From contig JAAILG010000353.1 of NCBI GenBank assembly GCA_012026655.1, forward strand, positions 1 through 64,000: DNA of 64,000 nucleotides. The letters run 5' to 3'. Origin of the DNA: Hydrolagus affinis (Eukaryota). Positions 1-64,000 of this stretch are shown piece after piece; within the stretch, counting starts at the first letter, position 1; every line of letters begins with the position of its first letter. Both the position numbers and the translations under genes were made by a program. The notes below the pieces were generated by a model. The model saw nothing but the letters and a program-made list of their open reading frames with translations. It had not been told where the DNA came from and did no database searches.

Positions 1-22
1 ACACACACACACACACACACAC
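1..22. repeat. (AC)n microsatellite, truncated at window edge
   Basis: acacac... run read directly. Confidence 0.95.
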
Positions 23-377
23 TATTTCTCCACTATTGATGTCTCCTGTTTCTCCTCTCGCCTTTCAATTGTCTCCCCTCCACTTTCTATAACAGTGTTG
101 AGCCTGCTCTTGCCAAATAGGTAGAAGAAGAGTCTAAGCTGAAATACACTTGACAAAACCTGAAAACATTAGGTTTTGGGGAGTGATGAACAAGGGAACT
201 TGCTCCCACCCCACTCTGCCACAACCGAATCTATCGACAGGAAACAACGGAAGCTGAATCAGTAAAGTTGGGAGTCCACTCCTTGCAATACTAAGTTATC
301 GGAACATCCTTTCCCATCCAGTGTCCACATGTAGAACTCCACCCTGCACAAATCACACAAATCTCTGAATGTAATCT

Positions 378-443
378 AATAATAATAATGATCCTTGTAT
401 TTTATATAGCACCTTATCACGTCTTCAAGACGCCTCAAAGCAA
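378..443 (-). mobile_element. 3' tail fragment of the young tRNA/Deu SINE
   Basis: Reverse complement of the family tail (tgaggcgtcttgaagacgtgataaggtgctatataaa...aaggatcattattattatt). Confidence 0.75.
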
Positions 444-892
444 CACATAATTACCCCCGGAGACACTGTTTCTATTAACCATAGTACTTTTCTCCTCTCA
501 CTTTTCCTGATTTTTAAAAAAAACGCATGCGGAAAGCAGTTTGCCTTTTGCAAATTAATTTGTTACATCGCTTTGCAGTGTGTGAAATATTAAATTGCAT
601 TAATGTTGTAATTACATTTTTAATTGAAGCAAGTCAAACAATCAAATCCAGAATCTAAATTTAGGCCCCTTAATTAACCCAAGTAGATACAGCGCGTGCA
701 ACAATTTAAGATGGACACATATATTTCACCAAGTGACAGAATAAATTTTTAGGCAGCATCAGTTTACACTGGATGTATTGAATGGTATTTCCAAATGAGC
801 AATAGCAACAACAGTAAAATAACAACAGGAATCAGCCAGGCTTCCTACTTTTTAGGGGGAAAAGTAGTCTTTTATTGCAATTATACTGCATC

Positions 893-1083
893 TGATAATA
901 ATCCCTCAAAAACAAAGTGGTCATTTCAATCCATGACTGCTCGTGGGAAACTGCTGCGTGCAATTAGCTGCCGCGTTTCGCCCAAAAGATATACAGTCAA
1001 TTCACTTTACGGTATATTCTGTGAAGCGTCTTGAAGACGTGAAATGCACTATATCAAATGCAAAGATTATTAGTATTATTATT
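893..1083 (+). mobile_element. 5'-truncated young tRNA/Deu SINE
   Basis: Matches the body and tail of the full copies at 4363 and 58797 (tcaatccatgactg...cagtcaattcactttac...atatcaaatgcaaagattatta). Confidence 0.9.
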
Positions 1084-1134
1084 CACAGTTTACAGAGCAC
1101 CCTTCCACATCGCACGGGGTCTTGGAACTCTTGC

Positions 1135-1192
1135 AAATTATATTAACCTTTGCATTTGATATAGTGTCTCATCACATCTTCAAGATGCTTCG
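1135..1192 (-). mobile_element. SINE tail fragment
   Basis: ctttgcatttgatatagtgtctcatcacatcttcaagatg is the reverse complement of the family tail. Confidence 0.7.
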
Positions 1193-1194
1193 CA

Positions 1195-1372
1195 GGACCC
1201 ACTCGCCTGTTCCAATGGAGAGTAAAAATCCAATAAGACTATTCAACAACAGAAGGGAATTTGTCCTGGCTAACAATCCCCAAAATAAAATGGCTGTTTG
1301 TGAGACATTGCTACGTGCAAATTGGTTGCTTCGTTCACCAACAAAATACAGAGTCACTGCACTTCACGGTAC
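1195..1372 (+). mobile_element. Old Deu-domain SINE fragment (SacSINE1/AmnSINE1-like)
   Basis: gtcctggctaaca...ggctgtttgtgagacattgctacgtgcaaattggttgc...cagagtcactgcacttca resembles the Deu domain as I recall it. Confidence 0.7.
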
Positions 1373-2689
1373 AACACTTGCCCCTTGTCTTGACCTCTCA
1401 TATTAAATAAATACGCCAAATCGAGCTGCCTCCCTGGAAACATCACATGAACCCATTCAAACTGATTTATTGCTTTGTAGTTCACTGCCAACCATTCATT
1501 ATTGTATAAAAACCGACTGCCATTAACACTGTAAAATAAAAAAAAGTATCTCGATACTAAACATTCCAGACCCACGTAGAAAGCTTTATTATTGACTCTG
1601 TGAACTGTTTTTCCCGTTAACTTGTTGCAGTGATCACGTTTTAGCGCAACTTACACTGCAGAAGACACCAGTTGTATTCGTGCGAGTGTTGTCGATCATC
1701 ATTTGTCATATGGGTGTGTTGCTAGGTTCTACCAGACTGATGAATCTTTTATTTTCACAAGTGCACAGGATATCACATGCACTGATATCAAAGCATCACC
1801 CCCCCACCCCACACAACACACGAACCACTTAAAAGGCTGTTAGGAAAACAATTCAAAGAGACCACACACACACACACTTAAACAAGGTACTATGATTTAT
1901 GGAGCAATTGATGCTTCCTACAATACATCTCTTATCGAATATACATTTAAAAATCATAAAAATATTCTTAGATTCTATTTACTTTGTAAACTTTAATGAT
2001 CATGTCACATCAGTGGTGTTGAGTTAAGGGTTTTATTACGACTGAGAGGCAGGCTCATAATTCATTCACACCTGCATTAGTTATGAACGGATTTTTATGC
2101 CTTTCCTGGTGTCCGTGAAATAAATCCAGCAACTAACTCTTGCTGATTAAATATCCCGAGTAGTAATAGTAACTCAAACAACATTTGGTGGGGAAAAAAA
2201 TCAAAACTATTCCTTTGCAGCCACGTGTTTACTGTGAGGCACAAATCCCACTAAACAGGGTTGGGGGGGATAAACAGTGAGATGACTTTCAAGGTAAACA
2301 ATAAAACGATTTCCCTTGAGAAAATGGGATCACAACTGCTTTCTCTCTCACGCCCAGCTATCACTATGGTCTATTGTTCCAACATCCGAAACTCACTGAG
2401 AGGGAAAAAAAATGAATGGAATCATTTCAGAGACAGCAGACACTTTGACAACAGTTAACAGCACCCCGCCCATGGCAAAGCTCCAGTCCAGTACAGCAGG
2501 CAGTAGCTTGCCATTGATAACTGTGACAGCAATGATCCGAGCCCTCACCTTACCTTTACATTCCACAGGGTCTCAAGACATTTCATCAAGAAAAACAATT
2601 TCCGCCCCCTCTCCAAACCATTAACATTCTCTTTGTGTGTGTTTTGCAATATTCCATTTGCTGGCAGAGTCCCAGTGGCTGAAGAGTTT

Positions 2690-2806
2690 ATGTTTCGCCC
2701 ACACATATATACACAGTCAATTCACTTTACAGCATGTTCTGTGAAGCGCTGTGAGACGTCAAGAAGACATTAAAAGCGCCATATCAACTGCAAGGATTAT
2801 TATTAT
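2690..2806 (+). mobile_element. Young SINE 3' fragment
   Basis: cagtcaattcactttacag...gtgaagcgctgtgagacgtcaagaagac...gcaaggattattatta. Confidence 0.9.
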
Positions 2807-2999
2807 GTGATTTGAAAGCGCCCCTTTTGTTGTGAATAAAGCATGAAATCACTTGAGCGGTTATGTAATTTAAAACTTCATTCTAAACATCTGAATAGAA
2901 CGTCACAGAGAGCAAGGTACAAAGTAACAGAAGTGCTAGCTAGTTACGCTGGCGAATCTTATTCTATATGGGTCACTTGTAAGGTGTCAGAGAGGAGAC

Positions 3000-3082
3000 T
3001 TTCACTCTCGTCAGTTAAGCGCTCTGAGACGCCGTCCAGCGTGGAGGGCGCTATATAAATCGAAGTTGTTGTTGTTGTTGTT
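3000..3082 (+). mobile_element. L2 LINE 3' tail (type A) ending in (GTT)n
   Basis: gttaagcgctctgagacgccgtccagcgtggagggcgctatataaatcgaagttgttgttg. The same tail follows L2 ORF2 remnants at 44960-45160. Confidence 0.8.
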
Positions 3083-4362
3083 CAGTCTGGACTGGCTTCA
3101 AACTCCAGCCTCCAAATGGAAACCCTTTGAAAATACTGAATTACATCGTTTTGCTGTGTGACTCAGAAGCTTGGATAACCCCCTCCTAGAACTACACTCA
3201 ATTGCACTTTCTCTTCCATAAGAGTTCCCCACATATAATGCGTCGCTGTTCTGCCAGTACTAAGGACAAAATAGTCCACAGTACATTTTTCATTGTAACC
3301 TCGTCATTTCCATTTTCAGAAACATTGTGGAAGTGAAGCAAACGACTAGGAAAATGTCATTTTAAAATTGGATTTGGGGTTTTTTTCTTTTTAAAAAAAG
3401 AACAAAAAATGGACCTGAACAATGATTGCTCAAATGATAATCTCAGATAGTTTCTAGAATTTCTTTGGAAGCTAGGGAATTTCTAGTCACAGAGTATAAC
3501 AATATTTCTCTTCCTGTTTGGTGTTATAGTCAGTAACAATGAGCCATCGGGGAACATATTCTGATGTCCTTTGATCGCCCAAGTACAGATAATTACCTTA
3601 AAAGATCACATTTTACCCTATTAGGTAACTCACGTTATCTGTGTTAACATCTGTTGACTAATTCTTAATTGACCAAGATTCCTCTGTCAAGCTTGGTTGA
3701 TGGATGTTGCCTCCTAAAAGACTTGTTTGTCAATTTCAAATGAGCTTTGCAAATTCAAAGTTGATCAGAGTGACAGCTTGTCACTGTGTTCTTGGGCTGG
3801 TATTTTAATGAATCACATGGGAATCGTCAAAATAACTCATCCAGGGGAGAGAGAGAGAGAAAGATTGCATGTATTTCAAAATTTATAGAATACACACAAA
3901 TAATGATACTCCTGTACAAAATATCCCATCTTTTTTTTCACAAGGAAAAGGCTCAATGAGTTTAAATAAATCCCTTGTGATATTTATTTGAGAAGCTCGG
4001 CAGCATCATGTCCCACTGCTTGCCAATTGCAACACAGATGAAAGAACATTGCTATCTCTGCAATACAAAGGCACACTGTACTTTTTTTCCCCCACCCACT
4101 GTAACAACACAATGTGCATCATCAAAGCACTTTGAAATGGAAAGGAATGAAGCGTTTCAGTTTACATTTTCAGCAATGGTGCCAGAAGAAGTCAGTGAAC
4201 AGAAGTTCTCGGCAGTAACAGCAGCCAGAGATTTGTTTGCGCAAAAAAAAATCCCAACCTCCTCAATGGTGTGTAAATACAATAAGCCGGAGACATTGCG
4301 TCAACAGCTTTACACAACTCATAATAGTTATTGAAAGGAAATAAAAGTCACTAAGATACGGC

Positions 4363-4681
4363 TCGTAGAGCTCCTGTAGCTCAGTGGTTGAGCACTCGCG
4401 TTACAAGCGTAAGACCTGTGTTCGAATCCAGGCAGGTCAGGACGAAACCTTGGGCAAGTTTCCTTAGTCCACACGCCTAATAATAATCCGTCAAAAAAAA
4501 TCACAATAATGGATGATTTCAATCCACGACTGTTTGTGGGACACTGCTGTGTGCAATTGGCTGTCGTGTTTCACCCACAAATATACAGTCGATTCACTTT
4601 ACAGTATATTCTGTCAAGGGCTTTGAGACGTCGATAAGATGTGAAAAGCGCTATATCAAATGCAAGGATTATTATTATTAT
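4363..4681 (+). mobile_element. Full-length tRNA-derived SINE (pol III head, CORE-like box, partial Deu domain, L2-like tail)
   Basis: A box tagctcagtgg (4377-4387), B box gttcgaatcc (4420-4429), ccttgggcaagtt box, tgtttgtgggacactgctgtgtgcaattggctg, tail ending in (TTA)n. Confidence 0.92.
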
Positions 4682-5546
4682 ACAAATTTGGGGCCCAACA
4701 TTTTCCACAAATGTGAAACTGTAGAACATTATATGATACTTGGTTGTGAACATTCATTCCCAAGTCGAGGAAGTTAAATCATAAATTCTGTTAATGTCAT
4801 AACCACGGTGAAGATCTATCAACAGAATATGAGCTACACCAATTACGTTGAATTACAAGTTAAGGATTACAAGCATCACTTTCATACCCTGGCCTTAACA
4901 CGTCTATTTTCGTGGGTATGAATTAACAATGGGGAGCAGGGATGGTAAGAATACTGGGTGTGTAGTTAAATGTCTCAGTGGAAACACCCCTGCAGTGAAC
5001 AAAAAAGGATTTATTTTCCAGTCATTCACTTCTATTAAATTAGACACACCTCAGTAGATTAAGCAACCGATTCTTATCAATATTAATAGATCAAGCATAA
5101 CCCGGACTGCACTGCTTCAATGGCATATTTTACTAACAATATGGTCGAGTACACAGCGAATCAAGTGGAACACCTATAGTGCGCAGATTCTTAAACGTGA
5201 GCCTTAGATTTCAGTTTCTTAGAAGTTATGTTTCAACCAGTTCCCATAAGTTTGATGAGAAACAATTGTAAAGGCTAAATTGTAGCACTACTCATCTTTG
5301 ATTTCCTTGCTATAAAAACTAACGCTCCTAAGACATGAAAATGAAATCTGGCTGAAACGTCCTTAAGAGTTAAGTTCAGTCTTCTGAGAATCTGTTGTGG
5401 CAATGAAACAAATCTAAGTCAAACGACTCCTGAACTGGTCTGGTATAAAGTTAAATGTCGGGGATTAATAAAGCACCTCGGTTGAAATATACAAGATCAA
5501 TTTTTATCACCAACACTACCATTTACACCAGAGTAGTTTGGCTTAC

Positions 5547-5565
5547 CTGACTGTGATTTCCTGCC
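5547..5565 (-). other. Candidate 19-nt microexon
   Basis: Minus strand reads gatttatttccgcag|GGCAGGAAATCACAGTCAG|gtaagc. Splice signals only. Confidence 0.2.
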
Positions 5566-5970
5566 CTGCGGAAATAAATCTTCACGGTGATAAACAAGAA
5601 GTGTCAGTACGGTAATTCTTAAACTCATTAAGTACACTTGGAAATAAGCATAATACCAAGTTGCATTTTTCCATCTTATCTAAGTGACAAACGCTTTGCG
5701 CTTGTGAATTCAGCCACAGCGTTTGCTTCTCTCATTTCAATATTAAGATGTTCTCTGCAAACTAAGTCTATAGGATCGATTTAACGCATTGGCCTGCATG
5801 GGGAACCAATGCCATGTTTGGTCCCAAATGTGTTAGAATTTGGTTTGGAATCTACTAGGCTCTTAATGAAACCCAAGATAATGGTTGCATATTCATCTGT
5901 GCGGAGAACACTGCCAACCTCACCGGCCAATTGTGCCCGGACAAACTGCCATGATTGCTACGATGTCACT

Positions 5971-6300
5971 ATAATAATAATAATAATCCTTGCATTTGAT
6001 ACAGCGCTTTTCACATCTTATCGACGTCTCAAAGCGCTTCACAGAATATATTGTAAAGTCAATTGACTGTATATTTGTGGGTGAATACAGCAGCCAATTG
6101 CGCACAGCAGCGTCCCCCACAAACAGCCGTGGATTGAAGTGACCAATTTTATTATTGTGTTTTTTTTGGAGGAATTATTATCAGGCGTGTGGAGTAAGGA
6201 AACTTGCCCAAGGTTTCGCCCTGACCTGCCTGGATTCGAACACAGGTCTCCCCAGCTTGCAAGACAAGTGCTCTAACCACTTAGCCACAGGAGCTCCACA
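5971..6300 (-). mobile_element. Full-length tRNA-derived SINE
   Basis: Reverse complement of the 4363 element, with A box (tggctaagtgg), B box (gttcgaatcc) and (TTA)n tail. Confidence 0.92.
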
Positions 6301-8644
6301 ACTACACACCCGCTGAAAGGCGGACTGCACAACTCCACGGAGATAAAGCAGACAAGTGGCCTCTTTTATCACAGGAGCATCTAAAGCTCAGCGCCTGCAA
6401 TAAGGAACTCGTGTGTCCCTCTGCCTGTCATGCTCGTTTTCCCTTGACCATCCAGAGAACGCATAAGGTCTCGCCACGGATGAAGCATCTTCGTATTCGG
6501 TGCAACATTTGACTGAATAGACCCCCCCAAATCCCGTAGAGGGCAGAACTGCCGTGAAACCAATGCGCAAGTCAAAACAAGACAGCCACATCAATACCTG
6601 CATTGGTACCTCGCCTCCCTCCACCTTGGCTATTGTTATGCTCTTACAGAACAGTTGAGTGAATCATGAGAGTGTTGACACGACTACATGGTGAATTATT
6701 GATGAGGTTCAATAAGATATTCGCAGAAGACAAGGTGCCACTATTGATTTACTTTAAGCACCACACACAATCATGGAGACACGGACATCCTTTGAGAAGA
6801 ATTTTTTTTAAAATCCATTCAGCGCCATGGCTACGTTTAAGAGCCTGAAGCAAGTTCCCTATATTTCCCAGCACCTGGAGCCAAATGTCTAGTTCCTTAT
6901 AAAGAGAAATTGATGCAATCACCACACACACGTGCGCACACACACAAGTGCACACCAGCACAAGTCATTATGCGTCCACAATCTTTGGTGATTTTCCAAT
7001 AAGTTAATCCCAAGACTGCAGGATCCCTTACTTAGGCAAATGCATTTTGCTTTATTCTTTATAAATCTTTTGGAGCTTTGGGCTGATAATGATAGCCTGA
7101 TTAAACTTTCTCGTGGTTCAAATTATTTTGTCACAAGTATTAAACTGGGGCCAGAGGGCTCCAGTGGGGGGTATGTAATATACAGCTGTGATCAGCAGAA
7201 TCCTGGTAATTTTCCAGTCACTGACGCCTTTGTTAATCTATGCAAAGGAATAACGAGCATGGTCCAATCTGATTACATTTACAGGAGGCGTGTGAGAAGA
7301 ATGGGTGCAGACATTTTTCTCAAAGTTACAGAAACACACTGCTCACATTGTGAAAGCAGATAGCTCCTCATACAAAGCTCTTAAATTGGGAAATCAACCT
7401 TGTCACTGAAATATAGGATAGTCCATAGATTTATGAATCAAGCAAGCACGGGGAAGGCTTTAGACACCAACCACTCAAATGTAGTCAACGTGGATTTATT
7501 TATTTTTATTTAGCAGATGTTATCTTCCATTATACAGATAGTGGATCCTTAGAGAGGCATATGGTCCGAAGCACAGGAATGTATTAAAAGGCAGCATCAA
7601 GTGAATGAATTTGAAGGATGTTATTCACTGCAAGCAGAATTAAAATGATACCACGCTGTGGTACAATCTTAAACTGTACCCCCGATAATTATTATGCCAA
7701 AACTGATAACAGGGTCCTAGCATGGGTTTCCAGGAATGCCAAGTGTGACTCACGGCTTGAACTCTAGCGATCGACTTTCATGTCACTTAAACGCGCGAAG
7801 ACTTGCGACCGAAAAATTTATTACGTAAGAACGAAGATCTCCTACTTGAGAACTGTCTTGTCCATCTTCCTTACACTTTGTGCATTCTGCGCACAGAAAT
7901 AGCTAATGCATTCCTCACACGAGAGCCACTGTACATCTGGCATTTTACCCCACACTGTAGCAAGAGTATTACTAGGCCTAAATGCATTGAAAATGGGAAC
8001 GCAAACTAAGATCCGCGGAAACTTTGGCTGCACCACAAATTTAAATAAACGCTGAGCTCTTTGTCATGACAAACAAATTAAGGAGCTAATTACAGAAATG
8101 CTTGTTGACAGCTATTTGCAGTATCAGCTGTGCAATCTGTATCAACTGCGGAATCAAAGTCATAGGATACTAATTGAATTATGCTGAGGCACAGATCATA
8201 GTCGCGTGTCACGAGGGAGAGAGAAAAAGAAACGATTAGGGATAGAGTTAGAAATGTCCTCAGCAGGAACGACAAATCCGTGGAAGAGACCAGTCAACGG
8301 ATGAATGGAAAGTTAAATCACGTACTTAGAGGAATCCATTTCAGGTTATCATTTCTGCGATTTCTTATTAAAATTATACTGGAGATTTCACAATCTAATT
8401 CTAGCCATCATGAAATATCAAGGGGATCACCCCAGCGTTACCAGCGACCTGTTCTCATACCTCTGCTGAGGCCAGTGTCGCAAAGACGACAACAAAAACA
8501 ACTTGCATTCATAAAGCGCCCTGCGCGCAAGGTAGCGTCTCCGAATGCTTAAAGACCACAAGGACTGGTTACATAGGAAACGTTTTGAGACCTTGAATGA
8601 AAATTCTGAATCAGCAGCAGAGTTCATTTCAGTGCATTCAGTTT

Positions 8645-8900
8645 AGCCCACAAAACTATACATTTACAGTATATTCGGTGAAACGCTTCTTTTGAGACGA
8701 CGACAACAAAATGACATTAATAGTGTGCCTTTCACGTCGGGAGGATGTCCCAAGGCGCTGAACAGTCAGGTCGGGTCCCAAGCAAGGGAGAGGGGTAGGG
8801 AAGGGGGGAGGGGCGGGAGAGAGTTAGGAGGGGAGGGAGAGAGTTAGGAGAAGAGCGATATCTCAATGATATGATAAGACGTTATATCAAAGGCGGGGAC
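8645..8900. mobile_element. Plus-strand SINE tail interrupted by a minus-strand L2 type-B tail (~8700-8855)
   Basis: tttacagtatattcggtgaaacgc...gagacg [cctttcacgtcgggaggatgtcccaaggcgctgaac...purine-rich] gatatgataagacgttatatcaaaggc. Confidence 0.65.
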
Positions 8901-11900
8901 CTTCACGATCATTTTTGATAAGGTATTTTTACACTCCTTAACCAAAGGATGGAATAAAATAAATGTAGTTCAGCAATGCCCAGCAGCTATCCGCATCCAT
9001 CTTAAAGTTTGTGAATTCTTGAAAGAAGTTTCAATCTTATGCTGATATTGCATTCTAACTTTCCCAACTTTGTGACTTCCAGTCGTGCATCAATGTCATT
9101 GATGTTAATTCCTACTGATCATCTATCCAGGAGGCTCTGGTGACTATGTCTTGCATTTAAATAATAGACCAAATGCTGAACAATCGCCTTCAACAGCTGC
9201 AGTGACTCCTATTAAATTCATTGGCAATCAATACAACACACACTCGCAAGTCAATCTGCAGCAGACATATCAGCAGGAGAATTGCCGTGACCTAATAGTG
9301 CATTTCGGTCTAAGCTCGGACATTAGTACAGCAGAAATTTCAATCAATTTCCCCGAAATTTTTTGGAACCCAGATTAATAGGACACTTTCCAATAGTCAT
9401 TAGCGCTGCGTTATTCAGCTTGTAATTATAGAAGCTTTTAATGCGATCTATCGGTAACTTTAATTTCTAACCAATTTGCTCTGTTGTTGGGATTCCATTG
9501 GGGATGTCCATCGTACACAGAGAAGCTGCTGCAATTGTTTCTGAATGATGCAGTTTCTAGGAACACAACGAGTGGAATCATACCCATGGAACCTCTCCAA
9601 GCCCTCCTATTGTTCATTCTCCAGCACTCATTCCACAATACACTTTCCAGCAACTCTTTACACAACTGCAGAAGTACCGAACGAATTAACAATTCCATCG
9701 TTTAGAAACGTGTAGGATAAGCCTTGCCTTCTTCACGGACCTGGCCAATTCTTGGTAAATGAATCAGAGGGGTGTGTAAAACGCAATGTTTCACGTGGCA
9801 TAAATATTGCTTCATCTGTGAAAAGAAATACTGTCACCCCAGTCAGCAAGCCATCTCTCTTGCACAGACTCGCTGGCTTGGCCATGCCATATGTTTCCGT
9901 ACAATTACTCTCTCCCACATTTCCGCTGTCGAAAGGCACCCATGCAGTACATTGCCAGCAGTGATCTATGGAGGGAACCGGGCTAATAATGTTCACCAAA
10001 GTTACCTTAAACTCGACCAAACGGAAAGTGGGAGCAAAACAATTCCACAAAAGTGATGGGGAGTGGTGCGTAGGTGGATGGTGGGGGGGAGGGGGGCGGC
10101 GCAGAATATTTTTTAATTAAGCGTAGGATTTGTGCATATTGTATTGACACGACTTCTAAGTTTGGTCTGGAAACGAAACTAGAGTGGTCTAAAATAAACT
10201 TTGGTTCACTTTCCCCTAAAACACTCACACCAGGAGCTTTTTCCGAGATGGCTTTTTAGAGATGGCTGTTGCGAGAATAGAAACCATCCAATATATTTCA
10301 CGGCACTTATCTACCTCGGCCGTCCCTGTTAGGGCTTTAGATTGAGAACACATCTGCACCTCCAAGTCTCACTGATGGCCACTCATTGATTCAGCTGGTC
10401 AATCTGCAATGTCTTGGATTACTGTAGATCTGCTTGGTTCAGGCTTCCGGGAACCAGTTCATCAATCCCACAGAGACACTGCTGATTTCCCATCTCCTAA
10501 AAGTTGATTTAGGCGCGGGGATCATTCTATCGACCATAAAAGTATCAGGGGGTTTCAAACCCAAAACCTTCTGGTCTCAAATCCCTGTTTGTCGAGGTTA
10601 GCTTTGATCATGTGTAAGATAAACGATGTCCTTGCTCCAATATTAATTCACGGACAGAAAGGTGGGAGTTCATATATCAAACCGTCTGCGATTCATCACA
10701 GTTGCAATATTCCTATGAATTTCCAAGTCAAATTTTTCTTTGGTTCTGGACTGCCCTCACAATTGTTCTGTCCCCAAATTCGTAGATCTCCTAGGGAAAA
10801 CTGCAGTTGTTTAACAACGTTTAATTTAACAACATCCATGTGTGGTTTATGGCCAAGTTTTGAATTTTAAGAGCAATTTCAAATCTAGAGTAAAGAATTC
10901 CCAATGCGGCATTATTGCTTAGAAAGGACGGTAAACATCATAAAACCATGAAGATGTTTGTACAAGTTACATTAATAAAACTATGGAGCTCCTGAGCAAA
11001 AAACAAATGTGCTGTTCACCCTTTTATAGAAAATAAATTCCGTTGAAATGGTCGAAAATCACAACTAAAAGCAGGCATTTTAAAGCAAACGAATCCTTTA
11101 ATACGAAAGGCAGCAATGACTACTGCAGAGTAAAAACCCAGCTTGCTTTAGATCTCGCTGGAGAAAAGAACTGTATTTCTCCGTGACAAGCAAGAGATGA
11201 TCTTTTCAGCAGACGGTTGAGATTCAATTATCTGGGCAGCAAATCTTTCAGATGGAGAAGATTAAGTAAAATTGTATTGATTGTCACTGCATGCAATCCC
11301 ATCATTTTCAGTCACATTTTCCTTTTACTGAAATGGAAATAAAGTAGATGGAAATAGGGCTGTCTGTTGAGCTTACCTTACCTCTAATGCGCAGACAAAA
11401 AAAAACTTCTCAGTGTGCAATATGCTAATGGAGTCTGATAGGGTTAGTCTGACTATCATGCTCGCTGATCAGCTCTTACACATAGTTACACAGAAGGTAT
11501 CCTTCCCGCACCCCCACCCCCCACCACCCATCTGTACATTTTCACTATCATTGGGTGTTAATGGCAGAACTGTCGTTCCATTGTGCGAGTTAAAAAAAAG
11601 CAGATCGATGGAGTGCACCTACTTGCCTGCTCTTATTATCAAGCTGTACAGGCATTTGGGAGAAATCTCCTCAAATCAACCACAGAAGTTAAGAGTTTTC
11701 TATTAGGCAGCAGCTTGTTCACATTAGGATCTGTTGCAATCTGGGGTTTCAGAAATGACCGTGTTGTTATCCTCTAAATCATTCTGACAAAATGTTGGCC
11801 GAGCTCCCCAATGCTCGAAACCAAAAGCAAACAAAAAAAACTACACTGTGACATTGTGCTGCCACAAACCAGATTAACAACAGCAACAACTTACATTTAT

Positions 11901-12204
11901 TCCTTCACAGGGATAGGGTCTCGAAGCGCTTGACTGTGGCGGAGTCTGACGTTCCGCACTCTGCCCTAACATTCAACCCTCTTGATTCCAGCTCCCAGCT
12001 CGGGTGCAAACCTTTAACCGTTTAGAGATTTGGGACGTCCTTCCGACTTCCAATGGACAATTGGAAACTGATTTGCTGTTGCTATAAAGTTTGATCACAG
12101 TTAAAGTGTGTAAGCACAAAAACACAAACACAGCTAATCTCAACCATGGCCTCAGTATTTGAAGCCCCAAGGAGAAAGGGAGGAAACTGCTTCTGATAAC
12201 CATA

Positions 12205-12320
12205 TAATAGAAATAATAAACCTTTCATTTGATATAGCGCCTTATCACATTGAGATGTCTCAAAGCGTTTTACAGCATATATTGCAAAGTGATTTGACTA
12301 TATATTTTGTGGTCGAAAAC
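12205..12320 (-). mobile_element. Young SINE 3' fragment
   Basis: catttgatatagcgccttatcac...gtctcaaagcgttttacag...aaagtgatttgact. Confidence 0.8.
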
Positions 12321-12365
12321 TGATCATTATTCTGATTGTTATCTACCTGCTCCTGGATCAGATAT

Positions 12366-12412
12366 GAGAAAGAGAGAGACGAGAGAGAGAGAGAAAGAGA
12401 GAGAATGAGAGA
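12366..12412. repeat. Imperfect (GA)n microsatellite
   Basis: Read directly. Confidence 0.85.
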
Positions 12413-12564
12413 GTTAGCAAGCTGATCTGCAATTCCACCATGGAGACACATGCAGTTAACACCAACCCTTAACCTAACTTGTATTTTGACTCCTCAAATA
12501 CAGTATTCATAACAAAGTTTGTCTTCTTAATTTTTTTTTACCAGCCGATCGGATACACAACATA

Positions 12565-12642
12565 AAAATAATAATAATCCTTGCGTTTGATATAGCGTTT
12601 TTCACATCTTCTAAACGTCCCAAAGCACTTCACAGAATACAG
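12565..12642 (-). mobile_element. SINE tail running into the assembly gap
   Basis: ataataatccttgcgtttgatatagcgtttttcacatcttctaaacgtcccaaagcacttcacagaatac. Confidence 0.88.
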
Positions 12643-12742
12643 NNNNNNNNNNNNNNNNNNNNNNNNNNNNNNNNNNNNNNNNNNNNNNNNNNNNNNNNNN
12701 NNNNNNNNNNNNNNNNNNNNNNNNNNNNNNNNNNNNNNNNNN
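12643..12742. other. Assembly gap (100 N)
   Basis: Run of exactly 100 N between a SINE and a poly-C tract. Confidence 0.99.
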
Positions 12743-13904
12743 AAACCCCCCCCCCCCCCCCCATGGTTCATTAGCTAATTTCTATTAAATAACATGCAAC
12801 CCGTACAACAAACACAGGTTACACATTTCTAAAGCGTTGCCACCTTTGAGAAAACAAACCCTGGGTTCCCAGGACACCAGTAGACAAGACAATTACCAGA
12901 GGTTAACAAGGTCATAAACAGGATCACAATAAAGGTCACTGTGGCGTTAACTCTCCTCTTTTAAACACAGAAACAAATACACCCATCATCCGTCACAGCG
13001 GGGGTGACAAGGGATTTCAATGCCACAAGTGTGTCAGTATATTATGTGCGCATTGGCAATATCAGTACACCCTGCTGGAATACTAACCTACATGACCACC
13101 GCTAGTTCAGAATTCTACTCTTACAGAGTGGCTTAGGGCAAGGAGACAGTGAATGAACACAAGCCCGGAGGCAGTCAGGAAAACCCTTCTTGTCTGTCTC
13201 GCTCCTTCTCTGTGTGTGTGTGTGTGTGTATGTGTTTTTTTTATAGAAAACCAAGGAGACATTCATAATGCCACTGAGGTTTGTAGACAGTATTTACCGG
13301 AGTCGCCTTACTTCGTCTGTCATGAATATTCATTCACTCGAGGCATTCGCTGCTTACAGTAGTGGCTTGTTGCAAAAGGCCCTTTCTGTTTGCAGAGGGG
13401 AAGCTCATGATTTATTTAGTTCCATCAATAACTTGAACGCTGATTGGCAGTCCTGAAGGTTTCAGATTGGAAATTAATAATGCATAATGCAGTCATCATA
13501 TACATCCCACAGTTTAAACCGCTGAGTTTTGTGACCGGAGAACCATTAATAACAATGCACTGAAATTTGCCGAAACAGATCTTTTCATAACCTTCTGAGC
13601 ATTGCTGAATATCAAGGGAGTTTTGAGTTTGAGCAAGTATGATTTGGTTTGGGTTCTGCATGATTACGAGCCTTCAAGAAGCGATTCTGCAGGATTTATT
13701 CTGCTCTCACCCTACCTATTGCTGTCAATGGTGAGCCACTTGCACATTTCCAGACGTGTACAATGAAACCTGAAGGGATTACATTCACTCTCAACAGATG
13801 CTTTAAAGAGAAAAGACCCGTGGCAGAGGCGTTCTTGTGTGAACATAAATTTAAAGGCGACACTTTTACTTGTAGACAGTAGGAGCGTTGCTTCTTCCTA
13901 AGAT

Positions 13905-13985
13905 CACCCCCACCACCGCCCCACCACACTCTCACCCACTCCCTTCACCCACTCACCCACTCCCTTCCCCCACTCCCCATCCCCA
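13905..13985. repeat. C-rich low-complexity tract with duplicated ctcacccactcccttc unit
   Basis: Read directly. Confidence 0.75.
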
Positions 13986-14079
13986 AAAGCACAAGTTCGG
14001 GGAAAATTCCACTTTCCAGATTCCGGACATTACTTTTTCAAGCTCTGTGTGTAGCCGGTGGCATCCTTATTAATATTAG

Positions 14080-14250
14080 TAATAATAATAATAATCCTAT
14101 CTAATAATAATCCTTGCATTTGATATAGCACTTTTCATATCATCTCTGCGTCTCAAAGCACTTCGTAGAATATACGGTAAAGTGATCTGACTGTATATAT
14201 GTGGGCAAAATGTGACAGCCAATTTCACACAACAGCATCCCACAAACACT
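14080..14250 (-). mobile_element. 5'-truncated young SINE
   Basis: ccttgcatttgatatagcac...gtgggcaaaatgtgacagccaatt...cccacaaaca. Confidence 0.88.
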
Positions 14251-14394
14251 GCACGCACACACAAACACACGCACACACACACGTGTACACACAATTCAAA
14301 TGCATATTCACCACCAGGGCAAATAGACATATTTCCTCCATTCCTCTATTCACCGTCTCTCATGAAGTGGGCACACTCCCCAACTAGATGCTAA

Positions 14395-14840
14395 CCCGGC
14401 TCATTTGGTCACACTCTCACCTCCGAGCTAGAAGTTTGTGGGTTCAACCCCCACGTCAAGAGTTTGAACTCATATCATTTATACAGAACTGGGGGAAGGC
14501 TGCAGTGAATGCTAAATTCTCTTTAAGCGAAGGTCTGTCTACTTGTTGAGGTGGACATTAATTGTTCGACTTGAAAAAAGAACGCAGTTTATCCCGGTGA
14601 CCTGACCAAAAGAAAATTGATCATTCACTTCACGGCTATTTGTGGGACATTGCTCTCTGCGCCGTCCGAGGTGAAGAGCACTATATAAAAGTAAATTGTC
14701 GTTGTTGTTGTCATGCGAAAATTGGCTACTGTGTTCAGCTACAAAACACACAGTCACTCCTCTTTACAGTAAATCCTGCGAAGCAATTTCTCCTGGCACA
14801 AAAGGAGCCGTAGCCAAATGCAAAGTTCATTCATTATTAT
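14395..14840 (+). mobile_element. Old near-complete Deu-domain SINE with a nested L2 tail (~14655-14711)
   Basis: Head cactctcacctccgagctagaagtttgtgggttcaacccccac. Deu parts aggtggacattaa, cccggtgacctgacc, tttgtgggacattgct, aaattggctac. Insert gtgaagagcactatataaa...gttgttgttg. Confidence 0.7.
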
Positions 14841-17800
14841 AACAATACTGTCACATCCTGCAAGAAAGGGCTGGGTTTAGTGTCAGTGACAGAAGCTCTC
14901 ATCCTCAGCTGCACTGCTATAAACTATATAGGACATCATACTCTCAATATAGGTTAGGACCAATGAGTTCAGCATTGCAGGCAAGAGTGCAATCTGCAGA
15001 GTCTTGTTGATGGCACATCTTACCCCAAAGTTTGATTTATTGCTGAACTCCTAGATATAAATGTTAATGTAATCAATTCAAACCACTGCACTCAGGTCGA
15101 CCGAACCAGCACAACATCCCACCTGAATAATTTACAGTCACAAACACAGAATGGAGAAATTCACACAGGCTTGTACTTGAATGAAATGCACCTGCTCTCA
15201 GGGCTGGAGCCTTCTTTCAAATCCCAGCGATTGCCTTCTAAAAGGAACACACAAAAGGCAGGCTGTGCCTGGCGAGTGTGTGCTATGTTTCAGCAACTAA
15301 TTGCATGCATGACCAGCATAATAAAACCCCGTAGGATCAATATTCGGAGGTGCCACATCTCTCTTCGTTTACCACAAAGGTTACTCCGTGATTTTTTTTG
15401 TAGGGAAAACGGTCAGAATTTCCTGGAAAACCCGAATGAATGGTTCCTTCGGTTTTATATTATAGATATCTTCTCAGGTGGCTCGCATACCATATCAGTC
15501 CTTACAACGCAATACAAAGCGCTTACTTGCAAGAAAGGACCCTTAACAGATACCTATCCGGTTGATGAACCCAAAAATTGCTCTCTCCCCTACCGCACCC
15601 TCTATTTCAAAATAAAATGGACTCAGATAAAAACAGACAGTGGGTCGTTGGGTTGAGTGGTGCACTGCACATATAGCAGTTAACACAGCAACTGGAACGT
15701 GCAGAGAAAGCAAAGCTGTGAAGAGGAAATCCATGTCTGTTTCATGGCAATTGATCTGATAGCAAGATTTCCTGTTTACAATAACACTTGCTGCTCAGAT
15801 TACCAGGTGTCATTTTATCAGCTACCAATGATTAAACAAGACACTCGCTTTTTCTTTTCAAGTCGCCGATTAAAACGACCGGATTGTTGGAAGCTAAATT
15901 GATCGCCTTCTTTCGGATGCTGACTTATCTCCTGTGTGTTTCCTTTATTCCATTCAACATTACTCCGCTACAGAGGGTTTTGGCAGGGTACCGCATTATT
16001 CTCTCAACATCTTGAGAGATAACAACAATGGGAGGGAGTTGTGGTGGGAGAATATTTCACTCCACCCCTGACATGCAACACCTGACCAACAGCTTTTCAA
16101 AACATTATGAGTCGGGAGAGAGACAATGTAAAGTGTGTTTTTCCATCAGTAAGTGACACAGTCGATCGCCATAGCAAAGTTCCATTAGTGACGCTCTGTG
16201 ACACATTGACTTTGCGGAAAAAAATAAAAATTCAGCGTCTGAAAAGGTCCCACGTCTGGAGAGATGTCAAGAGAGATTTTAGACACACTGAGTTCCCGGA
16301 CCAGTGAGAAACAGACACTGTCTCAACGTCCACCTGCTTCCCTGCCATGGCTTGGGAAACCGGGGATGATTACGGCTGCTGTCAATGCCACTTTTGTTGC
16401 AGGAATGTTTTTATATTGATTCTACAAGGTTTTTTTCCTTTGTGTACCAGATGCAATCAATGCTGCTATGTATCCCTTTTGCCTCTCAGTCAGCTAACTT
16501 GGTTCGATGTGCGCCCGGCAAGGTTTTACTGTGGTGAACCCATCCCTTTAGTTTCAGGGAATTGAGGCGTTATACAACTGTAATTTTGTTATTGTTGTTG
16601 TTGAGTTCAAGTTAAAGGTTCAGATTCTGTTACCACCCTTCCCCGCTTTTCCCGTCCACAACAGTTAGCATTGGAATTTTTACCCGGGATGTTCACACTC
16701 TGGTTTGTAAGACAAGCAGACTGGACCGATTAAAATGTGATTAACACCGAGCTTTACAGTTCAGGCACCAAGGCAATGAAAACCTGAATTAGAAGGCTGG
16801 TCCATGGCACGCAAAAAAGGGCTAGTGCATAGCATAGCAATTTTGGAAGGTTTTAAAAGTTAAGCATTTTTAATCAAGAATTTAACCCAGGCCCGACAAT
16901 TTACAAGATAAAGCGAGTAGGGTTGTAAATAGCACTATAACTATTTTCCTGGGGTGAGCAGGGGTGTGTGTGTGGGGAGAGGGGGGTGGTGAAGAGAGAA
17001 GAGATTATATTTGCTGCCTCAAATAGCGCAGTAACTATATCAGCACAGCCAGACTTGTAGAACATTATTATTATTACATTATAACATCCTGTTTTGCTTC
17101 ATTGATTAAAATAAAATGCTGAAATAAATTTTGAAAACCAAAAGTGGCCCTCAGTTGGACAGCTTGATTCACCAGCGTGTACAGCTTGTTCTCGCTACAT
17201 TGGTCTCCAAATTCCGATGGGTTTGTGATGGCTGTGTTTATTAAGCAATTTAAACGTGGTTCGAGAGCTTATCCGAAGCAGCAAACTGTTCTCAGCGTTA
17301 GCGATCGGCTCGTATTAAAACTGCTCTGATCAGTTTCCATCTTTAGAAATAGGGTTAGGGATTTTAACCAGAAAACAGGTTACCGCAACACACTCAACAA
17401 ATCATCAAACTCAGGTGGATGAATGAATGAATTGGATGAATGAATGCACTAGAGGAAATGTAGCTATTCCTCACTGACTGACTACGAGGCCTGCACATGT
17501 CAGGATGATAACGAGTCCGAAAGGCACAAGGCTGTCTTTCAAGTCAGTTCCTTTCAGCTGTATCGACTCTCGCGATCGCTGCCCTGATAATCCTCCCGAT
17601 GTGTTAATGTTGCATATATCTGCCAGGCATAAAGGATTAGCAGCGTTATCTGAGAGGTCATGTCAGGTCATTTGAAACCATCAGTGAAGAGCAGCCAGAC
17701 AGAGTCTCTATACTTGCGCGTGAGCTTTAGAGTAGTCAATAGGGCAGTTTCCTGATGGGGTTAGAAGGACTGTATCATGAACAGATGCACGGTGTTCCAG

Positions 17801-18659
17801 TAACGGTGGGAGCACCCATTAGTATCATAGTCTAAAATCAAAAGCCAACCTCTCATTTCCGCTTTCATGTAGAATATTCAGGGGCATTCATAACGCTCAT
17901 CAGTTCCACAGGAAAACTGAAGAGAGCGGGTTAAATGTACATGTGTCGCATTTCGTACAAGGCACGTAGATAGAAATTGGACCCGTGGTGATACTGCGCA
18001 TTTGAGAGGGGTAGAGCAATGCTCTGTGTGTGTTGAAATGCTAACCTGAACATAGTTGCAACGCACGAAAGGCGTCTGAAGCCAGAGGATCAGCATGGAC
18101 CGACTACCACAGGCGGTTTTAGAACATTCACTAGACTTTCCCAGGATCGTTTTATTAATCTCAATGTGTCAACACTTTGTGGGGAACATCGGAAAAGACC
18201 ATTCGCGACCCAGCAATATGGTACAAAACCATGTACCGCATTTGGGACCTGGCAGGAGAAAAATATGCTCATTCTCCGCGAGTTCAAGGAGAGGAAGAAT
18301 CGTGTACTTTTCTTCGTGTGGAAGCATTTGTGTTCATATGTGTTCCAGTGTCTGAGGTAGGAGATAGAAGTGAGAAAAGAATAGATGCCATGTTCCTCCT
18401 GATTTTATGGTTAAGACACATCAAACCTAAGAAGATCCAGACACACATTGTCCTCACAAATATAACCAATACTCTCGATCAATGAGTAGTTGAATTGCTG
18501 AAAGCAATCGTTTGTATTTTCACAATGACAAAGATTCTATGAACCGTACTTCAAATCCCTAACCCTCTTTGTTTTTCCACCCTAACTGTTGTTGCTTCAC
18601 TCGTCCTCGACCTCAAGTGACCTGCGATAACTGTCAATACCAATGTGTCAGGACTAAAG

Positions 18660-18935
18660 TGGGGTCCTGTAGCTCAGTGGTTAAAGCACTCGCCTTACCT
18701 GTGTTCGAATACGGACAGGTCGGGACGAAACCTTGGGCAAGTTTCCTTGCTCCACACACACACGCCTAATAATAATCCCTCCAAAAAAAAACACAATAAT
18801 AAAATTGGTCATTTTCAATCTACGATTGTTTGCGGCACACATTCAATTCACTTTACAGTGTATCCTGTGAAGCGCTTTGAGACGTCAAGAAGACGTGAAA
18901 AGCGCTATATGAAATGCAAGGATTATTATTATTAT
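18660..18935 (+). mobile_element. Young SINE with head and internal deletions
   Basis: tcctgtagctcagtggtt...gttcgaatac...ccttgggcaagtttcc...gtgaagcgctttgagacgtcaagaagacgtgaaaagcgctata...gattattattatt. Confidence 0.9.
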
Positions 18936-20948
18936 ATCAGCCCATCAATAAGCCACCAACACTTCTTGACTTGAGTTTCCTTGAACCATAGTACTACAAC
19001 AATAGAACTCCCTCTACTGGCTTGACTGAAGCCGAACAGAGAGATCACTGACAAAAAGGGAACAAAATCTAAACCAGGCACACAGGTTGAGCACCAGAAA
19101 ATTTGCAAAGCGAAGTATGTAAAGTTAAAACACTTTTTGTTTAATAAATTTGGAATCAGAAATCAAAGTTAAGTATTACACTGCGAGAGCAATGCCTTGT
19201 ACTAACTCAATGAGCTAAATTTTTCTCTTTATTCACAGACACACATTCGGGGGATATAAATGTCGATTGTTCGACGTGCACGGAATTCCAATTTTGGCTT
19301 TGTGCGAATAGTGCACTATTCAAATTGCCTCATTAATATTTAAATCAATTCTGTGTTCGGTCTGACCGTAGCTCACAGCCGTCAACGTGATATGCACTGT
19401 AGGGCAGCCCCTTCCTTCTCCATGGCCGCTACAGCAGGTAAAGTCTCTGTTCTCTGATAGGTGTTTGAGAGGAGAATGTCTCATTGTGATTTTTGAGTGC
19501 GGTGGGTTGATGCATTCCTGCTTCAATGTGGACAGGAACATATCTTTTTAAATGAAGACCCTTTCCCCCATTTGCACATATTAATGGTCTTTACCTGACT
19601 CTAATCTCCCCGTGCATGTGTACGTTGTTTAACATACTGTGGGAAATTCACCCCCTTTCATTATTTAGATGGGATAAGTACATCCCAATCGATGTGCTCA
19701 CATTGTAAGGTGCAAATTTCACGCACAGACTTGTGCCTGCAACACTTTGTCGACCCCGAGGACGAAACTGACAAAATAAATGATATCAAGTCCAAAAATA
19801 TTCCAAGTGAAGGTGTCTTCAACAACAAGTCCAGTGTTTCTAACTGCGGTTTATCCATCTGCACCTTTCAGATTGGATTCAGTCACGGCTGCGAACAATG
19901 GCAGGATAATTATTAAATAAAAACCGGACCAAAGTCCAGCACAATACCCAGTCATTCTCTGAGACATGACAATCTATACATTGGGACATAAGCATTGAAG
20001 ACACAAGTGCAACCAGGATGCTGGTTTTCAAGAGATTATTTCTGCTTTGATTCCAGTTTTTCAAATCCTCGAAATTTACAATTCATACAATTGACTCATT
20101 AATCGTTCGGGCTGGACAAATAAATAATGAAAACGAGTTCATGTGCTAAACTTTTTTCTTGTATGTTCTCTCCGTGTTGCTGAACTTTTTATATTTAGAT
20201 GGCTCGCGTTTCTTTGTGCATTTAAAACTCTTAAAACCTCGGAAGGAAAACTCTTAAAGTCTGAACGTTTCGATTTGTAAGAATTGTTTAACCTAGCCTA
20301 ATGCACCAATGTGTTTGTTGATGGTCTGAAAGCCAATTATAAGATAAAAGTAATTGATGCCACTTGCCGTAGAAATGCCTATTAGTCTGCCTTGTGTTCA
20401 CTGAACCCTATTTTTTTCTCACACAAAATTACAAAGTGCACTATTTGTATTAAATGTCTGAGCTCAAATCACATGGTCCGAACAAAATGCAGGCATTTGC
20501 ATAAAAAAGGCAAGAGGCAAGGATTTTAGGGTAAAGTAGAGAGAGAAAAAGATCGAATTTAATCAACAGCAACCAACTTAAAATGTAATCATTTTCACCT
20601 GCTTCCAAACAGATGACATTTCAAAAGCGTCGCTTAAAAACAAAATCTGAATTCAAAAGTCCGAACGGGCAAACAGAAGTGTTACGTGTTGCGATCTTGA
20701 AACGCCAAGATTTTCAAAAATTAATCACACACAAATGGTCCTTTTTTTAAAAAAAATATCCGCACCTCTCTCTGCAAGTGAACTCATCCCTCCAATCAGA
20801 CAACAAGCATTTCATAGGTCTGTCTGGATGATGCACTGTGAAAGATCACAATCTCATACAGCATGCTGAGAGTACAGGTCTCTGAGTGAGTCGGAAAGAT
20901 TTTGGATGGTGTTTTTCCTGCGCTAATTCCATTTAATATCACAAAGCT

Positions 20949-21163
20949 GATCAACTGGAATGCATTGCCTGAAAAGGTGGTGGAGGCCAATTCGAATAAC
21001 AGCTTTTAAAAGAGAATTAGATCTTTATTTAGGGAGAACAGGTCAGTTAGGTTATGGAGAGAGCGCGGGACAATGGGATTGAGTTGCTCTTTTCAAAGTG
21101 CCGGCACAGACTAGATGGGCCGAATGGCCTCCTTTTGTGCCGTAAAATTCTATGATTCTATGA
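20949..21163 (+). mobile_element. CR1 LINE 3' end
   Basis: Degenerate ORF2 C-terminus (WNALPEKVVEANS..FKRELDLYL..GYGESAGQWD*), gatgggccgaatggcctcct hairpin and terminal (ATTCTATG)2 at 21147-21162. Confidence 0.9.
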
Positions 21164-21479
21164 ACTGAGATCCTCCTTAATGGGACGTTGAAAGTCATGA
21201 AAGAGTCGCAGCTTATAAATAGCACCAAAAAAAAAGGCAAACTGAGTCAAAGTCTCTCTTTCTCCCTCAGAAAAACTGCCAATTGAAGTCTATGTGTAAC
21301 TGCAGTACGAACAACAACAATAATAAAATTACATTTGTATAGCACCTTACAAGTCAGGGGGACATCTCAAGGTGCTGACAACAGGTAATCACATAACATG
21401 AAATCGATAAAATGAACGATTCTCTGGCAGGGTATCTGAAGAAATTATGTACAAGTCACCAAATACAGGAAAATATATA

Positions 21480-21665
21480 TATTATAATAATAATCCTTGC
21501 ATTTGATATAGCGCTTTTCACATCTTCTAGACGTCTCAAAGCGCTTCGCAGAATATACAGTACTGTAAAGTGAATTGAGACTGTATATTTGTGGCAGCCA
21601 ATTGCGCACAGCAGCGTCCCACAAACAGGTGTAGATTGAAATGATCAATTTATTGTTTTTTATCA
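21480..21665 (-). mobile_element. 5'-truncated young SINE
   Basis: Reverse complement of body and tail (cagccaattgcgcacagcagcgtcccacaaaca). Confidence 0.9.
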
Positions 21666-21966
21666 AGGTAAAATATTATATAATAATATATATAATTAAT
21701 ATATATATATTTTAAAAAACTCACTATATTCCTTTATTCCAACTGGTTACTGTGCTAGCAGATTGGGTTTCCAGATCACTGTCACTACATTATTAGGTAA
21801 GGCAGTGATGAAAACAGTATTGGGAAAGAACACAAGAGAGCTGTAACACAGTTTTTTTTACACACATACCCATCAAGTTTTAACACATTATTTACATCAA
21901 GATTGAACCTTTCCACACAATGAAACAGCTTCGATTTAAAAGAAAAAGAAAGTCTTACTCACTCAC

Positions 21967-22052
21967 CCTTCAGCATAGACACTGCAAACGAGCTGACTTG
22001 CAATCAGCCTGGTACACAGTGATGTATGAACATTAAGCAAAGCAGAAGTAGC
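21967..22052 (-). other. Candidate exon (5' UTR or first coding exon, ending ATG CTG AAG G|gtgagt) of an unidentified minus-strand gene
   Basis: Strong donor AGG|gtgagtgagtaa, acceptor ttatttccctttctattactag|, adjacent promoter-like block. Product not recognised. Confidence 0.4.
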
Positions 22053-22199
22053 CTAGTAATAGAAAGGGAAATAACAGCAGCAGCAGCTCACAGTACCTTT
22101 AAGAGTCAGTCTCCTCTCATTTCTGGGGCAAGGGGTGTGTGTGTGGGGGTGGAGTGGGGGGCTGCTTCTCAAAAATAAAAGAGACCCCTTCACAATGCC

Positions 22200-22560
22200 T
22201 GGCAAGCTCTGAGACCACACAGCTCCGAATGGAGCTCTCAACAGTTTCTTCTCTCAACCTCATTCAACTGCAATGACTGAATTAGGCCAGCTCAAACCAT
22301 CTGTTGAAACACGCCTGGATTACTCACTGTACTCTACTTGCACCCAGTGTGAAAGCTTCAGGCTGGGTGTTTCCTACAAGCAGAGGCGGAGCAAGATTCC
22401 CACCCCCTCCATCTGAAGCACTCCACTGATTTTTTTTGGGCTGTGATTGGTACCTTCCAGGGGCTAATTGGTGAATGAGCTGTGTGAGGTGGTGGTGGGG
22501 GTATTGGGGGGGGTGGGGTGTGGGGGGTGTGGGGGGGGGAGTTACTAAGTGGATCAGTGG
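22200..22560 (-). promoter_or_regulatory. Promoter-like region
   Basis: GC-box-like gaggcggagc (22383-22392), CACCC boxes, minus-strand CCAAT (ccaatcacag, 22441-22450) and a second at ~22467-22471, G-run tract 22487-22539, repeat-free. Confidence 0.4.
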
Positions 22561-22900
22561 TGTTTCTGCTGTCTAAAAGCTGTCTGTGCTATTATTCCAA
22601 GGACCTTCCGGATTCCTGACATGGGTTCATTTGTGCATTCGCAGCACATCTGCAGCAGGCATTATCTTGCGATCCGTTGATTTTATGCACACACAGGGCC
22701 AAGGTTCACCTTATTTACTACAAAACAGCTGGGTTAATTAAACTGGAAAGAGAAATCTACCTCATTCACCCCTGGCGCAGTTTATGACTACATTACCGGG
22801 TGGAATGCAGCAATCGTTTCTGCCTTTTATCATTGCAGTGCTTCATTGATCCCTGGTATTTATTTAAATTCCACATGATATTACTTACAGGAAACCTTAC

Positions 22901-22977
22901 CTGCGGTAGCACAGGAGAGTAACGGAATATACTTATGAATAAAACTGTTCGAGTTTCACATCCTGCTGTTCAAATAC
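22901..22977 (-). other. Candidate 77-nt non-coding exon
   Basis: tcctttcctgctag|GTATTTG...CTACCGCAG|gtaagg, with stops in all three frames. Confidence 0.25.
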
Positions 22978-23235
22978 CTAGCAGGAAAGGACATCGCCTC
23001 ATCTGTCGGTGAATTGTGCATAAATTATATAGGTTTTTTTTCAAACAATTGTGTTCAGTACAATGTCTTTCATAGGAATACTTGGCAGCTGGGTCCATCT
23101 AACCTGACCATTAAAAAAAAAGCGTCTTCGGGACCGAATGCAGGATGTCGTCAAGACAAGTCTGCCTCGATACGGTTAAAAAGGGCGTTCACCCTTTCAG
23201 GATCAAAACAGCATTTATTCGGTTGCTTTAGCCTG

Positions 23236-23310
23236 ATTGTTCAGCGCTTTGGGACGTCCTCCCGACGTGAAAGGCGCTCGATAAATGTCATTTTGATGTT
23301 GTTGTTGTTA
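23236..23310 (+). mobile_element. L2 type-B 3' tail
   Basis: ttcagcgctttgggacgtcctcccgacgtgaaaggcgctcgataaatg...ttgttgttgtt. Confidence 0.75.
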
Positions 23311-25192
23311 ACGCACAGACGTGCAGATTGAGACTGTTTTTGCTAAATGAAGAGTTACCATTCCTTGCGTTTGATAATGGTGCCTTTCATTTGATACGGG
23401 GGGACGTTTCAAATCGCTTGAGGTAGATTTACTGGAAGCGAACATCGTAACCAATTAGGTTTTGCTTTATTCAGATACCAAATTAAGTCTAATATGACAC
23501 AGTTCCCTTTAATTTCTGGGATTCATTTTACGCTGCTCCCGCGGTAAAAAATATATCCCAGTCACCTTAGCGTCCGTTGAGGGTTGGAAAATATAACCGT
23601 ATTGAAACCTAGAAAGAATATTCGGTGTTCAAAAGGATTTTACATCATTGGAAGTGCCTTGCAGTTGCATGTTGCAAGAAGTCAGACTGTCTCACTGCAG
23701 GCAATCTTTGAGAACATCTCTGGCTTTCCTTTCACTGTAAATACCACCACTGTTCTGTGGGTGTGATTAGTAACCTCACTCTCCACCTACACAAGTGATA
23801 CTTCCCACCAGTGGAAAAAAAACAAAATTTAGAAAACAAACGATGAGTTGTATTGGTTTAACATTGAAGACTTGACAGTTACGTTATCACAATACACTCA
23901 AAGGTCTATCAGAGGACAGATATCCACAACATATAGAGGAGCCCACGCAGGGAAATCTGGACACATATAACACTGACATAAAATAGCTTTGATTTTATTC
24001 CTAAGGCAGTTTTTGATGGGATTGTGAAATGGAAGATGTAAGTACAGTACTTGTAATATTGTCAGTTGATATGGCTTGTGTGCCCCTGTGGCTCATATTG
24101 AAGCATCTGAACGTGAAGTATTAGACACTGTAAAATAATCTTATCTTACCAGGTATACTGCAGTGTGAAAGATCCTCATCAACTCCCTCACACAGGACAA
24201 TACTTTTGAGGTAGCAATGTTTCTTCTCAGTGAAGAGCACTGCCATAATCCACTGTCTCTTGGAAGAAAGAAAGGACATCCCTAATTAACCATTTCAGAG
24301 CACAGGTATTATTGCTGATTTCAGTTAAAGGTGCGTCCATTTTCCTGAGAGTGTATTAAAAACAATTCTCTGCCCTGCCCTCAGTAACTGTAAGCATTTT
24401 AGATTTTGTTTGACCCCACTTTCATTTAAAAAAAATCTCTCAAAGAAATCTGAAAAGAAATCCGCTTCTCAGTCCAGGACTAAAAAAAAATACACCTTTA
24501 GTTTGGTTATGGGCTAATCTGTTTTGGATTCTCCAAAGAGCTTAGTTGAGTTTCTTTTAGGTGTAATTAGGAAATTCAAAACTTGGTGATGATAGGTTTA
24601 TGGGTGTAGGTGGGGTGGGGGGCTAGAAACTGCAATTTAATCCTTTCAAGAGATCAGAAGCAATACGCAACACTTATTTTTGTGCATTCAAAAGCTGCTA
24701 TCACTGTTCAAAATGTGAATTCTCGCCAAACACCGTAGTCTGTGCCATGTTTCTGCCATGTCGCAACGGGGCACAGTGATGTCAAATCAGTGCTTTAGGA
24801 GTTAACATCTTTTGTGACAAAAAAATGTAGTCAACTTGGAACACTGTGAAAAAAAATCATGAGCGGCTAGAAATTCCACCAGCGTAACTTCTGAATGTTT
24901 GTTTCCTTTAAAAGAGACATTGTGCTGATATGCATCAGTGCACTGAAGTTCAAAGTCTTTGGGGCCACTGGAAACAGGTCCTTTCCCTATTTATACTCGG
25001 ACAGCGCCAGGCCCTCTCTGTGTACCGTGCAGACTAGAGAATCACGAGACCCATTAGCTCACGTGAATCCACCAGTGACCACATGTCATGTGCAACCACA
25101 TCTCAGCCGATGACACTGATAGCAAGCAATGATCGAACAGCGGGGCCCTGGGAGGGTGTTGAAGAGAACACAGCAAAGAAGGTTTCTATGAT

Positions 25193-25318
25193 CCAAAGCG
25201 CAGGAAATCTGAAACAAAAACAGCAGTCGCTGGCAACACTCAGCGGGTCAGGCAGCATCGATGGAGAAAGGAAAAGTGAGTCAACGTTTCGGGTCCACGA
25301 CCCTTCGTCAGAACTTTG
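25193..25318 (-). mobile_element. Penelope-like (PLE) terminal-repeat fragment with a 13-bp TSD
   Basis: Flanked by aggtttctatgat at 25180-25192 and 25319-25331. Contains a hammerhead motif. Related decayed copy at ~47058-47240. Confidence 0.75.
25279..25315 (-). ncRNA. Minimal type-I hammerhead ribozyme motif
   Basis: Minus-strand RNA: AGUU-CUGACGA-A-GGGUC(GUG)GACCC-GAAAC-GUU-GACU. Core boxes, 5-bp stem II and stem I AGUU/GACU are present. Confidence 0.7.
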
Positions 25319-25699
25319 AGGTTTCTATGATAATCACTTCTGGGTGGGTGGGGTGGGGTGGGATGGGTTGGGGAGGGAGGTGAAGTGGTCAGCCCAAACA
25401 ATCCAATTGTCCGAGATCACGATACCACTAGTGGCACAGAACCCTGAATGTTTCACTCGCTCCAAAACCGTGAAGTTTCATTGCTTGCCTCGACTGAATC
25501 AGATTGGGTGCTTATTGGTCAGTCACTAGATGGCGCTTTGTGCTGAAACAGTGCCACCCCTTGGGGAAGAGGAAAGGGAAACTTAATGGACAAAGTGGTT
25601 GCCACGCTCACCTAATCGACTCCCGGTAGCAGATTGCGGAGTAACCTTGTGCACCCGGGTTCTAAATGTCTTTTCATTTCAACGGTTTCCCATTCATCG

Positions 25700-25935
25700 A
25701 TTAAACTCTCACTGCTATAGAGGGGATTGCTGGTCAGGACACCAGTAGATATTCCCTTCTCTTTTTCTAATAGAGCCATGGAATCATTAACAGACCCCGA
25801 ACAGGCAGATAGGACCTTGGTTTAACATCTCTTGATGACAACTCCTTCAATGCGTTTTTTTTCCCCCCGACGCTGCACTGGCTTGAACCCACGAGGTTGT
25901 GATTCAGAGACAAGACTGCTCCTGAGTGAGCGAGG
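25700..25935 (-). mobile_element. Old Deu-domain SINE
   Basis: ggtcaggacacc...gccatggaatc...gaacaggcagataggaccttggtttaacatctc...gctgcactggcttgaacccac is the reverse complement of the Deu domain and head. Confidence 0.72.
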
Positions 25936-28472
25936 CTGACGTGATCTCACTTCAGAAGTAAATAAACCCGATTTACACAGCCAGATTAGTGCTGTCGATA
26001 AAAATAATGCGAATCACGTCTATAGTAAATTGCTTCACTGAGAGACTTTCCACATCAGGATTCTATTGAAAGCAGCAGTTATTCAGTAGCTAGTCTATAA
26101 ATGTAACTTTGTTGTTGTTGTTGTAGTCCCAACAAAGTGGTGTGTGAGTGCCAAAATGACCATAGAATAAATATAGACATTTCAATGTGACTTTATCATC
26201 CCATTCTAAGCAGCAGAGCGGTCGTTGGTTTGATCATGTGTGTCTTGGCTGTTTCTTCAGGGACCATGGCTAGTTGAGGTCTCTCAACATTTGTAAAATA
26301 GAGGTTGCTAGGTAGGAAAATATTTATTGTTCCGCACATCGTCCTTGGTTTGTGTCTGAAAGGAATTCGAAGAAGTGAGCTTGTTTTGCACACATATAGA
26401 GGAGCAAAATAATGACTTAGGGATATCTCCTAGTAATTTTATACTCTCTGCAACACAGCCCATATAGTGTTCAAATTCTGTACAGTGTATATAGCAGATT
26501 AAATGTTCCACAATTGTCAAATCTGTGGTAAAATGTTGCATCTTAACCCCTTTGTCTCATTTTACTTACTATGCAACAAATGTAAAATAGAAATACATCT
26601 CTTGTCAAGATTACCCTCGACAGTAACAATTATTTTTCTCAGCGGTTGCAGCTCACAATAATACACGTCATATCCTTCAGACTCTTTGTCTGAGCTGGTG
26701 CTGAAGTCAGCATTTCTGTGATTATTTTTTCTCTCTTAAAAATAGGCTGGAAAATCAAATCTAAAGTTGTGAGACACAATATTAGATTTTTTCATTACTG
26801 GGAAAAATCCATTTGCACAACACTGGGTGTTGAGGACAAGCTGTGGACATATCATTGCACATTCAATGCTGATGAATGGTGGTAAAGGGTTGTTTTCAGT
26901 CAGCTGAGTCAAAAATAAAGGGAGATATTAAGTGAGGTTCCTCAGGAGTCTGTACTGGCATCCTCCCCTGTTTTGTGAGAGCAATAAAGAATGCCAAGGA
27001 AAAATTGCTCGGAAATTTTTCAGGGTTTCCACAAAAAGCACAACCCTGGGTGACCAGAGAAAAAACCTGTGGTTTATAAATAGAAGTTCGCACCATGTGA
27101 AAGGCTCTATATAAATGCAAATTGTATTGTGTATTGAAGGTAGCAAAGGGGAAGTAGATAATCTGAAAATTTACCAAGTTACGTGTATGGGAATTTATGG
27201 GAATTCATGTAGTGGGGGAACTTTCATGTAAATATTATTATCATTGCTCGGCTAAAGAACATGGTTATCATCAGCTTTTGGTCTCAGTGGGTTTAGAAAT
27301 TATATTAAGCTATCCCTCATGAACCTAATCAAATTATTCTGACACAAAATGACAAAACCAGCGTGTGAGATCTACTGTATACTGGAGTTAATTCACTTGC
27401 TTGTTGTTTCGAAAATGCATGCCGCATATTTAAAGAGGATGAAAGCTTGTTGAATAAGAGGCAAATTAGCTAGTTGGGATTGAAATCTGCTTCAGCAATA
27501 GGGACCAGAGGTGCTGACAAGTGATGACAGCTCCATCTGGAGAGTGGAAGCTAATGGAAGTCACATATGGAATATCGCAGTGGGAAATCGGGGAGATAGA
27601 AGCAATGCAGAAGGTTCAAAACCGAGAGACAATTTGAGTTTGAAGAACTTAGGGTCTTAAGAGCTCGAAGAGAGAGCGCGAGGGGAGAGGCTTTTTTGGG
27701 GAAAAAATGCTTCACATTCATAGTTTTCAAAATCAATCCAGATATGTCAACATACTCTTGTTACTGTACATCACTTTTCCATGAAAGCTGATAGTGATTG
27801 CAGAAAAAGAAAGGAAATCATTCATGTTGGAAAGCACCTGCAGACACTCTTTACTCCCAGTCACGTTATTCAAGCAATAACTTGCTAAATTTCATTTCCC
27901 ACAGACAAGCGTCAGTGTCTATAATCCTTAAACCCACATAACACGACAGTTCATTCTCCTGTCAGAACAAGGTCCTGATCTGAGTCAGAAATATTACCTG
28001 TAGTCAGTCTTTCCTATGTGTTAGGATGTACAGTATGGTATTATTACAGTGATATCCCTGCCTCCCTTTCATTTCTGACCTTCAGCACAGACCTGCTACT
28101 CTGTATGTCTCTGGACTGTCATTCACAAGCTGGCCAGCTGTAGGATTTTTGATACAACTGGGATTCAGTGCTGTTCAAGCATCTTGTTTCCTCTTCTACA
28201 GAATGAAGTAGTGGTCAAATACAAGGAGGTTAGGACTGACTCAGAATGCTCAAACAAACCAAAATGCTTCCATTAAATTGACAGGAGGGATTTTTCACAC
28301 GACTATTTGTGCTGTAGTATTCACCCAACTGCCCTGTGAGGAAGTTCCCCTTTACATGGTAACTGCCCGCAGTGACATGATTGAAATCAGGAACTCACTC
28401 CACACACAATGGAAAATTATGGGTGTTTAACCTCTACTTGCATCACAGCACAGTAATTCCCTGTTTCGCTCA

Positions 28473-28595
28473 AGGCTCAGTTTGGCAGCACTTTCATTCC
28501 TAGGTCAGAAGGTTGTGGGTTCAAGCTTTGAGCTGATAATTCACTGACGCTCGGGTTCTCGCTGCCTTTCGGATGAGACATTAAATCGAAGTCTA
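28473..28595 (+). mobile_element. Old Deu SINE head
   Basis: ggctcagtttggcagcact...gtcagaaggttgtgggttcaag...ctttcggatgagacattaaatcga. Confidence 0.72.
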
Positions 28596-29332
28596 CTTTT
28601 TTTGCACATCACGTCTGCCAAGTCCAACAGTCATTCCTGGGCGAGGAGAGAACTGAGCCAGAATGAAGCAATTCACAGTGGGATGCTCATTATAGTCGAA
28701 CACATGTGTGAGCCCATGTTGCCATCAGAGGCACGCTGCACGTTTATGGAGTGTCAACCTTTAGGGTAGCCGAGAGCACTTTTCTGCTTAAGTGTACTCA
28801 ATAACCACCCCCCACCCTCCCACCCCCTACCCCCCACCTTGTGATTTTTCCTCGGACCTCAGGAAAAAAATAGCTAAATATAGAACTTTTTGCTCTTCAA
28901 TCAATGCAGCTGCAACCTGCTTAATAACATTACACCTGGTAGATTAAAGTGTGCAAACCTCTCCCAGCAATTGAGTAGAATTAGGCAACGGTGGAGAGGC
29001 TGAACACGCTATCATCTTAATTACCATTGGCAGGGCAGTGCTCATAAAGGGCTTGCCAGTCAGATCTGCCTTCATTTCTGCTCAATAAAGTATTGCTTGT
29101 CAAAGCAAAAAATCACCTGCAGCATTTTCAATTGGCCTGTCGCCAGGGAAACTTCTTCTGGGCTGAAACATTTTCTCTGTGTCTGCTCTTTGTTGCCTCC
29201 CTTATTCCTTCCTCTCAATCTATAATATAACTCCATAGCCTGAAGCCATCCTCTGTGCACGCTCACACATACTTTCGCATACACTCTTATACTTTTCATT
29301 TGGCTCGCATTGTGTTATTGTCCCCTCCACCC

Positions 29333-29361
29333 CACACACACACACACACAGACACACACAC
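29333..29361. repeat. (CA)n microsatellite
   Basis: Read directly. Confidence 0.9.
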
Positions 29362-31547
29362 GCCAGCCATTAATTCCCTCCCTCAAACCCCAGCAGCCAT
29401 TGTTATTTATGGCATTCATTTGCTGTGACTAGAAAAGTGGAAAAATAGCAAACGCAGCTTATTTTTGCAGCAACACTTCCATTGTTATGTGCGGGGACAT
29501 AAGTGACATGCAAAGCATAGCAAACGTACGGTGAAAAATACACAACAAGGCAAATGTAGTTTGCACTGAATCCCTTTGAATATGTGTCTGTTCTGGCCTA
29601 AATTTCTCATTTGCATTCCTGATCACTGGTATCAAACTATACTTGCTGTGGACAAAGGTAAAAAGGGAGGAGTTTTTGCAAGGTTGCTCTGTTCTTAAAG
29701 AATTATAAAGAAATGCCCAAGATGTGCCTCAAAGTGCTAAATAAGGTTTTTTTTTAATGGAAATACGACAAGAATTTGGAGTGTGTTTGAAAGAGTAACT
29801 CTTAAGCAAAAGGATACTGCATCAAGAGGATGAAAAAAGTTGAAAAATAATAAATAGGTGCAGGTCTCCAAAGGTCTGAAAGTTTCCATGTTCTCAGCCT
29901 TAAATCCATTTACACAGGGCTTAATCTGGAAGCTGTTTTTCTTGTAAAGGAATATGGAAAAATGCAGCTTCCAAATTCAGAATCCAGTTTGAGAAATTTC
30001 CAAAGTTCATCAAGATCCTAAATGTTTTTTTAAAAAGTTTTCAGTCTAATGTCTCTTGTCATTCCACCTGTTAACCTCAGCTGGATTTCCAGTAGAATTA
30101 GTGAACACAGGATTTGCAGGCAGGTCTTTTGATCTGAGACCGAGATTGCCTTGGATGTTAGACAAATACTTCCAGGTGACTAATCTCCAATCCCCAAAGA
30201 CTGGAATTGTTCATTGTGGCATAAAATGAAAGAGTTTAAACACACACTGCAAGATCTTGGTCTGCTGTGTAAACATGCATCTCACATAGTCACAAAATAA
30301 CACTGTACTGTGACAATTGTTTGCTTTGGATACACTGTGCTGGGGACATATCAAAAAGCCAGCAAATATGAACTACATTAAATCCCTCGGTTTGCTCGAA
30401 AAAAAATCAATACGTTATTTAAAACACATGCAGCAGGCTAATTGCCCTTGGGAAAGAAAGTCTTCTATGAATTCCATTTGAGGAAAAAATGAGACAAATC
30501 ATTTAAGAGGGAAAGGAAAAGCCAAAACATTGCTTAGAATGATTTGCAGACATATGAATTTACACATGGCAGAAAGAAATGTAATCAATCCCAATTTTAC
30601 TGTTGGTTATACAGTCTAATATAATTTGTACTTTTTTCCCAAAGTGGCAATCCACTTTTGAAACTGAATCGGGTTGTATTACCATATTTCTCCATCACCA
30701 GCCTGCTTTTGTTTGCGTTTCAGAGTGAGTTCATATGAATTCTGAAGCGCACTTCATCCAAAACGAAAACCTTATTAGAACATTGTATAAATAGCCGGCG
30801 TTGCAAATGTTGCATATTTCTCCACCGAGTCACAGTTTACGTGACCAGTTCGGAGAATTATATTCGGCTTAAATTTTCACAGATTGGCAATAACTACTGA
30901 AGTGGTACTTTACTGTTTGCATGTTTTTCTAATACATGTGACAGCATTCCCTTGACATTTTTAAGATGTGAGGTCTTATATACTGTATATGACTGATGTG
31001 GAGGACTGAATTTGCTGTACGGTTTGTTCAACAGAAGGCAAACCACAGTTGAGTTACACTTCCGAGTAGAATGTCACAATCCGGTACTCATTAGCTGATG
31101 CTGAGACATTATCCAGCACACCAAAGTGCTTGAATGTACATTCCATTGTTAAGTGATACGTACTGTTAAAATACCGTATTAAAGGCATGAAAAACATCCA
31201 ACGTCAGCCTCAAAACTGCCAGGTTCCAAAAAAGCATAGGCTTTGCCTTTAGTAAGGCGGATTATCGTGCTGCTATGCCCGTTCCATTTGCCATTCCAGC
31301 TAAAATAGTGAATGATACAAAAAGTGTGAAGTTTGACAGATTGAAATCTAATCAATTTACTGTGTAAGGGGACCACCAGGCCCCAAGGGCAGTACAGGGA
31401 AGAGCAACACAGCTTATCTCCCAGTGTCACAGAGATGATAAATGATGAGAAATGAGAAGATAAGCTGGAGCTCTTGAAGCTCGAATAAAAAGAGATGTCT
31501 CAGAGGAGAACCTATGGAGGTATGTGAGATGCTTAATGGTTTATTGA

Positions 31548-31900
31548 GTTTCTCTGGCACCTCCCCACCTCTCCAACCTCCTCGTACCGCAATCCGCTCA
31601 ACATACCGGCCTCCTGCTCATCCCTCACACCCTCTGCCGCACCATCGGAGTTTGTGCTCTCAGCCACTACGCCCAGAAACTCCCCCTCGATCCCTCCCCC
31701 TTGCCTTCCTTCTCTCCCCTTTTTTAAACCCCACCTGAAAACCTTCCTCTTCTACCATGTTTACAGCCACCTGCCCTCCCCCCACAGGTAACAAATATTA
31801 TTATTGTTATTATTATTGCTATTCACCCCCCACCTCGGCTTGGAGTCAACCTCCGCCAGTGTTAAGTGCTCTGAGATGCCACTCTACATGGCGCCTTACA
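31548..31900 (+). mobile_element. L2 LINE 3' end (type A)
   Basis: Degenerate ORF2 C-terminus (..LSHYA..LPLFKPHLKTFLF) followed by the tail cctccgccagtgttaagtgctctgagatgcc. Confidence 0.8.
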
Positions 31901-32185
31901 TTTGACACAGCCAGGATTCGTTAATTTTTTTTATTTTAAATCTACAGTGAAAATGTTTTTTTCTCTAGATAGCAGGTTCCATTAATGCCCTTGAGAATCA
32001 AAATGAGCTGCCAAGTCTGGAGCTTTGTGAGTTATAATGTAAGAATTATTGTTCAACGAGTTGTTACGCCTAAAGGGCATTTGCATACAGTCTAATATAA
32101 TGGCTAAGCTGTTATATTCCGTATTTATTTTAAGAACTAGTAATCTTTTTCTAGCTCAATTTAGCCCAATGATAAATGCTAGAGT

Positions 32186-32222
<37 letters not shown>
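32186..32222. repeat. (CA)n microsatellite
   Basis: Read directly. Confidence 0.95.
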
Positions 32223-32224
<2 letters not shown>

Positions 32225-32424
32225 TCCTCAAACTAGCCATGATTCAATTTGGATCAAATCAGACTTATTTGAACTCCTTGGTCATACTCTATTCCTAAAG
32301 TAAAACTAACAGGTACTTTAACCTTTAATCTGTTATAATCTTCCTAATAAACTGGAGTGATCTGAAGTTTGAGAGTTATATTGAAATAACCCAAGAGTCT
32401 AATATGGAAGATGTTTCATTCAAA

Positions 32425-32674
32425 ATAATAATAATAATGATTGCAATCAATACAGCGCTTTTCACGTCTTCTAGACGTCTCAAAATGCTTCACAGAAACA
32501 TCCTGTAAAGTGAATTGACTGCATACTTGTGGGCGAAACCTGGCAGCCAATTGTGCACAGCGCTGTCCCACAAATAGTCGTGGATTGAAGTGACCAATTT
32601 ATTGTTGTTTTGTTTTGAGGGATTATTTATTATCAGGCATGTGGAGTGAAGAAACTTGCCCAGGGTTTCGCCCT
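32425..32674 (-). mobile_element. Young SINE lacking the tRNA head
   Basis: Tail, Deu part and gaaacttgcccagggtttcgccc box in reverse orientation. Confidence 0.9.
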
Positions 32675-33557
32675 TCATCTCAGATACCTGGGTGCAAATT
32701 CATACCAGATTTGTGGGATCAAGGTATTTGCTAACCAGTTTAGGGTGGCTTTCCTTCTATTGAGTGTTTTGGTCATGAACGCCACAACATATGGCGAAAT
32801 CTAAGCCAGAAAGTTGGGTTTCCTTTCCACCTAGCTCTCTTTTTCCCATTATTTCTATCTGTAGTAGCACACACTCCCATGCAATCTACCAGCAGATTTC
32901 TAAAGGAAGTATTCCATGAAATTAGTTTGGAGTATCTCAACTTGGAGTTTCTCTGTTGAGAAACTAAGTAATACTCTAAACTTGCGCTATTTATATTTAT
33001 ATAGTGCCTTTCATGTGAGGTAATGTCTCGGAGCTCTTATGTTACAATACCCTCAATACTACAAAATGTTGGATGTTGGGTACAAATGTGGAAAAATGTC
33101 TCTTCATGTAGATGAGCACAGATCATGACGCAAAAATATAAGTAAACATGTCAAGCACCAATTGCGTTACAGGTTAAATCATTAACCAATCTCATTGGGC
33201 TCGGATCAGTTTTATAACAGAACAAACATCGTAAAGTAAACTTTTGAGCCATAAATTGAAGTCGAGTCTGCAGAGTTCACAGGCAAGTAAGTCACAGGCT
33301 CACAACAAGTAGCCATGAAAGTGAACCAACACTTGCAAAGAGTACCAAGCAGCAAATGAACCGGAGAGGGTTAATTAACAGTGCCTCAGTTGTTAAGGAA
33401 TAATTCCTGAGCAATGAATAACAGCAACAAGAACAACTTACATTTATCCAAAGCCCTCCATGCGAGGCAACGTCCCAGAGCGTTTGACAGTGACCTCAAA
33501 AGGACAACAGTTAAACTCATTTTCAGCATCTTCCAGCAACACAAGATGGCAATTTGA

Positions 33558-33785
33558 GTTCAGATGAAGAAGGCCCTTCGGCTCACCTAATCTCATCTGT
33601 CCTGGACACACACACACACACACACGTGACTGTCCTCACATCATGACATCAAGCTGCTTTTAAATGAGTCCCACTGCGCTGGCCTCAACAACCCTTCCTG
33701 GCTACTCCAGTCATTAATTACTCTCAGAGTAAAGAAAAACTTCCTGATGTCTGTCTTGAAATTGGCCTTTGCACCTGTAACCACA
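33558..33785 (-). mobile_element. CR1 LINE 3' end (older family) with an internal (CA)n
   Basis: Translation FKTDIRKFFFTLRVINDW is typical of the CR1 ORF2 C-terminus. Tail gccgaagggccttcttcatctgaac. Confidence 0.8.
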
Positions 33786-36657
33786 CCGTATTGACTAATT
33801 CTAAACCTGAGGGAACACCGTGTTAAATGTATTATTTCCCCAAAACACTCTGCCTTCATTTCTATGGAATGATATCTGTGAACCATATGCCAATAACAGC
33901 ATTTTTCTCTTGTGTAGTTTCCCGGTTCACTTCTGTCTCAACCCTATTCTCAGCCGTACAGATGTGAAAGGTTGTTAAATATTCATTGATCTCTTGCACA
34001 TACTATTTAATTGTAATTGAGGATTTTAATTGGGGCATAACTGAAAGATTCTACCCTGGGTATAGAGCAAAATGCAAAACTGCGGATATAATTCGCTCCA
34101 AAATGCTAAACAAGGATGCAATTTAAAATCCGAAAGAAGCAAACCCAACAAAGCAGAAAACAGCTGGAATATATTAACTCTAGCGTTTTGTATCTGGATC
34201 AGTAAAATTGTAGGCCATCAATAATCGATTACAAATGTATACATTTTCCCACAGCCCTAATCTGCCTGTGTTTTTAATCTTCAGAATTTGAGAAGAGTTT
34301 GTTACATTTTCCGTTGATACTTTTTAGTCAATACTGTAAGGCCCCACCATACTGTGAGGCTTTCACTTACGAGACCTACAGTATTTGATTCTATTTGAAG
34401 CTGCATGTTACAACTCGGTTCGACCACCTTTTCGAAAACATCTCCATTCTGGACTTTTTCGGTTGCAATCCGACTGATAACAAATAATGGATTTCTGCAC
34501 TTGCTAATTCACTGGAGTATCTAAATCTGCTTCTGACAAGACTGGGCTTCATCGTTCACTTTGTTCAGCTGCTATCTGAATCCTTCAGGACAAGGAATGT
34601 TTCACAACCTGACAAGTTGTGTAGTTAAACTGCTCACTTTCCACCACTGTGAGAAATTATTTTTTTTTGCTATCTACTGTATTCAGGCCAACGACTCATC
34701 AAAATGTGTCGCTCAAGCTAAAAAAAAGCAAAGTTTGCTCAATTGAGTTCACTCAAAGCCTTTGCTCTCCCTGGCTGCACTTCTAACCCTATACTCTACT
34801 GTAATAAGATGTATTTGTTCATAAGTAGGATCTTACTTTACCTAAGTACAGTACTTAGGAAATGTAAGATCAACAAACAGAAGCCGATCTTGCTTCACAT
34901 ATATTGTAGACAGTGTCAATAAATGGGGGGAATTGGCCTATTAGTGATTAAATTGACTAATATTTCATTGCCAGTCAAAGGGAGGTCTTTGTTATAGTGA
35001 GTGGATGGATTAGTGGGAGAGGAGATCTTTCACTGCATTGGTGTCTATCTAACTGAAGATGGTTTTGATAGAATGCAAAGAAAATCTTTTTTCCTGCGCA
35101 GTTTGACTGTTTGGGGGTTTGCCTTCTCCCTTGCCACAAGTTACGCTAAAATTATATGGTACAAAATAGGCACAACGGTACAGATCATAGTCCAAAATGC
35201 ATTACACTGTCAACCAATGCAGAATACTTTGATGTTAGCTGGGGTTCACCACAGCTAAGAAACCTTAAAATGTCACCTCAGACACATCAGAGCAATTGTT
35301 ACTGTTTAGAGCAGCAGGAAAGAGTTTACAATACTGGTGATTTACTCGTTAGATAACTACCACAACCAGATTGCCAGCGCTCAGTGAGTAGAGTAGCAGC
35401 CTGCTTTCTCCTGGAACCCCATTGTCCTGTTTGTCACGAGCCAAATGGTCATCATATAAAGTCAATGAGGCAGCAAAAAAGGCAAAATATATAATGCCCT
35501 CTAGTGCACTATTATCTTATTCATATTGTCCATGACAACCTGTCTAACACTGTGTATGTGAATCAACCGTCCTCCCACAAAACCACACTGTCCAGGGTAT
35601 TCCCACCTTCTGTGTGCTCTTAGAAAGTCATTTCACTCAATTATCCTATTAAATATTGATATCCTTCACAGCTTGAAGCATATCTGCTTAAGAAACTGCG
35701 TTGCGTAAAATTTTAATTGGGATTAACTTTTGGGAAGAATGCTAGTCAAAATGGAAATTCATTTGCATTCAGGACAGAATATATAAAAGCAGAAATCAGT
35801 TACATCTGGTGACTATACAATCTGGAGGGCAATTGTTATTCGTCTGGAGGGCATAGTTAATTTAAATAGAAACAATCTGATTTAAGATTTGATTGGTCTT
35901 GCCATATTCTCCCTCTAATTCCTATTGACATATTTTCCCTTGATATCTATGTGCTTAGTAACACACATGATTAATTCAAATTCTTTGTGAATAAGATAAT
36001 GCGTCTCCTTACATTGTGCTGTTTCAATGCCCTTCCGAATTCGAAGGGTGGTGGTGGGGGACAGGGGTGGGGAATTGGAATACACATAGAAAATGAGATT
36101 ATTCTGATCGAAAAATAAAACTCCCTCGTAATTTTTTTCTGAGGTGGGCAGGGAATGGGGCTGTTGAGGGCCAGAGAAAAATATATAGAGAATAGAGGCA
36201 AGTCCTTGAACGCAACTGTGATCAAAGAAATTTCATTCGCATCTGCGCTGCTTAGTGCCTGTACAGCAAAGAGAAGACAAACTAAGAGCAGGTCACAGCT
36301 CATGATAGGAAGATAAAATGAGTTCTGGCAGTTTGGGCCTCATCCCCGGTGGACCAAAAGCACTCACAAAAAAATCCTGCTCTTAATGCTGTTGTGTTAG
36401 CTCAGATGGAGCCGAGCTAATAATATGGATATATACCTGTCTTAATAGCCGCAGCTGCTATTTTCCCCCAACCCAGCCAGAGCTCAGCTCAATTAACAGG
36501 CAAACAAATGAGCAAAATGAGAGTTTCGTCTTGAATTTCAATTTTTTTGGCAGTTACCGTTTCGCACGTATTCAACTTTTCTCACCGGAGACCGATTTTG
36601 TTCATCCCTCCCCAAAGCATCCCCAAGCCATCAGGCCATAAAGAGTGCAAATCCTTA

Positions 36658-36730
36658 ACTGTCCAGCGCCTTGGGACGTCCTTCCTATGTGAAAGGCACT
36701 ACGTATATCAATGTCATTTGTTGGTGGTGT
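36658..36730 (+). mobile_element. L2 type-B 3' tail
   Basis: cagcgccttgggacgtccttcctatgtgaaaggcactac. Confidence 0.7.
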
Positions 36731-37849
36731 GCTTCATGTGAACGTGTAGCTGCTTTACGTCTGTTTTGCACTTTCTTATTGTTCAGTTTTTCTTTGTTTC
36801 GCCACTCGGTGCGGGAAGATCACAATTCCTGGCTGAATTGTGGCAATTCCAATTAAATTTTAAATTTTAAATTTTCCAGCAACTGGCACAGTTGGCAACT
36901 GGTCTTGCTTGTAACTGTTTTTTTTAATAAACTAACTGGACTGAATTAGAAAACCAATCTACACAGGTGCTGATAAAGGTGAAACGTAGATTTTCATCTT
37001 CATTTTTATTCCTAGTATGAATGCAAATGCAACATAGAACAGTGGTAAACAGCAGTGAACTCCAGCCATTATTTCACAAGAGCAAGAGACTTTGATAATG
37101 CACATTTAATGTGTTACCTAACATAACAGCTTGCACCCAAAGAGGGGATCCACATTATTATCATGAACATGCCTCATTTATACCGTAGGCACACTTCAGT
37201 CGCAAGGAAGAGTGAATAGGAAGCGAGTTGAAATGTTTCCCACATGGTACCCTCATGATAACAGACGTACACACTCCAGCCTCCTGGAACTGTGAACAAT
37301 AGAACATATCCCTACTACTTATCCCAGCAAGACCCAATCACCAAAACAATTTAAGCTTGTTCTGACAGTTTACATGTTGAAAAGGTTGTTTCTTCCTGCG
37401 TGAACAAAAAAAATACTAGAATGGAGGTAAAATGTTTTTTCTTCTTGGCTTATGTGGTGATATCTTTCATACGCATGTGGTAGGAACCAAATATTAGGTC
37501 CCAAAGGGCAGGGCGCATTAAGCAAGCAAAGATTGCGTGCAGAATGTTCAAAATCTTTTTTCAATGTGAGCGCCAAGATCCAGCCATCTGTAAGATATTT
37601 ACAGCAAAACATAACATTGGCTATACTTTCTGTAAAGGCTTAGAAAAGCACAGCCAGCTGGGATGGTAACCTTTAAAAACTGTAGGCAAAATATTAAAAG
37701 CAATTGCACAATCACTGGTGACATTATGTCGGCAGTGCTTGTCGTCAGTGTATTTTCCTGATAGTGTACTTGAGTGGCATCTCATTCAAAGCGAGCCAAA
37801 ATGCCAGAAATGGACTGTTTGCTTATAAAATTAACCCTGAATTATTCAA

Positions 37850-37914
37850 AGCATCCAACGTAACAATAGTAAGAATTATATTCTATAATTCTTACTATTG
37901 TTACGTTGGATGCT
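37850..37914. repeat. Perfect 31-bp inverted repeat with a 3-nt spacer
   Basis: agcatccaacgtaacaatagtaagaattata-ttc-tataattcttactattgttacgttggatgct. Confidence 0.97.
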
Positions 37915-37984
37915 CTGTATGAAAATACCACTTATTATATATACACACAACAATAAACAACTGTTTAAACAATAAACTATTTAA

Positions 37985-38127
37985 ACAATAATAAATTGGT
38001 CAATTCAATCCATGACTGTTTGTAGGACACCTCTGTATGCAATTGGCTGCCGCGTTTTGTCCTCAAATACACAGTCAATTCACTTTAAAGAATATCCTGT
38101 GAAGTGCTTTGAGGCATCTTATTATTA
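37985..38127 (+). mobile_element. Truncated young SINE
   Basis: aaattggtcaattcaatccatgactgtttgtaggacac...caattggctgccgcg...gtgaagtgctttgagg. Confidence 0.88.
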
Positions 38128-40397
38128 GCCATAGGAGGGATTTACAATATCACTGAAATTATTATTGTACTTTAGTCACCATATCAAACCTCTTCTGACG
38201 CAATCCGCTTTCTACTCCAATATTTAAGTGTCACCATCTGTCACTGAGATGTTTGTTCAGTGGAGGTCAACTTCAGGAATTCAGAGTTAGCTCGTTCACA
38301 TCATGGAACTCCACACACTGCTCTTCACATCTCCTCCCTTCCATCCACCCTCCCAGTATTAGTAATGCAAAGACATCAAGCACGTAGCGAGCATCGTGAA
38401 ATGAATACTTCTTTTTAAAAATAATTATACATTTCCAAAACATAGCATCTATCCAGAATTCCACATTTTGATTGATGGACAATTCACCCAAAATGTTGTT
38501 TTTAATCTATTAGCAACTGTTTTCCTTCAAAAATCAGTCATAATACTTTACATTATCTTAAAAAGCGCTTTGAGACATCAAAATTGACACTGTATCAAAT
38601 GTAAGGATTATCATTATTACTACTATTTAGCAGTGTTGTGAGACTGTGGCGTGTAATAATTACTACAACAAAGCTGACAAGCAGTGTCTATGCCACGAGC
38701 AATTCTAACAACTTGGATCCGGCGTGTCGTGGTTGTTATGGAAACACTTAATCGAGAGGCTGAAGTCTGAGGCGAAACGATCAGGGAATGAACTTTGATC
38801 CAAAGGAAGTGTGAGTTCACTTAAAATGCTGGCAATAACTAATTCATGGACACTTCAGAGGAAATGAGGCCTTTTGCTCATTAAAGCCTGCTGAGAGACA
38901 TCGAGATATAAGAACTACGACTTCATACGCTTTTCTGTCTGCTTTGCCTGACCTGTGAGCAGGATGCAGTGGTAATAGGAGGTAGAGAAGCTGAGCACAA
39001 TTCCCTGCGGAGGATTTGCCAACTAGAAGACCCATTAGTGGCAGTGTGTATCTGTAAACTAGGAGGACTTGTATTGTGTTGTGTGCAAGGTGAATTGCTC
39101 GCAATGTGCCTGGGGAATTACCTACCGGCTCTCTGTGTTGTATATGAATAAACTATTATTTCTTCCACTGCATCCCAAGAAATACTTACGTTTGATATGC
39201 AGTAAACAAGATTTAACATATAACAGAGCTCGGCAAATATAATCCTGTTAACTATTGCTTTCAAATTAATTCTGTAGAATATTGGATAGGTTCACAAATA
39301 AGGTTCACAAATAAGACAATTGCATAGTTATACAGTACTCACTTAACAGAGTGTGGTGAGTTATTTGATATACAGGTAGCTTGAAAGTAATTATTGGTTT
39401 ATTATTAGTTGGATTATTGGTAAATCCAACCCCAAATTTTATGAGGAATAATGGTTAAAAAAACAGACAACTGATGCATGTATATTCAGGCAGATGTATG
39501 GGGCAAAATTTGTGGTATTTCTTATCCTTTTCCTTGTGTTAATTAAGACAAGCCACCTGGCAAAATGTTCTCCTTCATCTCAGAAACAGTTCCTGTTTAA
39601 CCAAGGCATTATAAAAGTGCATTTTTTAATCAATATTTTGCGTTATTGCAAACTGATTAGTTTGCGAAGCAGAGTGCTGTACAATCGAGAAATTCCATTT
39701 GCCGCAAAGTCCAGCAATTTGAGAAGGATTTGCAAACGCAGGCTGCGGTTGCTTGTGCAAAATCGCTTCATAATTTCACGTGGCAAAATACACATACAGT
39801 ATATTCGAAGCACACTGATCTGTGGTAAACATCCTAAGGCTACTTATAAATTTAAACAGCTTTTAGATTAGGATAGCAAGTCTTAATGCATTTATTAACA
39901 CTCAATCAGGACTTGTTAGTTCAATATTACGAAATGGATTGGGGAATAAGGCCAATGACTTTCCCAGCATCTGTTCGGGTGTTTGGACGTCAGTCGTGGC
40001 CAAGGATTATTGGCAGCGGGTGTTTTTCTATTATATAATTGTATGTTTATTTCTGTGAATATGGACTGGACCTCTCCTTCATTAGCTTGGCTAACCAGGG
40101 GACATCATCCCTACAAATACAGACATTCATTCACAATATTTATCTATCGACATTAAAATCTAGCAATGTAATCACGACTGTTCACTGGATTGGGTTTTAA
40201 GACATATTCATCGAGAAGCAGAATTCAACAAAGAACAGGGACCGTGTCTCAATATCTAAAACAGTAACTATTTGCGATTTGGCAAAAAGAATGAAGGCTA
40301 AGTTTGGAAATGATTTCACGCTTTCCAACAATTTGATCATTATCACCGGCAATAATTATCACATTCTTTACCTCACAGTATTGTTAGAGGTATACAT

Positions 40398-40462
40398 TTC
40401 AGCGCCTTGGGATGTCCTCCTGACGTGAAAGGCGCTCTATAAGTGTATAGTTGTTGTTGTTC
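40398..40462 (+). mobile_element. L2 type-B 3' tail
   Basis: tcagcgccttgggatgtcctcctgacgtgaaaggcgctctataag...gttgttgttgtt. Confidence 0.78.
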
Positions 40463-40744
40463 TTGGCAAGTGGAAACCTGCATCCAAGTGTTTCCAAAGT
40501 AAAGCTACTTAATTATTTGCTTTGTTTCTTTGAAACTGTCATTCAGATCGAGCAAGACTCAGGTTTGACTTGACTGCTCAATAGTTGCTTGGATTTTTAT
40601 TTGTCCAGGTGTTTGTCAACCCTTTTATATGGTGAAAGACTTTGCTCCCAGGTTGTTTTATCGCCAGTTGTATGCCAAAATTTTATAAACATGCTCTTCC
40701 CCATTCCTTAGATCCTAAAATAAGAAGAACTCATCAAACGCGTC

Positions 40745-40933
40745 CCCAAAAAAACACAATAATAAAATTGGTCATTTCAATCCACGCCCGTTTGTGGGAC
40801 ACTGATGTGCGCAATTGGCTGCCGCGTTTCTCCCACAAATATACAGCCAATTCACTTTACAGTATACTTTGTGAAGCGCGTTGAAATGTCCAGAAGATGT
40901 GACAAGCGCTATATCAAATTCAAGGATTATTAT
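40745..40933 (+). mobile_element. 5'-truncated young SINE
   Basis: Body and tail match the family. Confidence 0.9.
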
Positions 40934-42204
40934 AAACACATGGACTTGGCTGATTGCACATCTTCAAATGATAAATCCTCACACAGAATTCCTTTGTTCA
41001 AAGGCCTCATTTTAATTGTTTAGAAAATCACTTATTTTGCTAAGTTTTACTAAGTAGTGGAGGTATCAAGTTTAACAGTGGATAGTTTATGTAATTGCTA
41101 ATTAACTCTAACATTGGAATTTGCTGTGAATGTTTTGTCATCACTTTCTCGTTAATTTGCTTTATAATGAAGGGAAAAAAAGTCATTATTTTGTTTAGTG
41201 CAACTAACTGTTTGAAAAGAGGCCACAAAATATTTGCTGATTCGGTGTGTTATTATCAATATTACAAAGAAATTTCACTTTTTGTTCAGGAATACCTTTT
41301 TATTAAGTTTAGATTTTGGACTACTTGTGTGCTTGTGGGGTGCCAGATATGATCAGATAAGTTACAGTTTTCGTAACAATTTCTATAAATTCTTTCTATG
41401 TTACTCTTGATCTTAATCCTCCCTCGGAAGTTCAAAAGTAAATTAATTGAGAATAATACCTGGATTTGCTCCAAAGTGAATATTGTAATTGGACTCAGAC
41501 CCACTGGCTTTTAGATCCATGATATGTTTAAGCCGTGACGTCTGCTGTAGAAACATTAGGTATTCGCGAGGGGTATTTGTAATATTTGTACAGTTTTGCG
41601 CACATTGATTCCAAAACAGAATTAATAGTTGTGCATAGATGTGAGGAGGCTTTGATCAACAGTCTGATATTCTTTAAAATATTTAGGTGACTAGCCATTA
41701 GCATGTAGAGTTAAATACTGATCTAGCTGATAACAGGCATAAATAATCCCTTTTTAGTATTCTACTTGTACTTGATAATAAATTGTATCCATTGCCTTCG
41801 AAGGGAGGCTATGTATTCTGTGTTGATTAAGTGCAAAGTGCAGTATATTATGATCAGTTAACACTGAAAGTGTTTATTTCGGCTCGTATGTCTTTCTTAT
41901 CCTGAAGATGCTGAATCACAGTGGACACATTGCCCATTCTTCAAATCCCTCTTTCAAATGGTTACGGTATGTTTCATGCATAAGCCTAGACAGTGAGTTA
42001 TTCACTTGAACGGCATCACGATTGCCTTTGTTCTCACCCTACATCTGCCCTTTGCAAACAGGTACCGTTCAATTAAGGATGTTTCCCTTACATAGGAGTA
42101 CAGCACTGAGACTAATTATGCTACCCCAGCTCAACAACAACAACAGCAAATTACATATTTGTAAAGCACCTTTCAGGTCAGGAGGACACAACAGTTGAAC
42201 AAAA

Positions 42205-42425
42205 GGATACGAGTTTAGCGTTGTAAAAGGCAATTTCAGGACAGACATTTTTCTTGATGCAGAGGGGAATCAACAACCGGAACACGCTGCTGTAAAGGCG
42301 GCGAAGGCCAGTTCACGAGACTCATTTGAAAGATAGCTTGATGCCGTGCGGGGGTGATGGTAGGGTGGGTGTTCTGGAGGGATATGATCGGATGGGTCAA
42401 AGGGTCTTACTTATCTGGACCAGTC
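42205..42425 (+). mobile_element. Decayed CR1 3' end (same family as 33558)
   Basis: aatttcaggacagac...cagaggggaatcaac...gactcatttgaaagatagcttgatg...gggtcaaagggtcttacttatctggac. Confidence 0.65.
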
Positions 42426-43289
42426 TTGTGAGCTCGAAAAAAACCAACCACCCAGGGAGAAGGTGGAAGGAAAGTCACTGTGGGACCAGTCCCAAGCTAA
42501 AAGAAGCACTCTACAAATGAGTACCCATCAGGCAGAACAATGGAAGAATTTTTGGCGCAGTTCTGAGTTGTGTCCCCACACATTCATAAAGGATAAAAAT
42601 TTATCCTGATGCAACCCAAACATTCACATTGGCCCAATGCTAAAGCAAATGCTCCCTGCCCCAATAGTAAAGAGCAAAACCAAGCCTTCATGGTGAGCGT
42701 TTATATTCATAGCTCTTAAATGCAAACTGTACAATCCAATTGCAGTGTTCTCTAGATAAAATTATTTTAATACTCACAACACTCACATACTGGAACCACT
42801 ACCAGGTTACAGCCTGAGGTAACAGAGGTTTGTCTTGGAATCTATTCAAGTATGAAATATCCCTTCAATGGTTTTTTTCTTAACTGATTGAGTGTTCGAT
42901 AAATAGAGAAATCAACAGTTAAACAGGTTTGAATAGACAGATTTGTTAAAAAAATGGGCTACATTTACCTGCAGAGCACAGGAATCTTCAACCAAGCAAA
43001 ACATTTATTAGCAAGCCGGTGTTCAAATGATCATAAATTACGATCACAATCATAAAATGTTAATCTTGTAATCTTTGTGAAAAAAAATCAATCTGCCAGA
43101 AGTCAGTGATTTACTCCATGACCTCCTAAAATGAACTCAATGGATGAAAAGAATTTGCCTCGTTGATTCGTTGATTCATCATTCACAATGTCCAAATACT
43201 GTGAGAAAGCAGTAAACTAACACTAAACCAGATAAGATTGTCTGTGAGTTCAAACCTTCAGACATCAATTGGAAGATGCATGCTGTCAG

Positions 43290-43560
43290 CCTGGCAGTCT
43301 CATCCCTGTGCCAGAAAGCTACAAATTTAAGCCCCACCTCAGGACTTAAAGAGTTCATAACCTAGGCTGTCACTGTCAATACTGGGTGTGTATGTCAATG
43401 CCATCTTTTAGATGAGACCTGGTTCTATCTGCCTGTTCAGGTGGAAGTTAAAAGATCCCATTGCACTACTCGAAAAGAGAAAGCTTTTGATTTTTTCCCG
43501 TGTGCTTGCCAACGAATCCGCCAAATAAAATTGCTCGCTCGTTCCATGGCTGTTTGTCGA
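43290..43560 (+). mobile_element. Old Deu-domain SINE
   Basis: gccatctttttagatgagac...tctgcctgttcaggtggaagttaaaagatcccattgcactactcgaaaagag...cccgtgtgcttgccaac...atggctgtttgt. Confidence 0.78.
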
Positions 43561-44063
43561 ACATTGCGGTCAACAGCTGCAACAGGTTTCTCGGGTGATC
43601 CAGGCAGACACTTACGTCAAATCATTATTGGTACGACTGTAATAAGTTGGGGAGAAAAAAATGTAACTTTCATGCCTACCCTGATCCAAATGTAGATTTG
43701 CACCCCATTAACAGCCTATTTTATAGAAGTCTTATCCCAAGTGGAAGTATATGTGTTGTCAAACTAATTACTGTACTTTTTTTTACACAAACTACTTTTT
43801 CAAATGTTACATGAACAGCTGGATTTTCCATTTGGTCATTGAGTGAGTTCAATGGCACACAAGAGGCCAACAAAGTTTGCATTTTCCACAATGTGGTGGT
43901 TACTGAAATTAATGCCAATTGCTGTTCTAACCAAGAGCCAGTTGAGATTGTAATGAGGGCATCTGAGATTATAATTGCAGTATTAAAACCACCACCTCAG
44001 TGCTTTCCATTCTGATGTTTCTTGGACTCGTTTAAAAGTGGTCGAAAGAATGTGCGAGAATTT

Positions 44064-44355
44064 CAACAACAACAACAACAACAAAAATAGATTTGTATAG
44101 CGCCTTTCACATCCCAAAGTGCTGGAAAAAGTGCCCAGAGAACATATCCCACTTGGATTGTAGAATAATAAATGAAACAAATTAGATAACCTTTCAGCAC
44201 TTTGGGATTCCTCCCGACGTGAAAGACGCTATGTAAGTGCAATTTTGTTGTTGTTGTTGTTGTTGATCACATTGTTAAGATGTCTCAAAGCTGCTTCACG
44301 GGATTTTACTGTGAAGTCTAATGATTGTATTTATAGGCGAATGCAACAACCAAAT
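44064..44355. mobile_element. Cluster of L2-type tails (minus 44064-44120, plus 44190-44265) and a minus-strand SINE remnant (44265-44355)
   Basis: (CAA)n...gtatagcgcctttcacatc; cagcactttgggattcctcccgacgtgaaagacgctat...(TTG)n; gatgtctcaaagctgcttcac...ccaaattgcacag. Confidence 0.65.
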
Positions 44356-44959
44356 TGCACAGAAGTCCCACAAAAACCATGCAGTGATCGACCAGAACAT
44401 CTTGCAAAAGGTCATCTGTTTCCTGAGTGTCAGAAGCCACGATGAACTGATGAAAGGGAGGAACTCCCTGTGCATTTGGAAGCAAACATGAAAATGCTTT
44501 CAAGCCACAAAAAGCAAAATTAAATTGTAGAATTAAACACAACGTTCCTCTCTCTGACTATTGAAAGAGGTGCGGGTGATCGTGGTACTCTGGTGTTTTG
44601 ACAAGAAGTGAATAAAACAGAAAAGAGCTTTGTTCTGGCATAGAAGCTTATCTGGCACTCAAGTCAGGTACAATGCTCATTTACTGAGAAAGGGCATCTT
44701 GTCTTGATGTGTGTAATATAAAAATCCTGACCATCTGTGAAAAAAAACATACATCATTACAGATGAGAAAGCATTACAGTTTGACAATGAAATAAATCTG
44801 CTGGTTGGTACAGTCTGAGGTAGTCATTTGAATTTGAATTTGCAGTTGTGTGTCTAAACCAAACTAAATGGTGCGCCAGATATTCAATCTCAAAAGTCTG
44901 CATTAAGGTGCAGAAATATGTAATGAAACTGGGAAATGAATGCCATTAAATGGTCGTAT

Positions 44960-45160
44960 AGGGGAACTCCCTCCCTCACTCCCTTCAACCTGCCCACCTC
45001 CTTTCCCGTTTTCAGGTTGTACCTGAAGACTTTTCTGTTCGACCGCGCCCTTGGTCATCTTTTCCCCCTCCCGCCTGGCTCAGTCCCGGGCTCCTCTCCG
45101 TGAAGTGCTCTGAGACGCCATCTGGCGTGGAGGGCGCTATATAAAACCAAAGTTGTTGTC
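44960..45160 (+). mobile_element. L2 LINE 3' end (type A)
   Basis: NSLPHSL...FRLYLKTFLFDRALG-like ORF2 end, then gtgaagtgctctgagacgccatctggcgtggagggcgctatataaaaccaaagttgttgt. Confidence 0.85.
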
Positions 45161-47057
45161 GGGAAAATCGTGCAACGAATAGCAGTTAAAAGAACTGTTC
45201 TTAGATTGAGCCATTTGCTTGAGGAACAACAACTTAAAATACAGCAACTACGGATCCTTTTGTGTTCCTGCCAAGCCTGCAGTGCCTGAAGGAAGTTCAA
45301 AATGTTGTGTCTACGCTCAGCCTCTTGCAAGGAGAAATTAGGGTGAACTGAAGATGAGTGGTTTGAACACAATAATGTCTTGAAAGTTGTTAAATATAAC
45401 ATTTATTACAAAAAGAGAGAACTGTACATCTCACTTGAATGTAGGACTCCTTTACTCATGCTACAAACATTACATTCCACAACTCCCTTTCACGTCCTGC
45501 GATCAAACCTTAGACACCAGATGTTATTCTCAGCTGGACTGAGATCCAAAATAGCTTCCAAGTGAAAATTGATTTAACTTGATTTAACTTGAGCAAGTTC
45601 ATATCCAGTCAGATACAAATGACGTGAGCAGTGGATCCTAAAGTATTTTGATGGGTTTATTTTTTCAATCCTATTTTAAATGTTATACATCTCTTCGAAA
45701 TCCCCTTGGCATTCTCTTCTGTCGAGACATTTCTTACTATGAAGGTAATTAGGGGAGGAAAGTCTTCAACCTAATGGTGATTGGAAACAGAATTAAATGG
45801 AGGCAATTTGATAAAATGGTACAACATTTTCCAGCAAAAATCCAATTGCCATGATAACTTTGTTTGATGGATGGCTGTGCAGTCTGTAATCTGGGTACAC
45901 ATTTTAGTTGTTTCTTTGCAAGCGGTCTTGGGTGGGTGAAGAAATTTTGATCTGAACAGCATCACGCTCCTTCTGTATATGCTATGTAACCCTGCCAGAA
46001 TATTAACAAGCTTTCCATTGCCTAAACAATGGTATGAAAGCTTAAAAGTCAAATGATAATACCAGTAAATGTCACAATGGGCGATGCTGGCTTGCAACAG
46101 ACGTTTGAGGAATCTCTAGCGTTGGCCAGAATCCTCCTCTCTGGGAAGCGAGTTAATTAAAAGATTTCTGAAGAGAAATTAGGCCAGCAAGTTTTGTTAT
46201 TGCATAAATCATACTGGAAGAATGTAAACATGGCCTTTTGTCTTCCTACCCAGGATATGCATGTTTACTTGCGCTTCATGACTAATCAATTGACGACTCG
46301 GAATCATTATGCAATCCAACAATGCACGTCATTTGTGAAGAACAACAATAAGTTTTGCAATGGTTTTAGAGCTGAAAGATTTGCGTTAATCGGATATTGT
46401 TAACCCCTGAAGTGCTATGCGGCTGCATCAGCTTCCAAACATAAATTGGTTTGATGGCAAAACATGGTAGCCAATTGCTTACAGTAGCATCTCACAAACA
46501 GTGTTGGATTAAGTAACAAAATTACTATTATTATTTTCTCAGGACAGGAATCTTACCCACGGAAAGCCAATCGATTAACAGCTCAATCTAATCTTAACAG
46601 CTGAGCACTTGTTCTGCAAGCAACCTTCCACCATAAATAAACTTGGAACTTCCCGCATTTTCGACGTGAGTGTTGCCCTAACCTAACCTACAATAATAGT
46701 AAAAATAGTTGAGTCGTGGCTGTAAAATTGATCCCAGAAAGCAAACTCCACAGCAGTTTCGCTTACTCTCACCCTCTTTTTCTTTAGCATAGACAGCAAC
46801 ATGCAAGTACACAGTTGGGAGAAATACTCCCAATTAAAGAGAAAAGTCACGCATGCAAACTTAAAATACGATTTACTCCGCAAAAGGAGATTGGTGTAAG
46901 TACCATACTACAAAACCATGTGTGTTTCCTAGGTGACCCTCAAGAATGATTAAACTAATTATGGTGTCTCTCTGTACACCTAGAAATATTCTTCCAACAG
47001 CAGCAAATCTCAACTTGTCACCTGAAGCTAACCTAAAAAACATTGGTTGGAGATAAT

Positions 47058-47240
47058 AAGCAAAACTGTGAACGCTGGAAATCTAAAATACAAACAGAAC
47101 ATAATAATAATAATAATCCTTATATTTATATAGTGCTTTCCACGTCTTAAAGCGCTTGTTAGAAAACAGGTCAATCAGCGTGTTTGTGATGTTTGTGTGT
47201 AAATGAGAGACAGTCAATTTACTTACATGTCTTGGGAATT
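47058..47240 (-). mobile_element. Decayed PLE-like fragment split by a SINE tail (47101-47157)
   Basis: gctggaaatctaaaatacaaacag...caggtcaatcagc resembles gcaggaaatctgaaacaaaaacag...gggtcaggcagc at 25200-25260. Confidence 0.5.
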
Positions 47241-48934
47241 TGTGTTATCACCTGATTTTCTGACTATTTTGTCCAGGTGACGTAGGTGTGAATCAAACTA
47301 AATCAGACTGTCTTTTGTCAAAGGAATTGATGTCATTTCTGATCCCAGTGACCTTAAAAGTATCTGACATTGAAATAACTTCCTGTTTGAAACAATCACG
47401 GATTCAGTGGAGTATGTCTTCTCACAAAGAGACAGATGACAGATTTGTCAACACAATCTCCACTAGAGACTCTCTGGAGACCAGAAGAGATAGTTCTCAT
47501 TCACACAGCACTGTCCTGTATCATGTCTGTTTCCCTCTATTCTCAGTTGACCTATTTTATTTGCAATTATCCAATAAAACACGAGTACTGCAATGTGATC
47601 TTCGGGAGAGCTACTTATAGACATGTTTGAATTCATCTCTATTCATTCCAATCAAAATGTGTAATATGTACTTAATTCCCATCTAAGTGGCTCAGCAGAC
47701 TTCTTTGCTCATACTTTTCCTGTGACTTACATGAAACTAACAAATGAATTCTAAGGCACCGTGACATGTTTGATTATTTAACTAACAACTACAGAGTTTT
47801 CTGTATGGTCTATAAATATGACACCATTTGCTTTCGCTTCTTTGCTGCCAATGAGATGTCTCTCTTCGTCGATTCATTATGTGATCATAATATTTATTCT
47901 TTTGAGGAAATCAAATACTGTATTTCCCATAGTTTATTTTTACACATTGCAAAACATCAAGTGCGATGTGGAGAGAGCCTGACAGGTAGAGAAGGTTTTA
48001 AATTTAGAGGCTGTATAATAGAGAAATGTTTCCTTGTGTTAGTATGATGTTAGGATTTTACAATATAGGAGATTAATTTAAAATGGCATTGCTCTGGACT
48101 GATTTATCTAACTATAAATATTGTGCACTCTTTCATCAAAGTGTATGATTCGTAAACATTACATTGTATTGCAGTTATGTATTGATGGGGTACTTTACTG
48201 TCGATGGTACAATCCCCCTTTTATTGCTTCATCTGCCAGCTGCCAAAAAGCGTCTATCATATACACGTTCTACTATTGATTCTGTTGTACTGAGGCTGGG
48301 TAAGTTGTTTCGCTTTTCACATCTTGAGGATGTCTAGCTGTAGATCTTCAGATTATAGGTCTAGAAAAATATGACAATGCATATACTGAGAATCAACAGG
48401 CAATTGTTAAAGCACCAAAGGTCTGAGCTGAATGGAAACTATGATTCTTTACTACTATTGATCCGTGATAACAAAACTGTGAGTTTACGATAAAGGTCTT
48501 TCTCAACAGTAACGTAACAATTTAAGCGGACTATACTGATCAATTTCGATAGACTGTGAGTTTAGGTACCCGCTGAATTGTTGTTTACAACAACATTATA
48601 TTGCAGCATGCAATGAGGATACATTCTTACATTAGGCATGCATCTATCCCTTTTGGGTGACAATTAAATAAAATTCTAATTAAATAATTATCCAAACACT
48701 CTGAGCAATTCATTTGCTGCATTGTTCCAGTGAGTCTAAACTTCTTGCAGGTGTCAAGCAATGTCTTTTGTTCATATTTATCCCATATTTTAAGCTTATT
48801 ACGTGATTTATTCAATTGCTTCCTTTTTACTTCAACGTCATGTTTTGAAATGTTCCTACTCTCCCCGACTTCCTTGGCTGCTCTGTCCATTTTGCCAACT
48901 CAATCCTGCTTTGTAATCCTGCCTGCTCCACCCT

Positions 48935-49320
48935 TCCATTAGAGGATAACCTTTCAGACATTTTGCTGTCTGGAACTCCCTTCCAAATTCCTTCAATCTT
49001 GCCCCTTCCCTTTCTTTGCCTTCAAAAATTGTTTACAGATTAATTAATTCATCGACTTTGCTGTGGGGACGCTGCTGTGCGCAATTGGCTGCTGCGTTTT
49101 GCCCACAAATATACAGTCAATTCACTTTACAGTATATTCTGTGAAGCGCTTTGAGACGTCGATAAGATGTGAAAAGCGCTACATCAAATGCAAGGATTAT
49201 CATTATTATTTGCTTTCCCTCCCTTCAACCCATTGTTCCCTCGCAGTTTGGACTCCAGCTGAATCTTTGTAAAATGTTTGAGACTTAAATTGTAAGTGTA
49301 AATTGTGGTGGTTGTTGCTG
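48935..49320 (+). mobile_element. Decayed L2 3' end with a young SINE nested at ~49050-49210
   Basis: tctggaactcccttccaaattcc...gccttcaaaa before the insert, near-consensus SINE body and tail, L2-like UTR and tail ending ggtggttgttg after it. Confidence 0.7.
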
Positions 49321-50149
49321 CTGTATTCTTTCACTTAGCATTGAAAATGACTAATATAGCTAGATCTTGATATTATCCAGCATTGGATCCAGATGCTATC
49401 CAGAATATCTAGAGTTAAGACAAACCTAACTAGTTTAGCAAAATGTGTCTGGGTCAGCATTTTTAACTGCTTGTTAAAAGCAACTGAATTGAAATGAACC
49501 CTGTGCAAAACAGGAGGGTGCTTAAGTGAAAAGCAAAAACGGCTTTCTAGAGCAGGAATATTCAAGCCATTTAAAAAACAAAGAGATTTGGGACAATATT
49601 TATTCAATTAATTAATTGAAACCATTTTAGCAGGACCCCCAACTGATGTCACACCTAATTTATGGTGTGGTTCATGCGGTTGTACAGAATGGCTTGAAAA
49701 AAAGTACAAAGTTTGCGTAAACCGACTGCAATTTAATTAAACATTTTTTTAAAAATTGAGTAGGCCTACACAGCCAAAAATCCCCCAAATGATCGGTTAA
49801 CCTGCCTAGTATGGGTGTGCGCATGCTTAGAGAGAATAAAAAAGTGCCAGGGTTTTAAACTGGAGGTCACACTAGTCTATTTTACAAGTTTGATTATAAT
49901 GTCATTATGTCAGGAGCCACTTGAATCGCAGTAATTCATAGAGGATATTCAAAGTCTTTGATTAGAATGGGAATTTTATTATATAGTGGCACCTCACTGT
50001 AACAACTGTGCCAAAAGAAACCTTTCTATGCACAAGTTCCCTTTGGTCTTCAGAGAAGATCTATTTGGAGACAATCAAGGTGACTGCACTTTTCGTAAGT
50101 TGAGCCCATCTTAAGATGTAATTTCGCCCATGAATATACAGTCAATTTT

Positions 50150-50283
50150 CCTACTCTCCTTCGCCCTACCCTGCCCACTCCCCCCCCCTGCTCTGGTCCC
50201 TACCTGACGATTCAGTGCCTTGGGACGTCCCCCCGACGTGAAAGGCACTATATAAATATAATTTTGATTGATTGATTGATTGA
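50150..50283 (+). mobile_element. L2 type-B 3' end with a (GATT)n tail
   Basis: ctggtccctacctgacgattcagtgccttgggacgtccccccgacgtgaaaggcactatataaat. Homologous to the 8700-8855 copy. Confidence 0.8.
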
Positions 50284-50419
50284 CATATACATCGATGATC
50301 TGACTATAAGAGCATTCACGAGATTCCGTAAAGTTCTGGGGAACCTTATCAGAAAAACAGAACACCCAGAATTTTACAGAACCTGGTAACTTCCCTGGAA
50401 TTCCCCACAACAAGAAAAG

Positions 50420-50574
50420 TAGACAATTATTTGGTGAAGGACAAGTTTTGCAGGTTCTACGGGGAGACAGCGGGGGCAGTGGGATTGATTTCGACGGCTC
50501 TTTTCAAAGAGCCGACACAGACACGATGAGCCAAATGGCCTCCTTGTGTGCTGCACAATGCTACGATTGTATGA
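50420..50574 (+). mobile_element. CR1 LINE 3' end (same family as 20949)
   Basis: cagtgggattga...ctcttttcaaagagccgacacagacacgatgagccaaatggcctcc aligns with 21070-21163. Confidence 0.85.
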
Positions 50575-52249
50575 ACGCTGATTTTGAAGCAAATGGTGTA
50601 AATGAAAATGGAGAATTCGCCAACGGTTGGCTTTGTGGTCACAGAGCAAGTAGTGTAACTCATTAGCAGCTCGTCTAGTATGAATAGCTGTCCAATGAAA
50701 ACTCAATAAGCTTGACAAATAGTACTTAGATAATTGCTATGCATTAGGGTTATGCTTGGGTTAGAAATCCAATATAACAACAGTGAATGGGAAGCAATTT
50801 GTCAAATTATATTGGAATTTTATGCTGGCGTCCAACCGTTCAATAAAGTGCTTTGAGATGTTTCGGCAACTTGGTAAGGTGCTATGCCCAATGCCGGGAC
50901 TATTATTGTTATTTGTACAATTAGCATTGAATCTTAATATTTCAGTAGGTGATCCAATGCTAAAGTGAGACCTCTTTCCAAGATATCACAATACAACAAC
51001 AAAAACAACCACAACAATTGTGCACCACAAGAACACTTGGGTATATGTGTACCAGTTAACAGCAAATAACCATATGAATTTATTTGTTGTACAATTGAAG
51101 CAAGAGTGTTGTTTCCTGTGAAATTGTCATGATGTTTGATGCACCAATGCCTTTATAGTGACTAAACAAACATGAAGGTTATGCGAATTTCCAATGAACA
51201 TAAACAAAACTATAGCCTTGCGCCACAATGCTGAATAACGGTTATTGCCAAATGTTTTGTCTGTCAAATAGCTTAAAAAATTAGCAATTCTGTTTTGGGT
51301 AATTGCGTTTCACCATATAAACCAAAACAAATGGTCTATGAATGGCTGTGAATTCACTTTTTTTTTTTAAAAACACAGGAAATGCAACGGCTGAAAGTAG
51401 AATAGTTAATTAAGTTATTCGCAAATTAAAAGCAACATTGCTGAGTACAACACAGGCACTGCTCAAACCATGCCCTCAATGTGTTGACGATATTTCGCAG
51501 AAGCAGAAATGGACAAGATTAGATTCCCATTCATTTCAATGGTGAATAGCTAAATTGAAAGCAGTACTCCAGGCATTACAAACCCACAATGTGTCTGCCA
51601 TTGATGGCAAACGTTTACAGTAAATCATATTGAAAGATCAGGCATTAGCTCTCGTAGTTTAAAATTTGCAATGCGGTATTCATTTTGCGGAAATTAAGTT
51701 AAATTGTTTTCTCTCCTGAAGTCAGTAAGATTACAGCAGTCCTGGGCACCACAGTACCAATATTGTAAGATAAACACAGATAAACTGTTCTTCCAATTAT
51801 CATGAAGGTTCCAATAAACTATTTCACTCCTGACAAAAATATTCATCATTTCTGCTTTAAAACTTTTTTAAACAATCAAATATTTCATTTCTTCTCCACA
51901 GAATGATGGTTTGGAACTAAAGAATTCCTGTGAATTTCGAGAATCAGAGTTCAGACCCATGATCCAGACTGGATAACAACATCTCCTCCTTACCTATGAA
52001 AAATTATTTGTTATAGGATATGCATTCCATGATACTGTAACTTGAAGAATGCAATTCAATTTCCATCATTAAATTCTCACACATTTAGCAAAGACTTGCC
52101 AAATATAGACAAGTAGAAGTCTAACAGAAATCTAAATAGGTTTGTTTAGCAATGTTTGGAAATGAAGTTATATACTGTACAAAGTAATATTTTGTTTCCT
52201 ATTATCCTAAGGCTTGGTGAGTGCTTTGTACGAACACAGGGAAGAGCAT

Positions 52250-52315
52250 TTTCATAGAGTGATATGGTTTGGAAACAGGACATTTGGCCCAACATGTCCA
52301 TTCCACTGAGTGTAT
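52250..52315 (-). mobile_element. Possible CR1-type 3' terminus
   Basis: catagagtgatatggtttggaaacaggacatttggcccaac resembles a reversed CR1 tail. Confidence 0.45.
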
Positions 52316-52483
52316 TCCATACACTTCCCTGCCCTCCCCACCCCTCCTATTCTCCTCCATTCCTTGAATGACTAATTTGTAAGTGAAAGTGATTCGTATC
52401 TAAAACAAAACGGTTACTTCAGAGAAAAATCACAGAAAGAAAATTCCAGTATAAGCTCAGTTAACAATACACGAATTACATTT

Positions 52484-52550
52484 TAATAATAATAATTTAA
52501 GTTATTAATACTGCATTTGATATTGCGCCTTATCACATATTTTTGCGATG
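52484..52550 (-). mobile_element. SINE tail fragment
   Basis: tgcatttgatattgcgccttatcacat. Confidence 0.65.
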
Positions 52551-54099
52551 TCTGAACAACCAAGCACCCGCAATTTCCTGAGTTACAACTATTGAGAGCT
52601 TTAACAAAGTAATTGTTTTGGGGGAAACAAACAAAACTGTGGGGTCTTTGGAATGAGAGTGCCCTCTGAGCTGTGCAGGGATATCTACACACTGGTCATG
52701 CTGGAGTTGAGATGTTACAATTTCAGCATGATTAACAAGTAGAAAATGAATGTCTCGATAATTAATGACCCCATAAGAAACAAACGCATTGGCAATCCAG
52801 CTGTGCTCATCATCAGCAATATTTGGCTCCAGAACACAACCCTCCGCGATGCTAGTGGAATACAAAAAAAATTTATGCCATTTCTCCAGCTGTTGGTTAA
52901 TGGCTCTCTGGAAATAACCGAGTCTGCAATCCCTCCGGAACAACACATTAGTGAAAAGCTTTAGACACAGGGAGTCGCAACAGCCTAGCTAAAGCCTGCG
53001 AAATCACAACCAGGTGACTTGAAAGAAAAAGTGGCCACGAAAGAGAAACGACGTCCGATTCAGTCGTTGCACCTCCATCAGGCCCTTCAATGACATCTTC
53101 CCAAGAGCTGCCCAGACCTCCGGTTTCCCATCTCAAAGGATGATGACAGCCACAAGAGGAGCAAAATGCCATGTTTGCCGGGTTAAGCAATGAGTTCATA
53201 TCCACTCAGCACCAACTCTGAACAATAACATAGGCTCCGCTGGCTACATTCCCCGACTGATCGGAAATGCCAAATTCCCTTTAGTTGGCTCAATCTTCTC
53301 ACCTGATGATGTAACTCTGGGTGCTTTGGCGGCCAGAGCTGCAAACCTTGTTTCGAACTACAGTAATAACTGCTCTTCACAAACAGGCAACTGTTTTGTG
53401 GCGTGCAGCACGACTGGCAGTGGGGAGCTGGTCATCATCATCATTCCCAATATTGAAAACATTAGCTAACAACTTAAAATTGCTCCTTTAGCCCACAACC
53501 ATTTAAATAGCGAAGGACAAATACCATAGTTTATAATTGTATGATTAGAGGTGACTATTGCAGAATATTTTCCAAGTGACCCTCAAGCCTTGTAATAAGG
53601 ATCGGAACTGTTTTCTCAATACGTGCATGGCTATTTTGGGTTACCTCATGGTTTACAATTTGCTAAATTGGTGTTTTACTTCTTACGCTGTTTGTCTAGC
53701 TTTTCTGAGTGATTGTGCAATGTCAGTGTTATATTAACAGTTAAGGAAGCTATGATTGATTTTTTTTGACATATGGGACTGGAGTTAATGAAGAGAAGTG
53801 CCAATAAATTATGGCTTTCATTTACAAAGCTATAAAGATTGCTGCACTGAGATGTCTGAACAAAGACCAGTTTAGACTTAGATTATTTTCCAGCTCATGT
53901 TTATAACTTTACCTTTGCTCCAGATAAATTAGGGGAAAAAATATACTCATTGTAAAGGACATAAAATTGGGAAGCATCAATAAAGGATATATTTTGGGAA
54001 TTGCATATCTTTTAATGACACATGATTGTTTTTCTTCACTCTGACGGTATACATTAAAAAAAAATTAATTATTATATGATCTCTTTCAAAATGTCAAAT

Positions 54100-54220
54100 A
54101 CCAGGATCTTTACAATTCACCCGAACAGACAGTCGAGACCTCAGTTTAACGTTAAACTGCATCTCCAACAATGCAGCACTGCACTGGAGTGTGAGCGTAG
54201 ATGATGCGAATTCCAAGTCC
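54100..54220 (-). mobile_element. Old Deu SINE fragment
   Basis: ggatctttacaattcacccgaacagacag...cctcagtttaacg...caatgcagcactgcactggagtgt. Confidence 0.7.
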
Positions 54221-55112
54221 CAAAGCCATCATCATACAGCACATTTAATATACTTGGTGTCTGACAGGAAGAGTTCCAAACACATTTGATAAACAGCTAG
54301 TTTTCTAGCTGCTGTGTTTGGAGATAAGTTTACAGAATCCTGAGGGATGGTTAATTATTGCTAGATCGGTAGGTAGCCATGGGAAGCACGGATTCATGTT
54401 TAACCTTTCGCCGGTTCTCTGGTGAATGTCTTTCAGCATAAAGATACTCAAAGCTTTACGCTGGCATCCACTTCCTCGCTGTACACAGAGAAAGCGAATT
54501 AAATCGGATTTGAGCTTTCACACATGACTAGTAGTTCATTCATTTGAAAAAAAATCATTCAATACAGTACAGCCGCTTCTCTTTCAGTGGTTCAATAAAT
54601 TAAACATCCATTAAATGGCCAGTAAGGTGATACAGGAGTCTCAACTGTACAATTCCAATTTACAACAGGCTTCATTTAGCAATAATGCTACATTTTAGCC
54701 CTCTGTGCTGTCAGTTAGTCTCACTATTTTAATATTTCAATCCGCTAACAGTACTAAATTGTATCTAAATTTTCATTAAGCATGATATGGTCAGTTATTA
54801 GGTGAATGAAAATCGACAGCCAAATGCAACCAAGCCCTTGGCCATTCATCCAATTCAGATTATATTTCAAGTGAACAAAGGACCCTGTGTAGAATGCATC
54901 AATTGTTTTATATTCCAATCTGGTAGATTCCATGTCTGGTAGGGAAATTTGGACTCATCTTAAAACTCATTATTTATAGAAAATGTAGCTGAATTTACAT
55001 AAATACTCCACACGTAAATGTATAACCCATAATGCATTATGCAGAATACTTGGTGTTAAATACACTCAGTACCTCATTAACCAGTAACCAAATATTACTT
55101 GATACGTGGCTG

Positions 55113-55190
55113 AAATAATAATAATTCTTCCATTTGATGCAATGCCTTAACACGTCCTTGAGACGCCTCAAAGCACTTTACAGTATATAT
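55113..55190 (-). mobile_element. SINE tail fragment
   Basis: ataataataattcttccatttgatgcaatgcc...cacgtccttgagacgcctcaaagcactttacag. Confidence 0.7.
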
Positions 55191-57057
55191 AATTTATAAT
55201 GGAAATGTATCATTTATCATATACACATCTGAAAGAAAATCAACCGTAAATTTGTCATTTTTTAATTTGGGAGTTGGTATCATGCAGAGGATGAAACATC
55301 TCAAAGTTTATCGAGGCCATGCAAATACTTCTGGTATTGCATTGCTAGCAAATTCATGCAGGAAAGTAGGTTAGCACACCATCTGCTTATTTATCATTCA
55401 TTTAACGTGCTCTAAAATACAAAGAGCTAAATAACTGGAGAAGCTAAAACGCAACCATCTAATCTAGAAGTTTTGCGGAAACTTCTAGCCTCTTTCTGTA
55501 CTGTATTATTTTACGATTCAAAAAAGATAGAAATCGCGAAATTCGAACTATTCAGGAATGTCATCTGACTCAAAATTAGATTACAACCCTGAAAGGACTC
55601 CCTTTTTAATTGTTACTGTTGCAAGTAGGCTCTGCACTCGCCTCTTCTATCCATGTTGTCTGTTGGTCTTTCCAATATGGGTGTCATAGCTGGACATTAC
55701 TTGATGACCCCAATCGTTGACCATGTTATTTTATGAAGGGGCCCCTGATCTCACCATATTTTTGGTGGTGCAGTACTTTCTGTCCTTTTCAACCTGCCAA
55801 AAATAAATTCTGTAGAACGTACAGTATTTAACCTCCTGCGAACGGTTAGAAATATTGCTGACGTTAATGTTGCAGATTTACAAAGCAAACCGGATTTTAA
55901 AACTCAGCATTAGCAAATCAGAACTCTTCCCACTGGCCGAATTTTGTTCCTCAGCCAAGAAATGGCTAAAAGCGTCTGTTCCTAGTTTATTAAATCCCAG
56001 CAATTTAATTTATTTCAAGCAAATTTGATATCACATCACGCAATCATACTTACAAACTGCAAGTTTCAATTTGCACAGCCAATACCACTTTTAGACCCCA
56101 ATGGGTGAAATTGCAAAGTAGGTATCCAGAATAGTTCCATATCAAGTTGTCTGAGAATGTTTTTTGTATCCAGTTCATTTTCTCTGCACAACCCCGTTGA
56201 ATTTAATCCCAAGATCTGTGCAGTTGTGGACATCTAGACCTTGAACCTTTCATTATAATGATTACTGAAACATCCGCACATCCCTGCTTTTCATCAAGAG
56301 AGACAAATCAAATTTAAAGTCTATTGAATTTGAATAAAAATGCCAAAAAGCAAAAGCTGCTCTAATTCATACTCACAAGGGATCTCTGACTGCAGATAAT
56401 GTCCTAATTAACAAGCCTTACTTGGAGGCACAGTTCCTTAATGTGCCCTAAATAACTGAATCACTGCGCACAGCACTCAAGTATTCATAAAATGCTATTA
56501 ATAACAAAAATTCAAAATATGCTTTTTATGTTCTTCTCTTTTACAGTCATAAAGAGTAGCATTTACAGTTATGCATTAAAGAGGTTGCTTTCAACATGAT
56601 TTCAATGCTGCAAACATAAGCTGTGCCTGTGTCAATTAGAAGTGCGTTTCCTGGTGGTGAATTCCGAGGCTGGCCCGTATGATTTATAAATGCTAGGTTT
56701 CAAGGCTGAAACATTAATGGCTCATAGACTGAGAAAATAAATTATTTAAATTCCGCCTTGCTTGGAACTGTGAACATTAGTGTTAATGCTTGGCTAGCAA
56801 AATGCCCTTTTTATTTTGTGCTGTTTTGTGAAACTGTAAGCAGCGCAGAATTTCTGATGATCTGCTGTAAAGTCGGATACTGATCCTCGGAACAGTAGAC
56901 CTGGAAGGAATGAGTCCAGTTACATAATACAGAATTAAATCCGCATTTAAGTCATTTGCTTATAAAATATGCAGTTACTGTACTTCACAATAAAACTGTA
57001 TTCACTGTGATGATGGAAAGCGCTTTGAGACATCTTCCTGATGTGAACGGTGCTTAT

Positions 57058-57478
57058 ATTAATAATCATTGCATTTGTACTTTATCATGTTTTTGAAGCA
57101 CTTCACAGAATGTACTATAAACTGAATTGACTGTATATTTTGTGAGCGAAACACAGCACCCAATTGTTCACAGCAGTGTCCCACAAACAATCGTGGAGTG
57201 AGTGACCAATTTTGTTTTAAAAAGGAATTATTACCCCCAGCAAAGCGATCCGCCAATTCACTAATGACAGATTTAGTCATTTTATCAGTTTACAGTCCAA
57301 AATGTATCAATCACTTGTTCCGTGGCTTTCAGTTATTTCAATAAAGAACTCACTGCTAGGTAAAGAGAAGCGAGTGGCGAAAGGAAACTTGCCCAACATT
57401 TCACCCTGCCCCGGAATCAAACCTTTAGCCAGTCTCTCACTTGGAAGGCAAGTGCTCTAACCACTGAGCCACAGCAGC
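57058..57478 (-). mobile_element. Longer, older variant of the tRNA SINE carrying an 82-bp foreign insert
   Basis: Head gtgctctaaccactgagccacag (57452-57474), ggaaacttgcccaa box, body cagtgtcccacaaaca, tail tgcatttg. Insert at 57268-57349. Confidence 0.82.
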
Positions 57479-58192
57479 TGCGAGGATTATACAGTATTTA
57501 TTGTTTAATTAATTAAATGGTCAGGTAAGTTTATAAGATTGACGTGTTAATAAGACGCCAACTATCTGTCAGCTGGATTTCCCCAAGCCAAGCTACCGGA
57601 ACAAATATTGTCCCACAACATGGAGGTTCAGTAAGCGCTGGAAAGCTTTGTATAATGGTATCCACAACCCACGTTTGAAGCAAAATAATACCACTTTAAT
57701 TAAATATCTGTTCCTGAGATGGGTGTGCTTATCTTTCTGAATCCTTCTCTGGCCAAATTTGCGAATTCTCACTGCACATTATACGCAATTACTTACAGTC
57801 GATTCTTTCATTTCCACATTCTTTCCGTTACCTTTCATTCCCGTTTGCTTTGCTTTTCAAGACCAGGACAGCTGGTCTTTCCTTTGTTAATGCACTTTGT
57901 CTGACGCATATTTCACATGCAGCTCAATCAACTGGCTCTTGAAATCCAGAAATGTTGTGGCAAACAAAATAAAATTCTAAAAGCATGCAATTGCATGAAG
58001 ATTGATGATTTTGCTATTCATTGAGAGCTATTAGTTATGCAGTGAACACTACTTAAGTAATTACCGGATAAGTGAATATTTCTGTAGAGTGAAAGAGATT
58101 AAAAATCCCATCATAATTCCAAACGGCACTCATTCCGTTCACTGTTTTGAACAGAAGAAAACAATCTAAATTTACTGTGGTTCATACATTTC

Positions 58193-58274
58193 CAGATTTA
58201 GTCATTTTATCAGTTTGCAGTTCAAAATGTATCAGTCACTTGTTCCGTGGCTTTCAGTTATTTCAATAAAGAAC
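58193..58274 (+). repeat. 82-bp direct repeat (partner at 57268-57349)
   Basis: cagatttagtcattttatcagttt...gttccgtggctttcagttatttcaataaagaac, 3 mismatches between copies. Confidence 0.95.
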
Positions 58275-58514
58275 CAAAGCAATAACACTATGACAGCAGT
58301 TAACAGTATGAAAGCCATAACAGTATGAAAAATATTATATGAACAGAAGCCATCCACAAAAGTGAAAGCTCTAGTGAAAGCTAGAAACCACAATGTAATC
58401 TATTTCAGTCTAAATTCCTTGTAAGTGAATACTAAACAAATGGACCTAAAACCTGCTACTGCCCAATGAAGACTGCATAAATCAACATATAGAAGATAGT
58501 CTAATGATCACATG

Positions 58515-58635
58515 TAATGTGCTTCACAGAATACATTGTAAAGTGAAGTGACTGTGTTATTGTTTGTGGGTGGAACGCCAATTGTGCATGGCAGTGTCCC
58601 ACAAACAGTCGTGGATTGAGTGACTACAAATTTGT
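58515..58635 (-). mobile_element. SINE body fragment
   Basis: gtgcttcacagaatacattgtaaagtgaa...ccaattgtgcatggcagtgtcccacaaacagtcgtggattga. Confidence 0.85.
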
Positions 58636-58796
58636 TTCTTGGACTAACAAGGATTGTACTGTATGTATATTTTAAAAATGAAATGTTGAGCATAAAGCAC
58701 CCGTTAATTGTTAAATTTCACATGGCTGTTGAGTCCTGCTCTTCAGTCTTAGTTTAGATCTTTGCTGCTTCCTCTGACACCACGGTTCATCCCAAC

Positions 58797-59124
58797 TCGT
58801 GGAGTCCTGTAGCTCAGTGGTTAGAGCCACTCGCCTTGCAAGCGAGAGACCTGGATTCGATTCCCATCTATGGAAAACCTTGGGCAAAACTTCCTGACTC
58901 CACATGCCTGATAATAATCCCTCAAAACAATAATCATAAATTGGTCACTTCGATCCACGACTATTTGTGGGACACTAATACGCACAATTGGCTGCCAAGT
59001 TTTGCACACAAAATATGCAGTCAATTCACTTTACAGTATATTCTGTGAAGTGCTTTGAGACATCTAGAAGCCATGGAAAGCTCTATATCAAATGCAAGGA
59101 TTATTATTATTATTATTATTATTA
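58797..59124 (+). mobile_element. Full-length tRNA-derived SINE with a long (TTA)n tail
   Basis: A box 58810-58820, anticodon-like hairpin ctcgc-cttgcaa-gcgag, B-box-like gattcgattcc, ccttgggcaa box, Deu part and tail. Confidence 0.92.
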
Positions 59125-59949
59125 CTGTAACCAATGTTTCCGAAGCTGGGCCACAGTTACATTGACTTGTGTTTTGGCTGTGCCAATTAAGTCTGCGGCT
59201 GATTTACTCGCTGTGTAGGAAATCTTTCTTATCTTCCCATAAATTACCATATCCAAAGAATAAATCAATGCAGTCAGAGCCTGGTTGGGAAAACTAGTTT
59301 GACTAATTGTTATGATACAATACACAATAAAGTGCCCCTCGTGTCAGAGCGCTCAACACTCCTGGCTGGGGGTGGGGAAGAGGAGTGACCTACCAATTAT
59401 TATTCAGTTCTGTGTTTAAAATAGATATGGTACTTGGTTAGTTTACATTCATAGGCTTGAAAACCCTCTCAAAACTAGAACACGCGTCAAACTCTGGCAG
59501 CCACCTTCATCACCCGTAACATTAGGTCAATGTGCCATTTTACTGATGTCTTCATTATTTTCCGTTTCTGCCTCAATCAGGCACAATTGACTTCATAGAA
59601 TTGCAGTCGTTCAACTTCCGTCTTAGCCAATTAATAATGGAACCAGACAATCCCGGGTCTGTGCCTGCAGTAGGATTTATACTCCACGTCGACCAATAGT
59701 ACTGTAATTGAAAGCAAAGATTCACCGAAAGGTCAGTTAACAGGAATGCAATTTCTTCGAGTCTGGTGTGCAGGATAGCATTTAGTTTTATCTCGCATTC
59801 TAATGAGCCTCCATCCACAATGTTCATTAAAAATATACCTTACAATCTTGGTTATGCTAGTGTACAAAATGTAAATTTCCTACTGAATTAGGAAATTCCT
59901 AATGAATGCATATACAAAATAATACAATGTGTATAATTCGCCTCCTCAG

Positions 59950-60420
59950 GCACTATACTAACAGTCCACTGGATGTGTCCCGGTATTCTGGCCAACAACA
60001 CTCCAAATAATAATACAGTAAAAGCCCGTTTATCCGGCACCCGATCAACTGTAACTTCCATATAACAAGCATCGCAAACAAAAGGTCCGCATTCGATTAA
60101 CCGGAATTTATCCGGAAAAATGCATTGAAATAAATATATATTTTTGTATGTGTTCACGGCCGAATATCCGGCATTGGCCAGGTCCCGATGGTGCCAGATC
60201 AACGGGCTGTTCATGTATGTACGTTCATTCGCTTCATGCCTGTTTGTGGGACATTGCTGTACGTAAATTGGCTGCCGCATTCGCGCACAAAACACACAGT
60301 CACCACATCTTACAGTATGTTCTGGAAAGCACTTTGAAATGGCCACCTGAAAGTGAAAGGATTTCCTGCCGACCTGAAAGGCGCTTTACAAATGTAATTT
60401 TTTTGTTGTTGTTGTATTGA
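59950..60420 (+). mobile_element. Old Deu SINE remnant split by a MITE and followed by an L2 type-B tail
   Basis: cccggtattctggccaac before 60016, tgtttgtgggacattgctgtacgtaaattggctgccgc after 60217, then gacctgaaaggcgctttac...(TTG)n. Confidence 0.7.
60016..60215. mobile_element. 200-bp Tc1/mariner (Tigger/pogo-like) MITE with TA TSD
   Basis: ta|CAGTAAAAGCCCGTTTATCCGGCACC ... GGTGCCAGATCAACGGGCTGTTCATG|ta. 26-bp TIRs, 21/26 matching. Confidence 0.82.
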
Positions 60421-60963
60421 ACATAAGGGTTATTTGTAGTTTATTTATTATGTTCAGTTGGCAGTGATGTTTTCTTGGCAATCATCAGCTGTGACAACAA
60501 CAACAACCACCACAACAACAGAATTAATCCACCCATGTCGTTTTGGCAACGAACTGAAAGGGCCTTCTTCAATTTCACTTCCCTAGTGATTAGTGTTCAT
60601 TTTCCCTGATTCTTTATTAAAAATTGCAAACTTGTGATTTGGAAACCACTGCGAACGCACGCAACCACAGCTGTTTCCATGTTGCCACTGGTGCTTTGGA
60701 ATCCACCCCACAATTAAATGGGTCAGGATCCGAGCACTCCCAGCCTGAGGCTATTCAGAACTGGTTCCATTTGAACCAGTTCCCAACAAGCCTGCGGTGC
60801 GAACATGATATTTTGTTACAGATGCAAGACTGGTCACTTTAAGTGGGCCGGATTTCATAACACGAAAGAATCATCAGCAGCTGAATGAATCGTGGCCAAG
60901 TCTGCAGCGATCACTTCAGTGCTGTACTGCGGATCTCCCAACACTCAACACGTTGCAAACAAC

Positions 60964-61060
60964 TTCACAGAATATAACGTAAAGTTAAGTCACTGTATTT
61001 TGTAGACGAAACGCAGCGACCAATTGCGCACAGCAGTGTCCTACAGTCATGGATTGAGTA
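60964..61060 (-). mobile_element. SINE body fragment
   Basis: cttcacagaatata...ccaattgcgcacagcagtgtcctacagtcatggattga. Confidence 0.8.
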
Positions 61061-61635
61061 ACGCAATTTTAAAAAATATACAATACTGTAATAATATTTT
61101 ATACATGTATATTTCAAGTTAAGTACTGTATATTGCAATTCACGCTTCTGTGACACTGGAATCAATGCAAATGGTTGATTCACTAGGATAACTTGAACGC
61201 TACCCTTAAACATGAAACTAAGTACAAAAAATATATTAATTTCATTGAAAAACATAAAGCTGTGCTCACTGTGTCAATTTTCACTCTTAGTTCTTCCTTT
61301 CTTCTCCTAGTTCTTATATTGCTATTTTCCGTTAAATTTACCCGTCTTCCATCCTTTCCTCAATCTCTTTGCCTTCGGCTACCACCGTCCATTCCGAAAT
61401 GCTGTTTTGTTTTGACAAAATAAAACAAGAATAAAAATAAGGATTGATAAGATCACCTTATAGATCTGAACAGTTCAACCATCATAATCAGTAAAAGTCA
61501 ACCCACAACAACAGCAGCTTATCTGGGATTCCCTGTCAAATAAACCATTTGATTTGGAGTTGTTCCTCTTTTAGATTGTCTTCAGTATTTGTATCATACA
61601 GATAATGTTTTTGTTTGAGGGTAGTAATCAGGGTA

Positions 61636-61935
61636 GCATCTCAGAGCGCTTAACAGTGGCGGAGGTTTTCAGGAGGTCTTGAAAAACGGGTGAGAGGGGG
61701 TAAGGCAGAGGGATTGAGGGGGAGTGTTCCAGGGTTTTGGGGCTCCCGTGGCTGAAAGTGTGACGTCCGATGATGGGGTGGAGGGTGGTGGGGGACGAGC
61801 TTGCCAGTCAAGCAGATTGGGGAGTGAGCAGGTCGGAGAGGCAGCGAGGTGCCAGAGAGTGAAGGAAATTGAACACGAGTGTGAGGATCTGGAAGTTGAT
61901 CCGCTCGATGATGGAGAACCAGTGGAGCCTGGCCA
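61636..61935 (-). mobile_element. L2 LINE 3' end (type A)
   Basis: Minus-strand translation LHWFSIIERINFQILTLVFNFLHSLAPRCLSDLL...APKPWNT...FFKT is typical of L2 ORF2. Tail cctccgccactgttaagcgctctgagatgc. Confidence 0.88.
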
Positions 61936-62542
61936 GAAAAGAAACACTGTGTTCAGTTACTTCCTGGCCTTAGGCTTTCAAACAAAATCAAAGATGTGAA
62001 TTTTGTGGAATCTCTGAACACCATGAATATGTATAATTATTAATGCTTGTATAAAGGTATATTAAAAGCAATTCAAAGCATTCTGGAACACTGCCCCACA
62101 TGAAGATAAATGTACTGTATATAAATGCAAGTTGTAAATAAAAATACTTGATGAGAAGTTGTAATTTGTTGTGTTTGTTATTGCATATGATACTTAGCAT
62201 TAGTTTAAAGCTTAATAATAACAATCCACCATCTGAAATTAATATAAAAATACAATATTGGTACGGAAAGGAGATTCATCAACCAAAAAACAAGCAATCT
62301 TAGGCTTGTTGGGGTGCAGAGTAGAGATGGGGCCCACCCAAACTGGTTTGATGTGATATCATGGCAACAAGCATTTAATAGGTTTGCGTGCCTTCACTAG
62401 TTTTGCCATATCACGATGCAAATTCTCAAAACTACAAGTTTCAACCACCCAGTTGTCAAACTTGTAAGACATCCCATGTTTGCTTGCAAGTTTACAAATC
62501 TTAATCAGTGATTCTTTCTTTTCTGTTCAGCATTGCTCTTCG

Positions 62543-62583
62543 CTGTGTGTTTGTGCGTGCATGCGTGCGTCTGTGTGTCTATC

Positions 62584-62612
<29 letters not shown>
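62543..62612. repeat. Imperfect (GT)n microsatellite
   Basis: Read directly. Confidence 0.9.
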
Positions 62613-62615
<3 letters not shown>

Positions 62616-63897
62616 TTCCCACCAGGAAACATTCACAGTTTTTAAACATATCACCGATTCCAATAAGATGCATCGCAAAGCTTTCACATCACACCACTTA
62701 ACAAATTTTCCCGAAATTCATTGACTCAAAAGAATTAAAATTCTTGACTGCTGTTTCAAATCTGAAATATGCTGAACAGTGTTGTAAATTGACCTGGGGG
62801 AAATAAATTGGAAAATTGCTGACTTGATTACTTACATTAGATTTTTTCTACTTTTCCATTTAGTCATTCAAATGTGAGATGACGATGATCAGTGTTAATG
62901 GAGGTGATCACCTCAAAGCAAAGCATAGAATCCGACATAATTGCTAACCCATTTGCAAATCACTTTGTTCACCACTGAGCAGCCCTTGGAGTGGGAAAGT
63001 AAACATTCATTCAAAATTATTTCAAACAATAAATTATCCATTGCAATTGATGTAGCCCTTTTCAAGTCGAACCTATTCTCTGTTGCCACAGTGGAGATTG
63101 GCATGTTATTTATGATGGGCCGTCTCTTCTGGCTTTCCATTGGCTCAAATTATTGCTTTTAGCAGTTGATTTTTATCAGTAAAGAATTCTTTAAAACTCA
63201 GCCAAACAGACCTTTGGCTTCCTCACACGAGCTTGAAAAAGCTTTTGACTCGACTGCTCGAAAACTACACTGCAAGGGACCTGGAAATTGATTTATTGTC
63301 ATTTAATTCCTGTAAACTGATGAGTGCCCAGACTTTTTTTGTGTTACTGTGCAAACTTCGCATCTATCAATATTTCCAGAATCACCTTGACACAAAGTTC
63401 TAGTTTAGTTGTTCAAAAGAGTCCTTTGCCTCTGGTTAAGATTCAGCTGGCTCTCACACCCATTGAACACACCTCAGAGTGAAATAATGTACACAATTTA
63501 TTGCTGCAGTCACACACTCTTCAGAATTTGTTAAAAAACTAAAGCACGCAATGAATTGTGACATACTTTCCTGCTAGAATTTGTGGTTAAAACTAAGTAT
63601 ATTGTTTTCCCAACATTCACACTCTGTTGCAAAAATATAATAGTTTATGAATAAACATGCATCATAGAAATTTCCTTCACTGTAGCTTGGAATTGATTCC
63701 CAAGCCAAGGACAGTAGAATAGATGTATTTTAATCAATAAAATTATTATCTCATTAGTCTTGCAAATACAATAACAACACATGTTATGTCATGAACGCCT
63801 ATGTAGAATACAACCATAAATTGACAGCCAGTGCAGGTCTAAACCACAGCAGTTTCAAAACAATTTCATTAAACTCACTAAAGTCACTACACAACCA

Positions 63898-63950
63898 GGG
63901 TATATCCTGTGAAGCACTTTGAGAAGTCCTTTAAGAATTGTTTTTATTAT
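63898..63950 (+). mobile_element. SINE tail remnant
   Basis: gtatatcctgtgaagcactttgagaagtc. Confidence 0.5.
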
Positions 63951-64000
63951 ACATAAAGACAACACTCCAACTCTTGGGAACGCCCTACTTTGTGATCTAC

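Follow-up and report, generated by a model that had tools for sequence, protein, structure and literature searches.

Minimal hammerhead ribozymes (min-HHRs) have been described in the pseudo-LTRs (pLTRs) of the fish Penelope-like elements (PLEs) Xena, Poseidon, and Neptune, and also as motifs dispersed through genomes (PMC4209133). Among sampled vertebrates, only Neptune and Poseidon PLEs have been reported. A CX2-5CxxC linker between the reverse transcriptase (RT) and the endonuclease (EN) is given as a trait of Neptune and Nematis (PMC8557442). According to the published accounts, single min-HHRs do not cleave and dimers cleave weakly (PMC4209133), eight of nine Xenopus dimers proved inactive in assays, and cleavage by an anole min-HHR needed protein (PMC11167929). 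An internal promoter has been placed within the pLTR of Drosophila virilis Penelope (PMC2377424), and Inr-like motifs are described in rotifer pLTRs. In vitro, an anole PLE protein is reported to cleave and extend both strands and to use unprocessed RNA (PMC11167929); head-to-head arms have been ascribed to self-priming on antisense RNA (PMC3846280).

The locus considered here is a 126-bp insert in the window, that is, the whole 64-kb stretch of DNA that was analysed. Very probably, it is the 5'-truncated pLTR core plus tail of an RT/GIY-YIG Penelope-like family, with its hammerhead a likely inert passenger. The original prediction had presented it as the best candidate for an under-described system, which was overstated, since min-HHRs left dispersed by truncated PLEs, as well as by solo pLTRs, by tails, and by inverted arms, are already in the literature. 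The under-described point is a narrower one: the 5' ends of copies pile up at the 5' edge of the hammerhead and not at its cleavage site, and this shared start may mark where the element RNA begins. None of the titles and abstracts searched concerned this repeat family or a 5' boundary at a hammerhead edge (subscription papers and repeat libraries lay outside the scope of that search).

The insert and its hammerhead motif

The features of the insert are collected in Table 1; signed coordinates are relative to the C of CUGACGA, with 0 at window position 25311 on the minus strand. As predicted, an exact 13-bp direct repeat surrounds 126 bp: AGGTTTCTATGAT stands at 25180-25192 and again at 25319-25331 and extends on neither side. 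Its interpretation as a target-site duplication (TSD) is supported by the family statistics given below, an empty site not being among the evidence. In a related organism (organism A), contigs enter the element from both flanks, as at a filled site, with about 1% flank divergence, a single difference in each TSD copy (25187 and 25329), and none listed at 25193-25258. The check for an orthologous empty site thus returned a filled one, and among the joints listed for four related runs, in only one of which contigs crossed the site, none skips the element.

Table 1. Features of the insert in window coordinates, with the basis of each assignment.
Feature	Positions	Strand	Basis or remark
TSD, element 3' side	25180..25192	minus	exact 13-bp repeat
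PLE tail to long 3' end, with ~16-nt internal deletion	25193..25210	minus	35/70 ends at +125..+135; alignment
Pseudo-LTR body to short 3' end (+82..+108, about 25229-25203)	25211..25278	minus	34/70 middle-anchored copies end there
Minimal type-I hammerhead	25279..25311	minus	sequence; traits described in PMC4209133; activity only predicted
Stem I 5' strand AGUU	25312..25315	minus	25315 = 5' end of this copy = family modal 5' boundary
Junction bases CAA	25316..25318	minus	mismatch to family upstream CCCC in alignment with RT-linked copies
TSD, element 5' side	25319..25331	minus	reads ATCATAGAAACCT; exact 13-bp repeat and family TSD statistics

The predicted minus-strand hammerhead, with both boxes, its stems, a GUU triplet, and a palindrome, is likewise present in the sequence. 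CUGACGA (25311-25305) is followed by an extra A (25304), by a 5-bp stem II (GGGUC/GACCC with a GUG loop, 25303-25291), and by GAAA (25290-25287); the palindrome AACGUU (25288-25283) replaces helix III, the predicted cut falls after GUU (25283/25282), and the 3' strand of stem I, GACU (25282-25279), pairs with AGUU (25315-25312). The PLE min-HHR traits given in PMC4209133 are found (CUGANGA, GAAA, NUH, the extra base, G10.1-C11.1, the palindromic 15.2-16.2, and a 4-bp stem I), and the motif is the sole one of its kind on both strands of the 64 kb. It has no counterpart among the Rfam hammerhead models, which gave zero matches at E<=10 over 1.5 kb or at the gathering score over the whole window.

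The repeat family and its parent element

In the genome searched (1.11 Gb, 245,464 contigs), exact matches to the hammerhead 32-mer, the tail 34-mer, and the middle 35-mer numbered 300, 860, and 1,298, respectively, and each reversed control gave 0; the hammerhead motif is therefore not a product of chance. A DNA search with the insert returned 1,873 candidates, 40 of which were scored, with top identities of 91-94%, and four related runs contained thousands of matching contigs. The insert repeat presumably resembles repeats of cartilaginous fishes. Sampling took the exact matches that headed the list and lay on the largest contigs, the tail set being the first 70 of the 860 matches and the middle set 70 from the first 100 of the 1,298 after the omission of four places that coincided in part with other loci or repeated them; copy boundaries were taken from local alignments and are blurred by a few bases. 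As the exact middle 35-mer occurs in 6 of 70 tail-anchored arms, the family was estimated by hand at about 15,000 arms (range roughly 7,000-40,000). The tail 34-mer was found in 0 of 70 middle-anchored copies, a figure left unused because that set was chosen by skipping overlapping places. The 108-kb contig (G000:C353) carries family pieces at 25200-25313, 47074-47099, 74162-74196, and 86928-87202, all four on the minus strand, a small number for which chance would give 1 in 8.

Longer copies pass upstream through a pyrimidine-rich stretch toward an ORF. Among 29 loci anchored on this stretch, a GIY-YIG frame is reached by seven (E<=2e-4), and one locus (L107) combines such a frame with RT motifs. 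A C-x4-C-x2-C linker precedes the endonuclease in five of seven family copies examined for it, the other two having the first Cys changed. A genome search with an RT piece gave 151 matches, 20 of which, selected for long frames and contigs, were fetched. The repeat lies downstream in the same orientation in 17 of these 20 RT-bearing stretches, 14 of the 20 showing the order RT, GIY-YIG, repeat; it is absent downstream of RT in L179 and L187, and L183 stops at the contig edge. The Pfam scores of these decayed RT and EN pieces all lie under the curated cut-offs (E=0.0014 for P0002 against PF01541; E=2.7e-6 for the RT piece P0004 against RVT_1), and the RT piece has 783 longer homologues at E<=1e-20, most listed with PF00078, PF28514, or PF26215 and some with PF01541. 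Since longer copies reach an RT and GIY-YIG ORF with a Neptune-type linker, the insert is assigned to the pLTR core and tail of an autonomous PLE, the parent clade being, by the linker motif, likely Neptune. The predicted origin in a PLE terminal repeat is thus borne out by the ORF-linked, upstream-extended copies, and the genome-wide comparison of copies that had been proposed found preferred 5' and 3' ends, TSDs, and adjoining RT/GIY-YIG sequence, with no tandem arrays seen.

Sequence of the pLTR occurs 3' of the ORF and, in L175 and L182 only (2 of 20), also leads into the ORF 5' end. In both, the 3' end or tail of the repeat continues into the N-terminal region of the ORF, as expected from internal starts of reverse transcription (PMC11167929), and both begin downstream of the hammerhead. 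An intact ORF or a complete 5' pLTR-ORF-3' pLTR copy was not found, every ORF seen being broken; an upstream copy in L173, considered as a 5' pLTR, has a TSD of its own and was inserted independently. A sister subfamily, 82-89% identical to the insert, seems to account for most of the 20 RT-bearing stretches, and the window's subfamily, as judged by eye, includes L184, L190, and the 29 loci anchored on the upstream stretch. The sister subfamily (L171, L186, L188, and others of L171-L190) has diagnostic bases at +51, at +74, and in the tail, and makes up 16 of 58 long versus 7 of 99 short arms, shares biased by the anchors used in sampling.

Genomic loci with Pfam GIY-YIG matches were also considered as parents and rejected, as 0 of 20 fetched (of 24 matches) carried the repeat; they belong to another PLE family. 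The loci L061-L080 represent a second GIY-YIG family whose copies are near-identical. Behind them come TAACCC-like repeats of telomeric type or a satellite of the CCGTCGGACT type, no hammerhead motif lies within 450 nt, and the family is possibly a younger, subtelomeric PLE.

The 3' ends of the copies are bimodal: in the middle-anchored set, 34 of 70 lie at +82..+108 and 35 of 70 at +125..+135 (the references stopped at +135), so that two ends stand about 35 nt apart. TSDs of 8-16 bp flank 58 of 137 copies (3 of 140 loci were dropped for a short flank or N) versus 1.9% of 2,716 shuffled pairs. Single-arm 5' ends (n=69) cluster at -12..+1 (35) over +2..+45 (14; p=4e-12), with 16 upstream of -12 and only 2 at the cleavage site, +27..+31. 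Extension upstream past -20 is seen in 18 of 140 sampled copies, and the contiguous upstream match stops at -4 in 34 and at -3 in 31 of 147 arms, a count that includes loci picked for the hammerhead. Head-to-head arms are present in 71 of 140 copies, and the inner ends of these inverted arms (n=71) show the same preference (38 at -12..+1; 0 at +27..+31). The two arms overlap by more than 10 nt of element sequence in 69 of 71 copies, TSDs surround the whole two-arm insert in 37 of 71, and the two-arm copies of the middle set (n=36) join a long and a short end in 28 cases, two long ends in 1, and two short ends in 2. The family therefore displays both the optional tail and the inverted 5' arm, which are PLE traits. 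In alignment, the window copy, itself without an ORF, spans -4 to the long end, minus about 16 nt of tail, and is thus a modal single-arm copy; its end at 25315 corresponds to the A of an Inr-like CCAGTTC in longer copies. In the contigs of related organisms, strand switches at 25312-25319 account for 10 of the 15 joints listed; loose-end peaks at 25315 in the related runs were left unused, as the window copy ends there and longer copies add to them.

Large inverted 5' arms, including GIY-YIG or UTR sequence, give the long copies L172, L180, L190, and L178 the same head-to-head layout on a larger scale. Separately, close to the short 3' end, window 25194-25230 on the minus strand (+85..+135) contains CTGAC, a pyrimidine tract, and TTTCAG, which together look like a 3' splice acceptor; intronic copies in sense orientation could serve as cryptic acceptors.

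Origin of the short copies and fate of the hammerhead

In the scheme preferred here, the element RNA would start at the Inr-like A (-4/-5) inside an upstream pLTR, a step held on the sequence to be slightly better than an even bet; from such a start it would follow that the RNA opens, at its 5' end, with the hammerhead. The initiator consensus is YYANWYY, which CCAGTTC fits. Element protein would nick the target with an 8-16 bp stagger, and reverse transcription would begin inside the RNA at +98 or +133. Copies keep the hammerhead, from which the RNA template is taken to have been uncleaved; such RNA, copied to its 5' end, would yield the modal copy of about 135 nt, that of the window among them, and longer copies would derive from read-through RNA. 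Extension from both nicks, for which the chances appear evenly balanced, would produce two overlapping cDNAs and hence head-to-head copies with the tail on one arm, and inserted copies would then decay neutrally. L1 twin priming gives complementary halves, unlike the overlapping arms of this PLE family. At -5, G occurs in 16 of 34 (p=0.004, post hoc) alongside A in 15 of 34, a weak hint at cap copying; no good DPE match was seen by eye. A splice acceptor at CCCCAG/TT, tried as the cause of the 5' boundary, was set aside, no constant upstream exon appearing in the junction list.

A bolder extension of the scheme, offered tentatively, is that the hammerhead lies at the extreme 5' end of a capped RNA, where cleavage, by dropping a 33-nt capped leader, would decide whether the RNA serves as mRNA or as template, and that internal priming would make of this leader a SINE-like cassette of about 135 nt in some 10^4 copies with no non-autonomous master. 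If true, the overlapping arms, the long and short ends, the shared -4 stop, and the outer TSD would together represent two cDNAs made from both nicks and not antisense self-priming.

The foremost alternative, though rather unlikely, is that the -4 boundary marks a preferred point, at stem I or the C-rich tract, where reverse transcription stops or is resolved, or reflects self-priming on antisense RNA, and involves no transcription start. The upstream tract is C-rich and pyrimidine-rich, as this account would have it, and many two-arm junctions are short palindromes, the basis of the antisense model (PMC3846280). A hairpin block, however, would be expected 3' of the hammerhead and not beyond its 5' edge; both arms end at the same place, the TSDs enclose entire two-arm inserts (37 of 71), and priming at two sites on sense RNA is described in vitro for a Poseidon element (PMC11167929).

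The original prediction had further seen in the insert a discretely mobilised, ribozyme-bearing unit, of which the fairly discrete character, seen in the preferred ends, and the TSD stand, whereas the separate non-coding unit, or mini-retrozyme, is not supported. A separate non-autonomous unit of about 135 nt (a SINE-like solo pLTR master or a retrozyme monomer), perhaps passing through circles and moved by PLE protein, would account for the sharp modal 5' and 3' ends and for the rarity of upstream extension (18 of 140 copies), and pLTR-derived retrozyme monomers have been reported from vertebrates. It is nonetheless improbable, given how closely short copies match upstream-extended ones in their commonest letters and in identity. 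When 84 short copies were set against 37 long ones from one subfamily, no diagnostic fixed column separated the classes, nor was a non-coding lineage apart from the ORF-bearing elements found; identity is 0.850 and 0.854 within the classes and 0.852 between them, and the three columns that differ in frequency (p<0.01) all do so toward more change in long copies. Two same-strand arms occur at 3 of 116 loci, 390-660 bp apart and none tandem, although a short-read assembly may collapse arrays. With regard to the tandem arrangement of retrozymes, the window site has a single hammerhead, and 0 of 116 loci in this fragmented assembly are tandem. The cleavage site is not where copies begin, and no permuted form came to notice in the ends sampled. 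The absence of diagnostic differences between short and long copies, the lack of tandem arrays among those seen, and the neutral decay of the core all argue that this is not a separate retrozyme.

That decay was followed in 157 arms unselected for the hammerhead, in which the core, contrary to what a working ribozyme unit had been predicted to show, is no more conserved than downstream sequence (non-CpG divergence of 3.8% versus 6.6%, p=0.14). Its CpG positions are changed in 24% (G8) and 26% (G12) of arms; both boxes are intact in 64 arms, the boxes and palindrome in 25, and the exact 32-mer in 1. Among dispersed copies, the core decays neutrally. The idea of a subfamily with compensatory changes in stem II did not survive a count of variants in these 157 arms, the pair +12/+16 being U-A in 4 and C-A in 4. 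Double variants at +11/+17 are C-G in 6 of 8, two being duplicates, a change that transitions favour anyway. Measured against the column yardstick, the window copy shows 5 differences versus a median of 9, with none in the hammerhead, whose four CpGs are kept. Given 300 exact copies in the genome, this intactness is best explained by ascertainment, an intact hammerhead (carried by a few per cent of copies) probably being the reason that the window copy was noticed. Low local methylation, proposed for the intact CpGs, finds no support, flank CpG o/e being at the window median.

Folding places the active dimer at -14.5 and the dimer MFE at -28.3 kcal/mol, a gap of about 14 kcal/mol, and the pairing probability in local context is about 0.58 for stem II and <=0.08 for stem I; the hammerhead is likely silent at this site. 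The host transcript that had been postulated, with exons about 2.3 kb away, was left unconfirmed by a splice-pattern scan, Pfam, and long frames. The scan gave no gene, nor did the long frames over the 108-kb contig, and Pfam, run on 132 frames free of stops (131 of the 143 that were listed within 17-34 kb, and one more at 15 kb), reached a best E=0.017, with none above the cut-off. Cleavage of host pre-mRNA through a second copy is similarly unsupported, the dimer fold being unfavourable and the 108-kb contig holding no intact partner, as its one other hammerhead-reaching copy, 62 kb off, lacks CUGANGA and is joined only by two tail fragments. That the window copy works as an intronic ribozyme, perhaps a co-opted one, cutting host pre-mRNA through another copy or a protein is highly improbable: its hammerhead is wholly intact, CpGs included, it is better preserved than average, such that local selection is conceivable, organism A shares the insert with the divergence noted above, and PLE hammerheads can be protein-assisted (PMC11167929), yet about 300 equally intact copies make intactness expected somewhere, no intact same-strand partner lies within 108 kb, the fold and the weakness of stem I are adverse, the host-exon scans gave no exon, and published single min-HHRs stayed uncleaved, with dimers cleaving little and most Xenopus dimers inactive.

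Three further features of the window deserve record. A CpG-rich, non-repeat segment on the minus strand (22790-23180) contains several short AG/GT-bounded segments without a Pfam match, which may represent micro-exons; a conserved non-coding element is the other possibility. At a distance of 400 bp from the insert, a different high-copy repeat (25711-25950) is marked by a peak in depth and by loose ends at 25799 and 25831. A tRNA-like Rfam match of 33 bits on the plus strand (58805-58875) may be a SINE head.

Taken singly, the locus is of little weight, being one of numerous dispersed PLE ends. The family, by contrast, is a natural data set in which thousands of simple, TSD-flanked insertions map both starts of reverse transcription and a sharp 5' stop. 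With it, two questions become testable: the position of the RNA start relative to the hammerhead, and the origin of inverted pLTRs in two-nick priming or in antisense self-priming. The family also carries a warning: in genomes of this sort, most min-HHR motifs that stay intact have survived neutrally and are no evidence of host regulation.

Comparison with known systems

The family is most like the EN+ PLEs of the Neptune clade, with which it shares RT, the C-x4-C-x2-C linker, and a GIY-YIG domain at the C terminus (PMC8557442), and like EN+ PLEs as described more generally, it has a min-HHR pLTR, 5' truncation, an inverted 5' arm, an optional tail of 30-40 bp, and TSDs of about 8-16 bp. Unlike described Neptune elements, about three quarters of the copies sampled here begin inside the hammerhead or adjacent to it, their starts peaking sharply at -4/-3, and no intact ORF was found. 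The anole Poseidon element PAc resembles it in the two internal 3' ends that bracket a tail about 100-135 nt past the hammerhead, in copies of uncleaved RNA, and in the extension of both strands, the last two being deduced here from genomic copies; PAc, however, belongs to the Penelope/Poseidon clade and has an ORF that runs from stem II, whereas the conserved ORF sequence of the present family begins downstream of the tail (PMC11167929).

Animal non-LTR retrozymes (PMC7229834; bioRxiv 10.64898/2026.07.22.740005) are likewise short, non-coding, and pLTR-related, with a type-I hammerhead, dispersed monomers, and TSDs of more than 4 bp. As described, they form tandem units, each with a canonical hammerhead, whereas the hammerhead here is minimal and no tandem copies were seen; moreover, the same sequence here ends ORF-bearing copies, and the cut site is not the point where copies begin.

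Lastly, an Inr-like motif or a start inside the pLTR is shared with Adineta vaga Penelope (PMC3846280) and D. virilis Penelope (PMC2377424), the latter having an intron between the start site and the hammerhead. The Adineta element is also similar in its solo pLTRs, head-to-head arms, and tail on one side. Its inversions are ascribed to antisense self-priming, and its solo pLTRs are few and partly ascribed to recombination or deletion (PMC3846280), whereas those of the present family number in the thousands and carry TSDs.
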